Source: Callorhinchus milii (Eukaryota). From it: a stretch of 64,000 nucleotides of DNA. The notes beneath the pieces are model-generated. The model was not told where the DNA came from, ran no database searches, and saw only the letters and a program-made list of their open reading frames with translations. The DNA lies in the NCBI RefSeq assembly GCF_018977255.1, contig NW_024704743.1, forward strand, positions 15,192,001-15,256,000, given 5' to 3'. A program made the translations under genes and the position numbers. The first letter of the stretch is position 1. Every line of letters starts with the position of its first letter. Positions 1 to 64,000 of this stretch are shown piece after piece.

Positions 1-307
1 TGGAACCTTGGTCTCTGATATGAAAGAAGGAGTTGTCACCTTCATGTTAATCTTGCAGAATACTTCAGAGCCATTTTAAAAAGAATGTGTCTGATGTTCC
101 TTGTCTGTTGCTACTATCTCCCTCATAAGAACACTGCAAGTGAACCGTGATAGAGAATCTGACTCAACCAAGGAGGACTACATTTCTGATGAGTTCCTCA
201 TTTTTCCCAAGGCTGCAGCTTATTCTTTGAAGATGTTTTATTATTTGGCCACTTATAGGTTTTATATAAAATGTGATATTTGTGTTGTTTTATTTTGAAA
301 TGGGAAT

Positions 308-372
308 TACAACAACAACAAAATTACATTTGTATAGTGCCTTTTCACGTCGGGAGGACATCCCAAGGGGCT
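308..372 (-). mobile_element. Isolated L2 LINE 3' tail
   Basis: (CAA)n + aaattacatttgtatagtgccttttcacgtcgggaggacatccc is the reverse complement of the L2 3' end at 5040-5112. Confidence 0.85.
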
Positions 373-681
373 GGAATTAGACTGTAAATGTCTCAGCATC
401 TATTATTCACTTGCTTGAGTACCTTTTAAATCAATTGTTTGAAAAAATACTGGTCATTTCAATATCCAGGAAGCAACTGCAGTGTTGAATGATTTGTTTT
501 GTTGTACATATTACAACAATGATCAAAGCCATTTTGTTTTCGCAAAAGAGAAGCAGATGGTCCCACCATTATAGGAGTTTTACTGATTAAAATTGCTTTT
601 CTATAGGAATAAATATCTTTTGTTTAGTCCGAGCATTTTGGTTTAATGAAATAATTATAGGAGTTTTTTTCATTAATTCAG

Positions 682-752
682 GGGCATCAAAAGATGGAGC
701 AGTGGATGAAGATGATTTCACAAGAGCATTTGATGACGTGCCTACAGTACAG
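682..752 (+). CDS. CLASP2: CLASP2 internal exon (linker/start of TOG2): (G)ASKDGAVDEDDFTRAFDDVPTVQ
   Basis: ttcag|GG...CAG|gtattt; matches CLASP GAVDEDDFxxAFxDVP; phase 1->0 joins next exon. Confidence 0.93.
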
Positions 753-847
753 GTATTTACACAATACATTCATTTGGAAAAAGCCTTTCCGATGACTTGC
801 ACTCTAACTACAATATATTATTGAACTAAATAATGGTGGTATTAATA

Positions 848-1240
848 GTAATAACAATAATAGCCCTTGTATTTGATGTAGCATCTTCCATGTCCGGAGG
901 TTGTCTCAAAGTATTTCTTAGGGCTTCTTATAAAGTGTAGTAACCATTTTGAAGGCAAACCCTGCAGACTGTTTCTGTACTGCAATCTCCCACAACAGCC
1001 ATAAAGTGAATGATCAGATTTATCTGAGGAATGTTGGGCCGGACACTGGGAGAAACTTATTTTCTTTTTAAATAGTGCCATATGATCTTTATTATCCACC
1101 CGAACAGGCACAGTTTAAGTTTAAAGTCTTATCCGAAAGATAATACCTACAACAATGCAGTGCATCTCCAGCACTCTATTGGAGTATCAGACTAGACTAT
1201 GAGAGTTCAAAGTCCCAACATGGGCTTGAACCCCACACCA
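848..1240 (-). mobile_element. Old decayed Deu-domain (SacSINE/AmnSINE-like) SINE
   Basis: Degenerate tail and Deu-like body on the minus strand; similar to 53505-53950. Confidence 0.55.
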
Positions 1241-1259
1241 TCCTTTGGATGAGACGATA

Positions 1260-1480
1260 TACCAAGGTCCCATCTTCCTGTTCAGGTAGATGTTAAAGAT
1301 CCCATGGCATTATTCGAAAAGAGAAGCAATATATCCCAGCCAACAATCCCCCAAATAAAAATTAATTCACTTAATAGCTATTTGTGTGCAAATTGGCTGC
1401 CACTTTTGTCCAAAAATTCAAAGTAAAATCCTGTGAAGCGCTTAATAAGGCGCTGCAGCAAATGCAAGGATTATTTTATT
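1260..1480 (+). mobile_element. Deu-domain SINE, 3' half
   Basis: ttcaggtagatgttaaagatcccatggca...gtgcaaattggctgcc...gtgaagcgct...aatgcaaggattatt. Confidence 0.6.
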
Positions 1481-1887
1481 GGCAAAGAATAAAAACACTG
1501 GCAACGAATAGTTTGCCCAAATGACTTGTTTCTGTTCTGTAACATTCTATGTAATTCTAAGTGGATGACAAAAGTTTTGTAGTTGAAGAACCGATCTGTT
1601 TTTTCTGAGTTTTTTTTTTACCCCCTCTCAGATTGAATCTAGCAATCTGTTTATGTAAGTGATGGGCAGCCTCAGAAACAGAAAATATTCATTTTAGGAA
1701 TGCAGATTATTCCTGGATGCTGATTGTTTAGGTTGTGCACAGGTGTTTAGAGTTATTGACACCCTAGATATATGGTTCCTTTGTATTTTATTGTATGGGG
1801 GACTATTTAAAGGGGAATGTATTTTTGATGTCCGTGTGACAATGCACTTATGAATAAATTCAGTCTTTGCTTTTTTAATTTTGGGAA

Positions 1888-2167
1888 CACCTTAGGCAAG
1901 TTTCCTTACTCCACACGCCACTGTTTACCTAGCAGTAAGTAGGAACCCAATTGTTAGTCAATTGGCGGATCGCTTTTCTGGGCATAATAATCTCTTAAAA
2001 ACAATTTGGTCACTCAATCCAATAGTGTTTGTGAGACACCGCTGTGCGCAATTGGCTGCCGTGTTTCGCTGACAAAATATACAGTCAATTCACTTTAAAG
2101 TGTATTCTATGAAGCACTTTGAGACATCTCAAAGATTAAGGTACTATATCAAATGCAAGGGTTATTA
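1888..2167 (+). mobile_element. Composite SINE (CORE-like + Deu-like + L2-type tail), 5'-truncated
   Basis: ttaggcaagtttccttactccacacgcc...gctgtgcgcaattggctgcc...aaatgcaagggttatt; shared with many copies in the window. Confidence 0.8.
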
Positions 2168-2626
2168 TAAATAGTGAGGTAGAATATAGGGTGTGGAGTG
2201 AACATTATAATGCATATATTGAGGTTTTGGGTTATGATGATCAGTGTCTGCTTGGGTGGATATAGTGCTCTCATGTTTGGGACAAAGGCAGCACGGGTGG
2301 GGGTTGGTGGTGGGGGTGGGGGATGGCAGAGAGGGGGCACCACTGCTGATTCTGAGGAATTAACAGTGTTCAAATATTTAAATTTCATTTTCTGAATAAA
2401 TATTTTATAGAAATTTATAACCAGTTATCTGCGCTGCGGCTATGATTCATTAAGTGTAACATTCTCCCCCCCACCCCCACCCGAGTACATTTTCTTTTGT
2501 AGCAAATATGAGGGGAATTCTGTTCATCTATCTGTCATTGCCGATATTGTTCAGTCTGAACCTTTTGTGAGGTCTTAGTGTTAAAAGCTGAGAAAATTAC
2601 AAATATCAAGTCTGTCTACTTTGTGA

Positions 2627-5112
2627 CTTCAACCTCCACTTCACACCCTCCTGCTCCATCTCCTCAGACTTGTCTCTCCTCTCTCTCAACCTCTCCCTCC
2701 ACATCCACTCTGCTACCCACACCCACGGTCGACCTGGTGATCACCTGGGGCCTCAGCGTCTCGGATGTCACCATCACTGACAAGGCCATCTCTGACCACC
2801 ATTTCATCTTCCTCAACTCCCATATCCCTCTCCCCGCTGCCTCCAAACCTACCACCATCTTCTATCGCCCGTGGAAGAAGACTTCCCCGCAATCCCTCTC
2901 TGCTGCCCTGGAGACCTTTGATCTCCTCCCCCTCTGGCTCACCACTCGCAACAATCCACTCACTGCACTCACTCTTCTCCACAGCACCCTCTCCACCACA
3001 CTCGACGTTCTTGCCCCCCTTACCTCCCGAACCGCCTCCTATTCTCAATCTTCACCCTGGTTCACCAGCCACCTCCGCTTACTGCCGAACGCACTTGGCT
3101 CAAATCCGGCCTAACGGTCCACACCCCATCTGGCTGGACCTCATCAAGAACTACCGCTCCGCTCTCGCCTCAGCCAAATCATCCTTCTATTCCAGGTTAA
3201 TCCTGGAGGCGAAAGGCAATCCCAGGCTCCTGTTCTCCACCACTAACCGGCTCCTCCACCCTCCCTGACACGCCTCACAGATACTTTCCTCCGATTCTCA
3301 CTGCGAGAAAATGCTGGACTTCCTCGAGTCCAAAATCGAGGGAATTCGCTCAGCTACCACTGCCCTCCCAACTTCCAATCCCTCCCTGCCCCACCTCACA
3401 CAATTACCCATTCAACAATCACCCGTCCCTCCTTCCAGACCTTTGATCCTGTCACCCCCTTCTCTGTCTTCAACACGGTAACCTCCATGGTCCACCACCT
3501 GCTCCCTCGAACCCATCTCCACCCCTCTCCTTAAATCTCAGCTCCACCTCCTTGCCCCACTACTCGCCGACATCATTAACCTCTCTATGTCATCTGGCAC
3601 TGTTCCTTCCCCCCTCAAAGCAGCCACTATCACCCCCACCTTGAAAAAACCTTCCCTCGACCCATCAAAGCTATCTAGCTACCGACCCATCTCAAATCTC
3701 CCTTTCCTATCCAAGGTCCTTGAGAGAACCGTTGCCTCCCAGCTTTGCTCTTTCCTCTCCTCTCACTTCCTCCATAAACCCCTCCAATCGGGTTTCCGTG
3801 CTGCCCACAGCACCGAAACTGCTCTGGTCAAGGTCACAAACGACATCCTGACTAGGTGTGACCAGGGCTCCCTCTGCCTCCTCTTCCTCCTTGACCTCTC
3901 CGCCGCCTTTGACACCGTGGACCACTCAATCCTCCTCCACCGCCTCTCCTCCCACCTCAACCTTCAAGGTTCTGTCCTTGACTGGTTCAGGTCCTACCTT
4001 TCACACTGCCTCCACTTCGTCACGGCAAACGGCTTCTCCTCCAGCCCCCGCACTGTCTCGTGCAGTGTTCCTCAGGGCTCTGTCCTCGGTCCCCTCCTCT
4101 TTACCCTCTACATGCTCCCCCTTGGTGACATCATCCACAGACATGGGGTAAATTTCCACATGTATGCGGATGACACCCAACTCTATCTCTCTGCCTCCAC
4201 TCTGAACTCCAGAACTACTGAGGTCCTGATCGACTGCTTATCCAACATCAAGTCCTGGATGAGGGCCAACTTTCTCCAACTCAACGCCAGCAAGACCGAG
4301 GCCCTCCTGATTGGCTTGCGCCAGCGCCTTCGCACCTCAGGTGTTGGCAGCATCATCCTCCACGACTGCACACTCAACCTTACTAAGCCAGTCAGGAACC
4401 TGGGTGTCTTGTTTGACCCTGAACTGTGCTTTCTCCCCCACATCCACACCATGACTGGCACTGCCTACCACCACCTCCGCAACATTGCCAGACTCCGCCA
4501 CTGCCTCACCCCTCAGGCTGCCGAAACCCTCACCCACGCATTCGTCACCTCATTGGCCTTCTGAACTTTTTCTTTCACAAGCTGCAGATCATCCAAAACT
4601 CTGCAGCTCGTGTACTCTCACGTACCAGGCTCCGCGACCCCATCACTCCCATCCTCGCCCGACTCCACTGGTTCCCCATCCCCCAGAGGATCGAATTCAG
4701 GATCCTCATCCTCACCTTTAAGGCCATCCATGGCCTTGCCCCCTCCTACTTCTCTGACCTTCTGACTCCCTACCAACCTGCCCACTTCCTCCGTCTAGTG
4801 GGCCTGCTCCATGTCTCCCACCCGACCCGCCCTACCATCGGTGGCCGGGTTTTCAGCCTCTCTGCCCCCACACTCTGGAACTCCATCCCACGGTCCTTTT
4901 GTCTCGCTTCCTCCGTTGCCTCCTTCAAGGCCGTTCTCAAGACCCTTCTCTTCGGCCGTGCCTTTGGTCTCCCTCCCACCTCTCTGCCTTCCCTCACCCC
5001 TACACCACCCCTCCCCCCCATGGTTGGGCCCTGACATCTGACTGTTCAGCGCTTTGGGATGTCCTCACGCCGTGAAAGGCGCTCTATAAATGTAATTTTG
5101 TTGTTGTTGTTG
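2627..5112 (+). mobile_element. 5'-truncated, frameshifted L2-clade LINE (endonuclease C-terminus + reverse transcriptase + 3' UTR)
   Basis: APE motifs DFNLH/SDH; RT motifs [32 protein letters not shown] (ORF 3587..4564); (TTG)n tail; candidate TSD TTTGTGA at 2620-2626 and 5113-5119. Confidence 0.95.
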
Positions 5113-5690
5113 TTTGTGAAAGTAATGTTAGAAAGCTATTGAATATATTTTTGTTAGTATTGATAGCAGCAATAGTATATTTATTCTCTTATATTCATGA
5201 CCGTGTTTCTTGAGGTGTTGGATTGCCATTGTGTTCAATGTAACAGTGTTGCAGACTTAAGCAGAAAGATTCCTCTTGAGGGATTTGGTGAGCAGAGGTT
5301 AGGCTTAGCGGTGATGTCCTCCATCACCAAGATACCTGATGAGTATCCTTCTTAGGTTCACAAATGAATAATGGCCATGTGGGCAGAGTCCCAGAGGACA
5401 ACCTTATTATTATTAATAATTATTAATGTGGTTGTGGAATTGCACCCTAGTACCAGGTGGTTAGGAACTAAGAGCAAGGACATGTGCCAATGGGGAGAGC
5501 ATTTCAAAATCAATGGACACACTAAATCTAAATTTAAAAAAAGCACCTGAAGAGTTATTCAGCTGAAATGTGAGGAAGCAGTCTGAAGTGAATCCTTTAA
5601 AAGGAATTTAATTCCTGACCTTGCTATTTATCATCATTGCCCGGTAGTTGCAAAGCAAAATTGTGTGAGTCATGCCATTCTGTCTTACAG

Positions 5691-5783
5691 ATTTTCTCCA
5701 ATAGAGAACTTGAAGAGACCTTGAACAAAATTCGAGAAATACTGTCGGATGATAAGCATGACTGGGATCAGCGAATCATTGCT
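5691..5783 (+). CDS. CLASP2: CLASP2 exon, TOG2: IFSNRELEETLNKIREILSDDKHDWDQRIIA
   Basis: ttacag|...GCT|gtaagt, 93 nt, phase 0-0; retains the HEAT-A loop Trp (HDWDQR). Confidence 0.97.
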
Positions 5784-6224
5784 GTAAGTTTTGAAAAAAT
5801 ATTTTTGTCAGCCTGATTCTGCTCATTAAGTGAAACAAAGATTACTTAACTGTTCATTCAGTGACTTGCAGAACTCTGCATTAAGATATTGCATGGACAA
5901 GTTAAAATTCATAGTTCTTGCTTCAACTCAACTTCAAATGAAAACATTGGATGGGTGTAAAGTATCTGTGAGGCTGAAATGAGTTTAGGGAGTTACTCCC
6001 CAATCCAAGCCAAAACACAGAATTGTCAAAAATCAGAACAAATTAAAACCTAAGTGAATAAAAATAGTTTTTAAAAAAGGATATGGCAAAAGAAAGAGGA
6101 ATGAGATGAGAGCATTGCACCCAGTCCTTGCCAGACTTCACTGACTCTTGACTGCCAGCAGGTCAACTTCAAGGCCCTCGCCCTCCTTTCATGCTTTAGT
6201 GCCTCCATGTCTCTGTGACTTTCC

Positions 6225-6980
6225 ACATTTGAATGTCAGCAAGATTGAGGCTCTCTTGATTGGCTCCCATCAGCATCTCTGAAACTGGCAGCATCAGCAT
6301 CCAAGGATGCACATTCCACCTCACCAAGCTAGTCAGGAACCTTTGTGTCTTGTTATCTTTTCTTCCCCCACATCTGTGCCATGACCCGCTCTACCTTCCA
6401 CCTCCGCAACATCACCCAGCTCCGCTACTGCATAATCTCTTAGGCAACCAAACCTTCATTCACGCATTCATCAGGTCTAAGCTTGACTTCACCAACTCCC
6501 TGCTTGTTGGCCTTTCCAACTCTTTCCTCTACAAGCTGCAGATCATCCAGAACTCTGCAGCTCATGTCCTGTCCTGCACCAGGCTCCGTGACCCCATCAC
6601 ACCCACGCTCGCCCGGCTCCACTGGCTTCCCATCCCTCAGAGGCTTGAGTTCAAAAATCTCAGCCTCACCTTCAAGGCCCTCCATGGCCTTCCCCCCTCC
6701 TATCTCACCAACCTGATAACCCCTTATCAACCTGACCGCTACCTCTGTTTAGCAGGCTCTGGTCTGCTCTATGTCCCCCTCCCGGCCCACCCCACCATCA
6801 ACGGTCGGGCTTTCAGCCCTTGCCTCCTTCAAGGCATGCCTCAAGACCCTTCTCTTCAAACATGCCTTCAGCCATCCTTCTATCCTCTCTGCCCACCACC
6901 CTCCCAGATCCCAACCCCCCACCCCCACTCCGGTCCTAATCCCTGACTGTTCAGAGCCTTGGGACGTCGTCCCGACGTGT
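6225..6980 (+). mobile_element. L2 LINE 3' fragment, decayed
   Basis: ORF 6260..6946 contains LQIIQNSAA...LHWLPI like the 2.5-kb copy. Confidence 0.9.
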
Positions 6981-8326
6981 CATTTTGTATTTGTATTGTA
7001 TCATCCCCTATTTCCACTGCTCTCTTTCTGTTAAGCTGACTCGGGCTGCTTGGCTGCATATTCCCTTCCTTCTCCGAGCTACCACAAGTGGTCGAGCTTT
7101 CAGCTACTAACCCCTAACCTGTGAAATTCCCGCCCTCTACTCCATTTGCAATTGATTTGTAGAAATTAATGCGGGTAAGAATGTGGGTGATGGAGCCTTA
7201 CGCAAAAAATGCCATTCAACCCAACATATATGTGCTGCTGCTAGCTGCTGACTAGACTTATCTGCCGTCATCTCATTTTGCCTTTCATTTGCCTCCTTTT
7301 CCCCTCTTCTCTGTCTTTAAATCCAGTTTAAAACCTCCAATTGAGCCCATGGTCATCTCTCTCTTCCTCGTTTCCATTGCACGCCATTGATCCCCATCAT
7401 TATGTACCATCCAAGGCATTATCCTACATGAAGGGTTCCATATAAGTGCAAGAAGTTAACTTTGTATCGTTCTATGAAATTGGTAACCTCAGTCATATGC
7501 ACAGCTGGTGAAGAAAGGCCACTTCATGGCTCCAACCATCTCCAGGTTGTCTGAACTTTCGTGAGGTTCCACATGCTGTCTTGGTGATGCTTTAAGATTT
7601 GTCATCTGCTTCCTCATGTGGTGGAGATGTAGGCATACTGCTTCGTAACATATGGTTACTTCAACGTGGAAGATATGTTACAATTGAACATTTTTAAAAT
7701 ATTTAGATTATTAATCGAAGGTTATTACTGTAACCTACTGTTATGAATTGAGCTTTCCATTCTTGGTGCAGGTTCTAATGGTAATGGCAGCACCCAAAGC
7801 CAAGTGAAAGTGCTTCCTACTTCCTTGTTTTGATCAGTAGATAAATTCTCCAGTTAATTAATTTGATTGACCCTTAATCAGAACTGAAACGATTAGGTTG
7901 GAGAATCTCCTTTTTTTAGGTTAGTGAACTCTGTAACACTAGGGTTCTTATCCTCTCTTCCTACCCTTAATTGTTAAAAAAAATCTATTATTGTTGAAAA
8001 CTTTTCCTACTTTAAAAAAAATGGGCTATAAGACCAAGAATTTATTCCCTTATTTTCTATTAAATACGTTTTAAAGAAAATGCTTATGCTAAAAGGAATT
8101 TTTATGGTTATCCAAAAGTATCAACGTTTTGTTCTTCTGCTATTTAAAAAAAAGGAAACAATTAATTCACAATGTGATGTGTTAAGCAAATAAATACTGC
8201 AAAAGCAATAGTGTCTAAAATGCCATGATTTTTCCTATAAGGTTCAGATTTTTATCATTACTGTTTTTTTTAAACACTGGAAATGAATAAAAACAGAGAA
8301 CTGACTTGTTTCATTTTGTCTCTAAG

Positions 8327-8472
8327 CTGAAGAAGATTCGATCCTTACTAATTGCTGGAGCTACAGAGTATGACTGTTTCTTTCAGCATTTGAGATTGTT
8401 GGAAGGAGCCTTTAAATTATCAGCAAAAGACCTACGGTCACAGGTTGTCAGGGAAGCATGCATTACTGTGGC
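8327..8472 (+). CDS. CLASP2: CLASP2 exon, TOG2: LKKIRSLLIAGATEYDCFFQHLRLLEGAFKLSAKDLRSQVVREACITV(A)
   Basis: AAG acceptor (tctaag), donor gtgagt, 146 nt; DLRSQVVREAC is a CLASP hallmark. Confidence 0.97.
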
Positions 8473-8834
8473 GTGAGTATTGATGAAAAATAACCAAAAT
8501 TGTTTATCTATTTCAGTATATTTCTGGTAAAGCAAGTCCTATTCACATTTACATTTCATTATTTGATTAAACTATTTTACATCGAATGCACATTAGTGAT
8601 CCATCACCCTAAAACTTTTTTTTAAAGTTGACCAGAGCAATAATGTGCAAAATATTTCTGATGTTATAACTTAGATGGTCTCCGTGATTATTAATGCGTT
8701 TCTGTTATTAGACCATAACAGATCTTTTAACTCTGCTCCAGTCCCTCTCTTCATTTTCCCTTCATACCCAGATGCAAATCGATCTCACTTTTAAACATCT
8801 CAAACAATTTTGAATCTATAAACAATAGCTTCTG

Positions 8835-9050
8835 TCAGTGTAGCTCAGCTTGAAATACTTTCGCCTCTGAGTCAGAAGGCTGTGGGTTCAAGCCCCATGT
8901 CGTAACTTGAACTCAATAGCTAAGCTGAACTCCAATACAGTGCTGGTGGATAGGTTGTTGCATTCTCAGAGGTGCCATCCTACATTTGAGACGTTAAACC
9001 GAGGTTCCAGTGGTCGTTAAACCATGACACTACTCAACAAGAAAAAGGAG
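8835..9050 (+). mobile_element. tRNA-headed SacSINE-like SINE, 5' half
   Basis: gtagctcag (A box)...gcctctgagtcagaagg...ggttcaagcc (B box)...gagacgttaaaccgagg. Confidence 0.65.
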
Positions 9051-9339
9051 TAGTGTACTAATTGTAATTACAATGCTGATACTGGCATTTACTGACATTT
9101 TTCAGTGCTGTAAATGCTGCTACCAGCATTGTACTTGTTTGAATCCTGTGAGCAGAAGATAGTGAATAATCTATCTTCAGCTCGTGGGATTCAACCAATC
9201 TGCATCAAAGTCAATCTCCCTGGCCACTGTGAAGGTCAGCAAGGACGGTGAAGCTGCTCGGTGCGGCATTGGTGTTGGCTAGGAGAGTTGGGAATCGACA
9301 CGTGCGCAGTTTTGTGGAAATTTATAATTTATTTGGTTT

Positions 9340-9413
9340 TGGACCCGCTCTGGCTTATCTGGAGTTACAGATATCGGAGTCCAGATAACGCATGAAGTTG
9401 GGGGTTTACTGTA
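9340..9413. mobile_element. Tc1/mariner (Tigger/pogo-like) MITE terminal remnant
   Basis: Ends gggggtttactg+TA (reverse complement CAGTAAACCCCC) with internal palindromic ttatctgga...tccagataa; no partner end found. Confidence 0.4.
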
Positions 9414-9732
9414 TGTATATTTCCCTCCAACCTGAAAGATGAAGTTGCATAAATAACTTTAAAAGGGCACATTAAGTCATTTTTGAATTAATTCAGATTG
9501 TACTTAATTAGGTTTTGTGTATTTATTACATGGATTTTAAGAAACTGAACACGATTAGTGGCATTCTCACAAAACCAACACCTTTCTATCTAAAGCTTGT
9601 AGATTAGGCAATAGATTAGGTTGCTAGAAATTCCTGCATAGGAAAATAGGAATGTATAGGACTGGAAAGATGATTATGATCTCTCTAACTGATCCCAATA
9701 TTTAAAAAAAAACATTTTTTAAATAATATATA

Positions 9733-10045
9733 ATCATAGAATCATACAGCACACACAAGGCCATCCATTCGACCCATTGTGTCTGTGGCGGCTCTTTGAA
9801 AAAACCTATCCAATTCAATCCCACTCCCCCGATCTTTCCCCATATCCCTGCAAACTTGTCCTCTCCAAATAATTATCTACTTTACTCTTAAAAGTTATTA
9901 TCGAATCGGCTTCCACCACCCTTTTAGGTAATGACTCCAGATCTGAACAACTCGCTGTGAGAAACCATTTCTTCTCACCTCCCCTCTGTTTTAACAACTA
10001 TTTTAAATCGATGCCCTCGGGTTACTGACCCACCCACCAGTGGAA
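9733..10045 (-). mobile_element. CR1 LINE 3' end
   Basis: atcatagaatcata tail; minus ORF 9815..9997 with SLPKRVVEADSIITFKSKVDNYL (CR1 ORF2 C-terminus). Confidence 0.85.
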
Positions 10046-10329
10046 TTACTTTGTGCTTTATCTCTCACACCCCTTAACTTAATTGTTTACCAGATATCTA
10101 TATAATTCCTTCTTAAATTTGAAAATCACAATCTGTTCCCTGGGAAACCTGTTTGGCATGTTCACTATATGGGTAAAATAATTAAATCTGATCAAGCTGT
10201 TCACATTTCTGCTTGTGAACTTGCAAGCTTAAATATTAATTCAGTGATACAGCTGTAGATTTAACAAAAATTATAGATTGTTTTCTTGCATTTTCCTCCA
10301 AATATATTTGTGGCTCTTTTTTATTATAG

Positions 10330-10465
10330 ACATCTGTCAACACTTTTAGGAAACAAATACGATCATAGTGCTGAAGCCATTGTGCCTACATTATTTAACC
10401 TGGTTCCAAACAGTGTAAAAATTATGGCAACATCTGGAGTAGCAGCAATTCGATGCATCATACGT
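10330..10465 (+). CDS. CLASP2: CLASP2 exon, TOG2: HLSTLLGNKYDHSAEAIVPTLFNLVPNSVKIMATSGVAAIRCIIR
   Basis: tatag|...CGT|gtgagt, 136 nt; seen inside ORF 10286..10492. Confidence 0.97.
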
Positions 10466-12432
10466 GTGAGTACACTATGTATTCTATATTAAGATGTGAA
10501 TGAGTATTGTATTTATGTGTACATTCTTTTTCATTTATAAATCTATGTATAAAGAGGAATTGCTTTCATTCTGTGGAGGAAGGAAGTCTGAATTGTTTTT
10601 ATGTCAAATATTTTGTTCTTAAACCCCACTGGACCACCTAAAAAAATGACTGCCTTGCCCTCTTTGAAACAAAAACCTCTTTCACATGGAAATTCCAGAG
10701 ATAGATTGTTGCAATGGGATACGCATTCTCTCCCAGGAGAGACACATCCTGCTTACCTTATTCTAGAAAGTATTAGATGCAGGTTTGCAAGAGCCAAGGC
10801 TTGGGGACCCCAGAGTGTGCGTTAGGTACTGCTGGAGTCCAACCAGTTAAAATCATATAACTCACCATTGAGAGCACTATCTAGCAAGCTTACAGCTGCT
10901 TGTCCAGCTAGGACCACCCTAGAGATTAGGGATTTGGTTTACAGGATTAACAGGAGCTAGGTGGGATGACTCCCTGCCCCCAGTGACTGGTCTGCCCTTC
11001 CAAGTCCCGATGATGAGCCAGCCTGGCTGTGCCGTCATCAGCAGTTCCCTGGAATACGCGGACCTACCTGGTTCAGGAACTGGACTACCGAGACTGTCAC
11101 AGAGGGCTGGCTCAATTCTGATATTCCGTTACCAAACATGTCACTTTGGAAACAGTTCAGCCCCCACCACCCCCAGTACCAGGAACTCCTTGTGAGCTTC
11201 CTGTTGGGCAACACAGCTTAGCATGAAAGCATTGCCACCACCTTCTTGTCTGCAGCTCGAACACACATCCCTTCCCATTGAGCTACCTATGTGATCTTCT
11301 TCAGCTTTACTTTCCTGCCCACCCCTTCCTTTAAGTAAACTCAGTTTTCCTTCACTTCCCTCGTCCTCATCATCCCACTCTCAGTAACCGAACCTTCAGT
11401 GTCTGCTCTACCTTCTGAGACTCCCTCCCAAAACTCCTTGGCCTCACCCCTCTCTAATTGTATTCAAAAGCCTCCTGAAAACCTGTCACTTTGACCATGC
11501 CTATGGTCACCTCCCTCAAATCCCCTACCCTCATTCAGTGTCCAACACCATCTCTATGAAGCTCTTTTAGACGTTACCCTAAGTGTAAAGTCCTTTATCA
11601 ATGCAGTAGTTATTTTTTCCCCAGACCAGAAAAAAAATTGGTTTCCATTTTTTGGTTGCTTCGCTTTTTGGTCAAAGAACTGTCTCCTTCTGCATTTTTG
11701 CTGGCACTTTGAATATTTGTTTATGCTGCTCTAGAATTGTAAACTACTTATGCAGTTTTACAGACTTTGGAGTGTTTTGAATATTAGCCCAATGCACTCT
11801 TAGGAATTTCTTTACTTCTTGCCTTCAACAATTGAAAGCTTATTCCACAATGTGATGAGCTTTGTTAATATTTAGACCGCCTTTTCCATAGCAACATCTT
11901 GTATTCAAGCACTGCTGAAGCTAAATACAGCTTTAACATTGCGTGATGTGAAGAGCTTTCTCATTGTGAATTATTTACTCTCCCCCGGTCTTCTCTGCGA
12001 AAGATGACATGTGGAGGATGTGCAGTTCCACAAATTGCCTCTGGTGTGCCAAGCTTTCTGGCAGACCTTGACACTTTGAGACCTGAACATGATTTTGAAC
12101 AGTGATGCTATAGATTGACAGCAATGGTTTCTGTATCAGTAAACAGGACTGGAATTTGTTGTTATCTCTTTGACTTAACTTCATGCAGGGTGAATTCCTG
12201 TTCGTCGGCCGAAAACCTCGTAGGCACAGAATAAAGCAGTAGATGTTGGCAGCAGAAGTAGATTCTTGCTGCAAGAATGGAAAGGCTTTGCACTTGGGGC
12301 AGTTAGTTTGCTTTCTGTCAAATGAAAATGTCAGAAGGTAGCCACATTGCCACAAAATAAAAGGCAGACAATATCTTCCTCCAGATCTGAGACAACAGTG
12401 TTACAGCCTCGATGGTCTACTTTATGTTAAGA

Positions 12433-13255
12433 CAACAACAAGATTACATTTGTATAGCGCCTTTCACGTCGGGAGGACGACAATAACAACAAATCGCATT
12501 TATATTTGGTCTTTCACTGAAATGCTGTACGCTGTCCAGCACCTTGGGACGTACCTCAAAACAGTGCCCATTGCCTTTGTTCCTCCTGGTCTGGCCTCCT
12601 CCTCACCCCCCAAGTCCTCCGCTCCACCCTCGGCGGCCGTGCCTTAGCCACTCTGCCCCGAGGCTCTGGAACTCCCTTCCTCACTCCCTTCGTCTCGCCC
12701 CCTCTCTTCCTATTTTCAGGTCCCTGCTGAAGACCTTTCTTTTCGACCGCGCCTTTGGTCACCTTTCTCCCCGTCCCCCTGGCTCGGTCCCGGGATCTGT
12801 TACTGTGAAGCGCTCTGAGACACCGTCCGGCTTGGAGGGCGCTATATAAATTTAAGTTGTTGTTGTAGTTGTTGTTCACGTCAGGAGGACATCCCAAAGC
12901 CCTGGACAGTCGAAGGTTTGTACCCGAGCTGCAGGTTGTATTCAAGTGTGCTGGGGGGTGAGGGTGGGAAGGTGACTGAAGATGCAGTCAAAGATAAAGT
13001 CTTAAGATGGACTTTGAAGGAGGCATGGGAAGGGGTGATGCGGAGAGCTCCGGGATAGAGGTCCAAAGAGTGGGGATAGAAAGGCTGAAGGTCTGACCAC
13101 TGATGGTGGAATGGGCAAGGCGCGGATCATGAAGCAGGATAATGCCTGCCAAGCAGAGGGTGTAGGTGGGTTGGTAAGGTGTTAGAAGATCACAGAGGTA
13201 GGGTGGGGCAAGACTGTGGAGGGCTTTAAAAGTGGGGATGAGGATCTTGAACTCA
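12433..13255. mobile_element. Nested L2 cluster: minus-strand copy interrupted by a plus-strand copy (12518-12874), with a short tail in its (CAA)n end
   Basis: APRLWNSLPHSLR...FRSLLKTFLF on plus; FKVHLKTL on minus; TTCAC duplicated at 12513-12517 and 12875-12879. Confidence 0.8.
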
Positions 13256-13751
13256 AAAAGACCTTAGTAAGAGTAACTTCTTATTTCTTTCTTACCTCCG
13301 CACATAAAGTGGCCCAGTTAGTAGCATTTTCACCTATTAGTCAGAAGTTTGTGGTTTCAAGCGCCACGTTGGGACTTTGAGCTCATAACCTAAGCACTCC
13401 AGTGAGGGGGTAAAGAGTGGTGGGGTGAGGATGCTGTGTTGCATTGAGTGCTGGGTGGAGGGCTAGAGTGAGTGACAATATTTGATCTGTGGACCGTGTA
13501 CTCAATACGCCAAAAAGGCATTTTCTTGACAATGATTTCTCACAATATGTAAAGTCTCACTCCAAAAGTTATTGAATAAAATCAAGAATATCTTTCAATC
13601 GGGAGACTTTTTTTCAGTTTTCTTTGTCAATATGTGTACAGTATTTCTTATTTTTTTCCCATCCAATAAAAAATACATTGTCTCCATATTGCTGTACTTT
13701 AATCTTGACTGAGATTGGTGTTAATCCTTAAATCATTTTTCTTTTGCACAG

Positions 13752-13822
13752 CATACTCATGTCCCAAGATTGATCCCCCTAATAACTAGTAATTGTACTT
13801 CAAAATCAGTGGCTGTGAGAAG
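13752..13822 (+). CDS. CLASP2: CLASP2 exon: HTHVPRLIPLITSNCTSKSVAVR(R)
   Basis: gcacag|...AG|gtaagg, 71 nt, phase 0->2. Confidence 0.97.
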
Positions 13823-14429
13823 GTAAGGAGGCATTGTGTCATTTCCTTCTATTGAGATTTGTAAGAAAACTTGTAAACTCTTGTGGATTATGCAGTAGAT
13901 GAAAAATTTAAAGCAGCTATTTTTGTAAGATTGCATCTCAGCCATTTGTTTAGTTTCTTTCTGTTGCATGCTTTGTCAGCAAATTCATAACACTCCATAG
14001 CAGACATGCAGTGTAAACAGAGACTCAGGTAGCGTGAATTGTGCTGAAACCCCATTCTTGACACCACCTGGATGATGTGGATTGAGTCGTCTAAATCAAC
14101 TACCCACTTCACATAACGATATTATGGAAATGAAGCACTTTCACTCAGCTGGAAAACCGCAGCATCAATTTCATGATTTTTGCCAAATCCACTTTGATTG
14201 ACCTTGTCAGTCTTAAGAAGTCCTGGTCAGATGTAGAAGAGTCAAATGTATTGTAAAGGTCAGCCTACTTTGTCTTAACCACAACTTCATAAGAGAGCCT
14301 TCTAGTGCACAACTGTAATTTGTTTTCACTGCTCGCACCAGTGATTGCATTTCTGGTTAAAGTTACCAATTTGTACTGAATCGTGATAGCTTTGTGCTGA
14401 AAAGCATATTGTGCTCTGTGACCTTCTTA

Positions 14430-14720
14430 AACCCTATCAAACCTACCCCTCCGCTTAACAAGCAAGCTTCACGTCCCCTGCCTCACTGCCATAGGCGATT
14501 GAGCTTGCAACCAAACTGCCCCACTCTCTTGAACTCTATCCTGGGAGTCCCTTCACGTTGCCCCTTCCCTCGCCTCCTACAGATCCGTCTCAAGACCTTC
14601 CTCTTTGACCGCGCCCTGCTCATCTTCCCCTACTGAATCCAACCCTCAGGTTGGGTACAAACCCTCGACTGTCCGGCATCTTGTGATTTGTCCTGATGTA
14701 TAAATGCAATTGTTGTCTAG
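14430..14720 (+). mobile_element. L2 3' fragment
   Basis: LKTFLFDRA, 3' UTR and tataaatgcaattgttgt tail. Confidence 0.75.
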
Positions 14721-15190
14721 CTAGAACTGCCCCTCTACCCCTCCAATTTCCACTGATGAACCAGACTGACTGGTCTGTCATAAACTTGTCCCTGGATTAC
14801 TACAGACCTGCTTCACTCAGGAACTTGACTACCAAGATTGACTTGATTCCAACATTCAGTTGGCAAGCTTGTCACCTTGGAGCCTCCCGCCCCTGAGGAT
14901 AATATTTTTGCATGAATGAAGAAGAACTCACAACTAACAAAATTTAGGTGAAATAGAAAGGCATTTGAGAGCTTAGGACATGATGTCCTAGTTTAGTGTA
15001 GAAAACGCTTTGAAATCTGATGTTGAATATGTGTGCATGTAGTGACTGACAATAAAAGTGGGTTAAATGTTCTTTCTGAAAATCTCTTTTTCCCATAAGT
15101 GGGATTTCATCAATAAAACATCAACCTATTCTTTAATAATTTAAAATTTCAAGCAAAGATTTGAGACTAACTTTTATGTTTCTATTTTAG

Positions 15191-15250
15191 ACGCTGTTAT
15201 GAATTTTTAGATTTGTTACTCCAAGAATGGCAAACACATTCATTAGAAAG
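15191..15250 (+). CDS. CLASP2: CLASP2 exon: RCYEFLDLLLQEWQTHSLE(R)
   Basis: ttttag|...AG|gtaaca, 60 nt, phase 2-2. Confidence 0.97.
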
Positions 15251-15348
15251 GTAACAATGTCTTTGCATTAAACTAACTGTGGTTACACTTCAAAAAAAAG
15301 ACTTGGACAGATGTCTCTATCTGCTTTCTGTTCAAAAAGCAGAAGTTT

Positions 15349-15642
15349 GGAGTCTTGTAGCTCAGTGGTTAGAGCACTCGCCTTGCAAGCGAGACACCTG
15401 GGTTCAATTCCTAAGTTCTGTTCAATTCCACACGCCTAATAATAATCCCTCCAAAAACAAAACAATAATAAATTGGTCATTTTCAATCCACGACTGTTTG
15501 TGGGACACTGCTGTGCGCAATTGGCTGCCGCATTTCGCCCACAAATATACAGTCAATTCACTTTACAGTCCATTCTGTGAAGTGCTTTGAGACGTCGAGA
15601 AGACGTGAAAAGCGCTATATCAAATGCAAGGATTATTATTAT
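15349..15642 (+). mobile_element. Near full-length tRNA-headed SINE (short subfamily)
   Basis: A box tagctcagtgg, B box ggttcaattcc, Deu-like body, L2-type tail, (ATT)n. Confidence 0.9.
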
Positions 15643-16682
15643 AAAATGCTGTGCATGAAAATATCATAAATGATAGTGCAATACAATCATTATTTAAATA
15701 GTCTCAATTATTTTAATCGATGGGATCCCAGTTGATGGAGAGGAACTATGTATATTCATATAGTTTGAATTGCTTTAATTGAACATCTGCTTTCAGAGAA
15801 CCCTGATACTGTAGTCGATCAACTCCAGAAAACCACTGCATTGACAAGAATGTAGTAATTTTTTTCACAGTGTTGCAAAATGGGGAATTTGAGAGCATTT
15901 TTATACTTTCAACGCTCCCCACCTCACCCCCGCATCCTCAAAAAAAATCTTTATAGATATGAAACCATTCAAAGTCTGTGATGATCTAACAAAACAATTC
16001 AAATTCTGATTGTAAACTCCATGACAATTTTTTATCAAAGACTACTTGGTTTTGACCAAGACCACTTTCCTCCATCTTTGCAACATTGACAGCCTCCGCC
16101 ACCTCACCCCCAACATAGCTGAAACCCTAATCGACATTTTCATCACCTCCAGACTTGACTTTTACGCGTTCTGAGACACTACCCTATAAGTGAAAGTTGT
16201 TGTTGCTGACTTTGCCAATGCACAGCTGCGCAGCTCCACACTCTCGCACTCTGCTCTCGAGCCCAGCCAAACGCAGCTCCACAACTCTCTATTCCCAATT
16301 GGATTGACTTCAATATCCTCATTGTTACTTTGTATGGTCTCCGTAACCTTGTCCCTCGCCCTCTATCTATGATCTTGTGCGTCCCTAGTACACTTTTTTG
16401 CACTGTTTAACTACTCTTGTCAATTCTACCCTGCTTCATACCCTCCACTTGCCATCCAGTTTCATTCTCTGCACCTAAGCTGAGCACAAATCTTTGCCAA
16501 CACAACCAGGATGAATTACTTATCAGATAGGGAACAAATCCCTTTGATGTGCAATTCTTTGCTAAACTATTGTGTCCCAGTGTACATATTTGTGTATAGC
16601 AAATAAGTGTATTTATTTACATTATTGTTTTGTGTTAAGGTATCAACACAACTGACTATTTAAGTTCTCTGTTTTTGTTTAG

Positions 16683-16760
16683 ACATGTTGCTGTTCTGGT
16701 TGACACCGTCAAGAAGGGCATTTCTGATGCTGATTCAGAAGCAAGAATAGAAGCAAGAAA
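16683..16760 (+). CDS. CLASP2: CLASP2 exon: HVAVLVDTVKKGISDADSEARIEAR(K)
   Basis: gtttag|...AA|gtatgg, 78 nt, phase 2-2. Confidence 0.97.
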
Positions 16761-16799
16761 GTATGGAACTGCTACACAGCTAAATTAATAATGGATATA

Positions 16800-16937
16800 C
16801 TACTTGAAAAGAAAAAAAACTCCAAGGCTATGGAGAAACAGTGGTGGAGTGGGACTAATTCGATAGCTCTTTCAAAGTGCTGGCACAGGCACGATAGACC
16901 AAATGGCCTCCAGTACTGTGGGATTCTGTGATTCTAT
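16800..16937 (+). mobile_element. CR1 3' end fragment
   Basis: ccaaggctatggagaaa...gagtgggactaa...aaatggcctcc...attctgtgattctat; matches reverse complement of 9733-9860. Confidence 0.75.
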
Positions 16938-17984
16938 AACTTAACTATAAGCTGCAGCAGACCTGTGATAATCATTGAGTCTTCAAGTGGGTAAAATGTT
17001 GCAGTTTGTAGATGTATAATGCAATTTCAAGATCAAAATGCAAAATTAGAACTGTAATTATAATCTTACTGGTTTAAGACAGAACTATCATAAATATTTT
17101 GGTCGAGTAGTTGGAGGAAGATGAAGTAAAATGGCACTCCTTTAAACGTCAGTTTAATCCTCGCAATTTGACCACCTAACTCCACAAATGTGACCAATAC
17201 TTTAGCACTCCCACTTATGCAAAATTTCCATGTTATAATTCTCCAAAACTGCATTTAATAGTCATTTGATTTAATTTGTGCTATTTAATTAATACAAAAT
17301 TGGAAATATTTCACATTTAATTTATCTGATCTTAAATAGCACTGAACTAGTGACCCTGTGAAGTAAAGATGGACTGTTAGAGGAATCATTGAGTGGAAAA
17401 AGGCTGATGCTACATTTATACTATTGATAGTGAAGCATTATTGATCCGAGCAATAGAATGGCAATGAGAGAAAGGCCAGATTTATATTTCCTGCTCCATA
17501 TCACATACAGACCACTAAAAAATGACACTCAGTTTCAGATTTCTAGATATGCATATGAATTGTTAATAACACTAAGAAGCAGTCTATTAAATAATTAATT
17601 TTGCCCACAAAATACACAGTCAATCTACTTTATAATATATTCTGTGAAGTGGTTTGAGATGTCTCAACGACATGATAAGGCACTATATGAAATGCAAAGA
17701 TTAATATTAATGAAAGCTCTTGGACAGTTCTACAGATTGACAAACAGCCTTCAACAAATCATTGTGGAGCAAGTGCAGGTCTATTTGAATTTGCCTTATT
17801 TGTGCAGCAGTGGGTGTGAATTACACTACTCCTGAAATTACCTCTTTCAAATGGTGGCAAAAGCCAGTGTAATTTGTATTTCCTCAATCTGTTTATTCTA
17901 CATGTTTAGTAATGAATTGCCACCAAATGCACATTATAAAGAGTATTGAAAAGTTTAAGAACATAATTGATTCTTTTACAAAAC

Positions 17985-18255
17985 TTAGGCAAGTTTCCTA
18001 ACTCCACACATCTCTGTTTACCTAGCAGTAAATAGAAACTCAATTGTTAGTCAATTGGCGGATCGCTTTCCAGGTGCAGTAATCCCTCTCCTCCCCCCAA
18101 AAATGTGGTCACTCAATCCACAACTGTTTGTGGGACACTGCTGTGCACAATTCGCCCACAAAATACAGTCAATCCACATTACAGTATATTCTGTGAAGCG
18201 CTTTGAAACGTCACAATTATTTGATAAGGCACTATATCAAATGCAAGTATTATTT
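17985..18255 (+). mobile_element. Composite SINE, 5'-truncated
   Basis: Same body and tail as 1888-2167. Confidence 0.85.
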
Positions 18256-18423
18256 TACAATTTAATATTTATTGTGTAATGCACACAATTTTTTGTTGCC
18301 ATTGTATCTATTATTTGTTAGATGATACAATTAATACAATACCACAATGCTTTCAGATGAACCAGTTATTTGTCTTTTTAACCTCAAGTACCAAAATGTT
18401 TAATCTGTCATTTTTCTGAACAG

Positions 18424-18591
18424 AACTTATTGGAGCCTTAGAAACCACTTTCCTGGAGAAGCCGATGCATTGTATAACTCTCTGGAGCCTTCTTATCAAA
18501 AAGGATTTCAGACCCATCTGAAGAGCTCCACCAGTGCTGCATCTCTTCCTCAGTCCGATCGTTCTTCTTCCAGCTCTCAGGAGAGCCTCAA
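18424..18591 (+). CDS. CLASP2: CLASP2 exon, end of TOG2: TYWSLRNHFPGEADALYNSLEPSYQKGFQTHLKSSTSAASLPQSDRSSSSSQESL(N)
   Basis: aacag|...AA|gtatga, 168 nt; SLPQSDRSSSSSQESLN is a conserved CLASP motif. Confidence 0.97.
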
Positions 18592-18769
18592 GTATGAATA
18601 TATTTTCATTATTTGTGAACAACATGCTATTTATATTTAAATCACTATTTTGACTGTTCAAATAGCCCAGGAATCAAATGTGTCTTTTAAAAAAAAGTTC
18701 TTGTCAGATCATATTTTTTTCGTTATAGTTTGTGTGACAATTAAAATAAAAAAATAACAATTTAGTTAC

Positions 18770-18952
18770 TTAATCCACAACTGTTTGTGGGACACTGCTG
18801 TGTGCAATTGGCTGCTGCGTTTCGCCCACAAAATATATATATAGATATATAATATATAGTCAATTCACTTTATAGCATATTCTGTGAGATGTCTCAATGA
18901 AGAGATAAGGCGATATGAAGAAATATCAAATGCAAGGATTATTATTATTATT
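18770..18952 (+). mobile_element. SINE 3' half
   Basis: ctgtttgtgggacactgctgtgtgcaattggctgc...aatgcaaggatt(att)n. Confidence 0.85.
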
Positions 18953-19664
18953 TTTAGCTGTCAGTGTCTTCATGCTATCTGGGAAAGCATGTGGTGTATT
19001 TGCAATGCTCACATTTGAAATGTTAGCCCTAGCAAAAGTGTAAAAGTGAAAATGTTTTTTTCAAATGGCTTATTTGGCTAGTTGTTATTTATTTATTATA
19101 TTTTTACTAATTAATTCTTCTGTGCATACGTGCGAAACAAGATAGGCAGAAGTCTACTGATCTGGAAGTTGTTTTACCCCAAGAGTCATCTTGTAGACCA
19201 GCTGTGCAGATGCACAGTGAATATAATCCACACTGCAGCCGCTTTATAATGCAATTCTTTAAAGCATATATTCAGTTATAATGATGCTGCACTGTATTGT
19301 GGAAAAAAATTAAGGATCGAACTTTCTTGGTGCCTTGACCAATTTTTCTTTCCCATCACCAAAATGTGGTCATTTATATTATTGGGACGTTGTTGTGAGC
19401 AAATTGGGTGTCACATTCACTTGCGAATGCACTGACACTACACTTGACAGTAAAATCCTGTGAAGCTCTTTAAGATATTTTGACATCATGATAAGGCACT
19501 ATATCAAATGCAAGGATTATTATTGATATTGGTGTTCGTGGTTTCAGTCCAGATGTTAAATTTGCCAACAAAGTAATAATAATTTTGCAGGGTCAGGGTA
19601 CATTTTTAAAAGTACTGTAGAATATGATTGGCAACTTGAATGACTTACATCGTTCTTTTTCCAG

Positions 19665-19723
19665 CCGCTCCTTTCCTCCCAAATGGTCAATCGCAAACCC
19701 TCCTGGAGGAGGTGCCTCAAGAG
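19665..19723 (+). CDS. CLASP2: CLASP2 exon: RSFPPKWSIANPPGGGASR
   Basis: ttccag|...G|gtgagt, 59 nt, phase 2->1; KWSxANP resembles CLASP2 rather than CLASP1. Confidence 0.92.
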
Positions 19724-20312
19724 GTGAGTTTTCTATTTGAAAAATGTAAACATTTATGAATGCAAATTTCATTCTGTTAAGATATTGCATGAGAGGGAGG
19801 GAGGTTGGGAAGGGTATGGATATGGATGAGGGAAAAGGGATTTACCTTTCGGAAGGGGGCCTTGTGGCGATGGAGCTGTCGGGGTGGCTGCTCTCGGACA
19901 ACCATCGATGATTTCTGCAATGGGCCTGCAGAGGATGCCCATGCTGGAGCAGTGGGAGGCAGGAGGAGAGAGAGAAGGCGAGGAGGGTGGTAGGAGAGAA
20001 GAACTGAATGCAAGTAGCAAAGGGTGGGAGGTAGAAGCTGGTGCATTTTGGAAGCGGGCTGCCAAGACTAGAAACAGCGATCAGTGGACCATAGTCATGT
20101 AGGCATGGAGGAGGCTAGAGGAAACAGCACAGAGGGGACTCGTAATTATATTTATTAGGTTAGACAAGAACCCAGAATTAGCTGTTAAACCTACTCTGGT
20201 CTGTCATTGTATTGGTGAATATCTGGGTAATTGTATTAGATCAACTTTTTTTGTCTTTTGTTGAGCCTTATCTGCTCAGCTTCAAAATCTTTATTTTATT
20301 CTTTCATTTCAG

Positions 20313-20477
20313 GAGCAAGTGCTAAAACTGCAGCCCCTACAGGGGGGTTGCAGCGTTCTCGAAGTGACATAGATGTTAATGCTGCTGCATCTGCAAAATC
20401 GCGGCATGGGACTGGACAGTCTGGAACAAGACGTTTAATTGCAGCAAATCTCCCTCAAGGATCGTATGCTTCACTAG
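20313..20477 (+). CDS. CLASP2: CLASP2 exon: (G)ASAKTAAPTGGLQRSRSDIDVNAAASAKSRHGTGQSGTRRLIAANLPQGSYASL
   Basis: tttcag|...G|gtagga, 165 nt, phase 1-1; LQRSRSDIDVNAAA motif. Confidence 0.96.
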
Positions 20478-23155
20478 GTAGGATTGATTAGTTCAGTCCA
20501 AGATTTTCAATAGCTATTTTCTTGCTCTAATTTTCAGTCATAATGGGAGATCAATCATCTCTTTCACAAAGAAAATATTGCAATGTTCTGAGGAGGAATT
20601 ATCTATTTGAGTGTTTTTATATAGTGCTGCCTTTTTATAACCTGCTTCACCATAGTGTGAATTCACTTATAACGCAGATGTACTGTGAACCCTGTGCACT
20701 GCACATGCGCACAGTTGGCCTGTTCGCACTCAATTAGCTAACTTCCATGTCATTAGGTCACGTCCAACATCATTTGCTGTGTTCCTCTGCGTGTAAAAAG
20801 CAGAAAGTGATGTTGATGGGATCAAATGACCCAGAAATCAACCATTTTAGCTTCCCTCACAATGAAGCTGACTTCCAATCCATCAGGTCACAGGAAAGAG
20901 GAAAGTGACGTCAGCAGTTTCCCCCATGAATCGGAAGTCAACCCTTTTTTTTCCTGTAGCATGGGAACCGTCTGGTATGCAGGAAATGAAAATACGTGTG
21001 TTGTAAAACTTATTGAACCTCACGATAACACAGGGTAGGATTTTATGGATCCCAAATACTGCATTATCACAAAGCTGCACTGTATCAGCAAAATCATAAC
21101 CAAATTTAAGTAATATGAAACATTTGAGGGAAGCTATTGTGTGTATGTATATTATATATCTATGTATTTGTGACAATTTGTAATGTCACATTGGTAGCGC
21201 CAGAATGCTTGAAAACAATATGGTGAGTTGTGAAGCCAACGAGCTACTTACAGAAAGTTTAAAGAATGCTTATCTTTTTGACTTTGTCTCATCTTCCTTG
21301 TATAGCCCTTTATAATGTTATATGCTGACTTTTGCCTTCTGACCTCCATCTGACTCAGTTACATTTGTACTTCAACTCAAGGAGAAAATGCTTTGAACAA
21401 TACAGTCTATTTTATTATCATGAGGATTCTATAATTTGCATTTGATATAGCAAATACCAGGAGATGAGCGCTCAATTCAACTGGAGGATTATTGGCTGGG
21501 AAACCTCCTTTCTCTTTGAATTGTGTCATTGGTTCTTTAACGGCAACTGAACAGGCAATCAAGACTGGTTTAGCATCTCATCCGAAGGACAGCACCTCCA
21601 AAAATTCTGTGGTATTCAAATATTTAACTGGTATATTGTCTAATAATTACACCGTCACTGCAATTTACAGTGTATCCTTTAAAGAGCTTTGAGATGACCT
21701 TCCAATGTATAAGGTGCTATGTCAAATTGAAGGATTATTATTCTAACATAAACCAGGGATGGCCAACTTGCAGGCCACATTACGCGTATAGAAAATAGAA
21801 TGATCAATAGCGCTTTGGAGAACACTGCAGCTCCCTACAATAGTGTGATGAGTTCAGTTACTGAGTGGGCTGTGAGTTCAAACCTGTTAGCTGCCATGCC
21901 ATTGTATCTTATTGCTCCAACATGATGTGCTGCCCCACTTGTAGGTTTGTCATACTGATAGCCATTCTTCCTCCCCAGTAGTCGACTTGCACACTGACAT
22001 TTTTTAAGGACTTAATGAAATATAATGAATCAGGCCAGTAAAGCCTGCGTATGAAGCCTTTATTAATAACAATTATAGAAAATGGGTAAGGTATTTTATA
22101 ATTTCTTCACTTTCCCTCTAGATCTCCCCCAGTTACACACCACATCCAAACAAAGGATGCTGGGAGGCATCGCTTTCCCAGGCTTTTTGAATGGCCTGGT
22201 GGAAGGTATTCAAGAGCAGCTGTGAATCTCCCTCTCCCTCCCTTAAAGCGCCTTGGGACCTCCTCCCAACTTTAAAGGGCTTTGCAAATGTAATTTGTTG
22301 TTGTGGAGGTGAGACAATTAACCTGTGCTCTGCCGAGATCGTTCCTCAGCATCTGGAAATCACTGGTGTTAACCATTCTATGCACTGAGACCCCAGCACC
22401 TTGGGACATTCCCCCAACATGATAAATATATTATTGCAATTTGTTGTTGTTGTTGAAACACATACTGACTGATGTCAGTGTTAAGATTCAGAGTGAAATA
22501 ATAATTAATGATGGAATACAATGCTGAAAACTGATTCAAAAAAAGAAAAAGGCACAAAAATAATCAAAACAGTGGATTTATCTATCAGGTAAATGCTTAA
22601 CCCGATGCATGCTTAAGTGAATGTGAGTGCATGATCGATATCCTCATTCACTGGTCAGTTGTGCTATTTGCTACCAGTCTTGGTTTGTAGCCCTTGGCTT
22701 GAATTTTCACATTGAAAGCTATGTCATAAACTTAAGAAACTAGGATGAAAGTAACAAATTGTAGAAATATATATGTGTGTGTATTGGTAAAGGCACACTC
22801 AGTACTAAGCTTTGGGAAGTACTTTGAACAAAAGGTACTCCTCCTTGGCCTTCCTTCCCCTTGAAATATTCCAGTTCCCACTGAGGTTGGCAAGCTACGA
22901 TAGGTGAATGAGGACTTATGCCATACTGTCATTTAATTGTGATTCAGATAATACACATTCTTGAAAATAGGATATACAGCATTTTACTTAACATTTTTCT
23001 TTTTGATTAAATGTTGTGCATTGTATCCTATCCTATTATTTCCAAAACAGTGTAATTTTGATCATTGTGGTGTAATTCATATCACCTGGTGGTATTGTGC
23101 ATTTGAAATTTAACACACTAATTCTTTCCTGTTCTTTGCCTGCTTTATTGCAAAG

Positions 23156-23179
23156 ATGATGCATCTGACAAGGCTGATG
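23156..23179 (+). CDS. CLASP2: CLASP2 24-nt microexon: DDASDKAD
   Basis: branch-like actaat, pyrimidine tract, caaag|ATGATGCATCTGACAAGGCTGATG|gtaaga; phase 1-1; resembles human CLASP2 EDTSDKLD. Confidence 0.88.
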
Positions 23180-24983
23180 GTAAGAAAATTGCTTCTCTGT
23201 CTTTCAATAACCTGTTCTTAAATCTGAACTAATAACTTTTCATACATTTGTTGGTCCACGCTTTAGATATGACATTTAATGACTACATAAGTTTCTTAAT
23301 CGGATTGTCAAGAAAAAGTAAAATCAACTGCGTTTCCAATGGGATATTTTGAGGAAAGTGTGAAGAAACAAACACTGTTCTCATTAAGTAGATGTTCCCA
23401 TTAAGAGACAAATGTCCTAGTGTACTACATTTGTCATGTGTCAAGTTTAAAATTAGCTATAATTTTGGAATTATTTCTAGCAAGCTTCTAATCACCTCAA
23501 ATATTTAACCAAGTTCATGTTTAATTTTCAGATAATCAATTGTAGAATTTAAAAAAAAACTTTTCAAATGCATCCATAATTCCATAAGCATTCACCAATA
23601 ACTTCACAATTAAACTGCTGCCATAATTTATTATGTCTACTGTCATAGAATTTCTTCCAATTTAGTTGCACGTCTGAAATGGTAAGTTGTTTTAGAGGAT
23701 TATTGCATTCCAATATAAAAGGTGTGCAGTGTTTTATGCAATTAATCTAGTGCTAACATGAATTTTACATTCTTTTAGAGGATAAAATTCTATAAACAAC
23801 TTTGGCAATTGTTAATTTAAATGATTTGAAATTTTTAATAGGCCATCTATTCGTAGGGTACTTTTAACTTTAATAATCTTATCAGATGCCCTTATAATCT
23901 CAATAATCAAAATAAATGGTACTGTATTCTTGATAAACAATTAACTTAATTTTTAGTTGTCTTCCATATAACTGTGGGTATAGCTACGAATCAACAGTAG
24001 CAGTAATGCACCTTCTCCTTTTAAGAATTTGCTTCGAAACATCCATGAGCAATGTCAGAATATTGGATTAAGATTTGGCATTGGTTGTAACAAAGCCATT
24101 TCATGCTTGGAATTGTGCAAGGGTTTGTTTGCCTAAATTTACATCAACTTGCACATAACTGAATTCACATCTAAGTTTTCTAAAGCCTAGCCAGAAAGCA
24201 AAGAGAGAAGATGACATTTGAAGAATGATGATGAGTTAGCCACTACCCATTGTTTCATGCAATTTAATTTGTATTTATGCTAGTGGAGTGAAGTTGGCCA
24301 AATCATTATTAGCATCGTCCATCTGCTAAATAATCTACAAAATACATATCTTTCTGTTTCACATTGTTTCAGATAATTTGTTTAATATAATATTGATTCT
24401 GCTCAAGGTAAATTAGCTCTGGTCTGATCCATATTGGCGTACAGTTGAATGTCTTGCTTCTAATACCAACAGTGACTATTCTTCATAAATGAAATATGTT
24501 CATTTAGGTAGTATGTGTTGATGCAGTGGAGTCTTTCACATACCTATGGGTGCAGGAGCAATGGAACATTGTTGACAGTCATTTTGAAGCATGTCACTAC
24601 AAGAGTGACGATAGATGGAGAAGATAAGATGTTCTGATTAATGACGTTGTTCATGTGCAGTTCCATGAGCCGACAGGTGCTGTGGATTTTGCTGCATAGC
24701 TTTGAGTGTTTCTAAATTATTGAAAGCAATTATAATTATTTTCTTTGTTTCCATGAGGAAATAATTTGTAATGTAGGTTCTTTTGGCCTAAAAACTGATA
24801 GGACCTTGAAACGATCTACTTGCAAGCTTAACCCTTCTATCAGTATTACTGCTTGATAGATAATCTGAGCAATTTTAAATTATTGTTTCTTTATTTAATC
24901 TGATTGAATTAGAATTAATTTAGAATTAGGATTAATTTTTAATTAGAATACAGTAATTTCTTAAACTAATGGATTTATTCAAG

Positions 24984-25425
24984 AACAATAGCAACAACAA
25001 CAAAATTACATTTGTACAGCGCCTTTCACGTCGGGAGGACATCCCAAGGCGCTGTTCAGACAGAGTTTTGGATCTGAGCTGGGGTTCGGGGTCGGGGAGG
25101 GTGGAGGGCAGGGGGGGAAGCAGGGAGATCGAAAGCACAGTCGAAGAGGAGGTTCTTGAGATGGGTCTTGAAGATGGCAAGGAAGGGGGCGAGGCAGAGG
25201 GACTGTGGGTTGGAGTTCCAGAGCGTGGGGCAGAGTGGCAGAAGGCCCCCCCGCCATTAGTGGGGCGAGCGAGGTCAGAGATGTGAAGCAGGCCAGAGCC
25301 CACTGAGCGGAGGGAGCGAGCAGATGGTAGGGGGTTAGGAGGTCGCAGAGCTAGGGGGAGGAAGACCATGAAGGGCTTTGAAGGTAAGGAACAGGATCTT
25401 GAACTGCATCTTCTGTGTAATGGGA
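24984..25425 (-). mobile_element. L2 3' fragment
   Basis: (CAA)n tail, 3' UTR, ARSLRSVGSGLLHI...RPTNGG on minus strand. Confidence 0.9.
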
Positions 25426-25700
25426 TTCAAAACATTAACACTGAAGGCAAAAGAACATGGAATATATATACATTTTTAGGTGCAGTATTATGAGTAAGAT
25501 TTGTTGAGGTGGAAACTTGGAATACAAAAAAAATATTCAAATGGCATTCAAATTCAAATATACTAATGGAAGGGATGTAACTTTGTTCAAAATGTTTGCT
25601 GATTTGTATGGGCACCGAGAAATAACTAGTGAGTGGAGCTGCTTATCAAGTCTGTCAGCAGCTACCTTTTGCTAACGTCTGGAAATCTTATTCCTACTAG

Positions 25701-25802
25701 GCCGCATTCGTAGTAGACAAGTGCTCTCAGGCGCTGCTGCTGGTGGTGATACAACTGATTCCAGAGGACGAAGTCGTACAAAAATGGTGTCTCAGTCCCA
25801 AC
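25701..25802 (+). CDS. CLASP2: CLASP2 exon: GRIRSRQVLSGAAAGGDTTDSRGRSRTKMVSQSQ
   Basis: tactag|...C|gtatgt, 102 nt, phase 1-1; DSRGRSRTKMVSQSQ matches CLASP2. Confidence 0.96.
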
Positions 25803-27149
25803 GTATGTATCTGCTATGTTGTCACACAATGTGATTTGGACAATTTATATAGTCTTATAAATCAGGGGCTACAGCGAATATTGTTTTTGTGTTTATATAC
25901 AGGAAGGAAAAGATTTTTCCATGCATTAATTATGTACTTGCCCTTTAAAAATGTTGAATGATCCACTAAGTTTTCAACAACTGTTCTATGCCTCAGGTTT
26001 AACAACATCTGAAGATACCAAAGGTATTTTGTTTTTTTTAACAATTTTGTTCATTTGGTTTTTTTGCACGTTCTGGTGATTTAAGTTGGCAAGGTGGTTT
26101 TGATTAAGTTTGTCACATTCCTTAAAGTAGTAGACAGCCATCAGTAACAAATAACTTAAGCACTGTTATAGCTCAATTTGGTTTAAGTGAGACTTACTGC
26201 AAACATTTCAAGTTTAAAACCAAAAATCTCCTTGGTTCTATGCGTAGCAAGAATTCACCACACGTTTAAGGCATTCTGTTTCTGCCTTCTGTGGACCAAA
26301 ATGTTCATAGTTGTATCCTTTGCACATCTCATCTCTGTCTTATTTTTTTATTTTATACCTAATTCAAAACGCAGCATTGGATAGATATGTGCTGTTTGTC
26401 AATGTGTTTGAAACTTTCATCAAACTTAACAAAGAAAAAAAATGTTGCATTGCAGTTCAGATCATACTTCTCAACCTCCAATTTATGAAGGATAGCCTGA
26501 GTCTAACTGAGAATAACATTTTGCTCAATGAATGAAAACCATATATTTCAAAAGTAACTACGTCCTAAATGGCTTGTTAATGTCTCCTGAGAAATATCCT
26601 ATTCCTAGTTCTTTCTCTTCTACCCCTCCTTGCTTGCCCAGGGCCAATACTATATCAGCTCCACTGCCCCATGCAACATTTTAAACAGAAGGTACATTCC
26701 TATGGAATTGTCTGTTTGGGGATTTGCAGTATTAGTCCGACGGAACCCCAGGATTGTACTGCCCACATTATAACAGTGGTGTCCTTGGATCCACACCAGT
26801 GAAGTACACCTGACTGTAGCCAAGTCAGGATAGTCAGGTGACTGTTAACCCCTTGAATGTGCTCTATACACGGAAGTTTCACAACATCATTTCGGGAAGG
26901 AAGTTGACCAAGAAGGTGGCCTTTTTTTAGGGCTTCACTGAGCCATTAGATGTAGACAACCACTTTATAATCTGATTCCCCTATTTGTGTCTTTGTCATA
27001 ATGATTTCCATATTAACATTGCAATCATATACTTTGTATGTGATCACCTTCTATAAATTCTTGTAGATGTACTATGAAAAACTTGTGAGAAAAGTTTAGC
27101 ATTCGTTAGTGCATTGTGAAATTGTCCTTTCCAATCTTACACTAAATGC

Positions 27150-27582
27150 AGTTGAAACCCTCAATTCTTCCTTTGTTACCTCCTCGGTTTCCTAAATGTA
27201 CTCCTCATTTGTCCCCCAGTTATAGCATCCACAGGTTCCAGCTAATACAAAACTCCTGGCAGATTCACCAACAAAATCCCTTCATAGCCTAGCACCTCCC
27301 TATAACTATTATATTCTCCTACTCCACTCTTTTGCTTGCCACCCTCTGCTCCGCTAATTTGGGCCTGCTGCATATCACCCACTTTGTGCGCAACACAATA
27401 GGTGGTCGAGCCTTCAACAACTGTGCCCCTGACCTCAGGAACTCCATCCCAATATCTCTTCATCTCACACTTCAAATTCCACCTAAAAACTACACTTCCA
27501 GCTTGCTTAGCCACCTTCCCCTCCTCCCTTACTTACCATCCAACATCATTATTTTGAAAGGTGCTATATAAATGCAAGTTGT
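27150..27582 (+). mobile_element. Old L2 3' fragment
   Basis: TIGGRAFNNCAPDLRNSIP; tail aaggtgctatataaatgcaagttg. Confidence 0.7.
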
Positions 27583-28774
27583 TTTAAGTTACTTGTTTAG
27601 TGTTCCATAAATCCATTCTTGGTTAATAGATCCATTTTATGCAGGAACATTTCATCACTTTCAACTACATGCTGAGAATTAGATATTTTAAAACTGTGAC
27701 ATGTGATCCTATGCGTGAATATTATTTTAGATTATTTTCATATTAATTTTTTAATTGTCTGCTCTATCTACCATTGATTTGCTGGCTATTTGAGCAGCTG
27801 ACTACTACTTTAATTTATTTGCTCTTATTTTCAAATAATTTTTAAAGATCATCCTGTTTTGGAATTTGCTTGTGTTTTAATGCTGCAACCTTTAGTTTTG
27901 TGCAGAAAGCTTTTTNAAAAAAACATTGCAGGTAGAACAAAATCTAATATAACTTTAACATTTACATATTGATTTTGACATCTCCATGTTACTGGCCAAA
28001 GGCATAAAGCTTGCAATTTAGTGATAGTTTTCCATCAGAGAATGAATTTGAAAACTTTGATTTGCACCCTTATACAGTAGTGATTTCAAGAAATTTAAGA
28101 GGCAGTTTATTTAAGAGGCAGATTAAATCAAGTGTAACTAGACAAATATAGAGCTCTGATATAAAATGAACCTGGTAATTATAAACTGTTTTCTCTCTGT
28201 TAAAAGCTACATTTCAGATGATAAACAACCTATGTTAAATTACTAGAAATATCTGGCATACATTTTATATTTTTGGCTAATCTAAATGATGCACTTAACA
28301 TAATCACAGGAATCACAAATTTAGTGCATTATCCAAACTCTCTTCCTTCCCATTTTTCTTCATGGGCATTCTTCATGAACCAACCTGCAGCAGAAGAGAG
28401 CAAATCTCCAATTATTGTATCACTGCGTAATTTCAGTATCACTTTATTCTTGCTGACTGGAGATGCAATTGCTGTGATAAAGTCTTAATCCCATCTCTTA
28501 TTGGGGAATCTGTTACTTGAATTGTCAAAAACATATTCCAAGTGTGTTTGACAGCTTTCAGCACAAGGCAGTTGTGAGACAGAGTTGTCAAACAAATAGA
28601 GTCGTGGCTTGCCCATTTCTGCTGATTATCATTGTAAACATGATCCTAGTGTACTAAAATGATCCATATTGTATATTTATTCATAATTGCATCATTTTGT
28701 TTTTATTCTGCTCTATGATTTCTTGACTTGCTTTGCGTATTACTTGGTATGAATTTTATTTCCTGTGTTTTCAG

Positions 28775-28831
28775 TTGCAAGCTTCTATGCATCTTCACCG
28801 AGGATTAAAACAAAGCATCTGCTTATCCATG
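28775..28831 (+). CDS. CLASP2: Candidate alternative 57-nt cassette exon: LASFYASSPRIKTKHLLIH
   Basis: Good acceptor (tttcctgtgttttcag); open, frame-preserving, phase 1-1; donor G|gttttt is weak. Confidence 0.5.
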
Positions 28832-29120
28832 GTTTTTAACTGCAGTTAATATTATATAGTAATACTTGGCTATAAATGTCACCTGCTTATACATCTTACT
28901 TTCATTGCTTTATATTAGTGTCTGATTTTAAGAGTTCTTGTGCTTCAAAGCCATAGAAGCTGCTTTGGTGCAAACCACTTGTTTTATTTCTATGAACTGA
29001 CCAAAGCTTGTTTTCTCCATTTGCCATTCATTTAAATCTGCTGTGTTCCTTCCCTCCATATGGATTTTCCAAACCAAACAAAACAAAAAAATCCCTAATC
29101 CTGCCTTTACACTTGTTCAG

Positions 29121-29147
29121 GATCACAGTCAGCCAATCCCAATGGTG
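29121..29147 (+). CDS. CLASP2: CLASP 27-nt microexon: RSQSANPNG
   Basis: ctaat branch, ttgttcag|GATCACAGTCAGCCAATCCCAATGGTG|gtaaga; phase 1-1; resembles the CLASP1 alternative segment RSRSANPAG at the same position. Confidence 0.85.
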
Positions 29148-30156
29148 GTAAGACTCTATGGACTTTAGATGTGTTGTCTGTGATGTGCTCATCATTTTCA
29201 TGCACTCTACTGTAGTTAGAGAAGGATGATTCCCCCCAGGACCACAAAACTGTATAATAATAATCATTGCATTTGATACAGCATCTTATCAGGTCATTGA
29301 GACGTCTCAAAGCGCTTCACAGAACATATTGTAAAGTGGATTGACTGTGTATAAATACATGAGTTTTTTTTATCATTTCTTGTAATACAAAACTCTTTTT
29401 TTTCACAAATACTGTAATTAATTATAATTTAGAACTAGCAGTGAACCACAATGTGGAATAATATTAGTAGTTAGAAGTATTGCGCTCTTCCAGGAACAGT
29501 TTAGTAATTGATGTACTCTTCCTTATATTAATCTTCTATTCATTTACGTTCACTTTCAAATAAATGGTATAGAAATCCTGCGATGGATCTAGCATTGAAA
29601 GTGATGCATGAAATTTAGAGAGATGGTTAAGGCATCATTTCAATACCACTCACCATTCAATTAGTTACATTTGGAGTATTGAACTAAACAGTTAATGAAA
29701 GTGATTGGTTGTGTTCATTTCTTTCAAAATGTGTAATTCCTTGTATTTAAATAATAAGGGACCTCTGACTCTGAAAATGACTTGTTACTTGGTAAATCTT
29801 AAAGGAATTTGATTCTTAATGAAATTTGATGATTTAAGTTTAACTCTATGAATGTACCTTGAGTAATAGAACAAATGGACAAGCTGGTGCAATGTTACAA
29901 GGGCACAGTAGTTGGACTTGCTCAAACAGATAAACTTCTCTTAAATTGAATACTTTGCTTAGTTTTGCCATAACCTTTGGACACTTTACCATATTCACAT
30001 GACTTTTTAGTAGAGACTCTTCTAAAGAGTAAGAAAACACAAATCTTGACTGGTATCAGTGCCAAGTATCTGGTTATGTTTACCTATCCTTTTATCTGCT
30101 TTGAATAACAACTGTGTAGAAATATTGGGGGTATCACTTTCTTCTTCGGATTTCAG

Positions 30157-30327
30157 CTGCCAGCCGCTCTGGTTCTCCCGGAAGGGTGCTGACTAGCACT
30201 GCACTTTCAACTGTGAGCAGTGCAACACAGCGAGTGATGCCTACAGGAGGTCCAGTGCAGAAGCGCAGTAAGATTCCACGTAGTCAAGGGTGTAGTAGAG
30301 AAGCAAGCCCCTCTCGATTGACTTTAG
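30157..30327 (+). CDS. CLASP2: CLASP2 exon with first SxIP (SKIP) EB1-binding motif: ASRSGSPGRVLTSTALSTVSSATQRVMPTGGPVQKRSKIPRSQGCSREASPSRLTL
   Basis: tttcag|...G|gtaaga, 171 nt; SGSPGRVLTxTALSTVSS is CLASP2-type. Confidence 0.97.
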
Positions 30328-31245
30328 GTAAGAAATTTTCAACACGTCTTTTGCCTTTAATAGTTTATAATTTTTTGAAACCGCATAATTTTGGCTGAAG
30401 TGCAAAAAATGTAGGAAGTGTCATCTCCAACAAATTAACACACTTATGCTTTTACAGTCAATTCTATGAAATAGAGTATAAGTCCAGTTTGTTGCTTGTC
30501 GTGTCAGCTGCCGAAACTCCCTTCAAAAGTTGATTTTCAAAAGGTAAATGGTTTGCACCCTGCTAAGATGTTTTCCTCTTAAATTTTTGGATCCCTATTC
30601 TTTTGATTCTTCAACTAACAATGCACTGTCGAATTATACTATGTTGATACTGAATGATCACAAAATTCCTGAAACAGCTTGGAAGAGGGGGTTTCAAGAC
30701 TAATGCGATTTTTACATGGGAGGTGTAAATTGCGACAGCCTTACTGGCACACCTTTTCATAGCTCTGACAATCTGTTGAACTATTGCAAACATTCATTAA
30801 TAAAGGGAAAGTCACATGATCATCTCTTACCATCTTTGAAAATCAAACAGCCAATTTTGGCGAAGACTTTTTTGGCCTATGTAAAAGCAATGTGAACAAG
30901 ACAACATAAAGTCTTCTCATTTCACATGTTATATACCTGGCAGTATAAATAAACCACAACTTTAATAGTGCTGATTGCAGAGAGAATAAATATTTTATTC
31001 CCAGGTGAATGATTAATTTCAAATCCTTTAATATAATAAACAAGCTCAATTGAGTCTTGATTTGAATGTAGGATCTGATTTTTCTCATACCCGACCACTG
31101 GACTGTTTTTAACTTCTTTTAGTACAAATGTGCTGGTTTGGTTGTTTAGACTGATTATGAAAGTAATATAACATTTGCTTGGTAGTAGTTGTTGTTATCA
31201 GAGAATGGTATTACAGATTGCAAGGAACACCAAACAATTGTTTAA

Positions 31246-31330
31246 TCTACCTACCTACATACCCACCCACCCACCTACCTACATACCACCCATCCACCCA
31301 CCTACCTACATACCCACCTACCTATCTAAC
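31246..31330. repeat. Compound (CCTA/CCCA)n microsatellite
   Basis: ctacctacctacatacccacccacccacctacctacatacc... Confidence 0.9.
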
Positions 31331-32049
31331 TACTAATAAAACGACAATGTCTGTCTCCGCTTCATGAAGGATCTTAATAACCGATTGATGTAGAGACATG
31401 TTTTATACCTTATCGGAAAGGTCTTGCATCTGGGAGTGACATGAGCATATTTGTTTTCAGGTAGCTCCTATCATTCACGAGTTATTTTCAGTTTTACATT
31501 TTTCACTTCAGTTACACCTGATGGCCACTGAGTCAAAGTAGCACTGTGGCCCATCCGTCAAAGAGCACATACGTGCACACTGCAATTACACCTGGTGGTC
31601 TTGATGGCTGACCATGGCGCTGTGGCATCCTGCATCACAAGGCACATACGTAGCCAAGCAGCGGGAACAAAATGAACACAAACAAAGCTAAGCCGCGGAA
31701 CAAAAACAAAATTACATTTTTAAATCGCTGAGTCTTCCCACTGAGTCCTCCCAAAAGGAATCCTCCCACAGGAGTCCTCCCAGATGAGTATAGATAAAGA
31801 TGAAATGTCTGTCTGTGTGTCAGTTTACATTCCATATTGGATCCTTTGGTTGCAAGCCAAGCTGCAACAGGTACAGGTACAGCTAGGTTTTATAATAGTT
31901 TTTGTTGTTGGCCACACCTTCACCACACTTAATAACTTACACTGCCGTCAACGTAGTCTTCGTTCAACAAGTGAGAACGAAGTTAAATATAGAGTCATGA
32001 TCAATAATAGCAAATTGTTGGACAGCATATTTTAAGTGCAAGAAACAAA

Positions 32050-32225
32050 AAACAGAATGCCAGAAATCTGAAATAAAACACAAAACACTGGAAATACAGG
32101 TACATCAGCATCTGGAAAAGAAAGATTTATTTCTGGTTGAAACTGAGTTAGAAATGCTGATCAAGGATGACCTTAAACATTCTCTCTCAGATGCTCATTA
32201 ACCTGCAGTGCATTTCCAGGATTTT
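32050..32225. repeat. Degenerate palindromic (Penelope-derived-like) repeat typical of chondrichthyans
   Basis: Arm ctggaaatacagg..cagcatctg pairs imperfectly with cagatgct..cctgc..atttccag; family name is inference. Confidence 0.45.
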
Positions 32226-33903
32226 CTCTTAAATGGGAATTTTAGAACTCAGATGACATGACTATAGCTGTGACAAATTTGTGTGGAGTCCTTAAAGCTT
32301 TAGTTATAACTCATCAAAAGCTTCAGGCAACACTGAATTTGTGCCGAGTGGATGCAACAATCTGGCTAGATAAACCAATAAAGGTTGTAGACAGTAATGC
32401 TTTTCAATATGCCACATTGGCATCAAGTGCATGATAAATGCAATGCGTTTAGAATACCAAACTTTGTTGCTGTTTATATGGAGCTTGTAATGCAAATAAC
32501 AGAACTGGCTTTTCAGTGCTGCAATCACTTTGGCCTCCAATCTCTGAAACCTGGTGATCAAACTTTAGTTCACAATTATTTGGGTGGTTTCACAGTTGAT
32601 ATATTGTTGCTTGTCCTTTACTCCATTAAATTATTCTGTTTCATTTTCTTTTGTCACTTTTGTACTTCAGTATTTCTTTCATCATTTAGAGCAGTTTTGG
32701 CCAACCTCAGTAGCTACTGTAAACAAAATATTTAACACAGACTTACCCAGACTAGTGCAAATGTTCAGTGGGCTGCTTCTTGACATCCCTGCGGACCAAA
32801 AATGACCCGAGAGCCATGAGTTGGCTGCACTGATTTTGAGGTACTTAATCTTAGCCATGTGTGCACTTTCAGCTGGGTTAGAACCATTTGATAACGTTTA
32901 GATTGATTTAATCTGAGCTGAGGTCCATGAATGGGAGCGACTGCTCTTGGATGCTACTAAATGTAGATGTAGTGTAGATTTAGATGTAAGTGTAGATCCT
33001 AAGTGATTGAAGGTGGTTGTAAATTAAGGAATCGCAAAGATGACCTTTAAATGGGGAGTAGGTTGTCAGAAAGCTCACCAGCTGTATTTTTCCTGGGAAT
33101 TGCATTTCTGATTACTTTATTATTATTATTATTATTGATTGATTGATTAATTACTTCATTGAATTGTCAATTTTCTTCTTCTATTTTTCTGTTTGAACAT
33201 GATTTATATAAATCATCATGTAAATTAATTTGACAAAGTGTATTTAATACCAAGTAATTTTGCATGCAGTATTCCTCATTAATATTGGTCCATGATATGT
33301 ATACTTCTGGAAATACATTTTTTGATACCTATATATGGCACAAAATCACCAGATTTTTCTGTTAGTTGTGGATACCTCCCCAATGTTTTACGATCTTATT
33401 ATTAAAGTAACAGCTACTATTAAATGAAATTATTTTCCCTCTGATGTTAACCTTTGTGGTAATTGGTTACCACTTCAGAACAGAATAGGAGTATTCAGGT
33501 AAGGTGACAGAATTTGTGAACCATTGCATTCTGATGTATCTTTGACTGCAAGAAGTAAAAGCAAACTGGAGGTGGCTTTTAATGTACCCTACAGATTTGA
33601 ATAATGCCTGGGGTCCATTGAAGTGATGTAGGGAGGGGAGAGATGCAGCATATTTTGCCTTGATATAATCAATCCCCATTGGCTTTGTTCCTACACTGAG
33701 CTCACCAAGCATTTACCACCAGTGGTATGAAAAAAACAATACGTTGAATACCCATCCCCCAAAAGATCATATTTACACGAACAAAGAAGGTGAGATCATT
33801 GATATTTCAGGTTGGAAAATGCCTGTTATTTTTTAAGTGAGCGAGTGTTTGGAAAAAAGTAAATTTGGGTTTGTTTATTTATTTTTGACCTGATCCCTGC
33901 TAG

Positions 33904-34011
33904 TTCGGGGCAGCCGCATCCCTCGACCTAGTATGAGTCAGGGCTGCAGCCGGGATGCAAGCCGTGAGAGCAGCAGGGACACCAGTCCTGTTCGGTCCTT
34001 TACTCCACTTG
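33904..34011 (+). CDS. CLASP2: CLASP2 exon with second SxIP (SRIP) and GSK3-type serine ladder: [36 protein letters not shown]
   Basis: gctag|...G|gtaagt, 108 nt, phase 1-1 (skippable in frame). Confidence 0.97.
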
Positions 34012-34518
34012 GTAAGTACAAGGAACCAATACATAGTGCATGGCTACCCATTTTCCTCCGTTGCCACCCAGCTAATGGTCCTGTTTGGCTGCATTGTCCT
34101 TTTCCATTTATCATTCCTGTAGAACAGTCTCTCTTCATTCATCTTTCAACAAGCTGCACAGTTGCATGTGTCACCTGATTTATGTTTATAAACCATTTAG
34201 TTCAGTTGGAATTTACTGCATGCTGTGGAGTATTTGGTAGCTGCTTGTAGTTCAAACATTAGTTGAATGCTTTCCAGTCCAGAATTTCTCACGCTCAAAC
34301 TCAGGTGAGAAATTGTTCTTGTTGCAAATGTAGTGACTTTGAAGTTGTGCACTCGTGTCATTTTTCTGTTTCGTTGCATATAAGTCACTACATTTTGCTG
34401 CAGGAAAAATGATTTGTCAATGAAAACTATTATCCAAAATTACTCTTAAGTCGGTTTAACTTAGTTGTTAAATTGAAATACTAAATATTTCCGGCTTTAA
34501 AATCGTTCACAAAAAAAG

Positions 34519-34992
34519 CAGAATAATTTTAAAAAATCAATATAACTATTTTTTGAGTCAATTTATTTCTCTAATAGTAATAAATGGGAAAGTCGCTCTT
34601 GTCATCTGTATTTTTTGATACTGAATAATAAATTGATCACTAGTACCACAGATTCAGTTGCAAAAGCCTAGAATCACAGAATTAAGATTTTCCAATGTTT
34701 GTGCATATGTTGTTGGACACATGGAAATGTTGAGCAAAACGTCCTTGCCATTTTAATTGATAAAAATCAAGAAACATTTTGAGCTATTGCTGCTACAGGG
34801 AAGATTCTTGAAAAGCTACAGTACTTCAAGAATTTTGCAATCCACCAATTTTCCTCCTCCCACCAGCAGCAAATCCCGATGACCTTATTTTCACTTACAA
34901 AGCACATGACAAGAGCTATTTTTCCATTTATTACTATTAGAGAAATAAATTGACTCAAAAAATAGTTATATTGATGTTTTAAAATTATTCTG
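34519..34992. repeat. 87-bp inverted repeat pair (34519-34605 / 34906-34992)
   Basis: Manual alignment: 83/87 complementary, 300-bp spacer. Confidence 0.95.
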
Positions 34993-35884
34993 ATCAATAA
35001 GGATTTAATTGGCCTGGTGTTGGATACAGAGCTATCATACTTTATATATTAAGGTAATCTCTGAACTCACTTGTATCTTTGATGTCGAAAGCTCCAATTT
35101 TTTTAAGTTCATTTCATCTCAAGTACAATTCCCATTTCTTGTTTTGATCTATTATTGGGTTTACTTGATATTCAAATAGTGGAACTGGAAGGGATTTAAC
35201 AAATGCCATTGCCTTGAAGTGAGTTGTTACCTCTGTTGTGTTGATAACATTTATGGAAATTGTGCATCACGGTGCTGCTTAATTCAGTGAGTGTGTGCAC
35301 AACATACTGTTATAGGTAAGTGATTTAGGGTACTCTACCATGTTCACTGACTTTGATACACACACTGTAAAGGATATTGGGCTTCCAAGTAATTTCTATG
35401 GATATGAAAGACCACAAGAGATGTCAAAATTTGCATTAGATCTTAGACAAAGCTTTTTTTTTTAAAAGTTCTAACTGTAGATTGAATTATTTAATACACA
35501 ACTTCTTTTGATTATTTGACTTATGTTCAATCTTATATTTTTTAACAAGATTATCTCTCAGAGCAAGTCCTGGACAAATTGGGTCAATTGTTTTGCTTGC
35601 TTCCCTCCCACTCTTATAAAGTCTTGAACATTGATTTTGATTAAACTCAACATATAATAGGGGAGGTCTTCATGTTGAACTTCATTTTGGGGTGTTCAAC
35701 TTGCATATCAATGTGAATTTGTTTTTTGCACAACGTAAAATTTAAAAGTGTAATTTTTTATTTTACACAAGATAGAAAGTAAACCCACAGCAGTTCAATG
35801 CTTTCATATGTGCAACGGCAATAAAACAAAGGGACACAGATTCAGAGTTGTGAACTGCAAAATTAGGACATTCACAGGAAGTAC

Positions 35885-36550
35885 TCAGTGCATCACCATC
35901 CATGGTTGCACACTCCACCTTGCTAAGCCAGTCCGGAACCTTGGGGTCTTGTTTGACCCTCAATTATCCTTTCTACCCCATATCTGCCCCATGACCCGCT
36001 CTGCCTTCCCCCACCTCCGCAACATCGTTCGGCTCCGACACTGTCTCACACCGCAGGCTGCTGAAACCCTCGTACATGCCTTCATTACATCGAGGCTCCA
36101 CTATGCAAACTCATTGCTTGTCGGCCTCCACAACTCCTCCCTCTATAGGCTGCAGATCATCCAGAACTCTGCAGCCCGTGTCCTCTCCCGCACCAGGCTC
36201 CGCAACCCTTTCAAGATCCTGGTCCTCACCTTCAAAGCCCTCCACGATCTTGCTCCCCCCTATCTCTCCGACTTCCTAACCCCCTACCATCCTGTTCGCT
36301 CCCTCCGCTCAGCGGGCTCCGGCCTGCTTCACATCCCCCACCTTGCTCGCCCCAGTATTGGCGGGCGGGCTTCCACCACTCTTCCCCCACCCTGTGGAAC
36401 TCCATCCCGCAGTCCCTCCACCTCATCCCCTCCCTCGCACCTTCAAGACCCACCTCAAGACCCTCCTCTTCGATCTCCCTGCTTCCCCCCCTGCCCCCCC
36501 CCCCCAGCTCAGGTCCGTAACTCTGTCAAATGTGATTTTGTTGTTGTTGT
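35885..36550 (+). mobile_element. L2 3' fragment
   Basis: ORF 35808..36608 [14 protein letters not shown]...LQIIQNSAARVL; (TTG)n tail. Confidence 0.92.
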
Positions 36551-38417
36551 ACTGTATTTATTTACACAGAAGGTAATGAACAGCTGGAATTACCATAGAT
36601 TACCATAGATTCATGGATAGTTGAGGTGAGACAACAGCGCTTATTTTAAGAAAAACTGATGAAGCTTAAAGATGGTAAGATTGTTTTTCTGAAAAAAATG
36701 AGCATTCAAATAGTCCGAATCACCTTATTCGTTCAAACCACTCTTGTGACAGTTGAACTTTTTCAGCACAATGCATACGCAATTTCAATGAGCCAGAAAG
36801 AGGAGCTGTTTATCGATGGTTGAATGTTATATTGAATTTACAGAAACCAATGTGTAGAACTGTGAAGATTTCACTTTAGTATTTGAGCCCTTCAGTGGAG
36901 TAAACAATGCTGTTGTAGAAACATAGTATTTGATGAAATTGCTTGGTGTTGGGGCCAGTTAGCAGACATGATCTTCCAAACTTTTGGACATATTGTTCAT
37001 TGAAACACAAGCTTTTGCTTTTAATTTTATTTCTGGATTTCCATTTAGTCGATGAGATTGCTAATCGCAAGGCCATTGCCAATATATCACGTCTGGATGT
37101 TTGTGCTGATGTGGTGAGGCTGACATTCATATTTTGACCAGTCTAGTGATGTTACAGTTTAGGGGACAAGTGAAAGCAGTATGAACAGTACTGAGCCATT
37201 GCCCCAGATATGTGTTGAGTGTCTATGGTGGCTCAGCCTACCTAGATCAGAGCCATTAAAATGCCTGTTCATCTTCCATGAGAGCAAGAACTTTGGCAAA
37301 GCTTTGTTTCTGTACTGAGGAGAAGGAGGATGCTGACATCACATCAACTGCCTGTGATCAATATTTATCAAGAGTACCAGCAATTTACTGTTTCACAGAC
37401 AGTGGTGTGTGTATAGTAAGGAGTGAAGTTTATTTTCACACATTGCCTGCATAATGCAAAAGGGAGCCATTAGCCAAGATGTTCATAAATTATTATTCAG
37501 CTAAGATGGTATGTCACGGAGTTGCAGTGTTTTGGTTATGCCATTAATTTTATTCATAAACAATTTCATTTCTCTTAGTGGGGAGGAGAAGAGAAGGGGT
37601 TAAATTGTGCAGAGCTGTAAATATCCTTAAGATGAGGTTCAGGGCAGAAATTGGCCATCTATGTCTCTCAGTGGATTGTGTTTTTAATGTTGGAAACGGA
37701 GCTAGATCAAATTAGTTTGAAGATAAAATTATAATTGTTGACTGAATGCTGCATTTTTGTTGCAAATTGCGGATTGAATACCAGTATCATATCATTGGTA
37801 ACATTAATAGTAGCTTGTATTCGCTGCAAAAGATTTTGAAATCTTAAAAATTGTGCAACAAAATATTGTGGTTTTAAACAGATAAGTATTAGTTTTAATC
37901 TTATAATATCCACCTCTGAGAGAAGTTTCATTTTTGCAATCAAAAAACTTCAGGAGAGAGATGTATGAGGAGAAATTCCACCTGTGTCTGGGTTTCCTCT
38001 GTTGACATCATAGTGTTCAGTATTTGGCAAATTCTTAAATACAGCCTTACCTTTCAAGCCTTTTAAGAACTACAGGAAAATAATATCAGAATTAAACAAC
38101 TAAAATCAACTGTTCGTCTCATTCTGAATGATTTGAAATGCTACATAAATAGAGTGATTCTGGATCCAGGTGAAATTTCTCCCTAATGGCTTGCTGGCTA
38201 TGTTGTACGTTCAGATGACAAAAGTAGTGTTAATGCAAACATTCTGCAATTTTATAAACTGTATTTTGTCTTAACTGATTATACCAAATTGATAGGTCCC
38301 TCTCCTGCTCTTGGATCCCCCCCTCCAACCCCCAGCTCCCCAGGCTTAACATTCAAAGTAATGTTTGTCCATAATTTCATGGTAATAGACTAGGTTTGTA
38401 TCATCCTATAATTACAG

Positions 38418-38480
38418 CTTCCAGACATCAATCCAGATCAACCGGTGCCCTCTACACTACAGATACTTACGGGGCTTCAG
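38418..38480 (+). CDS. CLASP2: CLASP2 63-nt exon: ASRHQSRSTGALYTTDTYGAS
   Basis: ttacag|...G|gtgaag, phase 1-1; resembles human ASRHHSRSTGALYAPEVYGAS. Confidence 0.93.
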
Positions 38481-38739
38481 GTGAAGGATGGTATAATGGC
38501 ATGCCAACGTTGTATCGGCAATTTGACCACTTCATCTGTTTTTTTTGTTGGCATGTTCAAAAATTGGTTTCCACAAGAAACATTTTTTGTCATCTTTCAC
38601 TTTGGCCCTCAATTCATTAAAACATACTTTACAGTGTTGTTTAAATGTACTTATTGCTGTAGGAATGTCTATTAATAAATCGCTTATATTAATGAATTAG
38701 ATTTCCTGCATGGAAAACTTGGGGGATGGTGGGAGGAAG

Positions 38740-40550
38740 GAAGCTATACTGAAATGAGTATGAGGGAGGGTGCTAGTAGGATTATTCAGATATGGAAACA
38801 GCTTAAATAGATTTGGATTGAGAACAGTCAAAAAGGCACAAGCTGTTGGGTCACATTTTATTTTTCGGTCGAAAAAATTGTTGCGTTCATGTACAATTAG
38901 AGAAAATAATGAAGCCAAGTATAAATCCATAGAAGAAGTATTAAGAGGTATAAGCTGTTAGTTGTACTTGAGAAAGACATGAACAAGCTGCATCTTAAAA
39001 TTGAAAGAAACCAGATTTTCAAAAATCCATCAAAGAGAGTGAAGGGGATCAAAGCTCTGTAATTTCAGCCTTGTGCTGGGAGTAAAACATGCATAGGAAT
39101 TAGAAACTGGGTAAATGAAAGCAAGCAGAGTCATCATAAGGAGAACTGGGGCAAAATGGGAGATGGCGGAAGAGAGTTATTTAGTAAGTGTTCTCTACTG
39201 GGACCTTTTTTTGCGATGAACTTGATTTGCAGACTCTGTGCCAGGTGCCTAAATTTGCAAATTACACCAATTCAGAGAAATTGTGGAATCAAAGATCTTA
39301 AAAGAAAATTCAATAAGATCTTCACATGATCAATCACTGGCAAATGGAGTTTAATACAGATCACAAAACTCCAGAAGTGATATGGATGAAGAAGGTTCTT
39401 CAGCCTATTTAATTCCATCCTTCCAGAATGGCCACTCTAAATTATCTTGGCATTGCAGCATCAGGTTGTTTATTAAAGGAGTCCAACGTTCTTCTCTTCT
39501 CAGCTGCGGCTCCGACCTCCTTAACCTCCAATACAAGCCCTTAGACTCACCAAACTGTGGGCAACCTAGGCATCAGGTTTGATCCTCAGCTGTCCTTCCT
39601 TATCCACATCCAATCCATGACCAGGACAGCTTTCCTCCACTGCGTCACATTGCCCGCCTCAGTCCATACCTCACACCCAACACAGCTGAAGCTCTCGTTC
39701 ATGCATTTGTCACCTCGCTTAGCCACGGTACAAAGAAATACTTATGAGTGTATGAACTGAAATTGTTCTTCTTAAACCTGAATCTGTCCTCTTGTCTTCC
39801 TGCCTTGGCATATTGAAATGATGATTTATTTACCTTCTTAATCTCATTTTAGCATCTTATATAACTATACTGTTTTTTCTGACTCATCTCTTTTCATGGG
39901 CAAGGAGCCCTTGTTTAAGTTACTGCATGTAGACAGTAATAATAGGCGGAACACATTCACCAGATCAAATCAGTTTTAAATGACAGTTAACCAGGCAAAC
40001 AGTTGATTTATTGCTAAATCAATTGAATTCAGATCCTCTGAAGTCATGCTCAAGCTATACAATGTTCTAATCAACCCACACCTTGAATACTGAGTACAGT
40101 TCTTGTCATCGCAAAACAAGAAACCTGCTCAGGCCCTGAAGGCAGTGAACAAGAGAGCAACAAGAATGATCCAGTTTTGAGGAATGACCTGTGAGGAAAA
40201 CCTAGACAAGCCATTGATCGTCAACCTTCAAAACAGACATAATATGTCTGAGATCATATAGAGGAATCTAAGATGCTAAAGGAGATTGAGAAAGTAAATT
40301 CAGAGATGCCAAGACAACAGGACAAGATGAAACAAGTTCAGGGTTGGGAAGGGTAATTTCAGGACAGACACCAAAAAGTATTTCTGTGTGCTTAGGGTAA
40401 TTAACAGCTGGAATAAGTTACAAGAAAGGGTGGTAGAGACAAGAAATCTGGAATTAAGAAACTTGCTTGATACCGTTATGGAACACAAATACATTCGGGT
40501 GTACTTTTAAGGATGAGATCAAATGGGCCCAAATGCCTTTTTCATCTCAA
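38740..40550 (+). mobile_element. Highly decayed CR1 ORF2/3' region with embedded L2 piece (~39540-39720)
   Basis: Remnants such as KLYNVLINPHLEY and FRTDTKKYFCVLRVINSWNKL, with many stops. Confidence 0.65.
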
Positions 40551-41132
40551 CCTCTAGTGAGAAGAATGAAGGTCATGTGCAATGCAAGAAGGTGATCTGA
40601 AAGAAGCTGATAACTGTTAAGTGGAATCAACAAAAAAGTGAAACTTTGTTACATCTCATACCAATGACCTCCTTCATTTATCAACAGAGTGGTACAAAGA
40701 GGATAATAGCCCTGGCAAACCCGGAAATTGACAGAAGAAATGGAAAGCAAAAATATAGATTTTATAAAGTATTGCTGATGATGTAGTTAGGAATAGAAAC
40801 AAAGAAGCAAGCCACTTTCTAGATTAGTACAATGTAAAGATCCGCTGATTACGGTTGCATTTATACCATTTTCTGCAGCGTATGACATTTAAAGTAACAC
40901 TGTTATTTGTAAATTGGTAAGGAGCAATATTCATTTTCCATTTTGTATGTTTACCTGTAGTATCCATATTTATCAGAATCCATTATGCATGTGCACTTTT
41001 TTTTCCTCTGTTGGATCATTCTTCTGACCTAATGGGTACACATTAGTTAGTTTTCACTGTTTTTATTTCAGACTTTAACACTTGGATTATTGGTGTTTAA
41101 GTTGCATTTATTTCTCAACGATTAATTATTAG

Positions 41133-41242
41133 GATCCGATCGCTTTGGGTTTAATCAGTCTAGCCGACTGTCTGCATCGGTGAGCGCCATGCGAGTTCTC
41201 AACACAGGATCTGACGTAGAGGAAGCTGTGGCAGATGCATTG
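41133..41242 (+). CDS. CLASP2: CLASP2 exon: GSDRFGFNQSSRLSASVSAMRVLNTGSDVEEAVADAL
   Basis: attag|...TTG|gtatgt, 110 nt, phase 1->0. Confidence 0.96.
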
Positions 41243-42322
41243 GTATGTTTTGTTGAGTTTATAGCAAATACATTTAGATATTGTGATGAATGTCATGATG
41301 GAAAATGGTTGCTCTTCATTTATTATCCTCCACATGCCCAAGAGTAGCTCAGTCTTTGCATCAGAAAAATACAGCAAAAGAATTCCTACAGATTGTGCCT
41401 CTAAACTCCTACAAAGTCAGCAGTTTCAAGAGCTGCAACCAGTCGCTAACCAGACACAGTTTTACTGTTTTGCAAAATCACTAGTTTACAAAAGGTGGTT
41501 ATAATAGAATCTCATGATGTGAATTGCAATATGTGACAATTATCACATCACAGAAAATTCCACCTGGTTGATGTCTGCAATATCTATCATCTCCCCCTCC
41601 AATTGTGTCTGTGGTTGGGCGCAATGCCATCTTTGCCTGTGATTTTGCTGTTCACCGATAGAGAATAGCATTGTGCCTATTTCTGGAATTCTGGCTTAAC
41701 AAAACAGAAGTAGGTTGTTATCGCAGGAATCAGCACTAAAATTCCTCACTCTAGGATCCGGCTTTGGGACCAACAATTTTAAAGAAGTCTGGCTGAAATA
41801 AAGGGTGTTTTTTCGTGTGCGTGTTAACGGGGCTTGCTACATAAATTGGATAATTTGCTTCAGAAATAAGAATCCTTGTCTCCTAAGACATTGAATTTAA
41901 CAAAGCATGTTATTTGAACTATTTAGCTGGACCAATGTATTTGTGTATTATCAATTGTTAGGGAGAAGACAAATTTCATAAGGGCTAAAGAACATACAAA
42001 CTATAGTGTATATTGGGATAGACTTTGCAGTTGAGCATTATTAACCCAAAGATGTTATTTTGAAGTTTATTCTTCTGTGGTTGACATAAGGTTTGGTATA
42101 ATCGTACACCAGCCTTTTTGAGTGGTGCTATATGTGGTCATATATATGACCTTTCAGATCCTATCTTATCTTAGTGCATTTTGTTTGTGTATTTTTGCTG
42201 CTTCTCTGCTGTTGGTCTGGCTTACATCAGCATGCTCTGTAACCATGATTTTAAAATAATACATAGTATTAACAAATCGAGTCTGATTCTTCTCAATTTT
42301 TCTCTCCAAAAATTGCCATCAG

Positions 42323-42346
42323 CTCCTAGGAGACATACGGAGTAAG
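42323..42346 (+). CDS. CLASP2: CLASP2 24-nt microexon: LLGDIRSK
   Basis: tctctc tract, aattgccatcag|CTCCTAGGAGACATACGGAGTAAG|gtagag; phase 0-0; resembles the vertebrate CLASP alternative segment LLGDIRTK/LLGDSRSK. Confidence 0.9.
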
Positions 42347-44008
42347 GTAGAGATACTCTTCCTTCCAAGAATGTTTTCATTAGAAAGTTGTGTGTGGTGC
42401 TGTGGTGCTGAACGCATCTGGCTGCAATTTTTACAATCAGCATAAACCAGTTTAACATAGTAATTTGATCAATATTGTTATGTAATTTAACTTACTGCTT
42501 TGAAAGCAGCCCTCCTATTTATTTTGGGTTTGTGGGAGCCAGCATGTATTTTTCTCCCCAATCCCTTAGTAACTTCAGGTCATGCAGCACATGCAAACGA
42601 GAGAGCCATATCGGTGATCTTCTTAGATGTCCCTTAATGATGCTGTGAACTGCCACCAAGAGGTGCATAACAAGAAGCCTGGGATGATTTCCCTCTTATT
42701 TTATCTATGCTTCTGAAAATTTTAATCCCAGCTTTGCTAGTTTTGTGCATTAAAGTAGTTATTTCGCCAATGTGCAGCATCACTGCATTGCTTAAGGCAT
42801 GCCTTTCTTTATTTTATCACTTGATTATAATAGATGGATACATCAAAATCACTGAACGTTGATTTCCTGAATTTCTAGCAAATGTCAAGGTGGTTTATGG
42901 AGAATTGAGGCCGTGGTCTATGAATATTCTGAGGCCTCTGTCAATTGAATATTCATCTCCATTCAGCCTTTTGGCTGGAGAATGATGGAGGATATGGTGG
43001 GCGACTAAAAGGGAGAGAAAATAACTTTAATGTGGGAAGACAAAAGAAAGCTGCAGGACCTTGAATTTGTGATATGATATTTAGAACAGAAGTGAATTGA
43101 AATTTAAACACTAATTATAAATGTTTTGCCTATAAAATACAGTCACTACACTATATTAGTGAATCCTGTGAATCACTTGAGATGTCCTTCCAATGTGAAA
43201 GGCAGTAGCTAGATCAAATATTATTATTGATGCTGATCACAGTCCCTTTATTCAACTTTTATGCACAACCAACAGTTGTACAGTATTAAATGTAAGTGGA
43301 AGAAATTTCCGCAAATCATTCTACTCATGAAGTGTTATTAGGCAGATCTTTTTAGAGGTGTAATTATTTATATGCATGCGTAATAATAACATGGAATCTT
43401 GCAGAATTCTGTTGGATTAACGTAACATTTTCAATTACTAATGCAACAATTAGTAATACATTTAAAATTCTATAATTATCATCTCCAGCTTGATCAAATG
43501 TATGATATATAGTTAAAGAATACCTTTTACACGATGGCATTATTCCAAGAAAACAAATTTTGGTTCAATTACATTTGTATTCATTTTATATCCTACAGAC
43601 TCAAAAACAGTTGCCTTATACGACTGTCCCTTATATATTGTAATTACACTAATAAGATCTGATTAATGAAACTGACTGGTCTTCTGGGATAATTGTAGTT
43701 ATATAGAATATGAGAAGATTAATGTTTGTTCATAAATGGAGATTTTTTCACACAATTAGATCAAAGTTTGTCCCATCTGTTTTCATGGTTTATTAGGAAA
43801 TGTTATGTTACCCCTTGTTTAACCAGGTAGGAAGTGGGAAAGAGAGAACAATTATTTATTTTGACTTTGCTTTCTTTGCAACAGCAAGAGTGAAATAACT
43901 GAAAATATTTTCAACGTGTTTTTAAAAAATGTTGCTGGTGGGTGGGTTATTGTTTTCAAAGTTGATAATGAAAATGAAAGGTGCGTAATAAGCTCTGTTT
44001 CTCTACAG

Positions 44009-44253
44009 AAAAAGCCAGCAAGGAGAAGGTACGAATCGTTTGGAATGTGTTCAGATGACGATGCTAACAGTGATGCATCCAGCGTCTGCTCAGAGCGTTC
44101 CTACAGCTCCAGGAACGGCAGTATTCCAACTTACATGCGACAGACTGAGGACGTGGCTGAGGTCCTGAACCGCTGTGCGAGCACCAATTTTTCAGAAAGA
44201 AAAGAGGGTCTTTTAGGTTTACAGAATTTACTGAAAAACCAAAGGACATTAAG
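44009..44253 (+). CDS. CLASP2: CLASP2 exon, start of TOG3: KKPARRRYESFGMCSDDDANSDASSVCSERSYSSRNGSIPTYMRQTEDVAEVLNRCASTNFSERKEGLLGLQNLLKNQRTL(S)
   Basis: ctacag|...AG|gtagtg, 245 nt; inside ORF 43916..44257. Confidence 0.98.
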
Positions 44254-44358
44254 GTAGTGAGATTATTTACAGGAAAGTTTTTTTTGGTAAACTCATTTTA
44301 TTATAGTGAGGCAGATAACATTAGTAGCTGATCTTCTTATTTTTTCCCATCTCAACAG

Positions 44359-44422
44359 TCGAGTTGAATTAAAACGATTGTGTGAAATCTTCACAAGGAT
44401 GTTTGCCGATCCTCATAGCAAG
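44359..44422 (+). CDS. CLASP2: CLASP2 exon: RVELKRLCEIFTRMFADPHSK
   Basis: caacag|...AAG|gtatgg, 64 nt; follows a 105-bp intron. Confidence 0.97.
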
Positions 44423-45524
44423 GTATGGTACAGTATGTTTCTTTACAACTCTTTCAATGTTTAGCTGTAAAGCTGTATCAATTAAATCAAACTTGCATTT
44501 CAGAGTGTTTTCATGTAAATATTGAAATGTACATGTTACTCTCCCCCAATTCTATTTCTTATTACGAATAATGTATTTTGCTGTTTTTTGGAATCCAATG
44601 ATATATCAACTATACGATCATTTGATAATCCCAATAAGTGAAAGCATCACACTAGCTTTTCAGTAAGGATATTATTTGGTATCAATTAAATGGAGCATTT
44701 GAATTATTGATGGTTTACAATTTTCTGTCCTCTAAAGTATATGAAAATGTTCTTATAAAGTTTGCCAGGTATATCACATTTTAAAAGTAAACTATTTTTG
44801 GGTTAATGTTATTTTTAACAACAGACTTTTCACTTAGTTTCATTATTTTATTGTAACTTAAGGGCTGAAGTATGTATATTAAATATACTTTAATATCTAT
44901 CTGAAATAAAATCCTACTATCCTATCTCACTATTTTACTAAAACTAAATACAATAAAAATTCATAGACATAGACAGGTACTTGTCTGATCTAGTTGACCG
45001 CTGCTTTGTATCACTTTGAGGTATGCATTATACTCTATCATGAGTTTATCCAAACTAACTAATATTCCTAATTTAGTTTGAATAAATTGCGATTTACTTT
45101 TATTTTCTTAATCAGTAGACTATAAAGGAAAAGATGCATTAAATAAAATGTTCATGAGTCTCAAAATTTTGTCAATATGATAGCAATTCCCCATCTTGTG
45201 ATATGGTGGTTTCTTCTCATATCAGAAATCTTCCATATGGAGTCATCAAATGAGAAGGTGACACTGCTATAGTGAAACCTATTTGGCTAACGAGTTTGAA
45301 ACAATATGAACCATATTTGAACACTGCATGTTCTGATAAAAAATTAAAATGTTAAGATTTTTCTGCAATACATCTTAAGTAAACGCAATGCCTGATGATG
45401 AATTTTAAGAAAATTTTAAACTGACCATTATTTTTTTAGTTTATATGCGTCAGAAATTTAGATTATAAAAGTAATGATAAATACTTTTTTGAACTTATTA
45501 CCTGAAAAATTAAAAACGTAGTAT

Positions 45525-45586
45525 TTGATGATGCATAGAAAGTATTCTATGCATCATCAACATTTGATGATGCATAGAATACTTTC
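45525..45586. repeat. Fold-back palindrome / inverted triplication
   Basis: Perfect 23-bp arms 45538-45560 and 45564-45586 with a 3-nt loop; extra copy of TTGATGATGCATAGAA at 45525-45540. Confidence 0.95.
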
Positions 45587-45949
45587 CTTCAATTGTCTTT
45601 TTTTAAAAAATCAGTCTACTTCCCTGTCTGGCCCATCATGTTGGGCATCCACAGCTCAACAGCATGGTAGGAGATTACGAAATCCATTTGTGTCCATTTT
45701 GGTGCTGTTTCTTGGAAGACATGCCAGCAATTACGTTGAATTAATTTGTAGGAATGTGTGAATGTAATGGAATGGAATCTCTTCTCGTAGATAATATGGT
45801 TGAAAATGGTGTCACTGTCCTTCATGGGGTAATCCCAGTCAAAGGTCAACAGAATGGAAATTTGAACTTGGATGTCTTCTCAAGTGAGGTTAGACAGTGG
45901 TAACATCAATCTGGCAGTCCAGTGGGCATAGGGAGAAAGGAAAGAAAAA

Positions 45950-46282
45950 ATAATAATAATCATCCTTGCATTTGATATAGTGATATAGTGTCTTTGAGAC
46001 GTCTCAAAGTGCTTCACAGAATATTACTGTAAAGTGAATTGACTGTGTATCTTGTGGGCGAAACGCAGCAGCCAATTGTGCACATTTTTTTTAAATTTTG
46101 AAGCGATTATCATCCCCAGAAAAACGATCCACCAATCGATTAACAACCGGTTCCTACTTACTGCTAGGTAAACAGAGGCGTGTGGAGTTAGGAAACTTGC
46201 CCAACATTTCGCCCTGCGAGGAATCGGACCCGGGTCCTTTCACTTGCGAGGCCACTGCTCTAACCACTAAGCTTATACAGGA
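45950..46282 (-). mobile_element. Composite tRNA-headed SINE (long subfamily)
   Basis: Reverse complement of tail, Deu-like, CORE-like and tRNA head segments. Confidence 0.88.
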
Positions 46283-47507
46283 TATAGGATTTAACATCAA
46301 CACAAGAAGGTTTTAAGGACAACACAGGTATATTGTAACTGGATAAGTGAAAGATAGGTTTTGATAAAAATGCAAGGATTTGTTTATTTGTTGCTTATCC
46401 ACAATTAAAACTAGCATGAGATTCAAAATAGAAAGCAGCTCATAATCTGAACACATGTTGTGCATTTATTTACTGTTTGTAACCCTCCAAAGATATAATT
46501 ATTGTCATTCATAAAACAAATTTCAGCAAAATATTATTAGCACTATATGTTTTTTTTAATTTATTAACATTGGTATTATTTATCAAAGTGAACAAATTCA
46601 GCCATTTTGTTTTGCTGTTTCTTTCTGAATATGGATTAATTGCACATCAAAATACTAATTTAGAACCTATGTTAGCTGGGTTCACCCCTGTTAGAATTCC
46701 TTAGATAGTTATCTGCTCCATGGCATATATTAGTGCTGGGTGCTCTGTGGTGGGTAGTACCAGGCATTGCTGATTGAATGAATTAGCCCTTAAGAATGGA
46801 GTACACACTTCATTTCCAGTTGATTTTCTATTGTGTGGTCCTGATCAAGGTGTAATGGAAATCTTTACACTCTGCCTCACACCCCTTATCTGTAAGTGGT
46901 TTGAAGTGGAAAGTAATGCTGGCACTTGAATTTACAACTTAATCATTGGAAGTTAAAGGTACGCTGCTATTTCAATAACTGTGCTACATTCTTAAATTAA
47001 CAGGTATTTTTGGTCACCTTCTTTACCTTTTCCCACATCACACAACACCCCTGGTCAAGATCACGCGGGTGATCCACTCCCAAGTGACCTCCAGTGCCCT
47101 GCTGAAAACAGCTGCTAGAAGGTGCAAGAGTGGCTGACCTTCCTGTGAAAATACAGCTCACTGCACTTGATTCTTTCCCACAGTGACACAGCTGAGATTG
47201 TGAATTTGTCATGTTGATTACAACATAGCATGCTTTGGCTCCAATGCACAGCACCACCACTCCACAAGTTTTTTTCATTCTTAAAAAGAAATGCCAGTAT
47301 GTCAGCCGTGTCAGAACTATTTTGAGGTATGGAACTAAGATGCGGTGAAATACGAAAAGAGAGAGAAAACAGGAGACTCTTACATAAGCTCCTAGGGTCC
47401 TTTCACTTGCAAGGTCGCTGCTCTAACCACTAAGCTTATACAAGATATAGGATTTAACATCAACACAGGAAGGTTTTAGGGACAACACAAGTATATTGTA
47501 ACTGGAT
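46232..47507. repeat. 113-bp direct duplication (46232-46344 and 47395-47507)
   Basis: Manual alignment: 7 mismatches in 113 bp; spans the SINE head and flanking unique DNA. Confidence 0.95.
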
Positions 47508-47689
47508 TGTAACTAGTGCAAGGGCAGTATGATATGTATTGAACAGGTCCTACATCAAACTCGCAAAGCTTAAAATGGTAAGATAAATGTTAAGTACGTT
47601 TTCTTCCCCATTGGTGTTATTATTGATGGCAACTAATTAGTCTTTATCTTTTTTTTGCATGCAAACCCCTGTGTTGGAACTCTCAATAG

Positions 47690-47692
47690 AGA
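47690..47692 (+). CDS. CLASP2: 3-nt microexon AGA (one Arg: DPHSK-R-VFSMF)
   Basis: tctcaatag|AGA|gtaagt with upstream actaat and poly-T tract; flanking exons give HSK|VFS, while CLASP proteins occur with K-R-VFSMF. Confidence 0.85.
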
Positions 47693-48938
47693 GTAAGTTT
47701 GTTTAGTATTTGTTGGACACCTAACCTTTGCATGACAGAAATTAACCTCCTTCACATTCAAGATCACAATTTTTGTCATCCGAGAAGCTTGTGTGGTTTA
47801 TTCAACAAATGCTGCATAAATGAGAAGGAAATATTTTTAAAACAAGTAGTGTGCTCTGTGATCTACTAATCAATTGACATTGCTTATCAAATGCTTTACC
47901 TACACTGCCTGTATTATGATGTTTGGCGCAACAATAGGCCCTTCAGATTTGGCTCGATTTTAATTTGTGCTTGAGAAATAGACAACTGGATGTATGTCAA
48001 GCATTAATGTCTGCTACTCAGCTGATGCTTGGCTGTGTTGTGAATGCACACTTTCAAACATATGTAGCTCTTATCTTTTTAAAGTATATGAAAGAGTATG
48101 GGGAGGCCATTAAAGGTTAAGGATAGCTCGCAGGAGAGTGGGATAAGATTAGGCGGCTCATGTGGAGAAAATCACCAATGCAGATTGAATGGGCCAAATT
48201 GCCTGCTTCTGTGCTGCAATATTGTATGATTAATTAAGGCAAATCATTAGGTGTTTCAAATTGGCTCACACTATCTAATTTCAATATTGTATTTGCAATT
48301 TGTTTGCAACTGGAACCTCATATAGAGCAGTTTATTTATTTTGGGGGAAATTGGCGATTGTCTGATCCAATGCAGGATACATATTTGGCATTTGCTGATC
48401 TGTATAAATTAATAAGCTCAGAAATTTCTTAGTTTAGTTGGACATTCTTTAACTTTTGTGTTCGGCTAGATGTATATAGAGTTTAAAAAATAAAAAGCCT
48501 GGCAGATGCCAACATTCTTAGTTTGGCCATTTGCTTGATTCCTTTTGAGTCAAAAAAGGTGCTAAAAATGGTTGTAATGTTTTGAGCAAAAATAAAAATG
48601 ATGTGGCTTAAAAGTTAAGTGCATATAATATGGTAACAGATTCAGGCAGCAGTAATACGTTGATCCATTTAGCTTACCCATCCAACTTCCCCAAATATTC
48701 CTTAGACCCATCTATCTCATCATCTAATAATCCTGTAACCCTTTAATTTCCAGAACCCTGTCTAATTCATTGCTGAAACCCTTTATAGATTCTTCTTCCA
48801 CCACCTATACTGGTATTCTTTTCCATACGTGTTCACAAATCTTAATCTCCCTATCTGTTTAATATAAGCTTTGCCTTTTGAATGGAGTGATTCTTAGATC
48901 CTGGGTATTTCCTATTAAAAAATTTGAAAAATAGAACT

Positions 48939-49310
48939 ATAGACAATCCCATTATAACGCTATTGTCTAGGTCTAATAACCCAGGCCTGCGTTATAACCC
49001 AGCATGAGAATATAGCTGATTTCTGGGTTGTCAGGTTGCCGCTGATATACTTTTAGCTTGCTATACAAGAATTATCACTGACGTTACTTCCTTCACAAGT
49101 GAGAAGTGATGTTTAATGCACATTACTTGTAACGTGCAAAAAGTGATGATGTGGTGATCTGCAAGTCAGTCATTATACAGCAAAGTTAACCAGCTAATCA
49201 GGCCATGTGTACTATGTGTTTGGTTAGTGCGGGTCCACAGTAAACCCACGCTCCAAGCAAACCGTACTCCCAGGGGAGGGGGTGGGATATTATTACAGGA
49301 TTGCCCTTTA
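48939..49310. mobile_element. Degenerate Tigger-like MITE
   Basis: Left end acaatcccattataacgc...gcgttataac; weak complementary right end attattacaggattgcc. Confidence 0.4.
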
Positions 49311-50557
49311 TTGAGTGGAGATTTGGAATTTCCTGGAGATCTTCGATCCTTCTCTAAAGCCTTGAATTCAGAAAAATCCTGAAAGATAACTGGTATGCAT
49401 TAAGTACTGAAAGTACTCTTGCACATTATGAAATAAACCATTGCAATGTTGCTGCTGTTGTTGTTTGTCTATTTTCCATTTTCCTGCGAGGTGGTGTATT
49501 TATTTTTTCTTTGACATTTCGTTTTCTCATGGTAATTTTGTTTTTCTCTATACATTATGGCAGTTGTCTTGTTTTGTTCATCCCTCTCCCTTTCCCTCCC
49601 ACTTCTCCCTTGCTTCCTCCCTTGTCTCCTTTGTTCGGCGCCCAACCCTGTCTTTGTGAAGTGCTTTGAGACATTATCCATAGTGAATGGAACTCTATAA
49701 ATGTAAGATTGTGCTGTAGGTTGAAAACTAATGCTCTCCCTTATTTTAAAATTACTTCAAACACACCCTATAATTCCAATCATTAGTAATAAAACGATAC
49801 TGTTACTGCTCTTAAAATCTTGTGACAAAGACCCAGTCAAAGTTGTCTTTTAGTTATTTAGGAGTCGTCAGCCATTTAAATGTACAAAATGTAAGGAGGA
49901 GCACACAGTCATGAATGTGAGATTAATACTTTGCTGTTGATTAAGATACACTGATTGTTCATATTAGCACAACTGAGGTTCCTTTCCATCTTTAATGAGT
50001 GTAGGTTAGGATAGAAGTGGAATGAAGTGCCAATGTAGTTAGCTACAAAGTTTACAACTGAACACTTCATATAATGGAACTTTTGTTTTTTTTATTCTGG
50101 GTAAAATATACAATACATTAAATATAATGAAGTAGTATTCTGTCACATAGAAATACAGAGTTTGTATATGATTTGCAGTCGAACCTTGACCTTTTAACCC
50201 AAAGTGTTTAAAAACAATTTTTGTTATGTTTGGATTGTGCAATTGGGAAGTGAGTCCCTTTTACTGTCAAAATAATGTTACTAGCGCCAAGCATCATGGT
50301 AAATCATTCTAGCTGATGCAGTTGCATGAAAAAATGGACTGTTTTAGTAAAAATGAAAGGGGGGGAATGATATCTGCTTTTATGTACAAGAATGTTAAAA
50401 ATCATTCTGTGTATCTTACGGAGCACAATCGCAACTTTGCAAAACAGCCTTTCCTGCTTGGCTGCAAAAAATGGCATTTACTGAAATCTTTGAACTTATT
50501 ACTCATACATGGAACTTGATGGCAAAGTGTTGATTCTTGGCATGTCCATATTTTTAG

Positions 50558-50721
50558 GTTTTCAGTATGTTTTTGGAAACGCTGGTCGACTTCATTCATG
50601 TCCACAAAGAAGACCTTCAAGATTGGTTGTTTGTTTTATTGACTCAACTGTTGAAGAAAATGGGTGCTGACTTGCTTGGCTCTGTACAGGCAAAGGTTCA
50701 AAGATCACTTGATGTTACAAG
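50558..50721 (+). CDS. CLASP2: CLASP2 exon, TOG3: VFSMFLETLVDFIHVHKEDLQDWLFVLLTQLLKKMGADLLGSVQAKVQRSLDVT(R)
   Basis: ttttag|...AG|gttagt, 164 nt. Confidence 0.98.
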
Positions 50722-51349
50722 GTTAGTATGATATGACAGACAGAATTTATACAATATAAGTGACAAAGACGTTAATGCTCCGATTTATGTTAAGATCTGA
50801 AAATGAAAAATGGTTGTTCTTGTTAAATTATATCTTTAGGTTGCAGAGTGAGATGGTGAAGTCTTATTTCTTTCACCCCACTCTCTCTGTCTTTCACCCC
50901 TTCTCTCCCTAAGGCTCTTACTCATGTTGGGGTATTGTTCAACGGGTACTGCTTGTCCTTTGGTACTTTACCCATTTAATCATTCTTCATGTAGGAGCCT
51001 AGACAGAGAGTGTTGCCATGTTGTTTGACAGTAGGAAGTGGGGAGCATTATAGCCAAATCTATCCTGTCCATTTGTATACACTGTTCGGGAGGAATCATA
51101 AGTGGGAACAATCTCTCGGTGGTTTCTTACCATCACAGTGCTTGATGCGTTTGCACAAGCAGTTCACCTAGATTCTTTTTGTTATTTATTCCACCATTGA
51201 CAAGAACCAGGCCTGGGGTATGTGGCAATCTTGGAAAATAATATGTAGCGATTTTTAGTGGAATTTCTTTGTAAGGAAACTTCAATGGGGATCAGCATGA
51301 TGTACTTTGTCTCTGTGATAAGGAATTCCATTTCAAATCACCGCGTGTT

Positions 51350-51435
51350 AGAACATAAGAATTAGGAGCAGGAGTAGGCCATTCGGCCCCTCGAGCCTGC
51401 CCCGCCATTCGATAAGATCATGGCTGATCTTCAGA
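51350..51435 (-). mobile_element. CR1 3' tail
   Basis: agaacataagaattaggagcaggagtaggccattcggcccctcgagcctgc. Confidence 0.8.
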
Positions 51436-51907
51436 CCTAACTCTAATTACCTATTGTACCCCTTTGCCAACAATAGTTGCAGAACAACTATCAGAAGACC
51501 CACAGAACATGTTATTAATGCACCATTGTGAATGGGCTTAGATTTTCCATCAGCTCTGCAGAAGCAGCTCCCCCACTTTACTGCGAACATAGAATTTATC
51601 AACAATTCCTCTCATTCTCTTTCCTATGTTTTTTTGGGGAATGGAGGGGAGTTGCGGGTTTGTTTTGCTAAGATTTTGAATTGCAACATAGGATGACTAT
51701 GCCACTTAATGATTGACAGGTCTAACATCTGAATAACATAAAAATAGTCAAATGTTATGTATATTTTATTACCACCTCCGGAGAAGTGACAAAATCCTGT
51801 ATTGAAAGTGGAACAAAAAGTCACTTTGCTCAATATTAACATTTTATTTAGAATACAGAATGCAAATCACTGTGAAAGGTACAACACGTTTCGATTCTAG
51901 AAAATAC

Positions 51908-52427
51908 GAACATAAGAATTTGCTAGGCAAAAGAACAACAAAATTACATTTGTATAGCGCCTTTCATGTCGGGAGGACAAAAGAAGACCAAGGTTCATCC
52001 AGTTCACTTTCCACCATCCTGGCAATCGCATGACATGTCGTGTCCCAAACTATATATTGTATCCCAAGATATTATTTCTGAACAGAAATCTATTTAATTT
52101 GTTCTTGAATTAATCAACACTTTCCACTTCCACTATTTCCCTTGGGAGCCTGTTCCAAACGTTTATTACTCGCTCACTGAAGTAGTGTTTCCATAGATTC
52201 ATTCTGAATTTACCCCCTTCAATTGCAGCCCATGTCCTCTGGTTCTACCATTCTGGACAAGATAAAACAGCTTATCATGGTCTACATTATTTAGTCCCTT
52301 TAGAATCTTAAAGACCTTAATCATATCGCCCCTCAACCTTCTTTTCTCCAGCGTGAACAGGCCCAGTTTACCTAATCGCTCCTCATAGTCCAGTCTATCC
52401 ATCCCCTCAATCATTTTGGTTGCCCAT
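51908..52427 (-). mobile_element. CR1 3' fragment containing a 42-bp L2 tail insertion (51936-51977)
   Basis: ORF 52199..52414 YEERLGKLGLFTLEKRRLRGDMIKVFKIL; insertion flanked by CAAAAGAA duplication. Confidence 0.92.
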
Positions 52428-52552
52428 TATTTGTTTTGATTTGATTGACTTTGTTTAGAAAACTTCTGTTGCAAAGTAGAAAAGGAGTGAGAAAACAAAA
52501 TGTTGGAGGATAAATTACAATGAGCTAATTCTTTTTGAACATTCTTTTTCAG

Positions 52553-52631
52553 GGATTCTTTCCCAAATGATCTACAGTTCAGTATTCTGATGAGATTCAC
52601 AGTTGATCAGACACAGACACCAAACCTGAAA
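52553..52631 (+). CDS. CLASP2: CLASP2 exon: DSFPNDLQFSILMRFTVDQTQTPNLK
   Basis: tttcag|...AAA|gtgagt, 79 nt, phase 2->0. Confidence 0.97.
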
Positions 52632-53504
52632 GTGAGTTGGACGTACACAGAAATATATTTGTTCTACTGTAAATCCAGCCAACATAAGTCTTATTTTTAA
52701 GGGTATTTTGATGATTGACTCAAATATCTTGTTATTTTCCTAGTTTTTCCTCTTCCTCAAGTTCTGAATCTCATTATGTGTGTTCATTCATCCATCATAC
52801 CACTAAATAATTTTTTTCTCCTGCTTCTGACTTAAAAATAGCAGATACCTTTCTGATGGTGACTTTGTCAGAAACATAAAAATGAATTCACCTTTCATCT
52901 GTTTGTAACTGATCATTGGTTAGATACATCAGAACCACTTGCTTTTAAATTATGTTACATTATTGCAGAAAATCAATAAGAACAAAAGCAAACAACAACA
53001 AATTGCATTTTATAGTACCTTTCATGTCAGGGACAGATGTCTCAAGGCGCTGGGCTGTCGAGGGCTTACACCTATTTCTTATCAAAGTTAACTTCAGGAC
53101 AGCTGTTTTTGACCATTTGAATTCTCAGATTTTGAAAATTGACATTGCATATAATGCTAAAGGATTTGGAAATTATGAATCCTTCAGATACCTGGAGTCT
53201 TTTACTCCACTGAGATGCTAAATCTCAGTTTAGACTCCTGTAACATGAATAGCAGCCAAAGGAGGTTGCCCTTGATCTTAGTGGAGTCTGAGACTCAGAA
53301 CGCTATTTACAAATACTTTTAGAAATTTCACATATTAGAATCACTATCATGATAGCGTTAGAACATAGAAAAATCTGGCCAATAAGAATATTTGCTGTCA
53401 ACCCCTAGTCATTACCCCCATAAGTAAACACATGGCAAAGTAGTTAATTCAACAGTGAAGTATTTCAAGAAAATAACTAAACATTCCTCATTACCCCTGT
53501 TTGT

Positions 53505-53950
53505 TTGCCTCGGTTGGAAGTACTCTTGTCTCTGGGTCAGAAGATAAGTTGATTCCAGCCCAACAAAGCCATTTTGAGCAAACAGTCTAGACTGACGTTC
53601 CAGTGCAATGTTGGGGGGAAGGTATCTTCCTTTGGATGAGACATTAAACAAGTCCCATCTTCCCGTTCAGGTGGATGTTAAAGCAACAACAACATCAATA
53701 AATTATTTAATAAAATATTCAAAAAGAAAAGGGAGTTTCCAATGTCCTGGCCAACAATCCTCCAAAAATGAATTGGCAGATCACCTCCCGAATGTTTGTG
53801 GGACAGTGCTATTTGTATATTGGCTTCAGGGCAAATTTGCTTCCATTCCATTCCACAAATACACAGTTACTACATCTAACTAATTACTATAAAGCTCTTT
53901 GAGACGTTTGATGTAGGCGCTATATACAGTATATCAAATGCAACAATTAT
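53505..53950 (+). mobile_element. SacSINE-like Deu-domain SINE, decayed
   Basis: gtcagaagat..gattccagccc; ggatgagacattaaac; ttcaggtggatgttaaag; tgtttgtgggac; tail ggcgctatat. Confidence 0.7.
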
Positions 53951-54167
53951 TAGTATTATTGTGTTTAGAGCTTCAGAGAAAGTGCACTACAGCCATAATT
54001 TAGGCCTGTGTTTTTTTTTCGATCACTGCAATTTGGAGTATTTACCTGCTGATTAAATAAAAGAATCTGAGTTACACTGAAAATGTTAAGCTTGAATAAT
54101 AGATAATTACAGTTTATGAAGACTTGATGTAACAAAATGTGAGATCATTGTTGAAAAGTGTAAGACT

Positions 54168-54594
54168 TAATAATAATCCTTGCATTTGATATAGTACCGT
54201 ATTACAACAACAACAACAACAAGATTCCATTTATAAAGCGCCTTTCACGTCAGGAGGACGTCCCACATCTTCTAGATGTCTCAAAGCACTTTACAGAATA
54301 TACTTTAAAGTGAATTGACTATATATTTTGTGGGCGAAACGCAGCAGCCAATTGCACACAGCAATGTCCCACAAACAGTGGTGGATTGAGTGACCAAATT
54401 TTTACATTTTTTTTAGGGATTATTACCACTGGAAAAGTGATCCGCCAATCTATTCATAAACGGGTTCCTACTTACTGCTGGTTAAACAGAGGCGTGTAGA
54501 GTGAGGAAACTTGCCCAACGTTTTGCCCTGCCCAGGAATTGAACCCAGGTCCTCTCGCAACCCAGGTGCTCTAACTAATAGGCTACAGCACTCC
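54168..54594 (-). mobile_element. Full-length composite SINE with a nested L2 tail (~54204-54265)
   Basis: Tail, body and head all present on the minus strand. Confidence 0.9.
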
Positions 54595-54659
54595 ACGTGG
54601 CATGTAAAACATACGTACCTCCTGAAGGGAGGATTAACATCATGGTATGAAATGCCAAG

Positions 54660-55019
54660 ATATCCTGTAGTGTAGTGGTTAGTGTACTCACCTCACAAGC
54701 AAGAGGACCTGGGTTTGATTCCTAGGCAGAGGAAAACCTTAAGCAAGTTTCCTTACTCCACACGCTTCTGTTTACCTAGCAGCGAATAGGAACCCAGTTG
54801 TTAATCAATTGGCAAATTGCTTTCCAGGGGTATATTAAAAAAAGTGGTAACTCAATACTAAAAAAATGTGGTAACTCATTCCATGACTGTTTGTGGTACA
54901 TTGCTGTGCGCATTTCGGCCACACAATACACAAGTCAATTCATTTTACAATATGCCTTGTGAAGTGTTTCAGACGTCTCGACGACGTGATAAGGCACTAT
55001 AGTAAATGCAAGGATTATC
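54660..55019 (+). mobile_element. Full-length composite SINE (long subfamily)
   Basis: cctgtagtgtagtggttag head, gggtttgattcc B box, CORE-like, Deu-like, aatgcaaggatt tail. Confidence 0.9.
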
Positions 55020-55177
55020 AATATCCCAGTCCAGTGCCTATACATACGTTGTGATGGTGGTATTTGAACAATTTTGGTTACATATAACCTTGATACATAT
55101 TAACCTCACCTGCAATCTAATTTATTGATAAGTGAAAAGTGCTAATAACCGATTTTGTTCATTGGGAAGTTTGAATA

Positions 55178-55370
55178 CTACAACAACAAATTACATTTAT
55201 GTGGGGCCTTTCACGTCAGGAGGACGGCCCAAGGCGCTGGACAGTCAGGGATCTGTACCCAAGCTGGTGGTTTGGATCAGGAGGAGTGGAGGGCGGGGAG
55301 GATAGGGTTAGTATGGTGACCGAAGGCACAGTCGAAGAGGAGGGTCTTGAGACGGGTCTTGAAGGAGGCA
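55178..55370 (-). mobile_element. L2 3' fragment
   Basis: (CAA)n tail, cctttcacgtcaggaggacgg, gtcgaagaggagggtcttgag. Confidence 0.88.
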
Positions 55371-55394
55371 TTTACAAATACTCTTTATTTACAG

Positions 55395-55538
55395 GTAAAA
55401 GTTGCCATTTTGAAGTACATTGAGACGCTGACTCTACAGATGGATCCTGGAGACTTTGTAAATTCCAGTGAAACACGTTTGGCAGTATCGCGCATCATCA
55501 CTTGGACAACAGAACCAAAAAGTTCAGATGTTAGAAAG
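55395..55538 (+). CDS. CLASP2: CLASP2 exon: VKVAILKYIETLTLQMDPGDFVNSSETRLAVSRIITWTTEPKSSDVRK
   Basis: ttacag|...AAG|gtatgt, 144 nt, phase 0-0. Confidence 0.98.
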
Positions 55539-55824
55539 GTATGTGTTATTAATGACTGCGTATTTATATTAAATGTCATATTGTATTGCTTTGAAACATC
55601 TCGAAGACATAAGGCGCTATATCAAAGGATTATTATTATACAGTAAGGGTAAGTAAGTAGTGCAGCAGTAAAATGTTCTCTTGATGTTTTTTTTAAATCT
55701 TAGATGGAAGTTTCATATTTTGATCTTTTTTCAGCTGAACACAAATATTCTTTTATTACTACTGTGTTTAGAGCTTCAGTCCTTATGTATATGTCGTCTA
55801 AAATTCGATCTAATCAATAATCTA

Positions 55825-56190
55825 CCCCACGCATGCGTAACTCAATTCACCCAATAAGTGACAGGTCAAGACTACACAGTGACGGTCAAAACTACGTTTC
55901 CCAAGATCCAGTGCTTTTCGACTCGTTGCCATATGCAGACTTACTGGCCGCAGTGATGAAGTGAGGCATGCGCACACTTACTGGTTGCATGGAATCGCGG
56001 GAAATGTCATTTTGGCCCGTCGCCTCTTCTGCAGTGCAGTGACGGGTCAAGACTATGTTTCCCACAATTCAATGCATCCGGCTTTTTAAGTGCGCGTGCG
56101 TTAATGGATCAGGACGTCATTTCCCGCGATTCACTGCAGTCACGGAGTGCAGGGATGAGGGAGGACAGGGGAGCGGCCTTACGAGTTAGG
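55825..56190. promoter_or_regulatory. CpG-rich intronic island with four ZNF143/Staf-like motifs, NRF1-like sites and a CCAAT box
   Basis: ACTACGTTTCCCAAGATCCAGTGC (55891-55914); inverted copy 55987-56010; ACTATGTTTCCCACAATTCAATGC (56052-56075); ACGTCATTTCCCGCGATTCACTGC (56114-56137); GCATGCG at 55831 and 55966; CCAAT at 55851. Confidence 0.6.
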
Positions 56191-59100
56191 AGATTAATGG
56201 CTTGTTTTTAGAAAATACAACTAGTACAAAGGAATCTAAAAGTGGATTTGGTTGAAGGTGAATGGGACTCAGGTGCATGTACGACTTAGGCGGTTATATG
56301 ATTCATAAAGATAAGACTTACATAAGTTTTATTTGTTGTATAGACTAGTTTTGATTTGGCGCAGGCTTCTCAGACGTGACCAGCAGAGTCGATAAAACAG
56401 TCACCACAAATTTCTGTGACGTTTCTCTTTATTTCATAGCAGATTTTTTAAAGCAGCTTTCTTTACTTACGGAGAAAAGCTTAATTCTTCTTTTTCATCA
56501 ATTTTACTAAAAATAGGCAACAGTACTGTGATTGTTTCATTCATTTCTNAAAAAAAAATGAAACACTGAAATGGATTAAAGCGAGAAAAAATAACTGCAA
56601 ACTGTAACAATTAAAATGGCATCGGTTTGAATTTATTTATTTTTAGTTCCCAGTTGAACAATGCTTATTGTTGTAGGGGTATAGTTCACATGATGTAAAA
56701 TTAACTGTAGAGTGCCCCTAGCTACAAAAGTGCCAGAAAGCTTAATTGTTAACTTGTGTGGTTTTAATTGAATCATCCCCAGCAGCAGCACACTGCGGAC
56801 TTCAGAGTTTTGAATTATTATTCACGGCTATAACTTGCAATCAGAAACTCTGGTGTGTGTATTCTCTGTGGCTGGAATTGGGCAATAATTACAGCAAAAT
56901 ATTTCAGCACATTCCTTGGTTTGTGTATTACTAAAGTGATTATTCACCATGCTCTGGTCCATTGGAAACCTTTCAGATAAACTTTGTTTGTTGATATACT
57001 TCCAATATGGTGCATAGTTACAGAAGTGGAAAATATTGGAGTAACATTTGCCTTTACAGAAGACACGGCAATTCCTCTGATTAAAGATGTGAACATTGAG
57101 TTTTTAAAGGCTTTCTATTATCTTTGTTTTGTAGATTCAAGTAATTACAAATGATTACATTTTCTGTAAGTTGCAAGCATGATATTAAAGTCTCATAATT
57201 ACTATTCTGATACATATTACCTTTGTGGATGACATAAACCTATCCTTCAAAAAAGTGAACTAGACAAAAGAAGTTACAACCTTGAATTGTTAGGCAGCAA
57301 TTATTCTTATTAACTTTGGTGAAAAAAAACAGTTTCTCTTTTCACTGATCATGTGAGAAGTGAACTCCTACAGGGAGTTTGAAAGCTGACTACTCACAAC
57401 AGACACCCACTCATACAGAAAGCAATGTCATGCTCCTTGCCCAATCATGGAAACGTTGGGAGTATCTGTAGCTAGCTGAGCTTATACCTGAATAATAGAA
57501 GCTGAGATGCAGAACTTGGTCTGAATATCAGGCAATGCCAATCTTGATGCATTTTCCTCCTGTACTTGTAAAAGTCAATGGCCTGGATTCCCAAACCCAG
57601 TATAAAGTAGCTAGATTTGCAGGTAGCACACACTGTGCGGGTGGATCTGTGGAATCAGAACAGGCAGCAAAGGTTTTACAAAGATCTTGATAGGGCAAAT
57701 GAAATTCATTACAGATAAATGTAAGGTACTGCAATAGGAAATAAGAATGGGAAGCACATTTACCTCTAAATTACTCCTAACTTCCAGATACTCTGCTCTT
57801 GGTGCTTTTCTTCCTCTTTGTATGCTGATCTTGTTTATATTAAGACATTGGACTATCTTCTATTGATTTCTCTGAATGAAAGAAGTAGGTTTGAATACAT
57901 TGGGAGGTACTCCAAAATGTTACCTTGAGCTTAAAAGTAAAGTCAATGCAGATTGATTTTATGGAGCAGCTTTAGCAGGAATATTTACATCTGCTGCACT
58001 CAGTTTACCAGTCAGTCAATGCACAAAGTTGTGAAAGGAATGCTATCATGGACATTGCCCTTTCATAACTAGAAACCAGACTTTTAATAAGCTTTGGGAA
58101 TTTATTTTGAAAAATCATATTACATCGGAAGACAGAAATCTCAATCTATTGGTAAACTGCAAAAATCATTGTCACAGGATGTTGATCTGTACAAATAAGC
58201 TTCAGCACCACCCATAAGCCTTCATCTAATATCTCAGTACAAAAAAAGTTCTCTGTACAGATATGCACAGAAGCTTAACTCTGAAAAGATTCCCTTTCTA
58301 AATTCTATCAAATTTTAGATATTTATTTCTTGCTAATCATTATCAGGAATCTTGCTGTATTATCTAGGCCTCCATTCTGCCCCTGATATGATTAGCAGAG
58401 TGAATACCAGGCCTATGGATCTCAGAATCACAGATATGCCATTGCTGTTGAACAAATTGAGTTTTAAATGCCCCCTTCTGGCAATGGTCTTTAGTCTTAT
58501 CAAAACACAGAAGCAAAATGACACAGTGTGGCAGCGTGAAGAACTGATTAATTTATTGATGGATAGATAGATATACTGTGCAGGATTCAAAGCTACAGTA
58601 AAGAAATGAAGAACTGTTGTATAGTTGTTGATATAGATAAGCCAAAATTCACTAGTCATTGCTGTTATTTTCGAGCTTTTGACTCTGCAGAACCTGACAG
58701 CCTAATGTAGCTCAACCTTTTCTGGTTAGCCACCAGGAGAGTGATTTTGTTTCCCTCTAGAGCTGTGTTTTAGTATTTCAGTAATTCTGGTTGGCATAGA
58801 TTTTTTTGCAACCAGCATTTCCAGATATCATATTAATCTTCCTGGCAGCATATATGTAGCCACTTCACTATTGTAATCCCTTTCTTTATTTTGTGGTCTG
58901 ATGTTAGTTGAGACCCGCATTAAGTTAATCAGCTAAGTGTTTTGAAGGTTCATTCTTGACTTTGAACTCCACTGCCATCTGGTTTCATTGAAGTTTCTTC
59001 CAGTGACAGCAAAGTAGTGCTTGTGCGTAATATCAGACTATTCTAGGTTTGCCCTAGTTCCAGCCAATTATATTGAATAGGGGTAATGGAGGCCAGTAAT

Positions 59101-59372
59101 GTTATTTTAATTAGAAGATAGATGAATTATGGTAACATCACCAATTAAAGAATATTAATGAGTCTAATTTGTAATATTTCTTAAACGGATTATTTAATAA
59201 TGAATCAAAATCATGAGAATAGGAACTCTTGTATGACCTGCTGACCTATGGGAACTCGGTTTCGATAACAACTATTTTCTGAGTGAAGTTCCCCAGGGTC
59301 GATCGGTTGGCATTCATTATTAAAGAACCCCATTAAAAAGTAATGCAAATTATACCATAGTATTCTATTAAA

Positions 59373-59570
59373 CAGGGTGATCCAACCTTTTGTCTGCTGA
59401 GGGCCATATGCCCTATTTGAGAAACGTCTGCGGCTTCAAAAGTAATATTTTTGTGATTCCCTTCCAGAAACATAACAATTACAGGTTATGGAGGGAGCGG
59501 GTGGGCCAGATGAAATGGAGGGAGGGGGGACGGGATGTAACTGGCCGGCCCGCGAACTGCCTTAGACCAA
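59373..59570. mobile_element. hAT (Charlie/MER58-like) non-autonomous remnant
   Basis: Starts CAGGGTGATCCAACCTTTT...gagggccata; internal gggccagatgaaa...tggccggcccg. Confidence 0.55.
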
Positions 59571-59655
59571 AAGACATTTTGAGTGCAAATACTATCGAAT
59601 GCTTCTAGAAAGAAAACTAGAAATCTTAATATTGTTTTGACCACTTTTCTTTCAG

Positions 59656-59799
59656 GCAGCTCAAATAGTGTTGATATCTCTGTTTCAACTCAACACCCCA
59701 GAATTCAGCATGTTACTTGGAGCTTTGCCCAAAACATTCCAGGATGGAGCCACCAAACTACTTCAAAACCATCTCCGTAATTCAGGCAGCACTAGCCAG
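59656..59799 (+). CDS. CLASP2: CLASP2 exon, end of TOG3: AAQIVLISLFQLNTPEFSMLLGALPKTFQDGATKLLQNHLRNSGSTSQ
   Basis: tttcag|...CAG|gtaaat, 144 nt, phase 0-0. Confidence 0.98.
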
Positions 59800-59816
59800 G
59801 TAAATGCCCTACATTT

Positions 59817-60132
59817 ATAATAATAATCCTTGCATTTGATATAGCGCTTTTCACGTCGGGAGGACGTCCCAAAGCGCTTCACAGAACACACTGTAAAGAC
59901 TGTATATTTGTGGGCGAACGCGGCAGCCAATTGTGCACAGCAATGTCCCACAAACAGTTGTAGATTGAAAATGACCAATTTATTATTGTTTTTAGTTTTT
60001 TGGAGGGATTATTATTATTATTATTAGGCGTGTGGAGTAAGGAAACTTGCCCAAGGTTTCGCCCTGCCTGGAATTGAACTCAGATCTCTCACTTGCAAAG
60101 CGAGTGCTCTAACCAGTGAGCTACAGGACTCC
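59817..60132 (-). mobile_element. Full-length SINE (short subfamily), 17 nt downstream of a CLASP2 splice donor
   Basis: Complete head to tail; shares the CCACACGCC|TAATAAT internal deletion with 15349-15642. Confidence 0.92.
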
Positions 60133-60384
60133 ACATACTAAATCATTGGCAGGGTTTGAAATTATCATAAACTGTAAAAAAAAACTTGGCTTGGAGTGGC
60201 TATTTAAACTTAGTGTGATTTATGTTTGACGGCAGCAAACTAAATCATGCATTGCAAATTGGTAGGGCATTGCAAAAATGAATTGTGAAGGTCTAATATG
60301 CAGCAATTTCTAACAATATTCCTTACCTGGGAAACCAAAAGTAAAGCACTCTGAGCTGAAGGAATTCTGTCCAACAGGATCAGC

Positions 60385-60525
60385 CTCCATAGGCTGCAGA
60401 TCATCCAGAACGCTGTAACCCGCATCCTCTCCTGCACTAGGCTCCGTGAACCCATTACCCCCATCCTTGACCGACTCTTGGCTTCCCATCACACAGAGAA
60501 TACAGTTCAAGATCCTGGTCCTCAA
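60385..60525 (+). mobile_element. L2 ORF2 fragment
   Basis: ctgcagatcatccagaac...ggctccgtgaacccattaccccc...ttcaagatcctggtcctc. Confidence 0.8.
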
Positions 60526-60752
60526 CAATGTGATAAGGCATATATCAAATGCAAGGGTTATGTTTGTTAAAGTAAATATACTGAAATTAAGCAACAGTGA
60601 CCTGTTGTTGTGATACATTGACTATCAAACTGGCCAAGCTAACTAATTGGAAAGAATTGCATTTTTATCGATACAACTATCTTTTCGGTCTTGGTCAGAT
60701 TGTGAAAATGCTTGAACTTTAATTCTTAGTGACTTTTATCTTTTCTCTGCAG

Positions 60753-60862
60753 CAGGGATCTAGCAGCAGTTCTGCAACACGAGGTACACCGCGCTCACCT
60801 GCAGGTTGGTCCAGTCCTCTCACCTCACCAACCAATACAGCACAGAATAACCTACCACCAAG
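60753..60862 (+). CDS. CLASP2: CLASP2 exon: (Q)GSSSSSATRGTPRSPAGWSSPLTSPTNTAQNNLPP(S); NAGNAG acceptor (60753 or 60756)
   Basis: ctgcag|cag|GGA...AG|gtaatg; TPRSPAxWSSPLTSPTNT is CLASP2-type. Confidence 0.95.
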
Positions 60863-61649
60863 GTAATGTGAATGTAATAGCCTGTGCACTATCAATCATT
60901 GAGCTGCCTAACCGGTGCTTTCGTCATCACTCCTTAAAGATATATTGATTCTAGTCATTCAATTCAGTAGATTTGACTGTTGAACAACCAAATAGTAAAT
61001 ATGCATTCAAATATGCATGTATAGTGTTGATGGTTATGAATCCAAAATAAGGACTTTAGAAATCAAATTAAGTGTAAAAATTGGTTTAGGTTTTGTGTTT
61101 TAAATGCTGCATCATTTTTCTATAATATCTGAACAATATATTGTTCCACTTGGTAGATTGGTTAATATTAGATTTGTTTGAAGTAAAGAACATAATTAAT
61201 TTTGTTACTTTATAACCATAGACTTTTACAAAATATTGCCATAAGCTTTTTTATGCAATGTAAAACAAAGCTATCCTCTGAATTGAGAAGTTGTTTATGT
61301 TTGGCTCTATTTTATGAACAACCAATCCCAAAACTTAGCAGCCATGTTATCAAATAGCCAAAGTAGTACTTAAAGTGTACTCAAACATTTTATGGTTTTT
61401 GTTTCTACTCTTATGTTGGCTACTTTGTATTGATCTAGTAGCTGCTCATGAAACCATGTAGCTACAATGTCAGCAGAGATCTTTACAGCACCTTTCCTAC
61501 AGGAACTTCTATGAATAGTATTTATTTTACTTATGTTCTGTATTAGTGCAGTGACATTGAATATGATTTTAAACACAAGTTGAAATTTACTGCCAACTTG
61601 TACAATAAGCCTTCTCAACAAAGTGCATTATTTGTTTTGTTGCAAACAG

Positions 61650-61806
61650 TGCATTTAACTACGACACAGAAAATATGAATTCAGAAGAAATATACAGCTC
61701 TCTTCGAGGAATGACAGAAGCCATCCAAAACTTTAGCTTCCTTAGTCAAGAAGAAATGATCGAACCTGTAAGACGGGATGGTAAAAAAGATGGTGATGGA
61801 GACCTG
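61650..61806 (+). CDS. CLASP2: CLASP2 exon: AFNYDTENMNSEEIYSSLRGMTEAIQNFSFLSQEEMIEPVRRDGKKDGDGDL
   Basis: aaacag|...CTG|gtacgt, 157 nt, phase 2->0. Confidence 0.97.
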
Positions 61807-62189
61807 GTACGTGGTTTCATATTTCTGTTAAATCTTCTGAATCCTCTTTGGTGTACCAGCGTCCTTTTGTGGACAATATTCCAATTGTGGCCTCAACTGT
61901 AGAGGGTTAAAATGAGGTCAGACAAGCCTGTCGAAGGAGGGTGTGGGCTCACGGGAGAGCGACGAAGGGAGTGGGGCTGTCGGGGAAGCAAAGAGGAGTA
62001 TTTCCATTTACTTTTAACCAACATGTCAGTCTGTTAATAATTTAATAGCTAATTATTATTAATATTAACCTCACTCACAACCCCACTAATCACTATTTTG
62101 TTGTTATTGTTATTTTTCAATTTATGAGATCTGTGCCCCAGACCCTATCACCCGTGCCCCCCCTGTCCCCCCCCCAAGCTGCTCTCCTT

Positions 62190-62270
62190 AGCCCCTCTCC
62201 CCATGTCAACCCCCTCCCCATGTCAACTCCCCCCTCCCCATGTCAACCCCCCCCCCTCCCCATGTCACCC
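62190..62270. repeat. Minisatellite (CCCCTCCCCATGTCAAC)x~4
   Basis: Direct tandem units visible. Confidence 0.85.
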
Positions 62271-62284
62271 ACATATCACCATTT

Positions 62285-62488
62285 GTTGTTAGTCGATTGG
62301 TAGTTCGCTTTCTGGAGGTAATAATCCCTTCAAAAATAAACAATAATAATAATTTGGTCACTCAATCCATGACTGTTTGTGGGACACTGGTATGCGCAAT
62401 TGGGTGCCGTGTTTCGTCCACAAGATCCACACTTTACAGTATATTCTGTGAAGCGCTTTGAGAAATTTTGACGACTTGAAAAGGCGCT
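62285..62488 (+). mobile_element. SINE 3' half, joined tail-to-tail to an L2
   Basis: Deu-like body ends aaggcgct, directly abutting (CAA)n. Confidence 0.8.
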
Positions 62489-63028
62489 ACAACAACAACA
62501 ACAACAACTGCATTTATATAGTCCCCAGCCCATCATGCCGGTTAGCGTCCCGGAGTGCTTGACACTGGCGGAAACTGACCCCGAGCCATGGGAGAGGGAG
62601 GGGGGAGGTGACTATAAATACGATCAAGAGGAAGGTCTTTAGGTGTGATTTGAAAGTGGTGGGGGGGTGGGGGGCAAGGCGAAGGGATTGGGGAAGAGAG
62701 TACCAGAGCTTCGCACAGGTTCAGTGAATCTTGAGGGAGATCCCAGGGAAGTTGAGTTCGGACACGCAAGAAGGAAGACGTTGACAGGAGCCAAAGGGTA
62801 TGGCTTCCATTTTGCTGAAGTTCAGCTGCAGGAAATTTGCGCTCATTCAGAACATTAGCGGACGAGGAGATGCAGCTGGAGAAGAAAGGGAAATAAATTT
62901 GGGAATCATCCGCATACATGTGGAAGTTGACCTCATGTCTGCAGATGACATCGCCGAGAGGGAGTGTGTAAAAGATGAAAAGAAGGGGCCTAGGATGGAG
63001 CCTTGGGGTACCCCGCAGGTGACCAGGC
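62489..63028 (-). mobile_element. Internally deleted L2 (RT fragment + tail)
   Basis: [11 protein letters not shown] and [10 protein letters not shown] on minus strand; (CAA)n tail. Confidence 0.88.
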
Positions 63029-63109
63029 AAGTAATATTATTATTTTTGAAGGCTGTAGTTGCAAGATCAAATGGATTATTTAAAAGGGATATGCATACAC
63101 ACATATATA

Positions 63110-63475
63110 CAGTGGAAAACTATTAAGCCAGACACATCGGGCCCGGCTGGATTGTCCGGCTTAAACGGCGTCCGAGGTTAACCAAAGTCCCATTACCCCT
63201 TCTCGCCCAGCAAGGAGGCAGTGGCCCGTCATCCATCCCATTGCCGTCTCCATTTAACGGGAAAGGGACCAATTAGCAGCGGCTTCAAAGTTATTGACGG
63301 CCTGAAGCCGCTTGTGAATGTTCGGACTCCACCCATTCACAAGAGGCTCGGCTGTCAATCAATCACAAGTTAACGCCTTCCATTCCCTCTCTTGTTTCTT
63401 CCCCGTTCCTGCGACCCCCCCCCTCACTAACCAACAGCTCAACTCCAGCCGCTTGTGAATGGCTGGAGTCCACTG
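63110..63475. mobile_element. Tc1/mariner-like MITE with internal palindromes
   Basis: TA+CAGTGGA at left, TCCACTG at right; GCCGCTTGTGAATG motif in both orientations. Confidence 0.5.
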
Positions 63476-63659
63476 TCTAATCAATCGCAATTTGACTCCT
63501 CCAAACTCCATTCTGGAGCCACTCATGGCTGAATGTAGCTGCTCCGAAGACCCAAATGAGTACTTTCAGCAGTGACCAGCGTGGCATTTTGTCCAAATTA
63601 ATTGGATTGTTGTAAGAATTAATCGGCATACTTAAAACTGGTAAGAATAGAAATAAATA

Positions 63660-64000
63660 GGCGTGGGTGGGGGGTGTTGGAATCAGGGAGGGGGAAGGGC
63701 AGAGAGGGTAGGAGGATGGCCAAAGGCACGGTTGAAGAGGAGAGTCTTCAGGTGTGCCTTGAAGGAGGCAAGAGAGGGAGCGAGGCAAAGGGAATGTGGG
63801 ACGAAGTTCCAGAGGGTGGTGGCAGAGAGGCTGAAGGCTCAATCGCCTATGGTGGGCGGGCCGGGCGGGGGACATGGAGCAGGGCAGAGCCTGCTGAGCG
63901 GAGCCTGCTGGGAGTGGACAGGTTGATAAGGGGTTAACAGGTCGGAGAGGTAGGAGGGGACAAGGCCATGGAGGGCCTTGAAAGTGAGGATGAGAATTTT
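63660..64000 (-). mobile_element. L2 3' fragment, truncated by window end
   Basis: Reverse complement of the KALHGL...LWNFVP...FKAHLKTLLF region. Confidence 0.88.

Follow-up and report, generated by a model that had tools for sequence, protein, structure and literature searches.

The stretch of DNA analysed here (64,000 nucleotides of Callorhinchus milii; hereafter the window) carries CLASP2 on its + strand. A tblastn search with C. milii CLASP2 gave 21 exon matches, and by sequence comparison the exon at 59656–59799 is 100% identical to the CLASP2 records of this species, which confirms the host gene named in the original prediction. The feature under study is a CpG-rich patch (55825–56190) that had been read as a promoter-like island deep in a CLASP2 intron. 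It lies within the 4117-nt intron 55539–59655, but 55825 is only 287 bp past the donor of exon 55395–55538, and the feature extends beyond the patch, to 56348. Four of the 12 same-species runs listed were aligned to 55375–59810 at 80% likeness. The spliced joint 55538/59656 (GT..AG) is present in contigs of runs X1, X6 and X8; as these contigs bridge the two exons directly, the normal CLASP2 splice is used. The features of the locus are as follows.

55395..55538, +, CLASP2 coding exon (host gene, outside the element), from tblastn with C. milii CLASP2
55780..56348, +, whole repeat copy, probably a non-autonomous Helitron, from X2 depth and joints; 5′ limit uncertain, within 55698–55799
55799..55860, +, left piece common to other copies, with an NRF1-like site (55829–55838) and CCAAT; joints leave it at 55825, 55846, 55849 and 55860
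55857..55876, +, partial unit consisting of the 5′ half; over 18 nt it is 94% identical to 56038–56055; TRF period 20
55877..55915, +, unit 1, SBS2 type by motif match: M4 at 55891–55903 and 18-bp Staf site at 55898–55915
55964..55973, no strand, NRF1-like site, 8/10 by consensus match
55986..56003, −, unit 2, inverted 18-bp Staf-type site without intact ACTAYR, from motif match and inverted self-alignment
56038..56076, +, unit 3, SBS2 type by motif match: M4 at 56052–56064 and Staf site at 56059–56076
56092..56101, no strand, NRF1-like site; 24 X2 contigs have A at 56096, a closer NRF1 match
56121..56138, +, unit 4, 18-bp Staf-type site without intact ACTAYR, by motif match
56259..56348, +, right piece, more widely shared than the rest of the family; before 56259, related loose ends occur in 100 X2 contigs
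56311..56332, +, 3′ hairpin with a 10-bp stem and one G.T pair; fold weak (−2.7 kcal/mol, z −0.4)
56345..56349, +, CTAG then T, 12 nt past the hairpin: candidate Helitron 3′ end and target T
59656..59799, +, CLASP2 exon 3′ of the element (host gene) with an in-frame ATG at 59710, from sequence identity and tblastn

Promoter-type motifs and CpG content

Four 18-mers in the patch fit the Staf/ZNF143 rule given in passages of PMC3082894 (CCCR at positions 3–6, C at 12): 55898–55915, 56059–56076 and 56121–56138 on the + strand and 55986–56003 on the − strand. At least four such sites arose in 144 of 5000 local dinucleotide shuffles. The M4 motif ACTAYRNNNCCCR, as defined in passages of PMC5006282, occurs exactly at 55891 and 56052, its only two positions in the 64 kb; two M4 motifs were reached by 12 of 100 whole-window shuffles and by 0 of 5000 local ones. 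Passages of PMC3627581 describe the SBS2-type site as ACTACAN plus an 18-bp Staf site. Scored as ACTAYRN immediately 5′ of an 18-bp site with CCCR at 3–6 and C at 12, such a site (a predicted ZNF143/THAP11 site) is found in two of the four units, the other two fitting the 18-bp rule only. GCATGCG has three matches, a number equalled in 3 of 5000 local shuffles, and NRF1-like 8/10 matches to GCGCATGCGC, none perfect, lie at 55829, 55964 and 56092. GCGCATGCGC is the NRF1 consensus given in the earlier sequence reading.

The motif identifications made earlier (ZNF143/THAP11, NRF1-type and the GCATGCG sites) therefore hold. The CCAAT noted with them is indeed present, but at chance level (1 observed, 1.0 expected). 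Similarly, the description of four ~40-bp units, one of them inverted, agrees with the four Staf sites and the orientation of the second; the full consensus with ACTAYR, however, is confined to units 1 and 3, in units 2 and 4 the Staf half survives and the 5′ part has decayed, and 55857–55876 is a fifth, partial unit. Because the units are internal duplicates (68–81% identical to each other), the motif counts are not independent evidence.

The earlier hand count of about 24 CpGs in ~390 bp was exact: 55801–56190 contains 24 CpG, more than any other 390 bp of the window, at GC 0.50 and CpG o/e 0.98. The surroundings were less CpG-poor than supposed, as five further 390-bp windows reach 18–23 CpG; three of these match other repeats inside the window, and one falls in an L2-type LINE-like stretch, read by eye.

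Other CpG-rich DNA in the window was also noted. A long L2-type LINE copy with endonuclease and RT-like stretches, recognised by eye, occupies 2640–5100 and explains several of the other CpG peaks. The first 50 residues of one database protein, P0005, match repeat copies at 4588–4731 and 6542–6685 (minus strand), so this gene model probably starts in LINE sequence. The same protein matches a small CLASP2 exon at 38417–38482 that neither P0007 nor P0002 matches, i.e. an alternative exon. The fifth of the 390-bp windows, a CpG-rich patch at 63101–63490 (20 CpG, o/e 0.77), is unassigned; it has no second copy in the window and is probably another DNA-transposon end.

Copy number and family structure

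The kind of run X2 is unrecorded; we read it as genomic DNA because it covers the intron evenly, has no spliced joint and holds 886 million letters. Its own-locus contigs tile 55611–57037, so the locus is real and not an assembly artefact. Over unique intron, X2 forms a single tiling path at depth 5.6–10.3, two small repeat spots aside. Summed depth is 158–457 over 55671–56262 (20–59x the unique-intron median) and 1254 in 56263–56410 (161x), returning to the single level from 56411. As summed contig depth is no copy number, the argument rests on contig counts and joints. Among the 40 variants listed of 147, the X2 contigs sharing one variant number 37 with G at 55829, 24 at 56096, 24 at 56134 and 112 at 56293; in the right piece these 112 carry A, and 95 carry C at 56299. 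Among the 15 joints listed of 86, 13 link element pieces in other arrangements (e.g. 55846>56035, 55860>56259, 56076>56259 and 56139>56259). Other contigs connect the same left and right pieces across differing unit numbers, and since common flanks are not expected of motifs shared by unrelated promoters, this points to a single family in which the ends are constant and the core varies.

Judged from these contigs, the core probably lies in tens of loci and the right end in more, and the patch is almost certainly a copy of an interspersed repeat. A transposon carrying promoter-type sites was one of the readings originally offered, together with the remark that a high copy number would reclassify the island as such, and a high copy number is what we found: dozens of other contigs on the core and more than 100 on the right end, versus one in the flanking intron. 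That transposon was described as young, which does not look right for a copy that has diverged from its sisters at numerous positions and is losing CpGs. Within the element, the longest stop-free frame is 83 aa, with no start required. No second full copy lies within the 64-kb window; at 48056–48089, 34 nt that are 79% identical to the right end may be a fragment or chance. The unit pattern had 0 matches in viral and metagenome contigs, and the right-end pattern 0 in metagenomes; two viral matches to the latter (19 nt, without flanking similarity) were taken as chance.

A single N at 56549, at the beginning of an A run, is crossed by an X2 contig with one gap and is thus a small ambiguity rather than a scaffold gap. 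In the RNA-like run X8, a contig of another family copy with the joint 55825>56035 has depth 227 versus 2.8 for the CLASP2 junction; some family member may therefore sit in an abundant transcript, contig depth being a poor measure of this.

Class of the repeat

The copy is most likely ~570–650 bp long, in sense orientation and 240–290 bp into the CLASP2 intron. Joints place the shared left piece at or before 55799; candidate 5′ ends are TC after A at 55698, 55724, 55809, 55814 and 55821 and TC after G at 55780, none of them tied to a family boundary. Separately, a 27-nt pair (53950–53976 and 55753–55779, 89% identical) has its second member ending at 55779, beside one of these candidates.

The most likely class is a non-autonomous canonical Helitron (HLE1), which we hold to be moderately probable overall; with repeat status taken as given, Helitron class gains a little further. 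It is the best guess, rather than a demonstrated membership. Passages of PMC11417382, PMC4067079 and PMC4778049 give the HLE1 signature as a 5′ TC, a short 3′ hairpin followed by CTRR, insertion between A and T and no target duplication. The right end of the element resembles this: CTAG followed by T falls inside the last multi-copy bin, and the combination of hairpin, 12-nt spacer, CTAG and T occurs at 1 of 65 CTAGT sites in the window, by a test designed after the hairpin had been noticed. The T at 56349 follows CTAG and no target-site duplication was found around the copy, while a matching 5′ A depends on the uncertain 5′ end. The hairpin does not stand out from shuffled sequence, an equally good fold arising in 60 of 200 shuffles, and Helitron end signals yield many false positives according to passages of PMC11417382. 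Beyond 56319, three X8 contigs carry a form of this hairpin arm that is richer in GC. Their loose-end consensus (agreement 0.8) has CTAA and then G at its end in place of CTAG and T, and a TA-flanked TIR end is a second possible reading of it.

A Helitron of this class, Helitron-1_CM (HLE1), is recorded for C. milii in the supplement of PMC11417382, in which HLE1 is the sole kind in four of eight chondrichthyan genomes among the rows listed; the supplements of PMC4067079 hold no shark entry. Passages of PMC4350176 and PMC6817897 describe the C. milii genome as poor in DNA transposons, with DNA transposons at 0.14% of the genome and Helitrons at 0.007% in the PMC6817897 supplement. No paper on this repeat family was found among those listed; Repbase and Dfam lay outside the search, so the family may already have a name and an entry there.

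The same repeat could instead be a cut-and-paste non-autonomous element with decayed ends, either of Tc1/mariner type with a TA duplication or of hAT type with subterminal repeats, which we consider unlikely. hAT elements often carry variable arrays of subterminal repeats, which the variable unit array here resembles. Read in this way, the X8 loose-end consensus past 56319 ends in CTG with TA after it, and there is a matching 8-mer at 55666–55673; 12/16 inverted matches pair 55671 with 56319 and 55704 with 56323. However, 55666 is not preceded by TA, and the best left–right inverted alignment scores 25, below the mean of 26 for shuffled sequence, a score reached by 295 of 500 shuffles. In the one copy examined, whose ends decay could hide, there is no clean pair of TIR and target-site duplication, two candidates with 8–9-bp duplications having only 8–9/16 TIR matches. 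A Crypton was considered as well; animal Cryptons are described without terminal repeats in passages of PMC3212892. Rather less probable still is a Helentron-type non-autonomous element (HINE/HLE2), with subTIRs, central tandem repeats, a 3′ palindrome and a T-rich target. Passages of PMC4067079 and PMC7492417 describe HINEs as having 11–15-bp subTIRs that lie 38–60 bp short of the 3′ end, and central repeats that vary. An inverted pair at 55780–55790 and 56301–56311 (9/11) sits just 5′ of the hairpin, 37 bp from the 3′ end, but a 9/11 pair is reached by 108 of 200 shuffles; moreover, CTAG followed by T is the HLE1 mark, and HLE1 alone is given for chondrichthyans among the rows listed.

If the element is an HLE1 Helitron, an autonomous RepHel transposase would have copied it in trans by a rolling-circle mechanism, and the hairpin and CTAG would have served as its 3′ stop signal. 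As for the motif cassette, it could equally be the element's own promoter or a once-captured host promoter, and the ~40-bp units would have multiplied inside the family. Inserted in sense orientation near an exon, the element would have brought its CpG richness with it, and silencing and decay of the CpG-rich cassette would have followed.

Like non-autonomous HLE1 Helitrons, the element is a short non-coding interspersed repeat with a 3′ hairpin, CTAG and a flanking T, showed no TIR or target-site duplication, and has a 3′ end more widely shared than its interior. Unlike them, its 5′ TC after A was not located, and the hairpin ends 16 nt from the terminus compared with ~11 nt in the canonical description. 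Helitron-1_CM in Repbase is a possible partner, compared by name only. HINE/DINE-1 elements and the oyster Cg_HINE, in passages of PMC4067079 and PMC7492417, share constant ends, a variable number of central repeats and a 3′ palindrome, but differ in that the patch has a subTIR pair at chance, no microsatellite and an end of CTAG followed by T.

Activity of this copy and possible promoter dispersal

Eleven element sites have at least eight X2 contigs among the 40 variants listed of 147. At four of them (55829, 56102, 56103 and 56299) the window has the CpG-decayed letter, and at one (56096) the reverse holds. At 55927 the own-locus X2 contig reads CG versus TG in the window, compared by eye. 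These CpG losses fit germline methylation and slow decay, and passages of PMC5437953, which cover LINEs and SINEs and not this family, report elephant-shark LINEs and SINEs to be hypermethylated. On sequence grounds this copy is probably methylated and silent. A CpG o/e of 0.97 in the core versus 0.57 in the right arm, with 24 CpG remaining, would also fit partial protection. We think it very probable that this copy is not a working promoter; the patch is probably commonplace debris left by mobile DNA rather than a concealed gene start, and a working internal CLASP2 promoter is unlikely.

Two accounts would nevertheless give the patch a function. A unique host element, be it an internal CpG-island CLASP2 promoter or the promoter of an snRNA- or scaRNA-type gene, would explain motif content that is typical of such promoters in passages of PMC3082894 and PMC3627581, but is highly improbable, given that the left piece, the units and the right piece recur, rearranged, in many other contigs. 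The Infernal/Rfam check proposed for the flanks gave no family at gathering score in 54500–57500 (best E 1.3, a SINE tRNA head), the two SINE-type tRNA heads of the window lying elsewhere than the island. Human snRNA-type promoters have one SBS1 with octamer and PSE rather than SBS2 arrays (passages of PMC3627581), and the patch, an SBS2 array with no match to TATA, octamer or PSE-like patterns, is unlike these. The suggested promoter of an ncRNA thus finds no support, and neither does the unannotated internal promoter, for which multi-copy status was found instead. A transposon-derived copy that has been co-opted, kept open by ZNF143/THAP11 and NRF1 and giving either antisense RNA or sense transcripts spliced from a donor at 56258 to exon 59656 (a 435-aa C-terminal CLASP2), is less far-fetched, though still a poor prospect. 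It could draw on two intact M4 and Staf sites, a core o/e of 0.97, a plausible donor at 56258 and the in-frame ATG at 59710. Passages of PMC3082894 report that a single Staf site suffices for bidirectional promoter activity in HeLa reporters, and the bat HelibatN3 drives transcripts in this way with a captured promoter (passages of PMC4778049). Against co-option, CpG-type losses relative to sister copies extend into the core, and the direct bridging of 55538 to 59656 is seen in contigs of three runs. None of the 15 joints listed of 86 runs from the element to exon 59656, and the pieces listed include no RNA contig of this locus over the core, contigs being unable to show absence. No RNA run is listed for 55700–56548, which speaks neither for nor against expression. 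The 0.20 share of run X1 corresponds to an intron contig at 56394–56576, outside the element.

The C-terminal CLASP2 proposed earlier does have an in-frame ATG in exon 59656: it is Met1068 of 1502, with a predicted product of 435 aa. This start cuts inside the domain matched by PDB 3woz (859–1091), which we take to be TOG3, and the product keeps the C-terminal HEAT domain (1259–1491) matched by PDB 8whh (1259–1489), presumably CLIP-ID. Since it would be without the three N-terminal TOG-type domains but with the C-terminal HEAT domain, "TOG-less" is only roughly right, and the spliced transcript itself gained no support. Among 120 short CLASP proteins, three begin at Met1068; two come from a 43-kb contig and one is a run contig, and they look like fragments.

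That a chimaera Helitron family has spread a ZNF143/THAP11 and NRF1 promoter cassette to tens of loci, with some copies unmethylated and serving as new promoters (here possibly for a C-terminal CLASP2 keeping only the CLIP/LL5-binding end), is an improbable proposal. An element with SBS2 arrays could seed promoters. If true, this would be the cartilaginous-fish counterpart of the bat HelibatN3 and would add to the mammalian MLT1J another, independent transposon origin of SBS2 sites; were any copy active, Helitron promoter dispersal, known from bats, would extend to cartilaginous fish. As in HelibatN3 and the promoter-carrying bat Helitrons (passages of PMC4778049 and PMC4224331), a Helitron-like element here sits in an intron in sense orientation, carries sequence of housekeeping-promoter type and offers a possible splice donor. 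Unlike those, its cassette is an array of an internally duplicated ~40-bp unit and not a recognisable gene 5′ end, it comes without an identified donor host gene, and it is known from sequence alone. MLT1J LTRs, in passages of PMC3627581, are likewise a transposon family with SBS2 sites and are bound by ZNF143, but they are LTRs of a mammalian retroelement with ChIP evidence, whereas the patch is a cartilaginous-fish DNA-type repeat with predicted sites. The SBS-driven bidirectional CpG-island promoters in passages of PMC3082894 share the Staf site, the ACTAYR extension and NRF1-like motifs with the patch, which differs in being ~390 bp of 50% GC, multi-copy, with CpG decay and without a gene pair around it. 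The main value of the analysis is one of correction: in this genome, what passes convincingly for a ZNF143/NRF1 "CpG island" may turn out to be a repeat, and the copy number of a motif cluster should be checked before anything else. The family itself is of modest interest, in a genome where DNA transposons are few.

Other repeats lie in and near the same intron. Two adjacent tRNA-headed SINE copies in opposite orientation (68% over ~500 bp) occupy 54264–55024. Within the intron, a small multi-copy stretch at 57595–57742 (X2 depth 91) reads like a CR1 reverse-transcriptase remnant. A very high-copy short repeat at 59371–59530, 5′ of exon 59656, has an X2 summed depth of ~7900 and more than 100 contigs per variant; by eye it resembles a hAT/Charlie-type MITE fragment.
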